Made by a program: the position numbers and the translations under genes. A model generated the notes under the pieces. That model was not told where the DNA came from. It ran no database searches and saw nothing but the letters and a program-made list of their open reading frames with translations. A stretch of DNA of 64,000 nt from Limnothrix sp. BL-A-16 (GTDB lineage: Bacteria > Cyanobacteriota > Cyanobacteriia > CACIAM-69d), in NCBI GenBank assembly GCA_041937175.2, contig CP166615.1, forward strand, positions 3,008,001 to 3,072,000, written 5' to 3'. Position 1 is the first letter of the stretch. Every line of letters starts with the position of its first letter. Below are positions 1-64,000 of the stretch, piece by piece.

Positions 1-822
1 TACAAAAACCCGGCTACGGGCAAATACATCGCCCCGTCCGATGTGGACTTCAGCGATCCCAGCCAGCCAAAAGACCCGACCACGGGCGATCTGCTGGTGT
101 CGGTCTACGAAAAAATGTCCAAGTCCAAATACAACGGCGTTGATCCCGAGGGCGTGCTGGCCAAATACGGCGCGGACACCTCGCGGATGTTTGTGCTGTT
201 CAAAGCGCCGCCAGAAAAGGATTTGGAGTGGGATGATGCGGATGTGGAAGGGCAATTCCGCTTCCTAAATCGGGTTTGGCGGTTGGTGAGCAACTACCTG
301 GAAGCCCAAGTTGGCGAGGAGATCGCCCCCGATCCGAAAGCCGAAAAAGACCTGCGCCGCGCCATCCATATCGCCATCAAAGAAGTCTCGGAAGATTTGG
401 CCGAAGACTATCAATTGAACACGGCCATTTCTGAGTTGATGAAACTCAGCAACGCCCTGAACGATTACACCAACAAAACCACGCCGGTTTTCGCGGAAGG
501 GATTCAAACCCTGGTGTTGTTGCTGGCTCCCTTTGCGCCCCATTTAACCGAGGAATTGTGGGGGGCGATCGGGCAGTCTGGCTCGGTGCATACCGCCACT
601 TGGCCGGCCTTGGATGAATCCGCGTTGGTGGCCGATGAGGTGACGATCGTGATTCAAATCAAGGGCAAAACACGCGGCACGATCCAAGTTCCGGCCGGCA
701 CGGACAAGGACACCCTAGAACAGCTCGCCCTCAACAGCGATGTAGCCCAAAAGCACATTGCCGGACAGGAGGTGAAAAAGGCGATCGTCGTCCCCGGCAA
801 ACTGGTGAACTTCGTGGTGTAG
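1..822 (+). CDS. leuS: Leucyl-tRNA synthetase, C-terminal part (5' truncated by the window edge)
   Basis: Frame open from base 1. KMSKS class I signature ([13 protein letters not shown]), [32 protein letters not shown]-terminal [12 protein letters not shown]. Confidence 0.97.
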
Positions 823-838
823 TGCTGACCGCAACGCT

Positions 839-1309
839 ATGCTGAATGTATCGAGTCAAAACTTGAGGCACGCATACAAAACGCACGTCAAGTGCCTCAA
901 GTCTTGTGCCAATCCTAATCATCCATCACTAGATCTTATTCGCTTCTATGCTGCTGAGTGTGGACTCAAATACCTAGTGATGCACAAAGAAAGTCTAAGC
1001 AATACAAATCAAATCCAGGAGCGTGATCGTAATGATCGTAAAAAGCATCCAGTACTAACCCATGATCTACCTGGCATCATCAAGTTTCTAGGCATTTCAG
1101 TCCATGATTTAGGTGGGCTATCTTCACCTCAACCGTGCGTCTTGGTTGAGGGAAATCGGAAGACTATATCAGTGAAAGATGCACATGAAGCCTTGCGCTA
1201 CGGGATTGACTTTTTACCTGACACAAATTTAACCTGTGCAAGTTCTCGACAGACCCTAGTTGATTGGCTAGACAAAATCTTGCAGTACCTTCATAGTCAG
1301 ATTAGATGA
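839..1309 (+). CDS. Small HEPN-like protein (156 aa), possible effector of a defence/conflict module
   Basis: ATG 16 bp after the leuS stop. Motifs FYAAECGLK ... THDL ... HEALRYG parallel the E..LK / HDL / RY pattern of classical HEPN domains. AT-rich. Confidence 0.6.
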   Translation: MLNVSSQNLRHAYKTHVKCLKSCANPNHPSLDLIRFYAAECGLKYLVMHKESLSNTNQIQERDRNDRKKHPVLTHDLPGIIKFLGISVHDLGGLSSPQPCVLVEGNRKTISVKDAHEALRYGIDFLPDTNLTCASSRQTLVDWLDKILQYLHSQIR

Positions 1310-1324
1310 GATCAATTATTACCT

Positions 1325-4177
1325 ATGTTGCCATCAGGATCGCGCCTTTACACATGGGTTGATGTTGAGGATGTATTCCTCAAAATTCGCGCTGGCAAAG
1401 ATCCAAATCAGCATTGGCCGCCAGAATTGCTATGGGCTAATGCCTCTCGCAGCAGTCTTGACTTAGGCATCAAGCCCGGTAGTTATCGTGCAATTCAAAC
1501 TTGGTTGGAACAGTTATTTGAAGCCCGCTTGACCAAAACTTCTGATGATCAATTAATGATTCGTCTAGAGTCTTTAATCGAATTACCACGCAATCTACCT
1601 ATTTTTGTAGAAGAGGATGACGATGATCAGTTGTCTAAAAACCAACTTACACCACAGTTATCGCACCCTTCAACGATTTTCGCAGTTGATAGAGAGAGCT
1701 TAGATCAACCTGAGGCTCCTGCGCCTTTGGATGAAAAATATCCACCGATTTTTGCATTTCATTCTTTCAAGGGTGGTGTTGGGAGAACAACCCATGCAAT
1801 GGCGTTTTCAGAGAAGTTATTGGATGAATTGAAAAATGCAGACGATAGTTTTTTAGTGATCGATGCAGATTTAGAAGCACCAGGGATTAGTTGGATTTTT
1901 GATGGATTGTTGGGTGAGCCATCTGTCTCTTTTGCAGACTTGCTAGCCTTGGCACATGAGGATAGCTCAGATCAATACCAAACAACAATTGACTTAGTTG
2001 CCAACCGCCTATCTGCTCAAAGAGTTGATCGGCTCTTTGTCATGCCTGTTTTTCGGCAAATCGGACAGTTAAACACCGCAGAAATTCTGCCGCAGCACTT
2101 TATCCGAGGCAGTCAAAATCCATTTAGCTTGACAGACTTGATTAGTCATGTTGGCTGGGTCTTGGGAGTCAGAGCAATCATTATCGATCTGAGAGCTGGG
2201 CTAACCGAGCTTTCATCAGCATTCCTGCTCGATCCTCGAATTTACCGAGTCTTTGTGACAACACTTAGTCAGCAGTCGATATTAGGAACCTGTAGCTTAT
2301 TACGCCTCATTGGTGATCGCTCACCGAATTTTCGAGAATGCGACATAATGCCCCAGGTTATTCTTTCTCAATTACCCATTGATCGACAAGGACTTGAGCA
2401 AATCAAGCAAGAAGCAGAACAAGCTTTAACAGACGCAGCGGCTCAACTCATCGATAGTCGAGATACCAATCAGGAAGAGTTCAGTAGTGATGAGTACTCC
2501 GCTATTGCTGCCGAAAATCTCACCGAAGTTGTCAAAATCACACCGACATATCACTCAGAAAGCCTACAGATTCAACCCAATCATTGGACAGAGCTAAAGC
2601 CACTGCTCCAATTGTTTAATCTCAATTCATCCTGGGAGATACTTCTAGATGCTGTTCGAGGCAGAGTTAGCACCCTAGAAGTATCTTCTAATACATCTGA
2701 ACTATCTGACAGTACAAAGACAAATGAACAACGACAAAAGCTGGCTGAAGCAGCCAAGAAAATGATTTTTGCAGAAAATGCAGAAAGTGATCGATTTTTG
2801 CCAACCAATGCATTACATAATCTTGCCTCTAGTTATTCTAAGCAAGCACCAATTGAAGTCATCATTGGTTCTAAGGGATCTGGAAAAACCTATACATTTT
2901 TGCAAGTTATCCGTTGTCAAACCTGGGCTAGGTTTATTCAGGAAACTAATGATGATTCACAAGTTAATATTCAATGTTCAATTGGGATTGTCCTACATTC
3001 TGGAAATCTTTCAGATCAAGCTAAACGGCTAGTATCTGCATGTAAGATATATGCTTTAAATCATTTATCCTTACCTCATTCCAGACCAGTTAACCATCTA
3101 ACTCAAGGTCAAACCAGGGATATAAATGTCTATGCAGCAGAAAAGATTCGGGGATGGCTACGGGGAAATTTAACTGAGTCTGAGTGGATTGATTGTTGGC
3201 TAGACCTAATGGCATGGCAACTTGATTTTAATTCTGGAGTTACCGGTGCTGGTCGCTCCCTCATTAATGCTCTACTCGAAAAACGACAGTCAGTAATTAT
3301 GCTGTTCGATGGGCTAGAAGATATTTTCCAAGAAATTGGCCAGAATCCTGCACAACAGACGGCTCTTAGGTCTCTTCTGCAATCAGTGCCTGAATGGTTA
3401 AGTCAGTATCCTGCACGTCCTCTTGGTGTTTTGATTTTCGTGCGATCCGATTTTGTGAAATTAGTCATCAAACAAAACTTAGAGCAATTCCGAACTCGTT
3501 ATGATCGCTATGCATTGCGCTGGGGGTTAACCGAAGCCCTTCAACTAGTGCTTTGGGTTTGCTCAGTTTCAGAGGTGATCGAGGACAGTCCGAAATCAAT
3601 TCAAGCAATGACAAATCAGCAAGAATTGATCACAAAATTAGAATTCTTGTGGGGTAAACTAGTCGGTTCTGCAAAATCAAGAGAGGCAACTTCTTGGAAA
3701 TTTGTCCTTGCTGCTTTGTGCGACTTTAATATCCAAATCCAATCTCGTGATTTAGTCAGATTTTTGCATGAATCTGCCAAGGATTCCTATGAAAATACTA
3801 AATATTGCGAACAGGAGATATACTTTGATCGCTTGCTCGTCCCGGGTGCAATGCGTGATGCCCTGAGTAAATGTGCATATGACAAAATCAACGAAATTAT
3901 TCAAGAAAACCCATCTCTAGACACAATTTTTTCAAAGTTGAGGGATCTTGACCAAATCAAGAAAAAAGTACCCTTTAATCGAGAGGACTTGGAACTAACT
4001 ACAGATGAAGTCAAGTCTCTCGAAATAGAGGGTGCAGTGTTCCGGGATCCAAAATCTGGTTATTATTGGCTAACGGAAATGCTTCGGCTAGGGTTGGGGT
4101 TTACAAATGCTAAAGGTGGGCGATCTCCATTTCTAGGACTTTGGCAAAAAGCACTTAAAAGAAGTGGCTTAGCCTAA
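1325..4177 (+). CDS. 950-aa double P-loop NTPase: ParA/MinD-like domain with variant Walker A (KGGVGRTT) fused to a second ATPase (GSKGSGKT / IMLFDGLED)
   Basis: FHSFKGGVGRTT, LVIDADLEAPG and IIIDLRAG are ParA/MinD-like motifs. Second Walker A VIIGSKGSGKT with Walker B IMLFDGLED. Starts 15 bp after the upstream gene. Confidence 0.85.
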   Translation: MLPSGSRLYTWVDVEDVFLKIRAGKDPNQHWPPELLWANASRSSLDLGIKPGSYRAIQTWLEQLFEARLTKTSDDQLMIRLESLIELPRNLPIFVEEDDDDQLSKNQLTPQLSHPSTIFAVDRESLDQPEAPAPLDEKYPPIFAFHSFKGGVGRTTHAMAFSEKLLDELKNADDSFLVIDADLEAPGISWIFDGLLGEPSVSFADLLALAHEDSSDQYQTTIDLVANRLSAQRVDRLFVMPVFRQIGQLNTAEILPQHFIRGSQNPFSLTDLISHVGWVLGVRAIIIDLRAGLTELSSAFLLDPRIYRVFVTTLSQQSILGTCSLLRLIGDRSPNFRECDIMPQVILSQLPIDRQGLEQIKQEAEQALTDAAAQLIDSRDTNQEEFSSDEYSAIAAENLTEVVKITPTYHSESLQIQPNHWTELKPLLQLFNLNSSWEILLDAVRGRVSTLEVSSNTSELSDSTKTNEQRQKLAEAAKKMIFAENAESDRFLPTNALHNLASSYSKQAPIEVIIGSKGSGKTYTFLQVIRCQTWARFIQETNDDSQVNIQCSIGIVLHSGNLSDQAKRLVSACKIYALNHLSLPHSRPVNHLTQGQTRDINVYAAEKIRGWLRGNLTESEWIDCWLDLMAWQLDFNSGVTGAGRSLINALLEKRQSVIMLFDGLEDIFQEIGQNPAQQTALRSLLQSVPEWLSQYPARPLGVLIFVRSDFVKLVIKQNLEQFRTRYDRYALRWGLTEALQLVLWVCSVSEVIEDSPKSIQAMTNQQELITKLEFLWGKLVGSAKSREATSWKFVLAALCDFNIQIQSRDLVRFLHESAKDSYENTKYCEQEIYFDRLLVPGAMRDALSKCAYDKINEIIQENPSLDTIFSKLRDLDQIKKKVPFNREDLELTTDEVKSLEIEGAVFRDPKSGYYWLTEMLRLGLGFTNAKGGRSPFLGLWQKALKRSGLA

Positions 4178-4330
4178 AGTGGTTTATATTCTTAAATCAC
4201 ATCGCGAAGTTTCAGATTTGTCGACATCGACAACTTATCGAGGATGCGATTCACCGTCTTTATTCAGCTTCCGCCCTCTCTTTGCAGCAATTGTCTGCAA
4301 CCTTTCGGAGGGGTGATCTGATTAGTCAGT

Positions 4331-4363
4331 TAGCCGACTTTTAGACTGGGTTTCAGTCGGTTA
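4331..4363. terminator. Hairpin between convergent genes, possible terminator
   Basis: TAGCCGACT (4331-4339) pairs with AGTCGGTTA (4355-4363), one G-U pair. No strong U-tract. Confidence 0.35.
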
Positions 4364-4447
4364 TTGATTGCACCCTTCTATTTTTGAGTGTTGCCCAAAT
4401 GCTTCGTTGGTTCTGCCCAGCAACCAGCCCAGCTTTGCATGATTGGG

Positions 4448-4990
4448 TTAGTGGCTGGCGGGTCGGGTGGGTTCGAGGCCGAGGGACGCTTCGAGGGCGA
4501 TGAGTTCGTCGCGGTGGGCCTTGACCCAGAGCCGGGCGATCGCCCCTTGATCGTTGGTTTCGAGCTGCAATTGCACTTGTTCGGTGCGCTGGGCTTTGCG
4601 TTGATAGAACCAACCGGCGGCCGGGGCCAAGAGGACGAGGGCTAATCCAGCATTCTGGATTTGGGGAATGGTCATGGACAAAACGAGGCCCAGACAAAGC
4701 AACCCACCGGCCGCGAGGATGCTGAGGAAGATGGCCAAGGTGGGGCTGGCGGCCACCAAACCTTCAAAGGTGACGCGATCGTTGTCTGCATCCCGATTCA
4801 CCAAGCGATACGATCGCCCTGAGAAGTAGCCTCGGAGCCGATCGCGCAGTTCGGTTTCCGGGATGGTTTCGGGGACGTAGCAAGCCAGTTCCGTGCGGTC
4901 TTTGGCGGAAGCGCGGATGAAGAAAACCAGGCCAATTAACATCAACACCGTCAAGAACAGCGTGGACGAGACAACGACATCGTTGGACAT
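4448..4990 (-). CDS. ccb1: Cofactor assembly of complex C subunit B (CCB1/DUF3529), heme ci maturation of cytochrome b6
   Basis: STLFLTVLMLIGLVFFIRASAKDRTE and C-terminal KAHRDELIAL are typical of CCB1. Start moved to ATG 4990. Confidence 0.8.
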   Translation of the reverse strand: MSNDVVVSSTLFLTVLMLIGLVFFIRASAKDRTELACYVPETIPETELRDRLRGYFSGRSYRLVNRDADNDRVTFEGLVAASPTLAIFLSILAAGGLLCLGLVLSMTIPQIQNAGLALVLLAPAAGWFYQRKAQRTEQVQLQLETNDQGAIARLWVKAHRDELIALEASLGLEPTRPASH

Positions 4991-5132
4991 GGCGAGTGAC
5001 GGGAGGTGGGGCAATGGTGGTGAAGGGAGGCACTGGGCTGGTGGTGTTCCCTGAGGCTACTGCAACAATTAGTTACAAACCCAGCTCCCATCAGCATATC
5101 GGACTCGGGGCCGCGCGATCGAGCATGTTAAG

Positions 5133-5750
5133 GTGATCAGTCGTGTCCGCTCCCAGCCCACCGTGGTTAGCCAAGTTGAACGCATTGCCCGCCTGATGGG
5201 TCGCACCAGCACCATCAGCTTTTGGATCCAAATTTTTCTTGGGGTGATCGGCAGTATTCTACTGTTGCTGACCACGCCCATGCTGTTTGCACGCACCAGC
5301 CCCACGCCCGGGGCAGTTCCGGTGGGGCCGGGCCCGGGTTCGATCGGGGGGTTGGCGGTGGCTGTGGTGGCGATGCTGACTTTGCTGGCCAGCATCTATT
5401 ACACCTTCACCAACACGCAACATGCACGGCGGCTCCAGGCTCCGAAAAACGCCCGACCGTCCAAGGCTGATACCCTCAAGCGTCTCCGGCTGGGGGTTTT
5501 GATTAATCTGTTTGGTTTGGGGTTGGCGCTGGTGGGGGCGGAGGCCGTGACGGGCCAGCTCACGAATAAGCTATTGATGCAAAGCAGTCCGTTTAATTTG
5601 GGCTTTGTGGATCCGAGTCGCTTTATTCAAGCGTTGGATGTGTTTGTGGTGTTGGGGAATACCCACGGAATGTTTGCCCATTTTTGCAATTTGACGGCCA
5701 ATCTTTGGTTGATCGATCGCATCAGCAAGGCTGGATCCGGTGGCGATTGA
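5133..5750 (+). CDS. DUF3611 family membrane protein
   Basis: ISFWIQIFLGVIG, RPSKADT, GVLINLFG, ALDVFVVLGNTHGMFAHF. Several TM helices. Confidence 0.8.
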   Translation: MISRVRSQPTVVSQVERIARLMGRTSTISFWIQIFLGVIGSILLLLTTPMLFARTSPTPGAVPVGPGPGSIGGLAVAVVAMLTLLASIYYTFTNTQHARRLQAPKNARPSKADTLKRLRLGVLINLFGLGLALVGAEAVTGQLTNKLLMQSSPFNLGFVDPSRFIQALDVFVVLGNTHGMFAHFCNLTANLWLIDRISKAGSGGD

Positions 5751-5764
5751 AGCGATCGCCCTGA

Positions 5765-5895
5765 GAGGATGTCTGAAAGGCCAAAATTGCTACTCTGTCC
5801 GCTCTAGTGCTCGACGTAGACAAGGGGCTTGAGCATCTTGCCCCCACAACTATTGGTGTTTGGCACAGGCCAAAAGATACTTTTCAAACATCCTC
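5765..5895. mobile_element. MITE-like element (131 bp) with 16-bp TIRs, TGA target duplication and an internal degenerate REP-like palindrome
   Basis: Left GAGGATGTCTGAAAGG (5765-5780) vs right CTTTTCAAACATCCTC (5880-5895), 14/16 inverted match. TGA on both flanks (5762-5764, 5896-5898). GACAAGGGGCTTGAGCATCTTGCCCC at 5819-5844. Confidence 0.75.
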
Positions 5896-6008
5896 TGAAA
5901 GGGACTGTCTATTTCAAAGCTGAATTTCAAAGTTGATCTTCAAAAATCCCCCTCCTAAAAAACAGCTACACCCAAAAACAGTTAATCAATTCCAACGGAG
6001 CTATACCC

Positions 6009-6674
6009 ATGTCGATCGCCCCTTCTCCTGAGCTGTCCTCCGATTTGTCTCCTGATCTGTCGCAACTGATCCGGGCGGTGGATGAGGCGGACTCAGTGGC
6101 CAAAATGGTTGGCGCGGTGCGATCGCTCGCGGCGGCTCAGGATCCGGCGGCGATTCCTACCCTGATGGCCGTGTTGGGATACAACAACCCCGGGGCAGCG
6201 GTGGCAGCGGTGGAAGGGCTGGTGGCCCTGGGGGAAGCGGCGGTGGGGCCAATTTTAGCCCAGGTGGATGGCTACAACTACACGGCGCGGGCTTGGGCCT
6301 TGCGGGCGCTGGCCCAAATTGCCGACCCTCGGGCTTTGGAACTGTTGTTGGCGGCGGCTGAAACGGACTTTGCGCCCAGTGTGCGGCGGGCAGCGGCCCA
6401 AGGGTTGGGGGCGTTGCGTTGGGCACGAATGGCGGCGGAGCAAGTGCCGATGGCGCGAGATCGGGTGTTGGCGGTCTTGACGGTGAATGCAACGGATTTG
6501 GAATGGGTGGTGCGCTACGCGGCGATCGCGGGGCTGGAGGGGCTGGCGCAATCGCAACCGGCGCTGGGCGATCGCGTGTTAGGTTTGTTACGCGATCGGG
6601 CGACTGCTGATACGGATCTAGTGGTGCGGCTGCGGGCCCAATGGGCGATCGAGCAGTTGGCGGCCAAGGGCTGA
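6009..6674 (+). CDS. cpcF: Phycocyanin alpha-subunit phycocyanobilin lyase, CpcF subunit (HEAT-like repeats)
   Basis: AIPTLMAVLGYNNPGAAVAAVEGL, DGYNYTARAWALRALA, DFAPSVRRAAAQGLG, EWVVRYAAIAGL. Confidence 0.9.
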   Translation: MSIAPSPELSSDLSPDLSQLIRAVDEADSVAKMVGAVRSLAAAQDPAAIPTLMAVLGYNNPGAAVAAVEGLVALGEAAVGPILAQVDGYNYTARAWALRALAQIADPRALELLLAAAETDFAPSVRRAAAQGLGALRWARMAAEQVPMARDRVLAVLTVNATDLEWVVRYAAIAGLEGLAQSQPALGDRVLGLLRDRATADTDLVVRLRAQWAIEQLAAKG

Positions 6675-6906
6675 CCCAGCACGCGATCGTTTCGTTAGCA
6701 CCCTGTTAATCACCACTCGTTAACCATCCATGAGTTAACTAGCAAGTTAACTAGCGAGTTAACGACCCGCAACCCACAAGCTCATTGGCCCATCCACAGG
6801 CTGCGGGTCAAAAACCACTCAATTGAACGGTCGCAACCGTAGCCTTGCCCCTTTGGCCCCCGGGATAGACTATGGGAAATCTTCAGGGGCCGCCGAGTGA
6901 GCGAAG

Positions 6907-7398
6907 ATGAATTTTCGCGATTTTCCTGCATTTCGAGACCTGACCGCTGAGCAATTTCAGCGATTTCTCTCCTCCTGCCAGTCGGGCACTATCCCAGCCG
7001 ATCGCACCATCATCCACCAGGGAAAACCCGGCAGCCACATCTTCTTCCTGTCCAGCGGTCAGGTTCGCATCACCTTAAACACTGACTTGGGTGAACGGGA
7101 ATTGAATGTGCTGTCGGCTCCCACGATTTTGGGCGAAATTAGTTTTTTCAGTGGCGAGCTGAGTTCCGCCAATGTGACCACGGCCACGGACGTTTCCGCG
7201 ATCGCCATTGGGTTCAACACGTTGCGGGCCCGGCTCTATGGCGGCGATGCGGCCTGTGCCATCGTGACCCTCCATTTGGCTTCCACCATTGCCGAACGGG
7301 CCGCCCACATGACCCAAAAGGTTGTGGACTTTTATGGTCACCAAGCGGAGATCCAAAACACAACCCACAATCTCTTTGGCGAATGGAGTTTTCTTTAA
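6907..7398 (+). CDS. Stand-alone cyclic-nucleotide-binding (Crp-like) domain protein without HTH
   Basis: IIHQGKPGSHIFFLSSGQVRI ... LGEISFFSGELSSANV cNMP-binding barrel, 163 aa. Confidence 0.8.
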   Translation: MNFRDFPAFRDLTAEQFQRFLSSCQSGTIPADRTIIHQGKPGSHIFFLSSGQVRITLNTDLGERELNVLSAPTILGEISFFSGELSSANVTTATDVSAIAIGFNTLRARLYGGDAACAIVTLHLASTIAERAAHMTQKVVDFYGHQAEIQNTTHNLFGEWSFL

Positions 7399-7685
7399 AC
7401 CGGCAATCGCAAAACAGGCGATCGCGGTCAATAGTCAGATCACAGCCCCGAAAAGCAGTGCATTTCGACGCTGTTTCCACCAACGCCTAGTAGTAGGATT
7501 GGAGCTTTCCGGGGCGCGGCTCGATCGGGAGACTTGCCGTTGGCGACGGCACAGCGGGAGCCAGCCCCTTGGGTTAGCCGTGGCTCCCAGGCTGTTGGCT
7601 GCTTGCCCTGGCCCGATCGCCCCATCACAACAGCCCCGTACCAAGCCCCATCACCCAACTCCAAATTTCTTGGAAATATCGTTTT

Positions 7686-8621
7686 ATGGATGCCATCCCA
7701 GCACAACTTAAAGGGCGCAGTTTCCTGAGTCTGGCGGATATCGATCGCGATGAACTACAAGCGTTGCTGTCTCTGGCGGCGCAGCTTAAGGCTGGGACGA
7801 TCACGCCCATCTGCAACAAAGTGCTTGGTCTGCTGTTTTCCAAAGCTTCAACCCGCACCCGCGTTAGCTTCACGGTGGCGATGTATCAACTGGGTGGCCA
7901 GGTGATTGACCTGAACCCAATGGTGACCCAAGTGAGCCGAGGGGAACCCCTGGAGGATACGGCACGGGTGCTGGGGCGCTATTTGGATGTGATGGCCATT
8001 CGCACCTTTGACCAAGCGGACTTGGAAACCTTCCGGGACTATTCCGGCGTACCGGTTATTAATGCCCTCAGCGATTTGGCCCACCCTTGCCAGGCCTTGG
8101 CGGATTTGCTGACGGTGCAGGAGGCCTTTGGCACTTTGGCGGGTCTGACGGTGACCTATGTGGGTGATGGCAACAACGTGGCCCATTCCTTGATGATGGC
8201 CTGTGCCATGGCGGGGGTGAATGTGCGGATTGCCACGCCGCCGGGTTATGAACCCAATGGGCAAATGGTGCAGCGGGCGATCGAGTTGGCGGGCGATCGC
8301 GCCAGTGTTGTGGTCACCACGGATCCGATCGCGGCGGCGGCCGGGGCCCAAATGCTCTACACCGATGTGTGGGCCAGCATGGGCCAAGAAGACGAAGCGG
8401 AAGCCCGCAAGAGCCTATTTGCTCCCTATCAGCTCAATGAAGATCTGCTAGCCAAGGCAGATCCGGAGGCGATCGTGCTCCATTGTTTGCCCGCACACCG
8501 GGGCGAGGAAATCACCGATGGGGCGATCGAGGGATCTCAATCACGGGTTTGGGATCAGGCTGAGAATCGGCTGCATGTGCAAAAGGCTCTGTTGGTCAGC
8601 ATTTTGGGCCCCGATGCTTAG
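7686..8621 (+). CDS. argF: Ornithine carbamoyltransferase
   Basis: [35 protein letters not shown]. Confidence 0.97.
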
Positions 8622-9814
8622 GACATGAAATCCTGAGGCCGATCGGTTGGGGTGCAGCCCCTTGGACTCATCGCGGATGAACTGCCTCAATCGATCGCCT
8701 CGGTTAACTCCCTAGGTCGATCGCCTCAGCTAGCTCCACGAATCGCCTGGGCGGCCTCAGTCGATCGCCTGCCTCACGCAACTCAGCCCGGAGAAAGTTA
8801 ACGTTATTTTTAATACTTAAAATTCAGCAACAATCCCGGAAATACTCAGCCCGAACCCCTGCGATCGCGCTGGAGTCGATCGCGGGGCAGCACCGCCCGC
8901 CTCATCCTGCGTTGCCCTGGTCTTTCCCCAGAGGTTCAGGGAGCCATACGGTTGCTATTGACCGATTTTGTGCAATCTTCAACGGTTTTTTGAGATTTTT
9001 TCATGATTCTGTTGCGGTTCTCGGCGCTTGTATCTCGATCGAGAATCTGCCTAGAATGGACTTAAAGGCTCATCGCTTTCTCTGACAAACTCACCCGAAT
9101 CAGGCAAAAATCAACCCAAATCGCCCCAAGCTACTCCCAGTTGATGTTGACCGGTTCAAATCAACTACGAAAGTGAGGGGAAATGGTTGCGGAAAACTCC
9201 AAGGAGATCAGCCCAAAAAACCAGCCACAGTAATTCATTACTGCCGATTTTGCTTGGGGGTACATTGCAATTTTCAAAACTTTACCTTTGAGCATTTAGG
9301 TCTGGTTTTGTACGTGCCTTTCTTGATTTTTCGGTGAGTTATTGTCAGGTTGGCATCATTGCATACATCAAACTACGCAGACTTTTCTCAACAGTTCGGG
9401 GTAGGAGTCTGACCCATCCCAAACGCTTGCCAGTCAACCTATTCACGCCAAAATTCCGGTCAAATGCGAGCGATTCCCGGTTTAACCCAAGCTGCCCAGG
9501 AAGGGCTAGGGACTGGCAAATTTCTATCTCAAAAGGCGATTCAATTGATTGCTGTTTTGGGTAGGGTAAAAGTAGGGTGAATAGTTAAGCAACGCTGACC
9601 GGATTGGTTAACTCAAGATTGCCTGACTTGAGAGGGCTAACGGTGGATTTCCTCATCGTTGGTGAAAATCGTGATCAATCCAACCAATTACCCCAGCCGC
9701 AATTGATCATGAGTCCTTTGGAATCTCGATCGGGCGACGGGTGATGAGGGTTGACCACCGGGCGATCAAGTCTTTAGACCCCAAGGCGATGGCGCAACGG
9801 AGAAGAACGGAACA

Positions 9815-10357
9815 ATGCTGTCAACTAATTTGACGGGGCCCACGGCGGCTTTCGGCCGCTCCCGTGCCCGAGAGTTACCCACCATTCGCGCCATTTGCTT
9901 TCGCTCCGGTGGGTATGAATTCGCGCTGCCGATGGCGGTGGTGCTGAAGGTGACGCACTGTCCACCACTGGACAATGGTGATTGGAGTCGATCGGGCTTG
10001 GTTTACATCGACAGTCAGCTCATTCAGGTGCTGGACTTGGCGCTGCTGCTGGATGGTTCGGAGCGATCGCCCAAGGGCATGGGCCAATTTCTCGTGATTG
10101 CTCGATCGGGCAATGCGCTCTGTGGACTGCCCACGGATTCGCCGCCGGACTCGATCGACCTGCCGCGCGATCAGGTGCTGCCGTTGCCGGCCCGCTTTGA
10201 GCGATCGCCCCTGGCTCACTTGGCCCAATGTGCCGTCGTGTTGTCTCCAGACACCACCCCACGCACCCTCTTCTTGCTCAGCCTGCCCCAGGCCCTCGAC
10301 CAAGCCAACACCGTCATGGGCACAACCGCTTCCGGCTCCCCAGGCTCAGCCAGTTGA
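9815..10357 (+). CDS. CheW-like domain protein
   Basis: ICFRSGGYEFALPMAVVLKV ... GLVYIDSQLIQVLDL ... LCGLPTDSPP, a cyanobacterial CheW-like pattern. Upstream of PatA/CheY-like genes. Confidence 0.7.
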   Translation: MLSTNLTGPTAAFGRSRARELPTIRAICFRSGGYEFALPMAVVLKVTHCPPLDNGDWSRSGLVYIDSQLIQVLDLALLLDGSERSPKGMGQFLVIARSGNALCGLPTDSPPDSIDLPRDQVLPLPARFERSPLAHLAQCAVVLSPDTTPRTLFLLSLPQALDQANTVMGTTASGSPGSAS

Positions 10358-10575
10358 GACATCAGCAAAACAGGCCGGCAAACGCCAGCTCAATTCATTG
10401 CTCGATCGTGGAATCAATCGTGATCGTCAATTTCGATCCTCTGAATCGTTAATTTTCGATAATTTTTATAATTTCGATTCTGATCGTCAATTTCGATCGG
10501 GTGCATGAGACCAACCATAACCGCATGACGCTTCCATAACATCGCCCCTGTGCGCTTGGCCCGCCAACCCCAACT

Positions 10576-11850
10576 TTGACCATGACTCCAGACGATGCGA
10601 CCCCCAACACCCTGAATGAATCGCTCGATCGATACCGACAGCAACAGTTCACCGGTCAAATCACCCTAGTTCCCACCCAAGGCAATCAACAGCGTTGGTC
10701 ATTCTTTTTCTGTCTCGGTCGTTTGTTTTGGGTCGATGACGGCAAAAGCGATAACCGCCGCACCCTGCGCCTGTTGCAGGCCGTTTGTCCCAGCATCAAA
10801 CAAAAGCGCTTTGCACTGCGGGAAGGGGATGCTTTTGCGGCCCAAAACTACAGTCTGTTGATGGTGTTGTTGCACCGCCGTGTTCTGTCCCAGGAACTGT
10901 TTTGCCAGGTGGTGAATGGGGTGATTGTCGAGGCGGTGTTTGACCTGCTTTGGCAAACCGGCGGCGCGGTGCAAGTGGGAACTGAAGTGCCCTACGACCC
11001 CCTGGACGTGCTGAAGATGGCTTCGGTGACGGTAAAAAGCCATGCGGCAATTACGGAAGCGGCCCAGGCCTGGGCCGCTTGGCAAGAAGCCCAACTGGGG
11101 GATTTTCATCCCGACTGGGCCTTGGCCATTCGCAGCACGGATCAGTTGCGGGAACGGCTGGCCCCGGAGGTTTATCAAAAACTGGCCTTGGCGATCGATG
11201 GCCAACGCACCGTCCGCGATCTGGCGGTGCTGATGCGGAAGGACTTGCCCACCATTACCCGATCGCTGGTTCCCTATATTCGCCGCAACATTATTGATCT
11301 GCACCCGATCGAGGATTTGCCATCCTTGGTGGTGCTTCCCACGCCGGGGGCAGAGGGCAACGGTCGATCGAGCGATCGCCGCCAAACAGTCCCCACCCCC
11401 GCCGCGGCCACCACCAACGCCGCCGCCACCATCGCCTGCATTGACGACAGCCCCCAGGTTTGTGCAGCCATGAGCCAAATCATTGAACAGGCAGGCTATG
11501 TTCCCCTTTGCATCCAGGATTCCACCCAGGCGCTCACGGTGCTGCTGGAGCGCAAACCCAAACTCATCTTCCTGGATTTGATTATGCCCGTGGCCAATGG
11601 CTACGAAATTTGCGCCCAAATTCGGCGGGTGGCCCTGTTTCGGGATATCCCGATCGCCATCTTGACCGGCAGTGACGGCATTATCGATCGCGTCAGGGCC
11701 AAAGTGGTAGGAGCCACGGATTTTGTTAGTAAGCCCGTTGAAACCGAAAAAATCTTGACCCTGATTCAAAAATATCTGAGCGCCACCGCCGCTCCGGTGA
11801 ATAGTCCCGCTGGAGCAACCGCCGCCAGCTTGAACCCCAAAGCGGGCTGA
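10576..11850 (+). CDS. PatA-type response regulator (PATAN/DUF4388 N-terminus plus C-terminal REC)
   Basis: QQFTGQITL..WSFFFCLGRL; REC domain IACIDDS..LIFLDLIMPVANGYEIC..GATDFVSKP. TTG start; ATG at 10582 is an alternative. Confidence 0.88.
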   Translation: MTMTPDDATPNTLNESLDRYRQQQFTGQITLVPTQGNQQRWSFFFCLGRLFWVDDGKSDNRRTLRLLQAVCPSIKQKRFALREGDAFAAQNYSLLMVLLHRRVLSQELFCQVVNGVIVEAVFDLLWQTGGAVQVGTEVPYDPLDVLKMASVTVKSHAAITEAAQAWAAWQEAQLGDFHPDWALAIRSTDQLRERLAPEVYQKLALAIDGQRTVRDLAVLMRKDLPTITRSLVPYIRRNIIDLHPIEDLPSLVVLPTPGAEGNGRSSDRRQTVPTPAAATTNAAATIACIDDSPQVCAAMSQIIEQAGYVPLCIQDSTQALTVLLERKPKLIFLDLIMPVANGYEICAQIRRVALFRDIPIAILTGSDGIIDRVRAKVVGATDFVSKPVETEKILTLIQKYLSATAAPVNSPAGATAASLNPKAG

Positions 11851-12386
11851 AAATTGCTCATTCGGAGCTAAAAAGCTCACTTTTCAGCACTTTCGGCTGA
11901 TTAATACCTGCAATCTCTGTTTTTTGAATTTTTTGAACCAATTTGGCACGGTCTCGCACCCATCCTCCCTCGATTTTTGCTGTTGTTTCGCTCCCCATGT
12001 CCCATGCTGACTCCACCGCCAAGCAATTTTCGATGCCTGAAAAGGCAGAAGGTTCGCGGTTTCCGCCCCATTCTGGGCCATGAAATGACTCAGGTTTCCA
12101 TCGTGAATCAATCCCTTGACCCCTCGCAGTAAACGCTTAGAATGCACGATGGAGATTTGCTCTCCAATTGGGATGAGGGTCGATCATCATTGGGTCGATC
12201 GCCATTCAAGCGTTAGCAATTCAAATTTGCTGCTTGGCTGATTCTTTTCTGCTTAGTCTATCTATTCTGTTCACCGCTGTTTGCTCTGTTGGATTGGCTC
12301 TGTTTTTCGACTCAGCATTGACCGAAAATTGACTCAGAGTTGACGCAGTACAGTTCTTTCAAACTCCTCCTCTCAGCCTTTTCCCT

Positions 12387-12749
12387 ATGCAAACGATTTT
12401 GGTTGTTGAAGATAGCCCGACCGATCGCGGCGTGATGATTCGATATCTGCAAGACGCTGGTTTGACGGTGGTGGCCGTGGGCAGCGGGGAAGAAGCCCAG
12501 AAGGTTTTGGACACCCAAAAGCCCGCCTTGATTGTGCTCGATGTGATTTTGCCCGGCCAAAGTGGCTTTGAAATTTGTCGGCAACTGAAGCAAAGCGAAG
12601 CCACAAAAAGCATTCCCGTTGTGATTTGTTCCACGAAGGGAACGGACGTAGACAAAACCTGGGGCACGATGTTGGGGGCCAATGCCTACTTACGAAAGCC
12701 AGTTGATCCAGATGAGCTGATGCAAACGGTGCGGCGCTTTGTGCCTTAG
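12387..12749 (+). CDS. Single-domain CheY/PixH-like response regulator
   Basis: ILVVEDS, IVLDVILPGQSGFEICR, PVVICSTK, GANAYLRKP. 120 aa. Confidence 0.92.
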   Translation: MQTILVVEDSPTDRGVMIRYLQDAGLTVVAVGSGEEAQKVLDTQKPALIVLDVILPGQSGFEICRQLKQSEATKSIPVVICSTKGTDVDKTWGTMLGANAYLRKPVDPDELMQTVRRFVP

Positions 12750-12787
12750 CGGATTGCGTTGATTAGAGGCATGAATGATCGAGCAGG

Positions 12788-13816
12788 ATGAATTCCAGGG
12801 TGGTTGAAGGGGCGATCGATTGGGTTTCGGCGGAAAATGGAAATTTGTCGATCGAACCCACAGCGGACGGGTCTGTGACCTTTCGCTCAGAACGGTTTGG
12901 CGAAACCTTCCACAGCCGCCAAGGGGCCTGGCAAGAGGCCCTGAGTAAGTTTGTGGAACCCACCCATTTACCCCAACGGGCAACCAGTCAACCGGTAATT
13001 CGGATCCTGGATGTCTGCTATGGCTTGGGCTACAACACGGCGGCCGCCCTCACCACCCTTTGGGCCCTGAATCCGGCCTGCGCGGTGGAGTGGGTCGGTC
13101 TGGAATTGGATCCGGTGGCCACAAGGGCGGCCTTGCCTTACCTGTTGGCCACGGCGCGATCGGCTGGGGCAGCGTTGGGATTGGCGGAACCCATCCTCGG
13201 GGCGATCGCCCAATTGTTGACCGATCTGGCGGAACAGGGGCAAGCTACTTGGCCGGCTCCGGCCTCTGTCACCCCGGAATTAATCACCCCGGAATTAATC
13301 ACCGGCCCATCGCCAAACCCCCAATTTCGCGGGCAACTGCTCTGGGGGGATGCGCGGCAAACCTTGCGGCCCATCCTCGATCGGGGCTTTCGGGCCGATG
13401 CGGTTTTTTTGGATCCCTTTTCGCCGCCCCGCTGTCCGCAACTGTGGACGGTGGAATTTTTGGGGATGGTGAGCCGTTGTTTGGCTCCCGACGGCCGCTT
13501 GGCCACCTATTCCTGCGCAGCGGCGGTGCGATCGGCCCTGTTGGCGGCAGGGTTGCAATTAGGGGCCACGGTTCCCTTTGGCCGACGCTGGCCCGGAACC
13601 GTGGCGGCCTTTGTGCCCTTAGATTTGCCGCCCCTTTCAGCCCAAGAACAAGAACATTTGCAAACCAAGGCCGCCGTGCCCTACCGCGATCCCCACTTGA
13701 CCGATGATGCGGCAACGATCCTCGATCGCAAGAACCAGGAACAGGCGCGATCGCCCCTTGAACCCACATCGCGCTGGAAACGTCGCTGGTTTGGCGATTG
13801 TCGCGCCAAGCATTAA
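12788..13816 (+). CDS. SAM-dependent methyltransferase, MnmC N-terminal (MnmD-like) tRNA U34 methyltransferase family
   Basis: TADGSVTFRSERFGETFHS, ILDVCYGLGYN, FLDPFSPPRCPQLWTVEF, LATYS. Confidence 0.85.
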   Translation: MNSRVVEGAIDWVSAENGNLSIEPTADGSVTFRSERFGETFHSRQGAWQEALSKFVEPTHLPQRATSQPVIRILDVCYGLGYNTAAALTTLWALNPACAVEWVGLELDPVATRAALPYLLATARSAGAALGLAEPILGAIAQLLTDLAEQGQATWPAPASVTPELITPELITGPSPNPQFRGQLLWGDARQTLRPILDRGFRADAVFLDPFSPPRCPQLWTVEFLGMVSRCLAPDGRLATYSCAAAVRSALLAAGLQLGATVPFGRRWPGTVAAFVPLDLPPLSAQEQEHLQTKAAVPYRDPHLTDDAATILDRKNQEQARSPLEPTSRWKRRWFGDCRAKH

Positions 13817-14017
13817 TCACACCAGATATTCATCGCGCTAAATATTCAAAATCATTTAACTCATCAGTTATTTAACCCATCAGTTCACCGCCAGCCCGCT
13901 CAAGACCCAGGGAGCCACTGGCACAATTGAACAAAACCCGTGGGGAAATTCTGATTCGCCACAGAGTTGCATTAGGCTGGTCGAGCGGCGTTGCGATAAG
14001 AGGTAACGATCTGGTCT

Positions 14018-14191
14018 ATGGATTATTTGAAGCTTCCCGAAATTTTCCTGGCGCTGCTGCTGCTCACTCCGCTGCTTTATGCCTTGACGCATTTTCTGTG
14101 GGAGCTGAGTCCGGTGCTGGCGGTCATGGTCTATTTTGTCGGGGTTTTGGGCATGGGCATCCTGGGCTTTCGGATTGTGGATGAGTCTTGA
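14018..14191 (+). CDS. Small 57-aa two-TM membrane protein, not in the supplied ORF track
   Basis: Hand translation MDYLKLPEIFLALLLLTPLLYALTHFLWELSPVLAVMVYFVGVLGMGILGFRIVDES*. AAGAGGT lies about 13 nt upstream. Confidence 0.6.
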   Translation: MDYLKLPEIFLALLLLTPLLYALTHFLWELSPVLAVMVYFVGVLGMGILGFRIVDES

Positions 14192-14253
14192 TCCAGGTGT
14201 AGCGACTCAGGTTGGCAGGGCGATCGCCCCCGGCAAACTCCATCACCGAGAAC

Positions 14254-15048
14254 CTAGGCCGACTGCGGCGAGGTCGTCAACTCTGGGGCGGTGGATTCTG
14301 TCTGCCGCAACAGATCCAAAATTTGATAGCGATAGTCCTGAAAAGCGGCCGATCGCCGCAGGGCCTCATCCCGTTCCGCCGGTAGCTCGATCGATAATTC
14401 CCGGCGAATCGTGCCCGGCCGCGCACTCATCACATAGACCCGCTGCGACAGAAACACCGCCTCTTCCACGTCGTGGGTGATGGTCAAAATGGTAGTGCCC
14501 GTATTGCGCCACAGCTCCAGCAGAAAACCCTGCATCGATTCACGGGTTTGTACATCCAGCGCCCCAAAGGGTTCATCCATCAGCAGAATTTTTGGCTGGG
14601 AAGCCAGGGCCCGGGCGATCGCCACCCGCTGTTTCATGCCACCGGACAACTCCTTCGGCAGGGCCTTGGCGAAGGGTAACAATCCCACCACATCCATGTA
14701 GTAGCGGGACTGTTCGTAGCGATCGGCGATCGAGGCTCCCTGCAACTTCAACCCAAAACTAATATTTTCCTCAACGGTCATCCAGGGGTAGAGCGTGTAG
14801 CTTTGGAACACCATGCCCCGATCGGCTCCCGGCCCCGTCACTGGCTGCCCATCCACCAACACATCCCCCGCCGTGGGCTGCTCCAGCCCCGCCACAATTC
14901 GCAGCATGGTGGATTTTCCCGATCCGGATGCACCCACCGCACAGACAAATTCACCCGTTTCCACATGCAAATTAATGTCTTTGAGGGCCACCACCGGGCC
15001 ACGGCGGGTGACAAACTGCTTATACAAATGCTTGACTTCTAGATGCAT
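14254..15048 (-). CDS. NitT/TauT-type ABC transporter ATP-binding subunit (guanidine uptake by context)
   Basis: GASGSGKST, LSGGMKQR, LLMDEPF. Last gene of the guanidine operon. Confidence 0.92.
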   Translation of the reverse strand: MHLEVKHLYKQFVTRRGPVVALKDINLHVETGEFVCAVGASGSGKSTMLRIVAGLEQPTAGDVLVDGQPVTGPGADRGMVFQSYTLYPWMTVEENISFGLKLQGASIADRYEQSRYYMDVVGLLPFAKALPKELSGGMKQRVAIARALASQPKILLMDEPFGALDVQTRESMQGFLLELWRNTGTTILTITHDVEEAVFLSQRVYVMSARPGTIRRELSIELPAERDEALRRSAAFQDYRYQILDLLRQTESTAPELTTSPQSA

Positions 15049-15197
15049 TGTTCATTCATTCCGTACTCATTGATCCCGTGCTCATGAATTCCACGCCCAG
15101 TTCCAATCAATTCGATCGCGCGATTACTGTTCCCATTGACTCCGCGCCCAGTTCAAATTAGTTTGATCGAATAATTGCTATTTTTTTGTTCTGGGGA

Positions 15198-16055
15198 TTA
15201 TTTCACCGCCCATCGACAGGAAAAGCGCAAAAACATCCGAAACAAAATATCGATCGCCAAGCCAATTAAACCGATCACAATCAAGCCCGCAAAAATCTCA
15301 TCGGTTTTCAGAAAGCGTTGAGCCACACTAATTCGCCGCCCCAAGCCCTCCGTAGCCGCCACCAATTCCGACACAATCACCAAGTTCCAAGCCGCCGCCA
15401 TATTCACCCGGCAAGTGTCAATAATCCCGGGAGTAATGTAGGGAAAGATGACCTGAAAGAGCACCTGTAACCGATTGCCACCCAAGGTATAGGTGGCTTC
15501 GATCATTTCCTTGGGGACAAACTTCACCGAGTCCATCACCATCAAGGTGTTGAAAAAGAGTGTGCCAATAAAAACCAAGAGAATTTTGGGCACTTCTCCA
15601 AGGCCGAAATACAAAATCAACAACGGAATGAAGGCAGTGGCGGGCATGTAGCGCACAATGCCCACGATCGGCTCCAGGAGCGATCGAATGCTGGCGAATG
15701 TCCCCATCAAAGTGCCCAGTGGAATGGCAATCACCGTGGCCAGGGCAAACCCACCCAAAATCCGCATCAAACTGAATTGAATATCCTTGGGCAATGCGCC
15801 GCTGTTCCAAAGCTGCCCGATCGCCCCCACCACTTGGGCCGGCGAGGGCAAAAACAGGGGCCGCACCCAGCCCGTGCTGGCCAGCAGCCACCACAGCACC
15901 AAGGGCACCCCGATCGACAACCCCATCAACAGCCAACTGAGCCGGGACGGAATCGAATCGGCGATCGTCCAAAAGGTGCTGGGGCGCAGCATCCGAGCGG
16001 GCCCCGGGTCGCGCACTAGGGGCGGATTATGGGGAATGGGCACATGGGAAGTCAT
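15198..16055 (-). CDS. NitT/TauT-type ABC transporter permease (guanidine uptake by context)
   Basis: FLPSPAQV, EAA-like loop MIEATYTLGG, AWNLVIVSELVAATEGLG. Confidence 0.92.
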   Translation of the reverse strand: MTSHVPIPHNPPLVRDPGPARMLRPSTFWTIADSIPSRLSWLLMGLSIGVPLVLWWLLASTGWVRPLFLPSPAQVVGAIGQLWNSGALPKDIQFSLMRILGGFALATVIAIPLGTLMGTFASIRSLLEPIVGIVRYMPATAFIPLLILYFGLGEVPKILLVFIGTLFFNTLMVMDSVKFVPKEMIEATYTLGGNRLQVLFQVIFPYITPGIIDTCRVNMAAAWNLVIVSELVAATEGLGRRISVAQRFLKTDEIFAGLIVIGLIGLAIDILFRMFLRFSCRWAVK

Positions 16056-16269
16056 GGTCTGAGGAAAGAGGGTGAGTTTGCAGGGCCATGAAAGGGGCGA
16101 TCGGGCAGCAGACTGGAGGCTCGCCCTAGTGGCGCGGCTGCCTTAATTGGTTGGGCTAAAGCTGCGGAGTCAGTCGTTGTAACAAGAAGCTGGAGCATCT
16201 TGCTGCCTAACAATCGGGTCACGATAACCATCATTTGACTTGACTGATCACAGTCAGCCTGCCGCGCTA

Positions 16270-17340
16270 CTAGGTTGCCGGTTGACGTTTGGCGGCGTGG
16301 GCCTTCACGAAGCGATCGTCAAAGAGTTTGTTCAGATTTGGCTTCGACTTTGCCAATCCAGAACTGGTTAAAAAGTCCGAAATTTCTTGGGCAGCAAACA
16401 CCAACGAAGAGCGATCATTTCCCGGCTGAAAGGCCTTCAAATTATCCTCAAGGGTGAAGATCTTGGTTCCTGCCTCATATTCCCGATATTCCTCAACGGA
16501 AACCCCCGCCCGTTGGGCCATGATGCTGTAGGATTTTTCGGGATTTTGCTTAATGTAATCCAGCGTGGCAAACCAACTATCCACCAAAGCTTGCACGGCC
16601 GCCGGTTGCTCATCCACCAGCTTGCGGCTGACTGCCAAGTGATCGGAAACGGCTCCCGGAAAGTCGCGAGAACTGAAGAGTTCACGGCTGCCGGGGCGCT
16701 CCAAGGCCTTCGTGGTGAAGGGTGCAAAAACGCCCACCGCATCCACCTGGCCGGCCACAAAAGCCGCCGCCGCCGCGCCAGTTTCCAACGGCTGAATTTG
16801 AATATCTTCCGGAGCCAAGCCAGCCTTTTTCAAGCCCAAAAGCAATAGGAAATGGTCAACGGTTCCTTCTTCAACGGCAACCCGTTTTCCTTTCAAATCA
16901 GCAATTGTTTTAATCTCGGCGCTGACAATAATTTTGTCATTGCCCGTGGAGTTGTCATTGGTTAAAACAATCACCTGATCAGCCCCAGCAGCCAAAGAGC
17001 TAATGGTGTCGTTGAGGGTTTGGGCATTGGCATCCAACTGCCCCGCATTCAGGGCATTAATTGAATCTAAATAGCCGTCAAACCATTTCAAATCCACATT
17101 CACTTGGTTTTGGGCAAAGATTTTGGCCTCTTGGGTCACCTGCCAAGGCACCCAACCGGGCCAAACACTAAAACCCATCCGGACGATCGGGGCGGTGGAA
17201 CTGCCGGGGGTGGCGTTGGGGCCGCCACCGGAGTCGGGCGCGGGCGCACAACTAATGGAAAGAAACAGGGCGGCCAAAAAACAGCCCAACCAACTGAGCA
17301 ATCGACGGCGTTTCAGGGCGTTCAGCTTAAGGGCATTCAT
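16270..17340 (-). CDS. ABC transporter substrate-binding lipoprotein (guanidine-binding by context)
   Basis: Lipobox LSISC; WPGWVPW, DNSTGNDKII, VEEGTVDHFLL. In an operon with guanidine hydrolase. Confidence 0.88.
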   Translation of the reverse strand: MNALKLNALKRRRLLSWLGCFLAALFLSISCAPAPDSGGGPNATPGSSTAPIVRMGFSVWPGWVPWQVTQEAKIFAQNQVNVDLKWFDGYLDSINALNAGQLDANAQTLNDTISSLAAGADQVIVLTNDNSTGNDKIIVSAEIKTIADLKGKRVAVEEGTVDHFLLLLGLKKAGLAPEDIQIQPLETGAAAAAFVAGQVDAVGVFAPFTTKALERPGSRELFSSRDFPGAVSDHLAVSRKLVDEQPAAVQALVDSWFATLDYIKQNPEKSYSIMAQRAGVSVEEYREYEAGTKIFTLEDNLKAFQPGNDRSSLVFAAQEISDFLTSSGLAKSKPNLNKLFDDRFVKAHAAKRQPAT

Positions 17341-17513
17341 AGGCTTTCAGGGGCTTTTATGCAGGGTTCAGTGAATGGACGGGAAGATTAGCAATTCAAA
17401 ACCAGGGAATTCAAAACCCAGGGAGCCAGGGATCGGAATTGAGCAAACAGGATTAACTCAATCACCCCCTCCAAACAACACAGGGCAATTCCGAAGAACT
17501 GCCCTGCAAGGTT

Positions 17514-18242
17514 TTAGACGCTGGCCAGAGTGGCGACCCGATCGCCCGGTTGAATCGTGGCCGGCTGGATCGATCGCCCTGTGGCCTGGCGCACCCAGTT
17601 CAACCAATCGGCCAACCCTTCACCAGTTTTGGCACTGACCGGGAAAATCGCCACCTCCGGGTTGATTTGCCGCACGTTGGCCATGATCCGATCGAGATCC
17701 ACTTCCAAATAGGGGGCCAAATCCGTTTTGGTGATCAGCAAGCAATCGGCCTCCCGAAACATCACCGGATATTTCAGGGGCTTGTCTTCCCCTTCCGTGA
17801 CGCTCAGGAGCGCCACCTTGGCATGTTCACCCACCTCAAATTCAGCGGGACAAACCAAATTCCCAACGTTTTCCACCACGACCAAATCGATCGTTTGGGG
17901 ATCCACCAACGCCTTGAGCTGATGGATGCCCCCGGAGACCATCCGCGCATCCAGATGGCACGATCGCCCTGTGTTGATGGCCACCACCGGCACGCCACAC
18001 CGCCGCAGTCGATCGGCATCCAGTTCCGTGGTCATGTCCCCTTCAATGACCGCGATCGCCAGTTCCGATTGCAATGCGCTCAGGGTCGCCTCCAGCAGGG
18101 AGGTTTTCCCCGCCCCAGGGCTGCTCATCAGATTCAGGCAAGTGATCCCCCACTCGTCAAAATGCTCGCGATTGTGGTCTGCTCCCGCCTGGTTAGCGTG
18201 CAGCAGATTCATTTCCAAGGCCGCATCAAAGGTTTGGTGCAT
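17514..18242 (-). CDS. hypB: HypB-like nickel-insertion GTPase for guanidine hydrolase (GhaB-like)
   Basis: [40 protein letters not shown]. Confidence 0.9.
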
Positions 18243-18488
18243 GGCGATCGTCTCCTAAGGCAAGCAACAGCAAAACAACAGAAAATCAGGCAATGAGAAG
18301 GAAAACCAAAAATCAGGGTCGAAAACCCGATCGTTCAGAAATAGCCAGAATTCGAGATAGCCAGGAACAGTCAGCAACAGCCGTTTAGGGTGGATTTGCG
18401 TTAAACCAAATTGGGATCAACTGTTTCAATGCCGTCCCTCAGGAGGGGATCGACTGCCGCCAAGACAACGCGCCCCTCAGCAGCGCCA

Positions 18489-18878
18489 CTAGGCCACAGC
18501 CCAGCGATCGGTTTGGGTTTCCCGGTGAGCATTCTGATATTCAATGTGGGAAATTTTCAGCTCCCGACCCGATCGAATGTCCTCCATCGGTGCGCCACAG
18601 GTGGGGCAGGCATAATGCAAACCCATCTCCGGCCGATAGTCCGCTTGGCAAGCGTGGCAAAAGGCCACCAACGGCACCGACTCAACCACCAACTCCGCCG
18701 CCGCCAGAAATGTCCCTTCCCGATAGGCATCGAAGGCAAACACTAACCCCGCCGGTTCCACGCAGGTGAAATCCCCCACCCGCAGATGTACCCGCGAAAT
18801 TTGCGGGCGATCGGGCTGGGACTCCCACCAATCCCGCAACGTCAACACGAGCGATCGGGTCATATCGACTTCATGCAT
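18489..18878 (-). CDS. hypA: HypA-like nickel metallochaperone for guanidine hydrolase (GhaA-like)
   Basis: MHE N-terminus, CHAC...CPTCG zinc site, SGRELKI. Confidence 0.9.
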   Translation of the reverse strand: MHEVDMTRSLVLTLRDWWESQPDRPQISRVHLRVGDFTCVEPAGLVFAFDAYREGTFLAAAELVVESVPLVAFCHACQADYRPEMGLHYACPTCGAPMEDIRSGRELKISHIEYQNAHRETQTDRWAVA

Positions 18879-18987
18879 GGGCGCACCTATTCCTTAACTG
18901 GGTTAGAGGTCTGGCACTGGGTTGAGATATCGGATACTGGGCGAGATATCTGAGTTTCATGACCAGTCCCCAAAAACGTCAGGGCAA

Positions 18988-20166
18988 CTAAGACCAGCCA
19001 TCCTCAAAAATCTGTGCTTCCTCGTGGATATAGGACGGCTTTTCCCGGCGCGGCAACTGTCCCGACAGCACCAAATTCGCCATCGCATCGCAAATCACCC
19101 GCGTGGCCATCAGGGAAGTCATGTCGCTGATGTCGTAGGGCGGCGACACCTCCACCACCTCCAAGCCACAGATCGGCGCTTGGCGAATAATCCGCGACAG
19201 CAGATACAACGCCTCCCGAGGCAGCAACCCGCCCGGCTCCGGCCAGCCCGTCCCCGGCACGAACCCCGCATCAATGCAATCGATATCAAAGCTGATATAA
19301 ACGCAGTCGGTGCCGTCTAGGGCGCGTTCCAAGGCAAAATCCACCGCCGCATCCAAGCCAATTTCCGTGATATCCGTCACGGTCAAAATGTTGGTGGCCC
19401 GTTCTCGGCAAACCTTCACGCCTTGGCGCGGCACTTGCCAACCGCCAATGCCCAACTGCACCAGATTCTTGGCGGGCGCATTTTTGATGTTGGTGGCGTG
19501 GAACCAAGGGCAGGTGTGCATCCGCTCATCGAGGTCGGTTTCTTGGGTATCCACATGGCGATCGAAGTGGATAATACCCACTTTTTTGTCCCCCAAATGG
19601 CGACAAACACCCCGCACCGTGGGATAGCCGATCGAGTGGTCACCGCCCAAAATAATCGGGAACGCACCCGATGCAAAAATGTGGGCAATTCCCTTAGAAA
19701 TCTGGTCAAAAGACTTCTCATTATTCGCGGGAATTGTGAAAATATCCCCCACATCGCAGAGGGTAATTTGTTCCCGCAAATCAATGCCCAGCTCAAAGTT
19801 ATAGGGCGTGTACAGAGCCGAAATGCGCCGGATTCCTTGGGGGCCAAACCGCGTTCCAGGGCGGTAGGTTGTGCCGGAATCATGGGGCACACCCACAATA
19901 GCCACGTCGTAATTTCCCACCTGGTTCACATCTTCCAGGTAGGGCGCTTTCATGAAGGTATTAATCCCGGCATAGTGTGGCAGTTCTCCCCGGGAAAAGG
20001 TAGAAATCGTTCGATCTTTAATGCTGTCGGCGGCTTCCAATCCGAACCGCAGCGCCTGATCTACTTCCTGCTGCCAGCCGGTCATGGGCAGCCGAGCTTC
20101 TAAATCCAAGGCACGTTTGGCTTCGGATTCGCCACCCTGATAGTTGGGACGTTCAAAAATGCTCAT
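18988..20166 (-). CDS. gdmH: Guanidine hydrolase (Ni-dependent, arginase/agmatinase family)
   Basis: GGDHS, DRHVD, HTCPWF, DIDCIDAGFVPGTGWPEPGG. Follows a guanidine-I riboswitch and precedes hypA/hypB-like and ABC genes, as in Synechocystis sll1077-sll1082. Start moved to ATG 20166. Confidence 0.92.
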   Translation of the reverse strand: MSIFERPNYQGGESEAKRALDLEARLPMTGWQQEVDQALRFGLEAADSIKDRTISTFSRGELPHYAGINTFMKAPYLEDVNQVGNYDVAIVGVPHDSGTTYRPGTRFGPQGIRRISALYTPYNFELGIDLREQITLCDVGDIFTIPANNEKSFDQISKGIAHIFASGAFPIILGGDHSIGYPTVRGVCRHLGDKKVGIIHFDRHVDTQETDLDERMHTCPWFHATNIKNAPAKNLVQLGIGGWQVPRQGVKVCRERATNILTVTDITEIGLDAAVDFALERALDGTDCVYISFDIDCIDAGFVPGTGWPEPGGLLPREALYLLSRIIRQAPICGLEVVEVSPPYDISDMTSLMATRVICDAMANLVLSGQLPRREKPSYIHEEAQIFEDGWS

Positions 20167-20316
20167 CGATCGCGATGGGGGTTTGGGTTTGCAAATGACT
20201 ACGGAAATGGGGCCGAATCGATCGCTCCATTCGGCTGAGGTCACCTGCGCGAATTGCCCGAAAATCCGAACGACAAAGCCCGGTGGTTCCAGGCAATCCA
20301 CGCGATGTGCCTTTGA

Positions 20317-20495
20317 CCTCCCGGGCTTTTATCCCGCCGTGTAACTGATGCTCAAAGCTGGTTTTCAAGGCCAGAGAATTGGGGATAAATCCACTGGTCA
20401 TGCCACTGAGCCATCAGCTTGCTTCTCTCGGACCAGTCACAGCACTTTGGAATTCTTTTGGAATGACCTTGAAGCTGCCGGAACCCTAGAAGCCA
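20317..20495 (-). ncRNA. Guanidine-I (ykkC-yxkD) riboswitch
   Basis: Minus strand reads TCTAGGGTTCCG ... GGTCCGAGAGA ... ACACGGCGGGATAAAAGCCCGGGAGG, the conserved ykkC segments. Confidence 0.92.
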
Positions 20496-20521
20496 TGTAT
20501 GTTTAGCCTACCCTCAAACAT

Positions 20522-20563
20522 ACCCTAGGCAAAAGCTAACCCAAAAGTTGTATCCCCCACTAC
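20522..20563 (-). promoter_or_regulatory. NtcA-activated (class II) promoter of the guanidine operon
   Basis: Perfect GTA-N8-TAC at 20550-20563, then exactly 22 nt, then the -10 element TAGGGT (20527-20522, minus strand). Confidence 0.8.
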
Positions 20564-21188
20564 GGGATGCAAATTAACTAGCCCGATCGCAACTCAAAAC
20601 AGCAACTCAAAATGACAACAAAGGTTACAGGTCAATTAAGAATCATCTCGCTGCATCAAAAATCATGGCCCGCCACCCTACTCCTCAACGTCAAAATCCA
20701 TGTCAAATCCATCAGCTCTCATCCCGATCCATCAACTCACGGCCTGAAGCGATCGGCAATGAAGCCATTCCAATGAAGGTATTCTTGAGTACTTTCCCAA
20801 GGCGGCTTAGGCACGGCGCAGCTTAAGCACCGGTTAACCGATGAAAATTAATGAAAATTAGCGGGTTCGTGGAGCGGGTTCATGGAGTGGTCGATCGCCC
20901 GCTGTCTGGGTCAATTTCCGTCCCGATCGCCCCGTCATCAAACCTTTTTTAAGCCCTCCGTGGCCCCGCTCAGGCTCTCAAAGACTTCCCCATGCAGCAA
21001 TTCCACCGTCTGCTTGCTCCCATTCCCCTCTGGTGAGATAGTGTAGGGGCTAACTCGGGCGGTCGTAGTCTATCTGCCTACTGCGACGCGCGCTCTACAC
21101 CCCGGGATTTAGCTGTTTCTTGAGATCGCGGCGCGCGCCGATCGCTGTCCCCCACTCACCTTCTCCAGTCGAACGAGTTCGAGCAAGT

Positions 21189-23198
21189 ATGGCTGTCGCT
21201 ACCCAATCCCTCGACGAACTGTCTATTAATGCCATTCGCTTTTTGGCGATCGATGCCGTTCAGAAGGCGAACTCGGGTCACCCCGGTCTGCCGATGGGCG
21301 CGGCTCCCATGGCCTATGTGCTATGGAATCAGTTCCTCCGTTTCAATCCCAAGAATCCGAACTGGTTTAACCGTGATCGCTTCGTATTGTCGGCTGGCCA
21401 CGGCTGTATGTTGCAGTATGCGCTGCTACATCTGACGGGCTACGACAGCGTGACCATTGAAGACATCAAGAATTTCCGTCAGTGGGGATCGCGCACGCCC
21501 GGCCACCCCGAGAACTTTGAAACCCCCGGCGTGGAAGTTACCACGGGCCCTCTGGGTCAGGGGATTTGTAATGCTGTGGGCTTGGCCGCTGCGGAAGCCC
21601 ATTTGGCCGCCAAATTCAACAAGCCCGATGCCAAGATCGTCGATCACTACACCTACGTGATCCTGGGCGATGGCTGCAACATGGAAGGCGTGTCCGGTGA
21701 AGCTTGTTCCTTGGCTGGCCACTGGGGCTTGGGCAAGCTGATCGCACTGTACGACGACAACCACATTTCGATCGACGGTAACACGGATATTTCCTTTACC
21801 GAAGATGTCAGCAAGCGCTTTGAAGCTTACGGTTGGCACACGATCCACGTGACCAACGGCAACACGGATTTGGCCGCGATCGCGAAGGCGATCGAAGAAG
21901 CCAAGGCCGTGACCGACAAGCCGACCCTGATCAAGGTCACCACCACGATCGGCTACGGTTCGCCTAACAAGGCCAACACCGCTGGCGTGCACGGTGCGGC
22001 GTTGGGCCCCGATGAAGTGAAGCTGACCCGCGAAAGCCTGGGTTGGAGCTATGGCGAGTTTGAAGTGCCCGCCGAAGTGACCGAAGGCTGGACGAAGCAA
22101 GCGATCGAAACCGGTGCCAGCTTGGAAGCCGAGTGGAACAGCATCTTCGCCCAATACAAGACCCAGTACACCGCCGATGCCGCTGAATTTGAGCGGTTGC
22201 TGCGTGGTGAACTGCCCCAAGGTTGGGATGCGGATCTGCCCACCTACACCCCCGCTGACAAAGCGGTGGCAACCCGGAAGCATTCGGAAATTTGCCTGAA
22301 TGCGATCGCCCCCAAACTGCCCGAACTGATCGGCGGTTCGGCGGACTTGACCCACTCCAACTTGACTGAGCTGAAGTGCTCCGGCGACTTCCAAAAGGGT
22401 GCTTACGAAAACCGTAACGTCCGCTTTGGGGTGCGCGAGCACGGCATGGCCGCCATCTGCAACGGCATCGCCCTACACAACTCGGGTCTGATTCCCTACT
22501 GCGCCACTTTCCTGGTGTTCGCAGACTACATGCGCGGTGCAATGCGCCTGTCGGCCCTGGCAGAAGCCGGTGTGATCTACGTGTTGACCCACGATTCGAT
22601 CGCCCTGGGTGAAGATGGCCCGACCCACCAACCCGTGGAAACGATCGCCTCGTTGCGGATCATCCCCAACCTGTTGACCCTGCGCCCCGCCGACGGCACG
22701 GAAACCTCCGGTGCTTACAAGGTGGCCGTAGCCAACCGCAAGCGCCCCAGCGCCCTGGCCCTGACCCGCCAAAACCTGCCTAACTTGGCTGGTTCCAGCG
22801 CGGATAAGGTGGCCCAAGGTGCTTACGTGATCGTCGATTGCGAAGGCACGCCCGAACTGATCCTGATCGGTACCGGTTCGGAAGTCAGCCTCTGCGTCGC
22901 CGCTGCCGAGCAACTGACCGCTGCCAGCCACAAGGTGCGCGTGGTGTCGATGCCCTGCATGGAGCTGTTCGACGAGCAAAGCGCTGAATACAAGGAATCG
23001 GTGCTGCCCGCTGCTGTCACCAAGCGGTTGTCGGTGGAAGCTGGCACGACCTTCGGTTGGGCCCGCTACGTGGGTTCGGCCGGCGCTTCGATCGGGACGG
23101 ACACCTTCGGCGCTTCGGCTCCCGGCGGCGTGTTGATGGAGAAGTTCGGCTTCACCGTCGAGAACGTGTTGGATAAGGCTAAAGCCCTGCTCGGCTAA
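21189..23198 (+). CDS. tkt: Transketolase
   Basis: [27 protein letters not shown] motif, [16 protein letters not shown]. Start moved to ATG 21189. Confidence 0.97.
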
Positions 23199-23237
23199 TC
23201 CCCGCACCAACGCTCAGCTTGGATGTTCGGTTGCAGG

Positions 23238-23259
23238 GGGTCACGGCCCCTTGTGACCC
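23238..23259. terminator. Hairpin between convergent tkt and cbiX
   Basis: GGGTCAC-GGCCCCTT-GTGACCC inverted repeat. Confidence 0.4.
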
Positions 23260-23411
23260 GGCAAACCACTGAATCTCGTTCGACAATTTATTTTTGAACC
23301 AACAATCGGGTTAGTCCTTGTGGCTAGCCCGATTTTGTTTTTCGCGTTTTGGTCTTGTTTTTGGTTGCTTGGACTTTGTTCCTCGAGGAATTGGCTACCC
23401 AAGGAAAGCGT

Positions 23412-24200
23412 TCAGTCGTTGAGGTCGTCGAGCAACTGACTGGCCATGAGCCGAACCAAGGAGGCCGCCGGGCCGATCGGCTCCAGCCATTGCATATCCA
23501 CATCGGCGTGATCGCGCTGCCAGCTATATACCTGTTCAAATAAGGCATCGGTGAGACTACCGGCAAACAGGAAATAGGGAAAGATGCCGATCGCCCGGTG
23601 GCCCGCAGCCGCAAACTCCGTGAGCCGATCGAGCAGCGTTGGGGCGATCGACCAGTAAGCGAGCGTGATGCCCAACTGCTCCGCCAACTGCTCCACCAAC
23701 TGATTGCCCAGCGGGTTTCGGCTGCCATGGGTCACCAGCACCCAAGCCCGGCGCGGCAACTCCACCGCCACCTTGCGCCACTCCTCTGTCATGACCCGAT
23801 CCAACCCAGGCCATACACCCAGGGGGGGATAGAGCTGCCATCGATCGTCCCATTGGGGCCCCATGCTTTGGGTGGCCAGGGCCACTTCCTCGGGGACATC
23901 CACCGTGGCATGAACCCCCATCGACAAAAAGAGGGGAATAATTTCCACCCGCACCGCCCCAGCCGATCGCGCGCGTTGGGCGAACCCCACGAGCTGCTGA
24001 TGCAGCGGCGTGCTAGCTCCCTCCAACTGGGCAACGGCCACAATTGATCGCACGTTGGCCGCCGCCAGCATTGCCGAAAGCCGACTCGCCAACAACTCCA
24101 CCGCTTGACGGGGACGATGATCGCGACTGCCATGGGCCACTAACACCACAGCACGCAAAACCGGTCGCGAAGGATCGTTAATCGATCGGGGATAGCCCAT
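23412..24200 (-). CDS. cbiX: Sirohydrochlorin chelatase, CbiX/SirB family (two domains)
   Basis: Duplicated HGSR motifs (VLVAHGSRD, VLVTHGSRN), PLFLSMGVH, PYFLFAG. Confidence 0.8.
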   Translation of the reverse strand: MGYPRSINDPSRPVLRAVVLVAHGSRDHRPRQAVELLASRLSAMLAAANVRSIVAVAQLEGASTPLHQQLVGFAQRARSAGAVRVEIIPLFLSMGVHATVDVPEEVALATQSMGPQWDDRWQLYPPLGVWPGLDRVMTEEWRKVAVELPRRAWVLVTHGSRNPLGNQLVEQLAEQLGITLAYWSIAPTLLDRLTEFAAAGHRAIGIFPYFLFAGSLTDALFEQVYSWQRDHADVDMQWLEPIGPAASLVRLMASQLLDDLND

Positions 24201-24233
24201 GGAGTCTGTCGAAAACCGCTAAACGAAGCGTAA

Positions 24234-25697
24234 TTAGTCGGGGGCGATCTCCGGTCGTTTCACATGCCAATGAGTTGCTTGTTCATAGGCATGGGCCACT
24301 TCCAGCACCAAATCTTCCCGCAGCACATCGCCAATGATTTGCATCCCGATCGGCATTCCGTTGCGATCAAAACCACAGGGCAAGCTCAGGGCAGGCAAGC
24401 CGGCCAAGTTCACCGGAATCGTCATCAAATCCGACAGGTACATGGACACCGGATCATCAGTCTTTTCACCCGCCTTGAAGGCCGTGGTGGGGGCCGTGGG
24501 CGAAATCAGCACATCCACCCGCGCAAAGGCTCGCTCAAAGTCTTGCTTAATCAGGGTGCGCACCTTTTGGGCCCGCAGGTAATAGGCATCGTAGTAACCC
24601 GCCGACAGGGCATAGGTTCCGATCGCAATCCGCCGTTTAACTTCAGAGCCAAACCCTGCGGCGCGGGTTTTTTCATACATCTCGAGTAGGTTCTCGCCGG
24701 GGGCCCGGAAACCATACTTCACCCCGTCGTAACGCGCCAGGTTCGCTGAAGCTTCTGACGGCGCAATGATGTAGTAGGTTGGCAACCCGTAGCGGAATCG
24801 AGGGCAGGAGACCACCTCAATTTCAGCACCCAGCTCCTGAAGCACCTTCAGGGCATCTTCAACGGCCTTTTCCACTTCCGCGTCCAGGCCAGCACCGAAG
24901 GTTTCTTGAATCACCCCTACCTTTAGCTTGCTCTTGGGGCGGAAATCCGGAAGCAGACTCTTGGCATAGTTGGGAATCGGCACATTCAAACTGGTGGAAT
25001 CTTTGGGGTCATAACCCGCAATCGTCCCCAGAAGCAGGGCCGTATCTTCCACCGATCGCCCAAAGGGCCCCACCTGATCCAGCGAAGAGGCAAAGGCCAC
25101 CAGCCCATAGCGAGACACGAGGCCATAGGTGGGTTTCAGGCCAACCACGCCACAGAAGGCAGCGGGCTGACGGATAGAGCCACCGGTATCGGAACCGATC
25201 GAGACCAGGCACTGACCGGCCGCGACGGCCGCCGCCGACCCACCGGAGGAACCACCGGGCACGCGCTCCAAGTCCCAGGGGTTCGCCGTCACTTGGAAAG
25301 CAGAGTTTTCCGTGGAGCTGCCCATGGCAAACTCGTCCAGGTTGGTCTTGCCGACCATCACCGCTCCCGCATCGAAGAGCTTTTGGGTCACGGTGGATTC
25401 GTAGGGCGGCACAAAGTTATCCAACATTTTGGACGCGCAGGTGGTGCGAATGCCGCGCGTACACATGTTGTCTTTGATGGCGATCGGGATGCCAGCTAGG
25501 GGGCCGATCGACTCGCCCGCTGCAATTTTGGCATCCACACGCTGGGCTTGCTCCAGGGCCAAATCAGCCGTCAGGGTCAAGAAACTCTTCACCCGTGGCT
25601 CGGTTTGGGCAATGTGGTCAAGCGCTTCGCGGGCGATCTCGACGGCCGAGCGCTCTTTGCGAACGAGTTGTTGGTGTAGCTCGCGGATGGATGCCAT
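24234..25697 (-). CDS. gatA: Asp-tRNA(Asn)/Glu-tRNA(Gln) amidotransferase subunit A
   Basis: [54 protein letters not shown]. Confidence 0.97.
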
Positions 25698-26017
25698 TGG
25701 GAATGCTTCAGGATGCGTAGAAAGGCTGCAAAATTCTCAGGCTTTCGGATGGACTAGGCAAGCGGCACAGATCCCAATTGCATCAATTCGGGTCATCAAT
25801 TGCGCCATAAACCAGATCTGACGAGGACGTTAACAAGATCTGCTGGGCAACATTCTGACAATAATCGATGGAAAAAATAGGACGACTGCACAGATGGCCG
25901 TCTCTAGGATACCAAACCATTGTTGAACCCCCTGGCCCCAAAGGCGGTTCTGAGGGTGGTTTCTCCATTTCGGCCCCCGTGAGGTGGGCAACCAGGGATC
26001 GATCGCCCCCATCTTCC

Positions 26018-27322
26018 CTAGGGAGCCATGGGCAGATGCTGCACCCGCGACAGGGTTTGAGCGATCGCCCAGAGGCTATGGCAACTGGGTTCCTGTTCCG
26101 GGGGCGCTCCCTTGGCGGAAGGCTTGGGAGAAGGCAGGGCCGCCTGATAGGCCGTGCGCAGTTGCTGGAACACCGCCGCCCGATCGCGCGCCCCCGTGGC
26201 ATCCAGTCGCACAACCAGTTCTCCGCTGGCCCGCTGCTCAAAGGACTGCAAGCCCAACTGTAAATCGGGATTCACTGCACTCACGGACTGACAAGCACTC
26301 ACAAAAGCAGACCAATCAATTCCCTGGGGGAAAGTCCACTCGATCGCCATCAGCTCGTTGCGAACCGTTTGCTCAAACTCGCCGGGCATGAACGATCGGG
26401 TTCCTTCCGGCAGCCGATCGCCCCTCGTCAGGTACAGATAATCGCAAACCGCGTCACTGAGGGACGTTTCAGAATCAATTTCCCAGCCTTGGATGCAAGC
26501 CCCCGTCAGCACGGCTCCCATGAACCTGGCTCCCCTTGCTTCCACCTCCGTCAAATCCGCCGAAGACAGATTCGCCCGGGTGAAATCAGCCTTATTCAGC
26601 TTGGCTCCCGTTAGGGTCGCACTGGTCAGATTCGCGCCGGTTAACTGGGCACGCCACAGATCCGCCCCAATCAAAATGGCATCGGCAAAACTGCACTGGG
26701 CCAAAATGGCATCGCTAAAGTTGGCTTCCAGCAACTTTGATCGACTGAAATCCGTCCGACAAAGTACCGCATCCATAAAACTGGCGCGGCTGAGTTTGGC
26801 ATCGGCCAAGCTCGCTTCGCTGAGGTCAGCTCCGATAAATTCCGCTTCGATCGGCTTCGATCGCCGTAAATCAGCCTTGCGCAAATTGGTTTCCACCAAC
26901 TTGGCCCAGATCAAATCCGTATCGACCAAGATGGCTCCCTGCAAATTAGCCCGGGTCAGGTTTGCTTGGCCTAGGTCTGCCCCCGTTAGATTAGCCCCGG
27001 TTAAATCTGCCCCCGAGAGATCCGCTCGAATTAACTTGGCCTGGCTCAGGTTCACCCCCTTGAGATCCACACCGCGCAGATCAATGCCACTGAGGTCGGG
27101 TTTCGCCTCCGACTGACGAGAGCGCCAGTGGTTCCAAGCGTTCACCCCTTTTTCCAGATGCACCAGCTCAGAATTAGCCCAGCGCCACTCGCGCCTTGCG
27201 GTGGCGATCCGTTCAATCAGGGCAAGCCGTGGATTATCAGTCAAGGTGTCCTCCTCAGTCGGATCATCGTCGATGGCAGTTGCAAAGGGATGGTATCGGG
27301 GGATTTCAAAAGCCACATTCAA
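26018..27322 (-). CDS. Pentapeptide-repeat protein
   Basis: GVNAWNHWR lead-in followed by a long run of A(D/N)LxG-type repeats, then GACIQGW. Confidence 0.9.
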   Translation of the reverse strand: MNVAFEIPRYHPFATAIDDDPTEEDTLTDNPRLALIERIATARREWRWANSELVHLEKGVNAWNHWRSRQSEAKPDLSGIDLRGVDLKGVNLSQAKLIRADLSGADLTGANLTGADLGQANLTRANLQGAILVDTDLIWAKLVETNLRKADLRRSKPIEAEFIGADLSEASLADAKLSRASFMDAVLCRTDFSRSKLLEANFSDAILAQCSFADAILIGADLWRAQLTGANLTSATLTGAKLNKADFTRANLSSADLTEVEARGARFMGAVLTGACIQGWEIDSETSLSDAVCDYLYLTRGDRLPEGTRSFMPGEFEQTVRNELMAIEWTFPQGIDWSAFVSACQSVSAVNPDLQLGLQSFEQRASGELVVRLDATGARDRAAVFQQLRTAYQAALPSPKPSAKGAPPEQEPSCHSLWAIAQTLSRVQHLPMAP

Positions 27323-27670
27323 GGCGTGGATTCGATCGAGCGCGAACAGGAGAGAGTCTGGATGCTCGTCAGCCGTTCTAGCTGATCGTCACCGATTTTG
27401 GCGGATATTTACCGCTGGCCTTGAGGATCCTATCTTTGTTTTTACCCTTGCGCCCAGAGAGACCCCATGGCAAGGGTTTTGGGGCAAGTTCGAGCCTTCC
27501 GATGCTCCTTCTGTCTGTTGTACTTCAGTTCTGCAGTTGGTTGTTGGTGGGTCGGGCCCCTTCAACCCTCCGCACTGGGCTAGGAGATCTAGGCAAACTC
27601 AACCGATCGCACAGAGGTTGAACAGTAACTGAACAGATGAAGCAGCAATCGCTCAGGGCAGGAAATTGCA

Positions 27671-29029
27671 CTAAATCTGGCTGAGGCGGCGATAGACCAA
27701 TGCCAGCGCATTGGCATCGCCCACATTGCCCGGAAATAAAACCACGGGCAAGTTTGGAAATTGCGGATGATGGTCGGCGGTTTTGACGACGGAAACACCG
27801 GGCAAGATCTGGCCTAGCAGTCGGGCCGATCGCAGGGCTAAACCGTCGCTGAGGGTGTCATTGGAGGTAATGCCCCCTTTGCTGATGAGGTAACCAATAT
27901 CCTCCGGCAACCCCCGCTCGATCGCCATCAGCAGGGCTGAGACCGCTTGCCCAAATTCCAAGCGAATGTCCACCGTCTCAAAGGTCAACTCCTGGCGGCT
28001 GGTGTAGATCACAGGTGCTTTACCATCGGTGCGCACCCGCTGCACCTCTGCCAACACACGATCGCACAGGCTAGCGGCAATGGCAGCGCGATCGGGCCCT
28101 TGCAGTTCTGCCACGGGCACTTCAATGCCCACCACTCCCGGCTCCGCCAGCAATTGCTGAAGCTGTTCGGTGGTTTTGCGCACGTGGGAACCCACAATCG
28201 CCACCCCCGATCGCCCATCGCGGACATACTGGGCCATGGCTTCGGCGGCCACCGGCTGGGGCGGCAGGGCTGCCAAGGCCGTCAGAATGCTGGCGGCCGA
28301 TCGGAACAGGAATCGCTTGCCTTGACTGGCCTGAGACAACAGGGCTGCTGCAAATTGATTTAAATCTGCCTGCACTTCCCCATCCACCACGCAGCATTGA
28401 TTACCGGTTAGGGCTTGCAGTCGTTGCTCCAGGGTCAGTCGATCGCCGCGCAAATCGGCCAATTGAAACCGCTCCACCCGGTCGGCGGGAATTCGCCCCG
28501 CCGTTTTTTCCGCCACATAGTCCGGCAAGTAGCTGTAGCGATAACCAAACACCGAGTCGCGGGCAAACTCCGTTTCGTGGACGGGGGTATCCACGCCATT
28601 CACCTTCAGGTAATGCACACTGTCGCGGGTGACGCGCCCCCCTTCAAAAAAGGCCGGCACCAGAAAATGAGCATCAAAGGGCCCCAACTCCTCCGCGATC
28701 GCGTCGGTCTCCACGGGGTAGTGGCCACGCAGGGTTGAGTCCGATCGACTCACCACCAGCCAATCCGTCAGCCCCACTTGGGCGATCGCCTGCTTCAGAT
28801 TGCGACAAACCTCCCGCGTCACCGCGTCGGCCGCCTCCGCCGTCAAAGCCCGCGTGTTAGTCAGCACAAACACAATTGGCGATGCATCCTCCAACCCCAA
28901 ACAAAGGGTTTCCACGTCCCAGCACATCAGCAGCAAGCAACTATGAACCGTTTGGGAACCCGTTGGGTCATCGTCCAAAACAATAATTTTGGGCGTTTTG
29001 GTCTGGTCAGAGGGAGAGGCGCTAGACAT
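27671..29029 (-). CDS. Four-carbon acid sugar kinase family protein (DUF1537/YgbK-like)
   Basis: IIVLDDDPTGSQTV, SRSDSTLRGH, KGGITS, FPGNVG. Confidence 0.88.
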   Translation of the reverse strand: MSSASPSDQTKTPKIIVLDDDPTGSQTVHSCLLLMCWDVETLCLGLEDASPIVFVLTNTRALTAEAADAVTREVCRNLKQAIAQVGLTDWLVVSRSDSTLRGHYPVETDAIAEELGPFDAHFLVPAFFEGGRVTRDSVHYLKVNGVDTPVHETEFARDSVFGYRYSYLPDYVAEKTAGRIPADRVERFQLADLRGDRLTLEQRLQALTGNQCCVVDGEVQADLNQFAAALLSQASQGKRFLFRSAASILTALAALPPQPVAAEAMAQYVRDGRSGVAIVGSHVRKTTEQLQQLLAEPGVVGIEVPVAELQGPDRAAIAASLCDRVLAEVQRVRTDGKAPVIYTSRQELTFETVDIRLEFGQAVSALLMAIERGLPEDIGYLISKGGITSNDTLSDGLALRSARLLGQILPGVSVVKTADHHPQFPNLPVVLFPGNVGDANALALVYRRLSQI

Positions 29030-29160
29030 TGCGGTTCGCTCAGGGAAAATCGCAAGACAACCTTTCTATTTTGCCTGCAATAGTCCTGAAAATCACGCTT
29101 GGCAGCAAGATTATGCTAGAGTCTAAATTTTTGAGCTGGTGATTTAATTTTTAATGAATC

Positions 29161-29949
29161 TTATTCAATTAACCAATCTGATTGATTAGCAAACTCAGCT
29201 TGCCAAGTTTCTGGAAAATACTGCTTTAGGTAATTTTTGAGATCTTGGTTAGCTTCCAGAAATCGTGATTTAAGGCGCTCATAAATCACAGAGTTCGGAG
29301 TAGGATAATCACCGGCATTATATTTAGTAAATCCTGAAAATTCATGGGCTGGTAATCCTAAAAATTGCACAACTCGCGCCAGGGTTCCTTGGGGATGCTG
29401 GTAGAATTTTTCACTGTTCAGAATCAGCAGTTGATCAGATCCAAAGCGCGATCGCCAAGGTTCGAGCTGTTCGGCGTAGCGTCCCCGAGCCACATAGCTG
29501 TAATGCTGGTAGGCATAGCTTTGATAGGCTGGATCCGATCGAAAGCGATCGGCTTCGCCGGCCAAACGCTCCGATTCCGCATTCAAAGCCGCTTCCAAGT
29601 CCAAAGATTCAAACTGCCACCGCACTTCATGGTAGTAGTGAGACAAGGCGCGATCAACTGGATTTCGTAATAGAACAATAATTTTTAAGCTTGGATCAAA
29701 TTCCCAAGCCCGTTGAGCCACCAGAGGATGAAAAATATAGTAGGGACTGGCTTCACCAGTCATTTCATGAGGCTCTGAGTTAGCAGGAAACTGTTGCAGA
29801 TACCAATCAATTCCCTGGTTCCACTGCAAATCAAAGAAATGGACTTCTTTAGTTACTGCCGACTGAATTTGAGGATGTTGCAGTAAATATTGATAAAGAG
29901 AAGTGGTTCCTCCCTTTTGCACACCAATAATTAGAAAGCTAGGCTTCAT
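29161..29949 (-). CDS. Sulfotransferase (carbohydrate O-sulfotransferase-like)
   Basis: PAPS 5'-PSB motif IIGVQKGGTTSL, KEVHFFD, GEASPYY, 3'-PB motif LLRNPVDRALSHY. Confidence 0.9.
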   Translation of the reverse strand: MKPSFLIIGVQKGGTTSLYQYLLQHPQIQSAVTKEVHFFDLQWNQGIDWYLQQFPANSEPHEMTGEASPYYIFHPLVAQRAWEFDPSLKIIVLLRNPVDRALSHYYHEVRWQFESLDLEAALNAESERLAGEADRFRSDPAYQSYAYQHYSYVARGRYAEQLEPWRSRFGSDQLLILNSEKFYQHPQGTLARVVQFLGLPAHEFSGFTKYNAGDYPTPNSVIYERLKSRFLEANQDLKNYLKQYFPETWQAEFANQSDWLIE

Positions 29950-30087
29950 ACTCTAAACTAGTTTCTTGAAACTACTTGTGACTGAAATGATCGATGAATT
30001 AGAATTTTTTTGATTTAAATTTGGCAACCAGCTTTGAGTTGATGAATTGACTCATTAAAAGTTAATTGATCAAAAATCACCCCAAAA

Positions 30088-44481: not shown

Positions 44482-45168
44482 TTATGAAATCTTTTTAGCG
44501 TTCCGTAGCAACGTTTCGGTCATTTCTGCCAACCGATCGAGATCCACCTTGAGGGCTTGGGCCCGCTCTTTGGCCGCCAACTTCCGAGCGATCGCCCGCC
44601 GCGCGACCGGCTCCTTCCCTTGCTGCATGGCTAACAACGCCACCTCGTGCCAATCCCGCAGCTCATCCACAGCCCGGTTGTATTGCGGTTGTAGGTTGTT
44701 CCAAACCGGCTTGATATCCGCCAAGGCGCGATCGAGAATTGCCTGCACCTGGGCCTGCTCATCTCCCGACTCCGTAGGCTGATGCAGCACCTGATCCACC
44801 CAATCAGGATCGGCTTTTTCCAGGAAAGGCAAAAAGTCTTGTACTTGATGACTCACCGCCCGGCCCGTTTTGCACCAGGTGGCGAAATGCTCGCAATTAT
44901 TCAGCAGCAGACTATATTTTGTTTCCCCTAACCGACTGGCCGCGCGCTGGATTGTCGCATCGGGCAAATAGCAAGTGGCATAGCGCTTCACGGTGACCGG
45001 CTGAGTGCTGGCAAATTCCAGCAGGGATGTGCGCGTTACCTTGGGTACTTCACCGCGCTTGGAGTAATGGATCACGGTTCCATCACCACAATCAATCCCG
45101 TGATGCTCATAGGCACTTTGCAACCCGGCCAGAGATCGCATCACATAAATTTGGTCGCCCCACGCCAT
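44482..45168 (-). CDS. LRAT/NC-domain (permuted NlpC/P60) protein with PspA-like C-terminal coiled coil
   Basis: YEHHGIDCGDGTVIHY and NNCEHFATWCKTG catalytic motifs; C-terminal WHEVALLAMQQGKEPVARRAIARK. Confidence 0.85.
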   Translation of the reverse strand: MAWGDQIYVMRSLAGLQSAYEHHGIDCGDGTVIHYSKRGEVPKVTRTSLLEFASTQPVTVKRYATCYLPDATIQRAASRLGETKYSLLLNNCEHFATWCKTGRAVSHQVQDFLPFLEKADPDWVDQVLHQPTESGDEQAQVQAILDRALADIKPVWNNLQPQYNRAVDELRDWHEVALLAMQQGKEPVARRAIARKLAAKERAQALKVDLDRLAEMTETLLRNAKKIS

Positions 45169-45305
45169 GGGTCAAAATCCTCGCACCAAACCTCAAAACC
45201 AACCAACTTTCGACTGAATGGATCGCCACCGCTACAGTGATCGTGCTCATCGACAGTGATCAACGTAGCGATCGAGAACAGTTACCATCGCCCCTTAGCC
45301 CCTTA

Positions 45306-45438
45306 GGGACTGTCGTCGTTGAGCACAAAACCCTAGATCTGTCGTTAGCGGATCGCGGGGGACAAGGGGCTGGGGACAAGGGGCTTAAGCCCCTTGTTAC
45401 GACGATGAGGGGATGGAAGATCAAATGACGACACCCCC
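45306..45438. mobile_element. Second MITE-like element (133 bp) with 15-bp TIRs, TA flanks and a perfect 22-bp internal palindrome
   Basis: Left GGGACTGTCGTCGTT vs right AATGACGACACCCCC (12/15 inverted match), TA on both sides. ACAAGGGGCTTAAGCCCCTTGT at 45376-45397. Confidence 0.62.
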
Positions 45439-45810
45439 TAAGCCAAGAGGGGATTCGATCGAAATCGTATCCCCTCCAAGCTAGCGTTCTTTATGGACTT
45501 TCGGAATAACTTTCGGGTGCCGGGCCCGGTGTTCTTAGGAGGCAAACTATTCAACATGACATTGGGGGGGTGGTGTTCGGGAGCGTTTGAACCAGAGGGC
45601 TATGGGCAAGTCGGCGCACAGAGTCAGCAGCCAAGCTCAGCAATTCAATTCTCAGAACAGCGGCAACCCTTTGGACTTGGGTGGGAGAGCGTTACCCCAA
45701 CACCCCCAGTTCGGTTCACCACAGGAACAAAGCGGGAGATGGAGGCAGCTCACACCGAGTCGATCGGGTTGAAGTTGAAACGGATGGGAACCGCTGCTTA
45801 GGGCGCTGGC

Positions 45811-46008
45811 TTAGGGCGCTTGGAAACGCTCACCGAGACCCCACTCGTGCTTCAGAAACTCCTTGTACATGGTTTCTTTGACGATCATTTGGCGATACAG
45901 CTCAACCAAGAATTGCTGGGCCTGCTCAAGGCTCATGTGGGCTACCTGACTTTCGAAGGAGCGGATGTTGAACTGCTGTTCGAGGCTCAATTCAAATGAA
46001 TGATCCAT
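45811..46008 (-). CDS. nblA: Phycobilisome degradation protein NblA
   Basis: ELSLEQQFNIRSF..QVAHMSLEQAQQFLVELYRQM..KE...K...K.EWG. Start ATG 46008. Confidence 0.93.
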   Translation of the reverse strand: MDHSFELSLEQQFNIRSFESQVAHMSLEQAQQFLVELYRQMIVKETMYKEFLKHEWGLGERFQAP

Positions 46009-46172
46009 GGTAGTCACCTCACTGGGTGTAGCGGTTGCGAAGTCCCGCGCGATCGCCGAGTTGTTGTGTCGTCGTAGGGATTCGGCTCGATCGCACCGCA
46101 GATGGTCGTTGGTTTCGGTCTTGATCCCCGTGGGTGGGGCAAAGTCAAGGTTGAATGACCTATCTGCTCTTT

Positions 46173-46214
46173 AGATTATGACATCTTGTAACGAGTGTTT
46201 GACAAAATGCATAC
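46173..46214 (-). promoter_or_regulatory. Putative NtcA-type promoter of nblA (degenerate box)
   Basis: Minus strand GTA-TGCATTTT-GTC (46214-46201), then 22 nt, then -10 TAATCT (46178-46173). Confidence 0.5.
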
Positions 46215-46865
46215 AGTTTCACCTAAAGACTGATTGCATTTCCTCATGGTTCCCATCACGGTTGATAGCAATCCGGATGATTGGACACTTTTTCCCGATC
46301 GCCCTAGCGGGAAGCCAAAGCCTGTAACCGCGCGATGTTGGAGCGATTGGTTCCATTTTTCCCGATTGAAATCATCGATCGCGCAGGTCTGAAAACGGCT
46401 TCGGGAGACGAGGGCAAGGCAGCAGGGTGCTGCATCCCCAACCCAAGGCCACAACCCGATCACAGGGGGCGATCGGGGAAGTGCTAATGGTGTAGCGAAT
46501 TTTTCCGAGGCAAAATGCTTGTGGCCAACAAAGAGCACGGAGCCAGAAACTGATGGGTTACACCAACCCATCCACCCAACAGCTCGGCCCCTGAGTCAGC
46601 CGCCGGGAACGATCGGGCCAAAAAGCAACCCCTGCCTGGCATTGACGGCCACCAGGCAGGGGATTGATCAGCAACTTAGATTGAGCAATCGATCGGGAAT
46701 TCGTCAGCAATCGATCGGGAATTCATCGGGATCAAATCGGCAAATTAGCGATCAATACCCGGGTTCCCTGACAAATCATCATGGGTTGTGCCTCATTTCA
46801 GCTTCCCGATCGCTCAGTACCGCCCAAATATTGCTCAGTACCGCCCAAATATTGCTCAATATCGC

Positions 46866-47768
46866 TCAGTGGCGATGGAAACGAATGCCCAAAAACACGT
46901 CATACATGAAATTCCAAAAATTTTTTTGATCTCCCAGAATGCCCAAGGTTTGCGGCGATCCTTTCTGATCCAACAACGGCTTCACCCGTTCATAAACCGT
47001 TTTGTAGTGATACCAGGGAATTGAGGGCCAAAGGTGGTGAATCAGGTGATAGTTTTGCCCCAAAATCAACCAATTCAGCAGAGCACTCGGATAGACCCGC
47101 GCATTTTTCCAGCGATTGCGCTCCTCAAACGGCCGATGAGGCAAATAGTCAAAAAACAGCCCCAGGGCCAACCCCACCACCAACGCGGGCGAGAACCAAA
47201 AATTCATCACATAGCCAATGAAGTCCCAATGGATGCCGGCCCACACAATGCCCACCAGCACCATCCGACTCAGAAACCACTCCAGCAACTCATACTTGCG
47301 CCAGAGCTTGCGTTGGAAGAAGAAAATTTCGTGATAGAAAAACCGGGGTGCAATCAACCAGAGGGGCCCACAGGTGGAAACGAAATGATCGGGGTCATTT
47401 TTGGGGTCGTTGACGTTGGCGTGATGTTGCAGGTGAACCCGCGTGAACACGGGAAAGGCAAACCCCAACATCAGGGCGCTGCTGTGGCCCAAGATGGCGT
47501 TGACGATCGGGTATTTGTGGGCGGCGTTGTGGGATGCGTCATGAATGACGGTTCCCGACAGGTGCATCGCCAGCACATTGGCACAAAAACAAATCCAGTC
47601 CGGCCAGTGCCATAGCCAATAGCCACAGACGGAGAGCACCACAATCGCGGTGGCGGCCACCATCATTAGCAGCGTGGGATTAAACAGTTCCTGGGGTGGG
47701 TCGAGATATTCTCGCGGAACGTGCTGCACTGCGGTCGTGGGCTGCTCGGGGGCCACCGCGATCGTCAT
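46866..47768 (-). CDS. crtR: Beta-carotene hydroxylase
   Basis: His boxes HDASH, HLQHH, HLIHH; DPKNDPDHFVST, FFDYLPHRPF. Confidence 0.93.
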   Translation of the reverse strand: MTIAVAPEQPTTAVQHVPREYLDPPQELFNPTLLMMVAATAIVVLSVCGYWLWHWPDWICFCANVLAMHLSGTVIHDASHNAAHKYPIVNAILGHSSALMLGFAFPVFTRVHLQHHANVNDPKNDPDHFVSTCGPLWLIAPRFFYHEIFFFQRKLWRKYELLEWFLSRMVLVGIVWAGIHWDFIGYVMNFWFSPALVVGLALGLFFDYLPHRPFEERNRWKNARVYPSALLNWLILGQNYHLIHHLWPSIPWYHYKTVYERVKPLLDQKGSPQTLGILGDQKNFWNFMYDVFLGIRFHRH

Positions 47769-48085
47769 GGTCGCTCCTTGGCTGAGAAACGTTATGGTTT
47801 GTTAAAAATACTTCTAAGAATGATACGGCAACAACCCGCAATCCTTTTTAACCAATTGTTGTATTTCTCTAAAGTCTTGTCTTTCAAGCCTGCAAAGTCC
47901 GGCAAGTTCTGGCCAACCGGTGCAGAGCGATGCTGATTGATCCGATTGCTCATCATGGGCCAAATCCATGAGGGCGCAGAGGACGCGCAACCGCACGCCC
48001 CTGATCAATTAACACTGAAGGCATTGACTGAGAAGGGCAGAAAAGAACCCGAGTCGTGATCGATAAGCCGTGATCTTACATTTCC

Positions 48086-49093
48086 CTAATCAGGAAGGCG
48101 CACCTCATTGGCGATCGGTTGGTGTTGCTCAAAGGCGGTGAGGTTTTCAATGGTGGTGCGAGCAATGTCCCCCAAGGCTTCGCGGGTAAAGAAGGCTTGG
48201 TGAGCGGTGATGATCACGTTTGGGAACGATTGCAGCAACTGGAAGGTATCGTCCTGAATCACGGTGTCGGACAGGTCACGAAAGAAGAGTTCGGCCTCTT
48301 GTTCATAAACATCAATGCCCAGATAGCCAATTTGACCCGATTTGATGCCTTCGATCGCGGCTTTGGTGTCCACTAGTTGGCCGCGACTGGTGTTGATTAG
48401 CATTACGCCGGGCTTCATCTGATTGATCGCCTGTTTGCTAATCAGATGGTGTGTGTCGTGGGTCAGAGGGCAATGGAGGGAAATGATATCTGATTGGGAA
48501 AACAGTTCCGGTAAGGAGACATAGCGGGCTGTCCCGATCGTTTCAAAGTGGGTGTTGGGGTAGACATCATAGCCCAGCACTTTGCAGCCAAATCCGGTCA
48601 TGATCTGAGCCAAAATCACGCCAATTTTCCCGGTTCCCACAATCCCGACCGTTCGGCCATGAAGATCAAAGCCCAACAGGCCATTGAGGGAAAAATTATC
48701 GTCCCGCACACGGTTATAGGCTCGGTGTAGCTTGCGGTTGAGCGCTTGGATTAAGCCCACCACATGCTCGGCGACGGAGTAGGGAGAATAGACCGCGACA
48801 CGAGCAACGGTGAGGCCGCAGTCTTGGGCGGCACGCAGATCAACGTTGTTGTAGCCCGTGCAGCGAAGGGTGATCAGTTGTGTGCCGTTGTCGGCCAGAA
48901 GTTTGAGGGTTTCGGGCCCTCCGTCATCATTCACGAAAATGCAGGCGGCGGGAAATCCAGCGGCGAGGGCGGCGGTGTGGGCTTCGAGGCGAGTATCAAA
49001 GTAAACCAGTTCGTGGGGATGACCGGCGTTGGCGTTGGCGGCATCCAAAAATTGGCGATCGTAGGGTTCCGTGCTGAAAACGGCAACTTTCAT
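48086..49093 (-). CDS. ldhA: D-lactate dehydrogenase (D-2-hydroxyacid dehydrogenase)
   Basis: LRCTGYNNVDL, YSPYSVAEH, GTGKIG, INTSRG, DVYEQE, TAHQAFFT. Start ATG 49093. Confidence 0.9.
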   Translation of the reverse strand: MKVAVFSTEPYDRQFLDAANANAGHPHELVYFDTRLEAHTAALAAGFPAACIFVNDDGGPETLKLLADNGTQLITLRCTGYNNVDLRAAQDCGLTVARVAVYSPYSVAEHVVGLIQALNRKLHRAYNRVRDDNFSLNGLLGFDLHGRTVGIVGTGKIGVILAQIMTGFGCKVLGYDVYPNTHFETIGTARYVSLPELFSQSDIISLHCPLTHDTHHLISKQAINQMKPGVMLINTSRGQLVDTKAAIEGIKSGQIGYLGIDVYEQEAELFFRDLSDTVIQDDTFQLLQSFPNVIITAHQAFFTREALGDIARTTIENLTAFEQHQPIANEVRLPD

Positions 49094-49243
49094 AGATTTC
49101 CCCAAACTCTAAACGTCCCAAAACCCTTGAATCGGGCCTGTGGGCATGATGCCACGGAAATTTTGGGGATGGGCCGATCGCGCCGATGGCCTGCGATCGG
49201 CCCTGGTCCACTCCAGTCCCAGCCAGCAACCGAAATCGATCGC

Positions 49244-49627
49244 CTAGGACGGCTTGAGGGCAGTCACTTGGATTTCAATTTTCATAGCCGGGTCAGCCAA
49301 CCCCGCTGAGATCATCGTGCAAGCGGGGCGCACCTCCCCGAAATACTGCTTCAGCACGGGCCAACATTGGGGAAAATCCGCCGCATCCGGCAGGATGTAG
49401 GTGACGCGCACCACATCTTTCAACGAGGATTCGGCTTGCTGGAGAGCGGCTTCGATGTTTTTGAGGCACTGCTCGGTTTGCTCGGCCACGCTGTCGGAAA
49501 TCGTCATGGTGTCATAGTTGAAGCCCGTCGTGCCCGACACGAAGACCCAGGGATCCTGGCGCACGGCGCGGCTATAGCCGATTTCTGCTTCAAAGGACGA
49601 GCCGGAGCTAATCAGTTGTCGAGCCAT
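49244..49627 (-). CDS. RidA/YjgF family protein
   Basis: FEAEIGYSRAV, VSGTTG, FGEVRPACTM, KIEIQVTA. Confidence 0.9.
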   Translation of the reverse strand: MARQLISSGSSFEAEIGYSRAVRQDPWVFVSGTTGFNYDTMTISDSVAEQTEQCLKNIEAALQQAESSLKDVVRVTYILPDAADFPQCWPVLKQYFGEVRPACTMISAGLADPAMKIEIQVTALKPS

Positions 49628-49680
49628 CTCGAAACATCCCTAGGAAATGATTTTTGAACCATGGGATAGGATAACCGACG

Positions 49681-50901
49681 CTAGCGGGGCCGACTGTTGA
49701 CATACTCCCTTAACTTCTGGGCATCAGCAGAGTTGGGCCAGCGCTGAAGAACGATGTCTAGCTGGGCCCTGGCCTCGGCCCAACGATCTGACCAAACCAG
49801 GGCTTCGGCAATGCCCACTTCAGCCCGTTCCCGATCGGGATGGTCGGGCGGCAGTTGGGCCAGGGCAGCGCGGAAGGAGTCGATCGCCCGTTGCTGTTGG
49901 CCCCAAGTGAGATAATTTTTCCCCAGCTTCAGGTAAAAACCCGGCCCCTGGGGAGCGAGGGCCAGGGCCCGTTGATAGGCGCGATCGGCCTCGGCCGAGT
50001 CTCCTCGGGATTGGTATAAATCCCCCATCAGGTCTTCGACGATTGCCGCTTTGTCCGCTTCTCCCCAGGAATCGAGACCCGTGTGGGCATCCACCACCTG
50101 CCGCAGGGCCGCCCGGGCCGCCGTTGGTTGATAGCGAATGGTGAGCAACGCGCCTAGGCGATAATGACCCCAAACCAAGTCCGGCTCTAATTTTAGGGCA
50201 GTTTGATAGGCTCGGATTGCACCTTCATAGTCCATCTGTCGCTCCAGAACCATGCCTAGCCCCAGGTGGGCCTGGGCAAAGTTGGGCCGCAGTTGCAGGG
50301 CGGTGCGATAGGCCTGAAGGGCGGCGGTTATTTGCCCAAGGCGATAGGAGTCGTAGGCTAGCTCAAACTGGGCACTGGCTGCGATCGAGGGTTCCGCTCG
50401 GGTGGGGCCACTGTAGCCATTGCCCCGCAATCCAGAATCTGTGACCGGTTCCCCGAGGGGCGAAACCTGCCGTTCCAGGAATAAATCCAAGAAGCCATAG
50501 ATCGGATCTCGCTCGATCGCTTGGTGGTAGTAATCCAAGGCGGCGGCGGGCTGTTCAGCCATCAGATGGGCCCGGGCGAGTTTGAACAGGGCGATCGTGA
50601 CGGACATCTCGGCACTTTCTCCCAAGGCGCGGTAACCCGCCAAGGCTGTTTGATACCACTCGATCGCGGTTTCAGGATGCTGGGTGCAAAGCTGCCAATC
50701 ACCCAGATTTTCGGCGGCTTCGGGAGGGAGGGTTTTGCTGCGATCGGGAGCCGGTTGCAGGTTTTGGCAATCAATCAAAACGGGCAAAACCGGTGGTTCG
50801 AGCGTTGGCGAAGGCATGGCCCGGGCGATCGGCTGGCCAGGGGCCGTCATCCCTAGCCACAGTCCCCACCCCGCTAGGCTGATTTTGATCGATCGCAGCA
50901 T
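49681..50901 (-). CDS. Tetratricopeptide-repeat protein with signal peptide
   Basis: Repeated TPR patterns (AHLGLGMVL..GAIRAYQTALKLEP); hydrophobic N-terminus. Confidence 0.82.
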   Translation of the reverse strand: MLRSIKISLAGWGLWLGMTAPGQPIARAMPSPTLEPPVLPVLIDCQNLQPAPDRSKTLPPEAAENLGDWQLCTQHPETAIEWYQTALAGYRALGESAEMSVTIALFKLARAHLMAEQPAAALDYYHQAIERDPIYGFLDLFLERQVSPLGEPVTDSGLRGNGYSGPTRAEPSIAASAQFELAYDSYRLGQITAALQAYRTALQLRPNFAQAHLGLGMVLERQMDYEGAIRAYQTALKLEPDLVWGHYRLGALLTIRYQPTAARAALRQVVDAHTGLDSWGEADKAAIVEDLMGDLYQSRGDSAEADRAYQRALALAPQGPGFYLKLGKNYLTWGQQQRAIDSFRAALAQLPPDHPDRERAEVGIAEALVWSDRWAEARAQLDIVLQRWPNSADAQKLREYVNSRPR

Positions 50902-50926
50902 AGATGTTTGCTCCCTCTCCTGTGCT

Positions 50927-51664
50927 TTAGGGGTCGATCATTTCGGGATCTAGCCCCAATTCTCGCAGTCGGGCCGCGAGGCGATCGCCTCGCTCCCGTT
51001 CCTGTTCGGCCTGCTGCTGGGCTTGCTCGGCCCGTTGGCGCTCCTGTGCGGCTTGTTGCTCGGCTTGTTCAGCCCGTTGGCGTTCTTCCAACAGGGTTGA
51101 AAACGGCTGGCCATCGGGCCACAACAGCGTCAGGGTTTCCTCATCCCACTGGAAGCGAATGCCCAGCCGGGGACTGACCCAATCATGGGGATCGTCAACT
51201 GGCTCAAAACTCCCCTCCGCCCCCCGCATCAAGATGCTCAGGTCGTTGCGATCGGGGTCATAGATGTAATATTCCTCCACGCCGTAGCGGTGATAGAACA
51301 TCTGCTTTTTCATCATTTCGGTTAGGCGATTCCCCGGCGACAAAATTTCAAACACCACTTGCGGGGCGATGTTGTTTTCGCGCCATTGCATATAGGAACC
51401 CCGATCGCCCTTGGGTGCGCCAAATACCACCATCACATCGGGCGCTTGGCGAGTTTTGTTGTCGCCCTCGACGGGATACCAAAGTAAGTCGCCCGCGACG
51501 AAGACTTGGGGGTCGTTGGCGAAGAGCGCTGCCAGGTTGCTGTGGATCGTTTGAATCCAAAGGAACTGTTTGGTGTTGTCTGCCATCGGCTGACCGTCGC
51601 TGTCGGGATAGTCGATCGGTTTCGGCTGGATTATTCCCGGTGCGCTGGGGGTTTGGGCAATCAT
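50927..51664 (-). CDS. Uma2 family (DUF820) endonuclease-like protein
   Basis: YPDSDGQPMADNT, APDVMVVFG, PQVVFEILSPGN, GVEEYYIYDP; ERQRAEQ coiled-coil tail. Confidence 0.92.
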   Translation of the reverse strand: MIAQTPSAPGIIQPKPIDYPDSDGQPMADNTKQFLWIQTIHSNLAALFANDPQVFVAGDLLWYPVEGDNKTRQAPDVMVVFGAPKGDRGSYMQWRENNIAPQVVFEILSPGNRLTEMMKKQMFYHRYGVEEYYIYDPDRNDLSILMRGAEGSFEPVDDPHDWVSPRLGIRFQWDEETLTLLWPDGQPFSTLLEERQRAEQAEQQAAQERQRAEQAQQQAEQERERGDRLAARLRELGLDPEMIDP

Positions 51665-51753
51665 CGGTGGTTCCTCACGATCGCAATTGCTCCCATTATG
51701 GCAAGGGGCGATCGGCCGGGTCGGAATGGCCTGCGATCGCCCCTTGGATGGTG

Positions 51754-53997
51754 CTAAATGGTTCCGAAATCCGCCGGGTCAAACACCGCCGGACTCACCC
51801 CCTGCACAAAGGCCAACACCTCACTGCCAAAGCGAATTTCTGCCCCACCGCTGACCGTGGCAAAACTCAGGCCCCCAAAGGCCAAGGGAGCCGCCAGCAA
51901 AATTCTGTCCGTGCCGTCTTGGTAATCAGTAATCGTTTCCGTGCCCTTGCCGGAACCAATGATGAATCGATCGGATCCTGCGCCCCCCGTGAGGAGATCG
52001 TTGCCCAAATCGCCCGAGAGCAAATCGGCCCCGTCACCACCCACCAGGGTGTCATTGTCTTGCCCCCCAAAGAGGGAATCATCGCCCAAATCGCCCGAGA
52101 GCAAGTCTGCGCCGATGTTGCCAAAGAGGCTGTCGTTGTTTTGGCCGCCAAACAGGCTATCCGCATCACGGCCACCATACAGCTCGTCGTCACCGATGTT
52201 GCCAAAAAGCTGGTCGTTGCCCAGGTTGCCAAAGATTCGATCTCGATCGCGCCCGCCAAACAGGAAATCCGCGCCATCGCCGCCCAACAGGCTGTCATCA
52301 CCCGCGTTCCCAAACAGGCTGTCATTGCCCGCATTCCCGAAAATATTGTCACTCCCGCTGAGGGCCACCACCCGATCGTTCCCGGCCAGGGCATCGGCAG
52401 AATCGGCATTATCCGTCAAGTTCACGTCATCATTGCCAGCGGTGAACTGACCAGTGGGCGGCGGAGTTGTACCACCGCCACCCACGCCAAATTCCGTGGA
52501 GCCAATGTCGATCGCCCCATCGCGCGGCACACTGCGCTGATCCGTCGTCACGCCGGCCACGGCTTTTCCGGCATTAATGGCCGGGCTGCCCGCTTGCAGT
52601 AAATAGCCCAATTGCCCACCGCCAATGTCTTGCAGGGGCCCCAACTTGGGATCGACCACGATCGCGCTGCCGGTGATTTGTGGATCCTTGCCCCCGGGCA
52701 ACGAGGCCGGAAATTGCAGGTTATTGCCCCCATCGGTCAGGGTGCGGTTGGTTTGGAACGATTCACTAAAACTGTTGCCGGCCCGATTGTTCACAAACAA
52801 ACTGTTCGTGACTTCCACCGAAGACGCATCGTTTTTGAAAATGCCGCCGCCAAAGCCGCTGGCGGTGTTGTTGGCCAAGGTGACATTAATCAGCTTGTTC
52901 GCCTGATTGTTGGCAAAGAAAATGCCGCCGCCAATCCCCCGCAGCGGATCGGGATTCACCGCTTTGTTATTCCCGATCGTGGTGTTGATGATTTGCACCG
53001 AAGCATCTTCGGCAATCCAAACCCCGCCGCCTTGGGTTTCAGCATTGTTATTGGCGATCGTGCTGTTGCGAATGATCGAATCGCCCACGGCCAAGCGCAC
53101 ACCGCCCCCCAATCCATTTCCACCTGGATCGGCCACCACGGTGTTGTCAACAATGATTGAATTCTCAATCAGCGCCCTGTCCGGTCGGTAGGGATAGAGC
53201 GACAGCGCCCCCCCTTGGGCAGCAGCTCGGTTCGCCGAAAAGTAGCTGCTCCGAATGATCATCTGACCGCCCACCCCGTCGCCAAATTTGCTGGCCGCGT
53301 CAGCGTAGATGGCCCCACCTTGGCCCCAAAAGGCCGCGCCGCCTTTGCTGGAATCGTTGCCCACAAACCGGCTGTTCTCCACCAGCAGTTCGGTTTGGAT
53401 TGTCCCGATCGCCCCTCCGTTGGTTCCTTTGTTGTTGGTGAATTCGCTGTTGCGCACCACCAGCGTTGTTTCGGCCCAGCTTTGTACTGCACCGGCCCCA
53501 AACTCCACGATCGAGCCGCTATTTTTTTGGCTGGCCCGGTTGTTGTCAAAGCGGCTGTTGGTGATTGTGCCCTTGCCTTGAAACTCCAAGGACACCGCAC
53601 CGCCGGAGAAATTCTCCGCCTCGTTGTTGCGGAAGGTGACGTTATCGATCGTCAGGTTGACGCGAATGTCAGTGCCAATCCCCGCACCGGAAGTGCTGAC
53701 GTTGGTGGCTCCTCGGGTGCGCCCATCGGCCACGGTCAGGTTGCGAAACGTGGCGGAACCGCCCTGCTTACTGACATAAAACACCCGGCTACTTTCATTG
53801 CCGCTAATCACCAACCCTGGCGCATTGGCTCCATCGATGATGATGTCTCGATCGACCAACAGTTGGCCACCAGTGAGGCGAATGGTTTGGTTGGCCAAAT
53901 TGGGGGCGAAGGTGATGGTGTCGCCATTGGGGGCCGCCGCCAGGGCCGCACGCAAGGAGCCGGGGCCGCTATCGGCCAGGGAGGTAACGAGTGTCAT
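51754..53997 (-). CDS. Secreted beta-helix protein with RTX calcium-binding repeats
   Basis: DSGPGSLRAAL, GGAI/FxxN beta-helix repeats, SPAINAG..DQR..DIG, many GNxGNDxLFG nonapeptides at the C-terminus. Start moved to ATG 53997. Confidence 0.85.
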   Translation of the reverse strand: MTLVTSLADSGPGSLRAALAAAPNGDTITFAPNLANQTIRLTGGQLLVDRDIIIDGANAPGLVISGNESSRVFYVSKQGGSATFRNLTVADGRTRGATNVSTSGAGIGTDIRVNLTIDNVTFRNNEAENFSGGAVSLEFQGKGTITNSRFDNNRASQKNSGSIVEFGAGAVQSWAETTLVVRNSEFTNNKGTNGGAIGTIQTELLVENSRFVGNDSSKGGAAFWGQGGAIYADAASKFGDGVGGQMIIRSSYFSANRAAAQGGALSLYPYRPDRALIENSIIVDNTVVADPGGNGLGGGVRLAVGDSIIRNSTIANNNAETQGGGVWIAEDASVQIINTTIGNNKAVNPDPLRGIGGGIFFANNQANKLINVTLANNTASGFGGGIFKNDASSVEVTNSLFVNNRAGNSFSESFQTNRTLTDGGNNLQFPASLPGGKDPQITGSAIVVDPKLGPLQDIGGGQLGYLLQAGSPAINAGKAVAGVTTDQRSVPRDGAIDIGSTEFGVGGGGTTPPPTGQFTAGNDDVNLTDNADSADALAGNDRVVALSGSDNIFGNAGNDSLFGNAGDDSLLGGDGADFLFGGRDRDRIFGNLGNDQLFGNIGDDELYGGRDADSLFGGQNNDSLFGNIGADLLSGDLGDDSLFGGQDNDTLVGGDGADLLSGDLGNDLLTGGAGSDRFIIGSGKGTETITDYQDGTDRILLAAPLAFGGLSFATVSGGAEIRFGSEVLAFVQGVSPAVFDPADFGTI

Positions 53998-54161
53998 AGA
54001 TTTCCAGGAGAGACTTGTTGAGGCCTGTTTTAGCAGACGCAACTTCCTGAATTCGAGTGCCGCCCCCTGTGCCACTTACCTCATAAGCACCCTGGATTTG
54101 AAAAACCGAATCTAAAAAGCCAAATCTAAAAAGCCCAAACCGATTTCTCCAAAACCGGTTC

Positions 54162-54511
54162 CTCAGTCATCTCATTGCTCAACCAATGCCAAATCAACAA
54201 AGACAAAAAGCTTTATCAATCAACAAAGACAAGGGGCTTAAGCCCCTTGCCCCATAACAACTGGTGCTCAGTCATCTCATTGCTCAACCAATCCCAAATC
54301 AACAAAGACAAAAAGCTTTATCAATCAACCAAGACAAGGGGCTTAAGCCCCTTGCCCCATAACAACTGGTGCTCAGTCATCTCATTGCTCGACATCAGAG
54401 ATCAACAAAGACAAAAAGCTTTATCAATCAACCAAGACAAGGGGCTTAAGCCCCTTGCCCCAGAGTCACTGGTGCTTGGTAAGTGCCTGGAAATACGTTT
54501 CAGAAATTCGC
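54162..54511. repeat. Three tandem ~105-bp units, each with the 20-bp palindrome CAAGGGGCTTAAGCCCCTTG, ending in a degenerate MITE right end at the hemB stop
   Basis: Units start at 54162, 54267 and 54372; palindromes at 54230, 54335 and 54438. The tail 54436-54511 aligns with 5819-5895. Confidence 0.9.
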
Positions 54512-55495
54512 TTAGCCCTTCAGCCAGCGAGCCACATCCTTGGCGTGGTAAGTCAGAATCAAATCTGCGCCCGATCGCTTAAAACTGGTCATGGTTTCCA
54601 TCACCACCCGCTGCTCATCAATCCAACCGTTGAGGGCCGCCGCCTTCACCATCGAATATTCACCGGAAACGTTATAGGCCGCCACAGGCAAATTGCTAGC
54701 CTCCTTCACGCGCCAAATGATGTCCATGTAGGCCAGGGCCGGCTTCACCATCAACATGTCCGCCCCTTCAGCCATGTCCAGGGCAATTTCCTTGATAGCT
54801 TCCCGACCATTGGCCGGATCCATTTGATAGGTGCGGCGATCGCCAAATTGTGGGGTTGATTCAGCCGCATCCCGGAACGGCCCATAGTAGGCCGAGGCAT
54901 ATTTGGCCGCGTAGGAAAGGATCGGAATATCTTGAAACTTGGCCGCATCCAAGGCTTCCCGAATGGATTTCACAAACCCATCCATCATCCCCGAAGGTGC
55001 AATGATATCGGCTCCGGCATTGGCTTGGGAAATAGCGGTTTTCTTCAACAATTCCAAGGTGGGATCATTCAACACTCGCCCACTGAGATCGCCCGTTTCC
55101 AAATAACCACAGTGCCCATGGCTGGTGTATTCGCACAGGCAAGTATCCACCGCCACCACCAAATCGGGCACGGCTTTTTTAACGGCTTCCGTTGCCTTTT
55201 GGACAATGCCGCAATCATGCCAAGCACCGGTTGCATCGGTGTCTTTGTCGGCGGGAATTCCAAACAGAATGATAGCGGGAATTCCCAGGTCATAAACCTG
55301 TTTGGCTTCTTCAACAATTTTATCGATCGAGAGTTGATAAACACCCGGCATCGACTTCACTTCGTTCGCCACCCCTTCACCCGGCACAGCAAACAACGGG
55401 TAGATCAAATCGTTGGTGGTGACGACGGTTTCCGCAACCATGCGGCGCAGGGTTTCGCTAGTCCGCAAACGACGAGGGCGATGGGTGGGGAACAT
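54512..55495 (-). CDS. hemB: Porphobilinogen synthase (ALA dehydratase)
   Basis: [52 protein letters not shown]. Confidence 0.97.
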
Positions 55496-55619
55496 AGGGT
55501 GTTAAAGGATTGAGTCTCAAAAACAGGGAGGCCGATCGGCGTTTTTAGCGTAAAGCCTGAGGGGGCAATGGAGATGAGGGCGTAAAGATACGTAAAGTTT
55601 GATCAGGAAAAATTTGTTC

Positions 55620-55668
55620 AGGATTTGCCCGGGATTTGCTCGGGATTTGCTCGGGATTTGCTCGAGAT
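55620..55668. repeat. 11-bp tandem repeat (GGGATTTGCTC, about 4.5 copies) upstream of hemB
   Basis: ggatttgccc gggatttgctc gggatttgctc gggatttgctc gagatt. Confidence 0.8.
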
Positions 55669-56104
55669 TAGTTTTGGGCAGCTTGCCCTCCCCGATCGCC
55701 CCCTGGATCAGCGGGGGAACCCAGTGGCACTAATCGTCGAAAATGAGTGCAAATAAACATTACAAGCCGTCGAGACCTGAGGATGCTGTCCCCAAAAGCC
55801 GATAGAACTAAGGTATCGATCGAGTTGCCATTGGATATCGATCGACCAGCGATCGGGAAGTAGCCAGCAGCAGTAACCCGATCCCAATCACGTCAAGGCT
55901 GCCCATGGAACCGCCCATCAACTGCCCATCTAAACAATCGCAGTCATCGCGGTTTTCTTGTGGCCCTGTTTTGACCTTGTTTTGGTTTCCTGATGGTTTT
56001 GTTGTGGCGTAGTTGCTAATACAAGTTGATTGACCCTGTAATTGAAACTCGGTTGAGACGGCCGCCGCGCATCGTCGCCCGCATCGACCGGTCAGGAGGT
56101 GTTT

Positions 56105-56557
56105 ATGCGATGGCAACTTGGGCAATGGCAGTTTGAGCCTTGGCGCACCAATCCGCCCCAGCCGGATCAATCCGATTGGCTGGCAACCCTGGCCCACTGG
56201 TCAGTGTTCCTGGGCTGCGGTTTGGGCATGGTGACCCTGGCCCCGATCGGGGTCGATCGAGCAGTGTTGTTAGAGTTGGCCTGCTGCGGCTTGGCGATCG
56301 CAATTATGGTGGCGGCTCCTGACCCCCACGCCCAGGCCAACGCCCGATCGGCCGTGAATTTTCACCTCAACGTTTTGGTAGCGGCCGCCCTTTGCAGCGC
56401 CCTGGTGGGAATTCCGTTCCTGATTGCCCTCACGATTAAGGCGCTGGTGTCGCCCCTGTTGGCAGCCGCCCGCGTGGCCGAGGAACCCGGCTATATCCAT
56501 CACTACGATTTCCTGTGGCAATGGCTGAACCCCGATCGCGATCGGGTGGGGATTTAG
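56105..56557 (+). CDS. DUF4870-like membrane protein
   Basis: RBS AGGAGG at 56094; LATLAHWS, ANARSAVNFHLN, CSALVGIP, YIHHY. Confidence 0.65.
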   Translation: MRWQLGQWQFEPWRTNPPQPDQSDWLATLAHWSVFLGCGLGMVTLAPIGVDRAVLLELACCGLAIAIMVAAPDPHAQANARSAVNFHLNVLVAAALCSALVGIPFLIALTIKALVSPLLAAARVAEEPGYIHHYDFLWQWLNPDRDRVGI

Positions 56558-56703
56558 TGGAAATTTAATCGAACTAGGCACTCCACGAACCAGCATCAAT
56601 CAAACCAGCACTCATCCCCAAGCGAATGTCCATGGACGACAGGCCCTAAGCTGGATGGGTCGAAATTTATTGCGCTTCAGGAATTATTGCGCTTCAGAAA
56701 TCC

Positions 56704-57426
56704 ATGACCGCTCTACAAAAGCTTTACGAAGGCAAAGCCAAAATCTTGTACGCCACGGCGGATCCCACCCTTCTGCTGGCCTGTTACAAGGACGATGCCA
56801 CGGCGTTCAATGCCCAAAAACGCGGGACGATCGCAGGCAAGGGGCGCATTAACTGCACCATGTCGGAACACCTTTTTCGCAAGCTGGAAGCGGCAGGCGT
56901 GCCGACCCACTTTGTGGACTGCCCCGCTCCCAACGAGATGCATGTGCGGGCCCTGACCATCGTGCCCCTGGAAGTGATTGTGCGGAACTTTGCCGCTGGC
57001 AGTCTTTGCAAGCAAACGGGCATTGCCCTGGGCACACCACTGGAACCCCCGTTAATTGAGTTCTGCTACAAGAATGATGAATTTGGGGATCCGTTGGTGA
57101 CGGAGGGCCGGATCTACGCCATGAAGTTGGCCACGCCGGCTCAGGTGCGAGAAATTACGGAGCTGACCCAACGGATTAACGAAATTCTGCGCGACTTTTT
57201 CCAGCAGTGCGACATTATCTTGGTGGACTTCAAGATCGAGTTCGGCATCGACTCCGGTGGGCGAATTGTATTGGGGGATGAGATTAGCCCGGATACCTGT
57301 CGCCTATGGGATGCCAAGGAGACCGACCCGATCGCCCGAGTGTTGGATAAGGATCGCTTCCGCCAGGATTTAGGGAATGTGGAAGGGGCTTATCAGCGAG
57401 TCCTGGAAAAGGTTTTGGCGAATTAG
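56704..57426 (+). CDS. purC: SAICAR synthetase
   Basis: LYEGKAK, KDDATAFNAQK, LVDFKIEFG, DEISPDTCRLWD, DKDRFR. Confidence 0.97.
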   Translation: MTALQKLYEGKAKILYATADPTLLLACYKDDATAFNAQKRGTIAGKGRINCTMSEHLFRKLEAAGVPTHFVDCPAPNEMHVRALTIVPLEVIVRNFAAGSLCKQTGIALGTPLEPPLIEFCYKNDEFGDPLVTEGRIYAMKLATPAQVREITELTQRINEILRDFFQQCDIILVDFKIEFGIDSGGRIVLGDEISPDTCRLWDAKETDPIARVLDKDRFRQDLGNVEGAYQRVLEKVLAN

Positions 57427-57703
57427 AGATCCCCTGGTCACTCTCAAGCGACGAACTCCTGCGGTAGGATTGCACTGTTTTGGTTGTTGGTTGGGTTGTC
57501 GGTTAGCGAACCGAATTCAGATGGAGTGAGATGGCTCCCGGTGGCGCGTGGTCGATTGCAATCCTCGATCGATGTCCGACCCCTAAATTCGGAGCAACGG
57601 CGCAACAGCGAGCCTCAAACCCATCTCAATGGCTAAATTGGACGCTAACCCGTTGTTTCCACCGCCACATCGAAAGTTGGCTGCGTCCTAAGGTGAGGAG
57701 TGT

Positions 57704-59920
57704 ATGCGTGTTTTGCGTTTGATGATCCTGTGGCCAGTGCTGGCTGCAAGTGCCGCGATCGTCTCGGTGACCAGTCCAGCAGCCCGGGCGACAGAACCAC
57801 CCACGGCAACGGAATCGGCAGCAGCATCAACGGCGGAATCGGCAACGAAGCCAACCACGGACTCGGCCTTGGCCACCCAGTCAACGGCGGAGCCAGCGGC
57901 GGAATCCGTGGCCATGACTCCGGAGTTGTCGCCGGTTTCCCCAACGGTCACGGCCCATCCTGTGCCACCCGCCCCGATCGCGGTGGCCGCCGGCCCGACA
58001 GCACCAACCCCAACGGCCAACCCGGTCAACGGCCCGATCGCCACCGGGACTGAACCCCCCAGCACCCAGCGCCAACCCGGGTCGATCGCCCAAGGGGAAC
58101 CCGCCCCCAGCCCAGCCACCGAAGAACCCGCCGCCCCTGAGCAAACCCCAACCGAAGCCAGAGTTCTGGTTGCGGAAGTGGTTGTGGCCGGCGCAGAAGC
58201 CGCCTTGCAAGAGGAGGTTTACAAAGTCATTCGCACCCGGCCAGGTCAAACGGCCACCCGCAGCCAACTGCAAGAGGACATTAACCGCATTTTTGCCACG
58301 GGGCTATTCGCCAACGTGCGTGCCGTACCGGACGACACCCCCTTGGGGGTACGGGTCACCTTTGAGGTCACCCCCAACCCGGTTTTACAAGCAGTGCAGA
58401 TCGAAGGATCCACGGTGCTGCCAGCCACGGAAATTGATCGCATCTTCAGCCCCCTGTATGGCTCCACCCTGAACCTGAACAAGCTGCAAGAGTCGATCAA
58501 ACAGCTCACCCAGTGGTATCAGTCCAATGGCTATGTGCTGGCCCAAGTGGTGGGATCGCCGCGCGTGGGTCGAGATGGCAACGTGACCCTGGAAGTGGCG
58601 GAAGGGCAAATTGAAGACATCAACATCACCTTCCTGAACGACGAGGGCAAACCCACCAACGAAGACGGCACAACGGTCACCGGCCGCACCCGCGATTTCA
58701 TTGTGTTCCGCGAAATGGACACCAAACCGGGCGCAGTGTTTAACCGTGATCAGATTCAGAAGGATTTGCGGCGCGTCTTTGGGCTGGGCATTTTTGAAGA
58801 TGTGCAGTTGACCCTCAATCCCGGCACGGATCCGCGCAAGGTGGATGTGTCGGTGAATCTTCAGGAGAAAAACACCGCCGTTTTGGGAACGGAAGTGGGC
58901 TTCAGCTCCACCAGCGGCATCTTTGGTTCCGTCAGCTTCCAGGAACAAAACCTGGGAGGCAATAACCAAAAGCTGGGCGCAGAAGTGCAACTGTCGGAGC
59001 GGGGTTTGGGCTTTGACCTCAGCTTCACGGATCCTTGGATTGCGGGTGACCCCAACCGAACGTCCTACACAGTAAACCTCTACAAGCGGCGATCGATCTC
59101 GCTGATTTTTGATGGGGGTGAGCGGGAAGTGGAGTTGGACAATGGCGATCTGCCTCGGGTCGATCGCACCGGGGGGCGCGTGGTCTTTAGCCGGCCCCTG
59201 TCCAGCACCTGGAGCGGCTCCTTGGGGGCAGAGTTCCAGCATGTGCGCATTGTCGATCGCGATGGCGACCTCAGCCCCGAAGACGAAGACGGCAACCAAC
59301 TGGCCTTCAACGAGGACGGCAAGGACGACATCTTCACCCTGCAACTGGCCCTGACCAACGATCGCCGGAACGATCGAGTCACCCCCACCCAAGGCTCCTT
59401 CTTCCGGGTGGGTCTGGATCAAGCCATTCCCATTACCGGTATTTTCTTCACCCGACTGCGGGCCAACTACAGCCGCTATTTCCCGGTGGAATTCACCAAG
59501 TTCACCAACGGCCCCGAAACGATCGCCGTGAACCTGCAAGCGGGCGGCGTGTTTGGGGACTTGCCTCCCTATGAAGCTTTCCCCCTGGGCGGCACCAACT
59601 CCGTGCGCGGGTTTGATGAAGGCGAGGTGGGCAGCGGTCGCTACTTCTTCCAATCTTCGGTGGAATATCGCTTCCCGCTGTTGAAGGTGACGGAACAAAT
59701 TCCCGTGGGCGGCGTGCTGTTCCTGGACTTTGCCACCGACCTTGGCTCCGGGGAAGATGTGCCCGGGCAACCGGCCGTTGTGCGTGAAAAGCCCGGTTGG
59801 GGTGTGGGCTATGGGGTTGGGCTGCGGGCCCGCACCCCGTTTGGCCCCATCCGGCTGGATTATGGCTGGAACAGCGAGGGCGGCAATCGACTGCACTTTG
59901 GTATCGGTGAGCGGTTCTAG
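57704..59920 (+). CDS. bamA: Omp85/BamA outer-membrane assembly protein
   Basis: Signal peptide, Pro/Ala/Thr-rich linker, POTRA domains, SVRGF motif, GPIRLDYG, C-terminal FGIGERF. Confidence 0.93.
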
Positions 59921-59925
59921 GGGCG

Positions 59926-60963
59926 ATGCAAAGGGAATTACCAACAGCATTAGAACCAGAACTGCAAACGGAACCCCAACCGGAACCCGCAATGGTTGGG
60001 CCGTCCTCGGAGGCCATGGCGATCGCGCCGGAGATCCAGTGCCCGATCGCCCCCCTGCGCACCCTAGGCCAGGCCTTTAGTCGATCGGGCGTGGGGCTGC
60101 ACTCCGGATTGCCTGTGACCCTGTGGGTACAGCCCAGCTTGGAACCGGGCATTCGGTTTGTGCGCACGGATTTGCCCGATCGCCCGGTCATTCCCGCGCG
60201 TTGGGATTTGGTTTCTCAAACGCAACTGTCCACCGAGGTGCGATCGCCCCAAGATCCGCAGGCCACCGTCCGCACGATCGAACACCTGATGGCCGCCTTG
60301 GTGGCCTGTGGCGTGGGGGCAGCCCAAGTGGAAATTAATGGGCCCGAAGTGCCCCTGTTGGACGGTTCGGCCATTGAGTGGTGTCGGGCGATCGCCCTGG
60401 CCGGTCTGCGCCCATTGCCAAGCACCCGATCGCCAGCAATCGATCAGGAAACCATTGCCGAACCCCTTTGGATCCATGAGGGCGATGCTTTTGTGGCGGC
60501 CTTGCCCGCCGCAGAACTGCGATTTAGCTATGGGATTGACTTTGCCCTACCGGCAATCGGCAACCAATGGCACAGTTGGTCACCCGGGGAAACCTTCTGC
60601 CCGATCGAGCCGGAACCCCAACCCGGCTCCTTTGCCCACGACATTGCCCCCGCCCGCACCTTTGGCCTAGCCCACCAAATTGAACAACTGCGGGCCGCCA
60701 ATCTGATCCGAGGCGGCAGCCTGGATAATGCCTTGGTCTGTGGCGAAGCGGGCTGGCTGAATCCGCCCTTGCGGTATGAAAATGAGCCAGCGCGTCATAA
60801 AATCTTAGACTTAGTTGGCGACTTGGCCTTGCTCGGAGCCATTCCGCGCGCCCATTACTTGGCCTACAAAGCCAGCCATCGTCTTCATGGGCAACTGGTG
60901 ACCAAACTGGCGGCAGTGATCGGCAATGGGTCATCGATCGAAAGTCGGTCGGCAATTGATTGA
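59926..60963 (+). CDS. lpxC: UDP-3-O-acyl-GlcNAc deacetylase
   Basis: [41 protein letters not shown]. Start could be downstream. Confidence 0.95.
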
Positions 60964-61198
60964 TCAAAAATTGATTGATCAAAAGTCGATCAGTCATCGA
61001 TCAAACCTGGATCGGAACCCGATCGGCAATGAGTCCTCGACAATCAGCGCCAACCCAGGGTCCCGTCATTGCTCAGTCAACACCCATCCAATTGCCCAGC
61101 AGCGGATAGGCACGCCCATCCCTCGCAGGAGTTCGTGACCATCCGTGGTTTTGCCCGCTCGATCGCCCACTGGCCCGTTGTTTAGGTTGTAAAGTCCT

Positions 61199-61723
61199 AT
61201 GTCCACTGTTTCTGCTCCAGAACCCGTTGTCACCGCCCAGACCCAGGACACAACCACAACGGATCAGACCGATCGCCCCGCTGGGCCCACCACCTTCACC
61301 GTTGAAGACATTCACCGGCTGCTGCCCCACCGCTACCCCTTCGCCTTGGTCGATCGAATCATCGACTATGTTCCCGGTAAGCGGGCCGTGGGGCTAAAAA
61401 ATGTCACCTTCAATGAACCCCACTTCCAAGGCCACTTCCCCAATCGCCCGATCATGCCAGGGGTGCTGATTGTGGAAGCCATGGCTCAGGTGGGCGGCGT
61501 GGTGCTCACCCAAATGCAAGACAACCCCGGTCAAGGATTGTTCATGTTTGGGGGCATTGACAAGGTGCGCTTCCGTCGGCCCGTGGTTCCCGGCGATCAA
61601 CTGATCATGACCGTCGAACTGCTTTGGGTGAAGCAAAAACGCTTCGGCAAAATGCACGGCCGGGCGGAAGTGGAAGGGCAACTGGCCTGTGAGGGCGAGT
61701 TGATGTTCTCCCTGGTGGACTAG
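61199..61723 (+). CDS. fabZ: 3-hydroxyacyl-ACP dehydratase
   Basis: [43 protein letters not shown]. Confidence 0.97.
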
Positions 61724-61802
61724 CGGACTAGTTGACGAACTAGACTTTTCAGCATTGGCTAAACGTATTAGTGTGTCAGGGCAGCGCGATCGCACCGATC
61801 CC

Positions 61803-62627
61803 ATGAAAGCAGCGATTCATCCGACGGCGATCGTTCATCCCGACGCAGAACTCCATCCCACGGTGACAGTCGGCCCCTATGCCGTCATTGGCCCCGCCGT
61901 TTCGATCGGGGCCGAAACTCAGATTGGCCCCCATGTGATCCTTGACGGTTACACCATCTTGGGGGAACGAAACCAAATTTTTGCAGGAGCCGCGATCGGC
62001 ACAGAGCCTCAAGATCGCAAATATCAAGGGGCCCTCAGCCAAACCATCATTGGCAACGACAACAAAATTCGCGAGTACGTGACCATCAACCGCGCCACCC
62101 ACGAAGGGGAAGTGACCCAAGTAGGGGACGGGAACCTGTTGATGGCCTACAGCCACGTGGCCCACAACTGCCTGATTGAAGATGGGGTGGTGATTGCCAA
62201 TGGGGTGGCCTTGGCGGGCCATGTGACGATCGAGTCGCGGGCCACCATTGGCGGCGTGTTGGGAGTTCATCAATTTGTCAGAATTGGCCGGTTGGCCATG
62301 GTCGGCGGCATGAGCCGGATCGATCGGGATGTGCCGCCGTTTATGTTGGTGGAGGGCAGTCCCGGCCGGGTGCGCACCTTGAACCGCGTGGGGCTAAAGC
62401 GGGCCGGCTATGACGAGCTAGACAACGGCCTGACCACCCAAACCCTAAACAAGGCCTTTCGGATTTTGTATCGTTCTGAAGCCACGCTGGAGCAAGCCCT
62501 TGAGGAGCTAATGTTGCTGCCCTCCTGCGAAGCACTGCAACACTTAATTCGGTTTTTGCAGCAGTCTAAGGCGGGACGGCGGGGCCCGATGACCGGCCGC
62601 AAACCACCCCGCAGCAGCCATGACTAA
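61803..62627 (+). CDS. lpxA: UDP-GlcNAc O-acyltransferase
   Basis: IHPTAIV, hexapeptide repeats, PQDRKY, HVAHNC, LAGHV, VHQF, DVPPF. Start moved to ATG 61803. Confidence 0.95.
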   Translation: MKAAIHPTAIVHPDAELHPTVTVGPYAVIGPAVSIGAETQIGPHVILDGYTILGERNQIFAGAAIGTEPQDRKYQGALSQTIIGNDNKIREYVTINRATHEGEVTQVGDGNLLMAYSHVAHNCLIEDGVVIANGVALAGHVTIESRATIGGVLGVHQFVRIGRLAMVGGMSRIDRDVPPFMLVEGSPGRVRTLNRVGLKRAGYDELDNGLTTQTLNKAFRILYRSEATLEQALEELMLLPSCEALQHLIRFLQQSKAGRRGPMTGRKPPRSSHD

Positions 62628-63798
62628 ATTGGGAACGCCCGATCGACCCTTGCGGATTTTTCTGAGCACAGGGGAAGTGTCTGGGGACTTGCAGGGGGCC
62701 CTGCTGATCCAGGCCTTGCAACGGGCGGCAGCGGCTCGGGGTCAGGTTTTGGAAATTACGGCGCTCGGGGGGCCACGCATGGCGGCGGCGGGGGCCCGGC
62801 TGATTTTTGATACAAGTGCGATCGGCTCGATCGGCCTTTGGGAAGCTCTGCCCTTCGTGATTCCGACCCTGAAGCTTCAGTGGCAAACCAAGGCCACCCT
62901 CCGCCAGCAGCCGCCCGATGTGGCCGTTTTTATTGACTACATTGGCCCCAATTTGACCATGGGCCATTTCTTTAAGCGCCAATTGCCCCAAGTGCCCACC
63001 GCTTACTACATTGCGCCCCAAGAGTGGGTGTGGTCCTTGGGCGATCGCAACACCACGCAGGTGGTGGGGCTGACGGATGTGATTCTGGCGATTTTTCCCC
63101 AGGAAGCCACCTACTATCAGCGTTATGGAGCCGCCGTGAAGTGGATTGGGCATCCGTTGATCGATCGCCTGGCCCAAGCCCCCGATCGGGCCGCCGCCCG
63201 CCAACATTGGGGACTGAGCGCCGATGAATTGGCCGTGGTGTTGCTGCCGGCTTCTCGTCGCCAAGAGCTGAAACTCTTGATGCCCAGCCTTTTTGCGGCC
63301 GCTCGCCAAGTGCAGGATCATCACCCCAAGGCTCGGTTCTTGATTCCGGTTTCTCTGCCCGCCTACCAACCCGCCATTGAACAGGCGATCGCTGAATTTG
63401 GTCTCCAGGCGGAAATTGTCGGTGATAGCTTGCTGGCCATGGCCGCCGCCGACTTAGCCTTGACCAAATCCGGCACGGTGAATCTAGAGTTGGCGCTGTT
63501 GAAAGTGCCGCAGGTGGTGATTTACAAAGTCAGTCCGATCACCGCTTGGATTGCCCGTCACCTGCTGAAGTTTTCAATTACATTCATGTCACCGCCCAAT
63601 TTGGTGGCCGAACAGGCGATCGTCCCGGAGCTGATGCAAGAACAGGCCAGCCCCGATCGAATTGCCCAAGAGGCGATCGCCCTGCTGCAACCCGATCGGG
63701 CCGCCCAGCTTCAGCAGGACTACCAAGCCATGCGCGATCGGCTCGGGGGCGACGGCGCAACCGATCGGGCGGCCCAGGAAATTTTGAACCTGATTTAA
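62620..63798 (+). CDS. lpxB: Lipid-A-disaccharide synthase
   Basis: STGEVSGDLQGA, YYIAPQEWVW, GHPL, LLPASRRQE, SGTVNLE. Confidence 0.95.
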   Translation: MTKLGTPDRPLRIFLSTGEVSGDLQGALLIQALQRAAAARGQVLEITALGGPRMAAAGARLIFDTSAIGSIGLWEALPFVIPTLKLQWQTKATLRQQPPDVAVFIDYIGPNLTMGHFFKRQLPQVPTAYYIAPQEWVWSLGDRNTTQVVGLTDVILAIFPQEATYYQRYGAAVKWIGHPLIDRLAQAPDRAAARQHWGLSADELAVVLLPASRRQELKLLMPSLFAAARQVQDHHPKARFLIPVSLPAYQPAIEQAIAEFGLQAEIVGDSLLAMAAADLALTKSGTVNLELALLKVPQVVIYKVSPITAWIARHLLKFSITFMSPPNLVAEQAIVPELMQEQASPDRIAQEAIALLQPDRAAQLQQDYQAMRDRLGGDGATDRAAQEILNLI

Positions 63799-63840
63799 GC
63801 GCTCCTAGCTTGCAGGCATTATGGGCAGCAACCGCAGCCT

Positions 63841-63999
63841 TTAATGCTCAAAGATATTGTCATATTGCAGCAAATCGAGTTGCACGATCGTTTGGAGAGC
63901 CACAAAGCATTGTTGGGCCAATTCCCAACGTTCTTCACGCTGCAACATTGCCACTAATTTCTGTTGGGCATTGAGCAAATAGCGCACATCATTGGAAGC
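63841..63999 (-). CDS. rnd: C-terminus of RNase D-like 3'-5' exonuclease (runs off the window edge)
   Basis: Hand translation ...ASNDVRYLLNAQQKLVAMLQREERWELAQQCFVALQTIVQLDLLQYDNIFEH*, matching the cyanobacterial RNase D tail (ExoIII DVRYL, IFEH end). Confidence 0.75.
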   Translation of the reverse strand, partial: ASNDVRYLLNAQQKLVAMLQREERWELAQQCFVALQTIVQLDLLQYDNIFEH

Positions 64000-64000
64000 A

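What the first reader, a model, noticed from the sequence alone, without database searches (positions are those of the whole stretch)
839..4177. Candidate undescribed defence/conflict module: small HEPN-like gene plus a ParA-like(KGGVGR)-ATPase double NTPase
Seen: two tightly coupled genes (15-bp gap). The first has the HEPN-type motifs YAAECGLK / THDL / LRYG. The second carries a ParA/MinD-like domain and a second intact P-loop ATPase, with no recognisable nuclease, TM segment or ParB partner. Established: HEPN domains are common RNase effectors in toxin-antitoxin and anti-phage systems, and NTPase-plus-effector gene pairs are a recurring defence architecture. Inference: the large protein is a two-NTPase sensor/switch that restrains or activates the HEPN protein. 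I do not recognise this pair as a named system.
Basis: partly seen in the sequence, partly recalled or inferred. Interest (0 to 1): 0.85.

Follow-up and report, generated by a model that had tools for sequence, protein, structure and literature searches.

The report
HEPN plus ParA-like double-ATPase defence pair
This is a real, widely conserved two-gene module, a small HEPN-type predicted RNase followed by a large protein with three nucleotide-binding-type domains; it is a predicted but untested anti-virus system that had already been catalogued and recently named.

Summary
The small gene is at 839-1309 (156 aa) and the large gene at 1325-4177 (950 aa), 15 nt apart, and all quoted motifs are present.

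The pair is a conserved operon. A relative of the small protein lies directly upstream of the large gene in 75 of 80 loci from many phyla.

- The small protein models confidently (pLDDT 95), and its best structural matches are HEPN domains (Z 7.8-5.3).
- Its ECGLK, THDL and RYG motifs parallel those of canonical Pfam HEPN proteins.

The pair is not undescribed. It matches PADLOC candidate PDC-M28. It also fits, feature by feature, the fused form of the "HINPO" system named in an October 2026 bioRxiv preprint. Neither has experimental support.

The module is a 3.4-kb low-GC cargo (0.42 against 0.56). It sits in a variable site between leuS and a CCB1-family gene. A same-genus genome, and co-occurring lake-metagenome variants, carry an AbiU/AIPR abortive-infection gene there instead.

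A second, divergent copy lies elsewhere in the same genome.

Verdict: a new member of a known, computationally defined kind, of moderate interest.

The parts
823..4235 (.). Variable low-GC cargo segment between the leuS stop codon and the CCB1-family gene region
   Evidence: Homology to same-genus genome G002 ends at 822 and resumes at 4236. GC is 0.419 against 0.561 on both flanks. Metagenome contigs diverge at the same two points.
839..1309 (+). Small gene, 156 aa: HEPN-fold protein and predicted RNase effector (PA-HEPN1-like / PDC-M28A-like)
   Evidence: ORF. AF2 model with pLDDT 95 and pTM 0.90. HEPN structures head the VIA list, Z 7.8-5.3. PDC-M28A E=0.02.
956..970 (+). ECGLK: the Ex3K motif in predicted helix 2 (E40, K44)
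   Evidence: E40 is in 102 of 102 and K44 in 101 of 102 family members. Anantharaman 2013 describes Ex3[KR] in HEPN helix-2.
1058..1069 (+). THDL motif (H75 invariant)
   Evidence: H75 is in 102 of 102 members. The same THDL motif occurs in canonical PF05168 HEPN proteins of related genomes, and hhalign aligns it.
1184..1204 (+). HEALRYG: H116-x3-R120-Y121-G122 at the end of predicted helix 112-121
   Evidence: R120 and Y121 are in 102 of 102 and H116 in 98 of 102 members. This is the position of the HEPN arginine motif, at the end of helix-3. There is no canonical Rx4-6H.
1325..4177 (+). Large gene, 950 aa: NTase-like domain + ParA-like ATPase + AAA+ ATPase
1325..1624 (+). N-terminal domain (aa 1-100) with a Pol-beta-type nucleotidyltransferase-like fold; no GS or DxD signature seen
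   Evidence: AF2 pLDDT 81.8. 36 of 50 VIA rows are nucleotidyltransferases, best Z 6.6. Its conserved columns do not include the G-S...D-x-D columns that are invariant in MNTs.
1742..2524 (+). ParA/MinD-like SIMIBI ATPase domain (aa ~140-400). Walker A KGGVGRT at 1769-1789, DADLEAPG at 1862-1885, DLRAG at 2186-2200.
   Evidence: NF047398 AAA_KGGVGR 9.7e-41 over aa 140-328. PDB ParA/Soj/MinD/ArsA sequence matches. Invariant K149, G150-R154, D180, D182, E184-G187 and D288-R290 in 107 sequences.
2822..4174 (+). C-terminal P-loop ATPase of the Sll1717 / STAND-ORC-like kind (aa ~500-950). Walker A GSKGSGKT at 2867-2890, Walker B DGLED at 3308-3322.
   Evidence: NF047389 scores 62.8 bits, below its cut-off of 75. 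Weak nSTAND1/NACHT hits. NACHT in 21 of 23 and nSTAND1 in 20 of 23 relatives. PDC-M28C in 19 of 23 relatives. Atlas neighbours are Sll1717, ORC-CDC6-like and nSTAND1 clusters.

Best explanation
The two genes form a horizontally acquired, two-gene version of the HINPO / PADLOC PDC-M28 conflict system.

Shown here:
- The upstream gene encodes a HEPN-fold protein. It has a fully conserved Ex3K motif, a conserved His in THDL, and HxxxRYG.
- The downstream gene fuses three domains: a nucleotidyltransferase-like domain without the catalytic signature, a ParA-type ATPase whose P-loop lysine is replaced by arginine (KGGVGR), and a STAND/ORC-like AAA+ ATPase with intact Walker A and B motifs.
- The pair is a near-obligate operon across bacteria and some archaea.
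- It sits in a variable chromosomal site that holds an abortive-infection gene in close relatives.

Inferred:
- The large protein is the sensor and switch. The AAA+ and/or NTase-like domains would detect invader DNA or nucleotides.
- Nucleotide-dependent dimerisation or multimerisation of the ParA-like domain would transmit the signal.
- The HEPN protein would then be released or activated to cut RNA, stopping the infected cell by abortive infection or dormancy.
For: Operon and conservation:
- Operon structure.
- 75 of 80 related loci carry a small-protein homologue directly upstream. It was 69 of 80 with the narrower profile, often with a 4-nt overlap.
- All nucleotide-binding motifs are invariant in 107 sequences.

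HEPN identity of the small protein:
- AF2 pLDDT 95.
- VIA hits: 1wol Z 7.8, 1ufb 7.5, Csm6 7.3, 2hsb 7.0, 4nqf 6.8, sacsin HEPN 6.7, HEPN toxins 7ae2 5.6 and 8xdj 5.5.
- Invariant E40, H75, R120 and Y121.
- hhalign against canonical PF05168 HEPNs gives P=9.7e-4.

Domains of the large protein:
- ParA-like domain: NF047398 9.7e-41.
- NTase-like fold: 36 of 50 VIA rows, best Z 6.6.
- AAA+ domain.

Match to catalogued systems:
- PDC-M28B 2.7e-15 and PDC-M28A 0.02 for the window proteins.
- Relatives hit M28B in 23 of 23 and M28C in 19 of 23.
- The description in preprint section 22 matches feature by feature.

Defence context:
- The cargo at 823-4235 has GC 0.419 against 0.561.
- None of 40 related genomes has a match at E<=1e-10.
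- Same-genus genome G002 has an AIPR/AbiU gene at the same site (Pfam 1.1e-51, PADLOC AbiU 2.7e-42).
- Lake metagenomes hold both variants.
Against: - No experiment exists for this family. Full-text searches found only the computational preprint.
- The structural matches are moderate. All Z values are under 8, a range the tool warns can reflect common helical arrangements. Foldseek found nothing at E<=1e-3.
- Pfam does not recognise the small protein. Only 2 of 102 relatives touch PF05168 weakly.
- The canonical HEPN Rx4-6H motif is absent, so RNase activity is not assured.
- The window's large protein does not hit PDC-M28C at E<=1 and is below the NCBIfam Sll1717 cut-off.
- No defence island surrounds the locus. 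The neighbours are housekeeping genes.
- Binding between the two proteins could not be tested.
Confidence: 0.7

Rival explanations
1. The pair is mainly a toxin-antitoxin or addiction module. The HEPN protein would be a toxin held in check by the large protein, and the pair would stabilise itself or its genomic island rather than defend against phages.
For: HEPN proteins paired with Pol-beta nucleotidyltransferases are established toxin-antitoxin pairs, and Anantharaman 2013 proposed a HEPN-ParA/Soj dyad as a toxin-antitoxin system (passages). Here a HEPN gene sits next to an NTase-like domain. Gene coupling is tight.
Against: The gene order is reversed compared with MNT-HEPN pairs, since HEPN is upstream here. 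The NTase-like domain shows no profile similarity to MNTs (hhalign P=0.5) and lacks their invariant GS and DxD columns. A 950-aa protein with two intact ATPases is far more than an antitoxin needs. Swapping with AbiU at one site points to defence.
Confidence: 0.13
2. The ParA-like polymer is the real effector and the HEPN protein is an accessory. The AAA+ domain would bind invader DNA and seed ParA assemblies that block replication or packaging. HEPN would act only as a backup, or as a non-catalytic RNA-binding subunit. This is close to the model the preprint prefers.
For: Preprint section 22 proposes this, with HEPN as a 'backup effector'. The canonical Rx4-6H motif is absent. The ParA signature lysine K149 and all dimer-type motifs are invariant.
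Against: E40, K44, H75, H116, R120 and Y121 are invariant or nearly so in 102 sequences. This fits a catalytic site of the alternative-histidine kind described for HEPN-T and AbiV. The HEPN gene is almost never lost (75 of 80 loci), which is unexpected for a dispensable backup.
Confidence: 0.13
3. It is a housekeeping positioning or partition system, a ParA-type ATPase with an adaptor, and is unrelated to conflict.
For: There is weak sequence similarity to ParA, Soj and MinD. Databases annotate relatives as ParA or MinD-like proteins.
Against: There is no ParB or other conserved partner. The P-loop lysine is replaced by arginine. None of 40 related genomes has a match at E<=1e-10. The cargo is low-GC in a variable site. 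The locus is allelic with AbiU.
Confidence: 0.03

Closest known systems
[quoted passage not shown] Li, Burroughs & Aravind, bioRxiv 10.64898/2026.10.19.760177, dated 2026-10-22.
   Same: An upstream HEPN gene. A ParA with arginine in place of the Walker A lysine and a PG motif (DADLEAPG). An N-terminal Pol-beta-like NTase-fold domain. An ORC/CDC6-STAND-like AAA+ ATPase that the preprint says is 'in several cases' fused to the ParA protein. Relatives are concentrated in filamentous cyanobacteria, Chloroflexota, Desulfobacterota and Methanothrix.
   Different: Nothing defining differs. This is the fused two-gene form. I could not check against the preprint's own alignments or accession lists. 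The N-terminal domain is called 'rapidly evolving' there but is fairly conserved within this fused subfamily (56% mean column identity).
PADLOC-DB v2.0.0 candidate system PDC-M28 (models PDLC04557-04561: A, B, C)
   Same: The window's large protein hits PDC-M28B at 2.7e-15 and the small one hits PDC-M28A at 0.02. Relatives hit B in 23 of 23 and C in 19 of 23. The second copy in this genome hits A at 3.9e-6, B at 1.3e-38 and C at 1.1e-21.
   Different: PDC-M28 is modelled as three separate proteins, with B profiles of 438 and 327 positions and a C profile of 480. Here B and C are fused. The window copy is divergent: A is only marginal and there is no hit to C at E<=1. No paper text mentioning PDC-M28 was found.
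HEPN-MNT (type VII) toxin-antitoxin pairs and the Pfam HEPN family PF05168
   Same: A HEPN fold next to a Pol-beta-type NTase fold. The motif triad E-K helix / THDL / RY[PG] is shared with canonical PF05168 proteins from related cyanobacteria. hhalign gives P=9.7e-4.
   Different: The NTase-like domain lacks the GS and DxD columns and shows no profile similarity to MNTs. The gene order is reversed. Two ATPase domains are added. The small protein does not reach the Pfam threshold.
HEPN (MAE_18760 family) - ParA/Soj dyad noted by Anantharaman et al. 2013 (PMC3710099, passages read)
   Same: A HEPN gene in an operon with a SIMIBI ParA/Soj-like ATPase, predicted to be a toxin plus a regulator.
   Different: That family keeps Rx4-6H, and its ATPase occupies the 5' position. 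Here the motif is non-canonical and HEPN is 5'. Relatedness of the two was not tested.

Membership tests
HINPO system (preprint 10.64898/2026.10.19.760177) | Upstream gene encoding a HEPN-fold protein (PA-HEPN1) | tested here: met
   AF2 pLDDT 95. HEPN structures dominate the VIA list: 1wol Z 7.8 / rmsd 4.5 / 105 aligned, 2hsb 7.0, 4nqf 6.8, 3o10 6.7, 7ae2 5.6. Motifs. hhalign P=9.7e-4.
HINPO system (preprint 10.64898/2026.10.19.760177) | ParA of the 'ConB2' kind: arginine instead of the Walker A lysine, and a PG motif after sensor-1 | tested here: met
   KGGVGRT at aa 149-155 and DADLEAPG at aa 180-187, invariant in 107 sequences. NF047398 9.7e-41. Placement in their tree was not tested.
HINPO system (preprint 10.64898/2026.10.19.760177) | N-terminal Pol-beta-like nucleotidyltransferase-fold domain | tested here: met
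   Model pLDDT 81.8. 36 of 50 VIA rows are Pol-beta-superfamily NTases, by my reading of their titles. Best is 6fgk at Z 6.6 / rmsd 6.4 / 98 aligned. Z values are moderate, and Foldseek gave nothing at E<=1e-3.
HINPO system (preprint 10.64898/2026.10.19.760177) | That NTase domain is catalytically inactive | tested here: inconclusive
   The conserved columns of 41 sequences include no G[GS] or strand DxD like those invariant in MNTs. However, conserved acidic residues exist (D13, E15, D43, E82, E96, E97), and no superposition could be made.
HINPO system (preprint 10.64898/2026.10.19.760177) | ORC-CDC6/STAND-clade AAA+ ATPase, downstream or fused | tested here: met
   Fused at aa ~500-950. Sub-threshold nSTAND1 (1.5e-4) and NACHT (5.8e-4) hits. 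NACHT in 21 of 23, nSTAND1 in 20 of 23, AAA_22 in 16 of 23 relatives. Atlas neighbours include ORC-CDC6-like (13% of a cluster) and nSTAND1 (19%).
HINPO system (preprint 10.64898/2026.10.19.760177) | Conserved gene neighbourhood | tested here: met
   75 of 80 loci. Of the 5 misses, 2 have no upstream sequence.
HINPO system (preprint 10.64898/2026.10.19.760177) | Enrichment in multicellular prokaryotes | tested here: inconclusive
   Of the 80 best loci, 41 are cyanobacteria (mostly filamentous genera by name), 12 Acidobacteriota, 6 Chloroflexota, 6 Desulfobacterota, and 5 archaea (4 Methanothrix/Methanotrichaceae, 1 Methanogenium). The list is ranked by similarity to a cyanobacterial query, and no statistical test was done.
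PADLOC PDC-M28 | Hits to the A, B and C models | tested here: inconclusive
   Window proteins: B 2.7e-15, A 0.02, C no hit at E<=1. Relatives: B 23 of 23 and C 19 of 23; A 15 of 102 at E<=0.01. The second genomic copy hits all three.
HEPN superfamily (Anantharaman et al. 2013) | [quoted passage not shown] | tested here: met
   Model helices are 6-22, 29-50, 112-121 and 137-154. The insert spans 51-111 and contains helices 56-66 and 77-83 and a hairpin at 99-109. Fold matches.
HEPN superfamily (Anantharaman et al. 2013) | Rx4-6H motif at the end of helix 3 | tested here: not met
   R120 is invariant at the end of helix 112-121, but no His follows it. Conserved His residues lie upstream: H116 in 98 of 102 and H75 in 102 of 102. 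The paper describes such alternative-His variants for the HEPN-T (2hsb) and AbiV families.
HEPN superfamily (Anantharaman et al. 2013) | Ex3[KR] motif in helix 2 | tested here: met
   E40-C-G-L-K44, with E in 102 of 102 and K in 101 of 102.
Pfam HEPN PF05168 | Score above the gathering threshold | tested here: not met
   No hit for the window protein at E<=1. 2 of 102 relatives hit, best E 0.0051.
HEPN-MNT toxin-antitoxin | Active minimal nucleotidyltransferase partner (GS...DxD), encoded upstream | tested here: not met
   hhalign of the N-terminal domain against 16 MNTs gives P=0.5. The signature columns are absent. HEPN is upstream here.
ParABS partition system | ParB partner and the canonical KGGxxK[ST] Walker A | tested here: not met
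   No conserved third gene in 80 loci. The Walker A is KGGVGR.

The most novel reading that the evidence does not exclude
The module may be a captured HEPN-nucleotidyltransferase toxin-antitoxin pair. On this reading, the catalytically dead NTase-like domain at the N-terminus of the large protein is the docking and silencing site for the HEPN-T-like RNase. Two serial NTPase switches, the arginine-variant ParA and the STAND/ORC-like AAA+, would decide when the RNase is let go.

This differs from the preprint's proposal, in which the NTase-like domain is a nucleotide sensor and HEPN is a mere backup effector.

Leads in favour: the small protein's nearest structural and motif relatives are the nucleotidyltransferase-associated HEPN families.

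Against: there is no sequence-profile signal linking the N-terminal domain to MNTs.
Probability: 0.2. Interest if true: 0.55.

Novelty: new member of a known kind. Interest (0 to 1): 0.35.

Why it matters
HINPO/PDC-M28 is one of many predicted ParA-based immune systems for which there is no experimental evidence. This window offers three things that make it testable:

- A compact, intact two-gene version with every conserved motif in place.
- A second, divergent copy in the same genome for comparison.
- A natural site where the module and an AbiU/AIPR gene replace each other, within one genus and within lake populations. This is independent contextual support for a defence role.

The work here also links two names for one thing. 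The PADLOC candidate PDC-M28 and the preprint's HINPO describe the same system, and the preprint's main text mentions neither PADLOC nor PDC (0 occurrences).

If the system works as proposed, it would show how a ParA-type ATPase with an arginine P-loop and a STAND-like ATPase jointly gate an RNase.

Tried and rejected
- First search for related loci with the single protein: 36 pattern matches, none confirmed. It succeeded with an alignment.
- Profile searches of solved structures by sequence. For the small protein there was nothing meaningful (best E 0.048, mS34). For the large protein only the ParA part matched.
- Foldseek against PDB for both models: no match at E<=1e-3. For the N-terminal domain the top rows were complex I 30-kDa subunits and Pol beta/lambda/X, at E 0.02-0.15.
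- hhalign of the small-protein family against a mixed set of 22 PF05168 HEPNs gave only P=0.013 over 33 columns. Against the 9 of the THDL subtype it gave P=9.7e-4 over 45 columns, with probability only 22%.
- hhalign of the N-terminal domain against 16 MNTs: P=0.5, so no support for descent from MNT.
- Search for a conserved third gene in the 80 loci: none. The apparent small-large 'fusion' in L038 is a frameshift in the small gene.
- Promoter and terminator scan of 500-4700: counts no higher than in shuffles, so uninformative.
- Literature: 'PDC-M28' 0 papers; 'KGGVGR' 1 unrelated paper; 'Sll1717' 0; 'HINPO' only the preprint plus one unrelated old scan.
- Earlier findings of this scan: nothing.
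- RNA evidence: one metatranscriptome holds a 252-nt contig at 999-1250, inside the small gene, at depth 2.1. DNA carry-over cannot be excluded, so this does not show transcription.
- Housekeeping ParA reading: rejected (see rival explanations).


Full report
**Observation**

The window holds two same-strand ORFs, 839..1309 (156 aa) and 1325..4177 (950 aa), separated by 15 nt.
- ECGLK at 956-970
- THDL at 1058-1069
- HEALRYG at 1184-1204
- KGGVGRT at 1769-1789
- GSKGSGKT at 2867-2890
- DGLED at 3308-3322

The upstream neighbour is the 3' end of a leucyl-tRNA synthetase gene that stops at 822. That name is my reading of the translation; no tool named it. The downstream neighbour on the opposite strand is a CCB1-family gene (Pfam 2e-61).

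**The genes are real and form a conserved pair**

- The large protein has at least 310 relatives of similar length at E<=1e-3. The best 120 cover 98-100% of it, mostly at 37-44% identity and three at 82-99%.
- A profile of the small protein and its four closest relatives finds 302 cluster representatives at E<=1e-3 in an exhaustive HMMER search, mostly 130-150 aa.
- A scan of one genome per species found 264 loci encoding a relative of the large protein, and the best 80 were kept.
- With the narrow profile, an ORF matching the small protein ends at the start of the large gene in 69 of 80 loci, frequently with a 4-nt overlap.
- With a broader 102-sequence profile searched over six-frame pieces, the figure is 75 of 80.
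- The five misses are L035, L059, L068, L070 and L077. L059 and L070 have no upstream sequence.
- Several loci carry frameshifted small genes (L005, L038, L053, L069).
- All-against-all clustering of the other ORFs in the 80 loci found no conserved third gene.

**The small protein is a HEPN-fold protein**

Pfam and NCBIfam do not recognise it. AlphaFold2 with 102 sequences gives a confident model (pLDDT 95.0, pTM 0.90). The model has helices 6-22, 29-50, 112-121 and 137-154, and an insert between the second and third that contains two short helices and a hairpin.

Foldseek against PDB gives nothing at E<=1e-3, although HEPN entries recur among the weak rows.

The full VIA search of 48,161 chains is headed by HEPN proteins:

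| Entry | Description | Z |
|---|---|---|
| 1wol | HEPN homologue (rmsd 4.5, 105 aligned) | 7.8 |
| 1ufb | | 7.5 |
| 8jbc | Csm6, residues 290-447 | 7.3 |
| 2hsb | HEPN | 7.0 |
| 4nqf | HEPN | 6.8 |
| 3o10 | sacsin HEPN | 6.7 |
| 6tug | Csm6 | 6.0 |
| 8oz7 | AbiA C-terminus | 6.0 |
| 7ae2 | HEPN toxin | 5.6 |
| 8xdj | HEPN toxin | 5.5 |
| 1jog | | 5.4 |
| 9bj5 | AbiV | 4.8 |

All Z values are below 8, which the tool warns can be a common arrangement for helical proteins. The weight therefore lies in the consistency of the list, not in any single score.

**Motifs of the small protein**

In 102 family members:

| Residue | Members with it |
|---|---|
| Y37, E40, H75, R120, Y121 | 102 of 102 |
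| K44 | 101 of 102 |
| G42 | 99 of 102 |
| H116 | 98 of 102 |

Anantharaman et al. 2013 (PMC3710099; passages read) make three relevant points:
- The HEPN arginine motif sits at the end of helix 3.
- An Ex3[KR] motif sits in helix 2.
- Families such as HEPN-T (2hsb) and AbiV lack the His of Rx4-6H but have an alternative conserved His upstream.

The present protein fits that variant. It has E40-x3-K44 in helix 2, R120 at the end of helix 112-121, and His at 116 and 75. It has no canonical Rx4-6H.

Canonical PF05168 HEPN genes taken from related cyanobacterial genomes show the same triad: a Q-x-x-E-K helix, THDL and RYP. Profile-profile comparison with nine of them gives P=9.7e-4 over 45 columns spanning helix 2 to THDL. 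With a mixed set of 22 the value is P=0.013. A language-model neighbour search also returned a cluster in which 12% of members carry PF05168.

**The large protein has three domains**

*(i) Residues 1-100, the NTase-like domain.* These fold with pLDDT 81.8. Of the 50 best VIA rows, 36 are Pol-beta-superfamily nucleotidyltransferases, by my reading of their titles. They include small alarmone synthetases (6fgk Z 6.6, 5dec 6.1), CD-NTases, cGAS-like receptors, MenT toxins, and Pol X/beta. Foldseek is not significant. The conserved columns of 41 sequences do not include the G-S and D-x-D columns that are invariant in 16 genuine MNTs. This fits an inactive enzyme, but I could not superpose structures.

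*(ii) Residues ~140-400, the ParA/MinD-type ATPase.*
- NCBIfam 'KGGVGR-motif variant AAA ATPase' scores 9.7e-41.
- PDB sequence hits are to ParA-like PF-32, ArsA, Soj and MinD.
- K149, GGVGR154, D180, D182, EAPG184-187 and DLR288-290 are invariant in 107 sequences.

*(iii) Residues ~500-950, the second P-loop ATPase.*
- NCBIfam 'Sll1717 family' scores 62.8 bits, against a cut-off of 75.
- There are weak nSTAND1 and NACHT hits.
- At E<=0.01, NACHT hits 21 of 23 relatives, nSTAND1 20 of 23, AAA_22 and nSTAND5 16 of 23 each, and AAA_16 14 of 23.
- Atlas neighbours are Sll1717-family clusters, and clusters in which 13% of members carry ORC-CDC6-like or 19% carry nSTAND1.
- Walker A (G515, K517, G518, G520-T522) and Walker B (D662, G663, E665) are invariant or nearly so.
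- The last ~70 residues look to me like a winged-helix segment. That is an untested impression.

**It is already catalogued and named**

*PADLOC.*
- PADLOC-DB v2.0.0 models of candidate system PDC-M28 match the window proteins: B at 2.7e-15 (residues 76-391) and A at 0.02.
- Among 23 relatives of the large protein, 23 hit B and 19 hit C.
- Among 102 relatives of the small protein, 15 hit A at E<=0.01.

*The HINPO preprint.* A full-text search led to Li, Burroughs & Aravind (bioRxiv 10.64898/2026.10.19.760177, dated 2026-10-22). I saw the listing, the outline and abstract, passages, and sections 22 and 18 in full.

Section 22 defines the HINPO system as follows:
- An upstream, previously uncharacterised HEPN (PA-HEPN1).
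- A ParA of their ConB2 branch. Another section says this branch has arginine in place of the Walker A lysine and a PG motif after sensor-1.
- An N-terminal inactive Pol-beta-like nucleotidyltransferase domain.
- An ORC-CDC6/STAND AAA+ ATPase, downstream or directly fused.
- Enrichment in multicellular bacteria.

Every one of these features that I could test is met here (see Membership tests). The preprint is purely computational. Its main text does not mention PADLOC or PDC, so the equivalence of PDC-M28 and HINPO is a link made here.

*Other searches.* Full-text searches for 'PDC-M28', 'KGGVGR' and 'Sll1717' found nothing relevant. Shorter proteins of about 390-450 aa covering 37-45% of the query occur on long contigs. 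This is consistent with the split three-gene form, though some may be fragments.

**Genomic context supports a mobile defence cargo**

- Composition drops to about 0.39-0.46 GC across the pair. The cargo at 823-4235 has GC 0.419 against 0.561 on both sides.
- Among 40 related genomes (2 same genus, 5 same family, the rest same class), none has a match to the large protein at E<=1e-10.
- In same-genus genome G002, the leuS end and the downstream region lie on one contig. Homology to the window stops exactly at 822 and resumes at 4236.
- The 1.9 kb between them in G002 encodes a 569-aa protein matching Pfam AIPR (1.1e-51) and PADLOC AbiU (2.7e-42).
- The module occurs in lake and freshwater metagenomes: 16 rows in 16 studies hold part of the stretch, and 6 hold at least half of its words.
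- In run X1 a 3,459-nt contig spans 795-4253 with 33 differences. In X1, X3 and X5 other contigs leave the window sequence at 822 and enter it at 4236.
- By my manual count, the loose-end consensus of those contigs agrees with the G002 AbiU-cargo junctions at 29 of 30 and 27 of 30 positions. Both cargos therefore coexist in natural populations at the same site.
- The immediate neighbours are housekeeping genes, so this is a single-cassette hotspot rather than a large defence island.

**A second copy**

The same genome carries another module of the same architecture at about G000:C1:1867270-1870430. It has a 147-aa small gene and an 898-aa large gene with FKGGVGRTT and GRKGTGKT. It is only 26-28% identical to the window copy in the ATPase domains.

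This copy hits PDC-M28A at 3.9e-6, B at 1.3e-38 and C at 1.1e-21. Its lineage is found at full length in 5 of 40 related genomes, at 78%, 45%, 32%, 32% and 30% identity.

**Mechanism**

*Shown:* the domain make-up, conservation of the putative catalytic and nucleotide-binding residues, obligate gene pairing, and mobile or variable context.

[quoted passage not shown] The preprint proposes that the AAA+ part binds invader DNA and seeds ParA assemblies, that the NTase-like domain senses nucleotides, and that HEPN is a backup effector.

I favour a model in which HEPN is the principal effector, gated by the large protein, for two reasons. The HEPN gene is retained in nearly all loci, and its active-site-like residues are invariant.

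A bolder variant is that the dead NTase domain is the HEPN docking site, inherited from a HEPN-nucleotidyltransferase pair. The affinity of the small protein for NTase-associated HEPN families supports this. The lack of any profile signal to MNTs (P=0.5) does not.

**Verdict**

This is an intact, fused, two-gene member of the HINPO/PDC-M28 family, which is computationally defined and experimentally untested. Interest is moderate. Its value lies in being a compact test case with a natural allelic exchange against AbiU and a paralogous copy in the same genome.

Noticed in passing
own genome G000:C1:~1867270-1870430 (L082: small gene 673-1116, large gene from 1138; L091): A second, divergent module of the same architecture: a 147-aa HEPN-like gene plus an 898-aa KGGVGR/AAA+ gene, directly after what looks like the 3' end of a CobN/Mg-chelatase-like gene. 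It hits PDC-M28A, B and C. Its lineage is found at full length in 5 of 40 related genomes.
   Followed up: partly
L090 (G002:C39:31100-33300), ORF 80-1789 on the minus strand: In a same-genus genome, the leuS-adjacent site holds a 569-aa AIPR/AbiU-type abortive-infection gene instead of the module. Lake metagenome contigs show this alternative junction too.
   Followed up: yes
window ~5750-5800: A ~40-nt element beside a GCGATCGC (HIP1-like) palindrome matches dozens of places in the two same-genus genomes, at 84-100% identity over 23-50 nt. It is probably a dispersed short repeat.
   Followed up: no
L002 (Arthrospira platensis PCC 7345), 5001-7643: The large gene is broken into at least three ORFs (5001-5831, 5886-6383, 6603-7643). 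It is likely a pseudogene or an assembly error.
   Followed up: no
L036 and L072 (contigs of one Actinomycetota MAG): Two separate copies of the module occur in one metagenome-assembled genome, echoing the two copies in the window's genome.
   Followed up: no
relatives of the large protein (alignment A2): 16 of 23 also hit the PADLOC model 'mad8' (best 2.3e-06). The shared region was not examined.
   Followed up: no
own genome G000:C1:3614673-3615008 (L103) and 2142000-2142335 (L116): Two canonical PF05168 HEPN genes. The L103 gene has an in-frame TAA. The L116 gene has an upstream MNT-type gene with the GS...DxD signature.
   Followed up: partly
L003, L004, L009, L020, L022, L023 and three further loci, just downstream of the large gene on the opposite strand: A ~690-726-aa ORF (177 aa in L022) recurs in 9 cyanobacterial loci. 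It is probably local synteny and was not identified.
   Followed up: no
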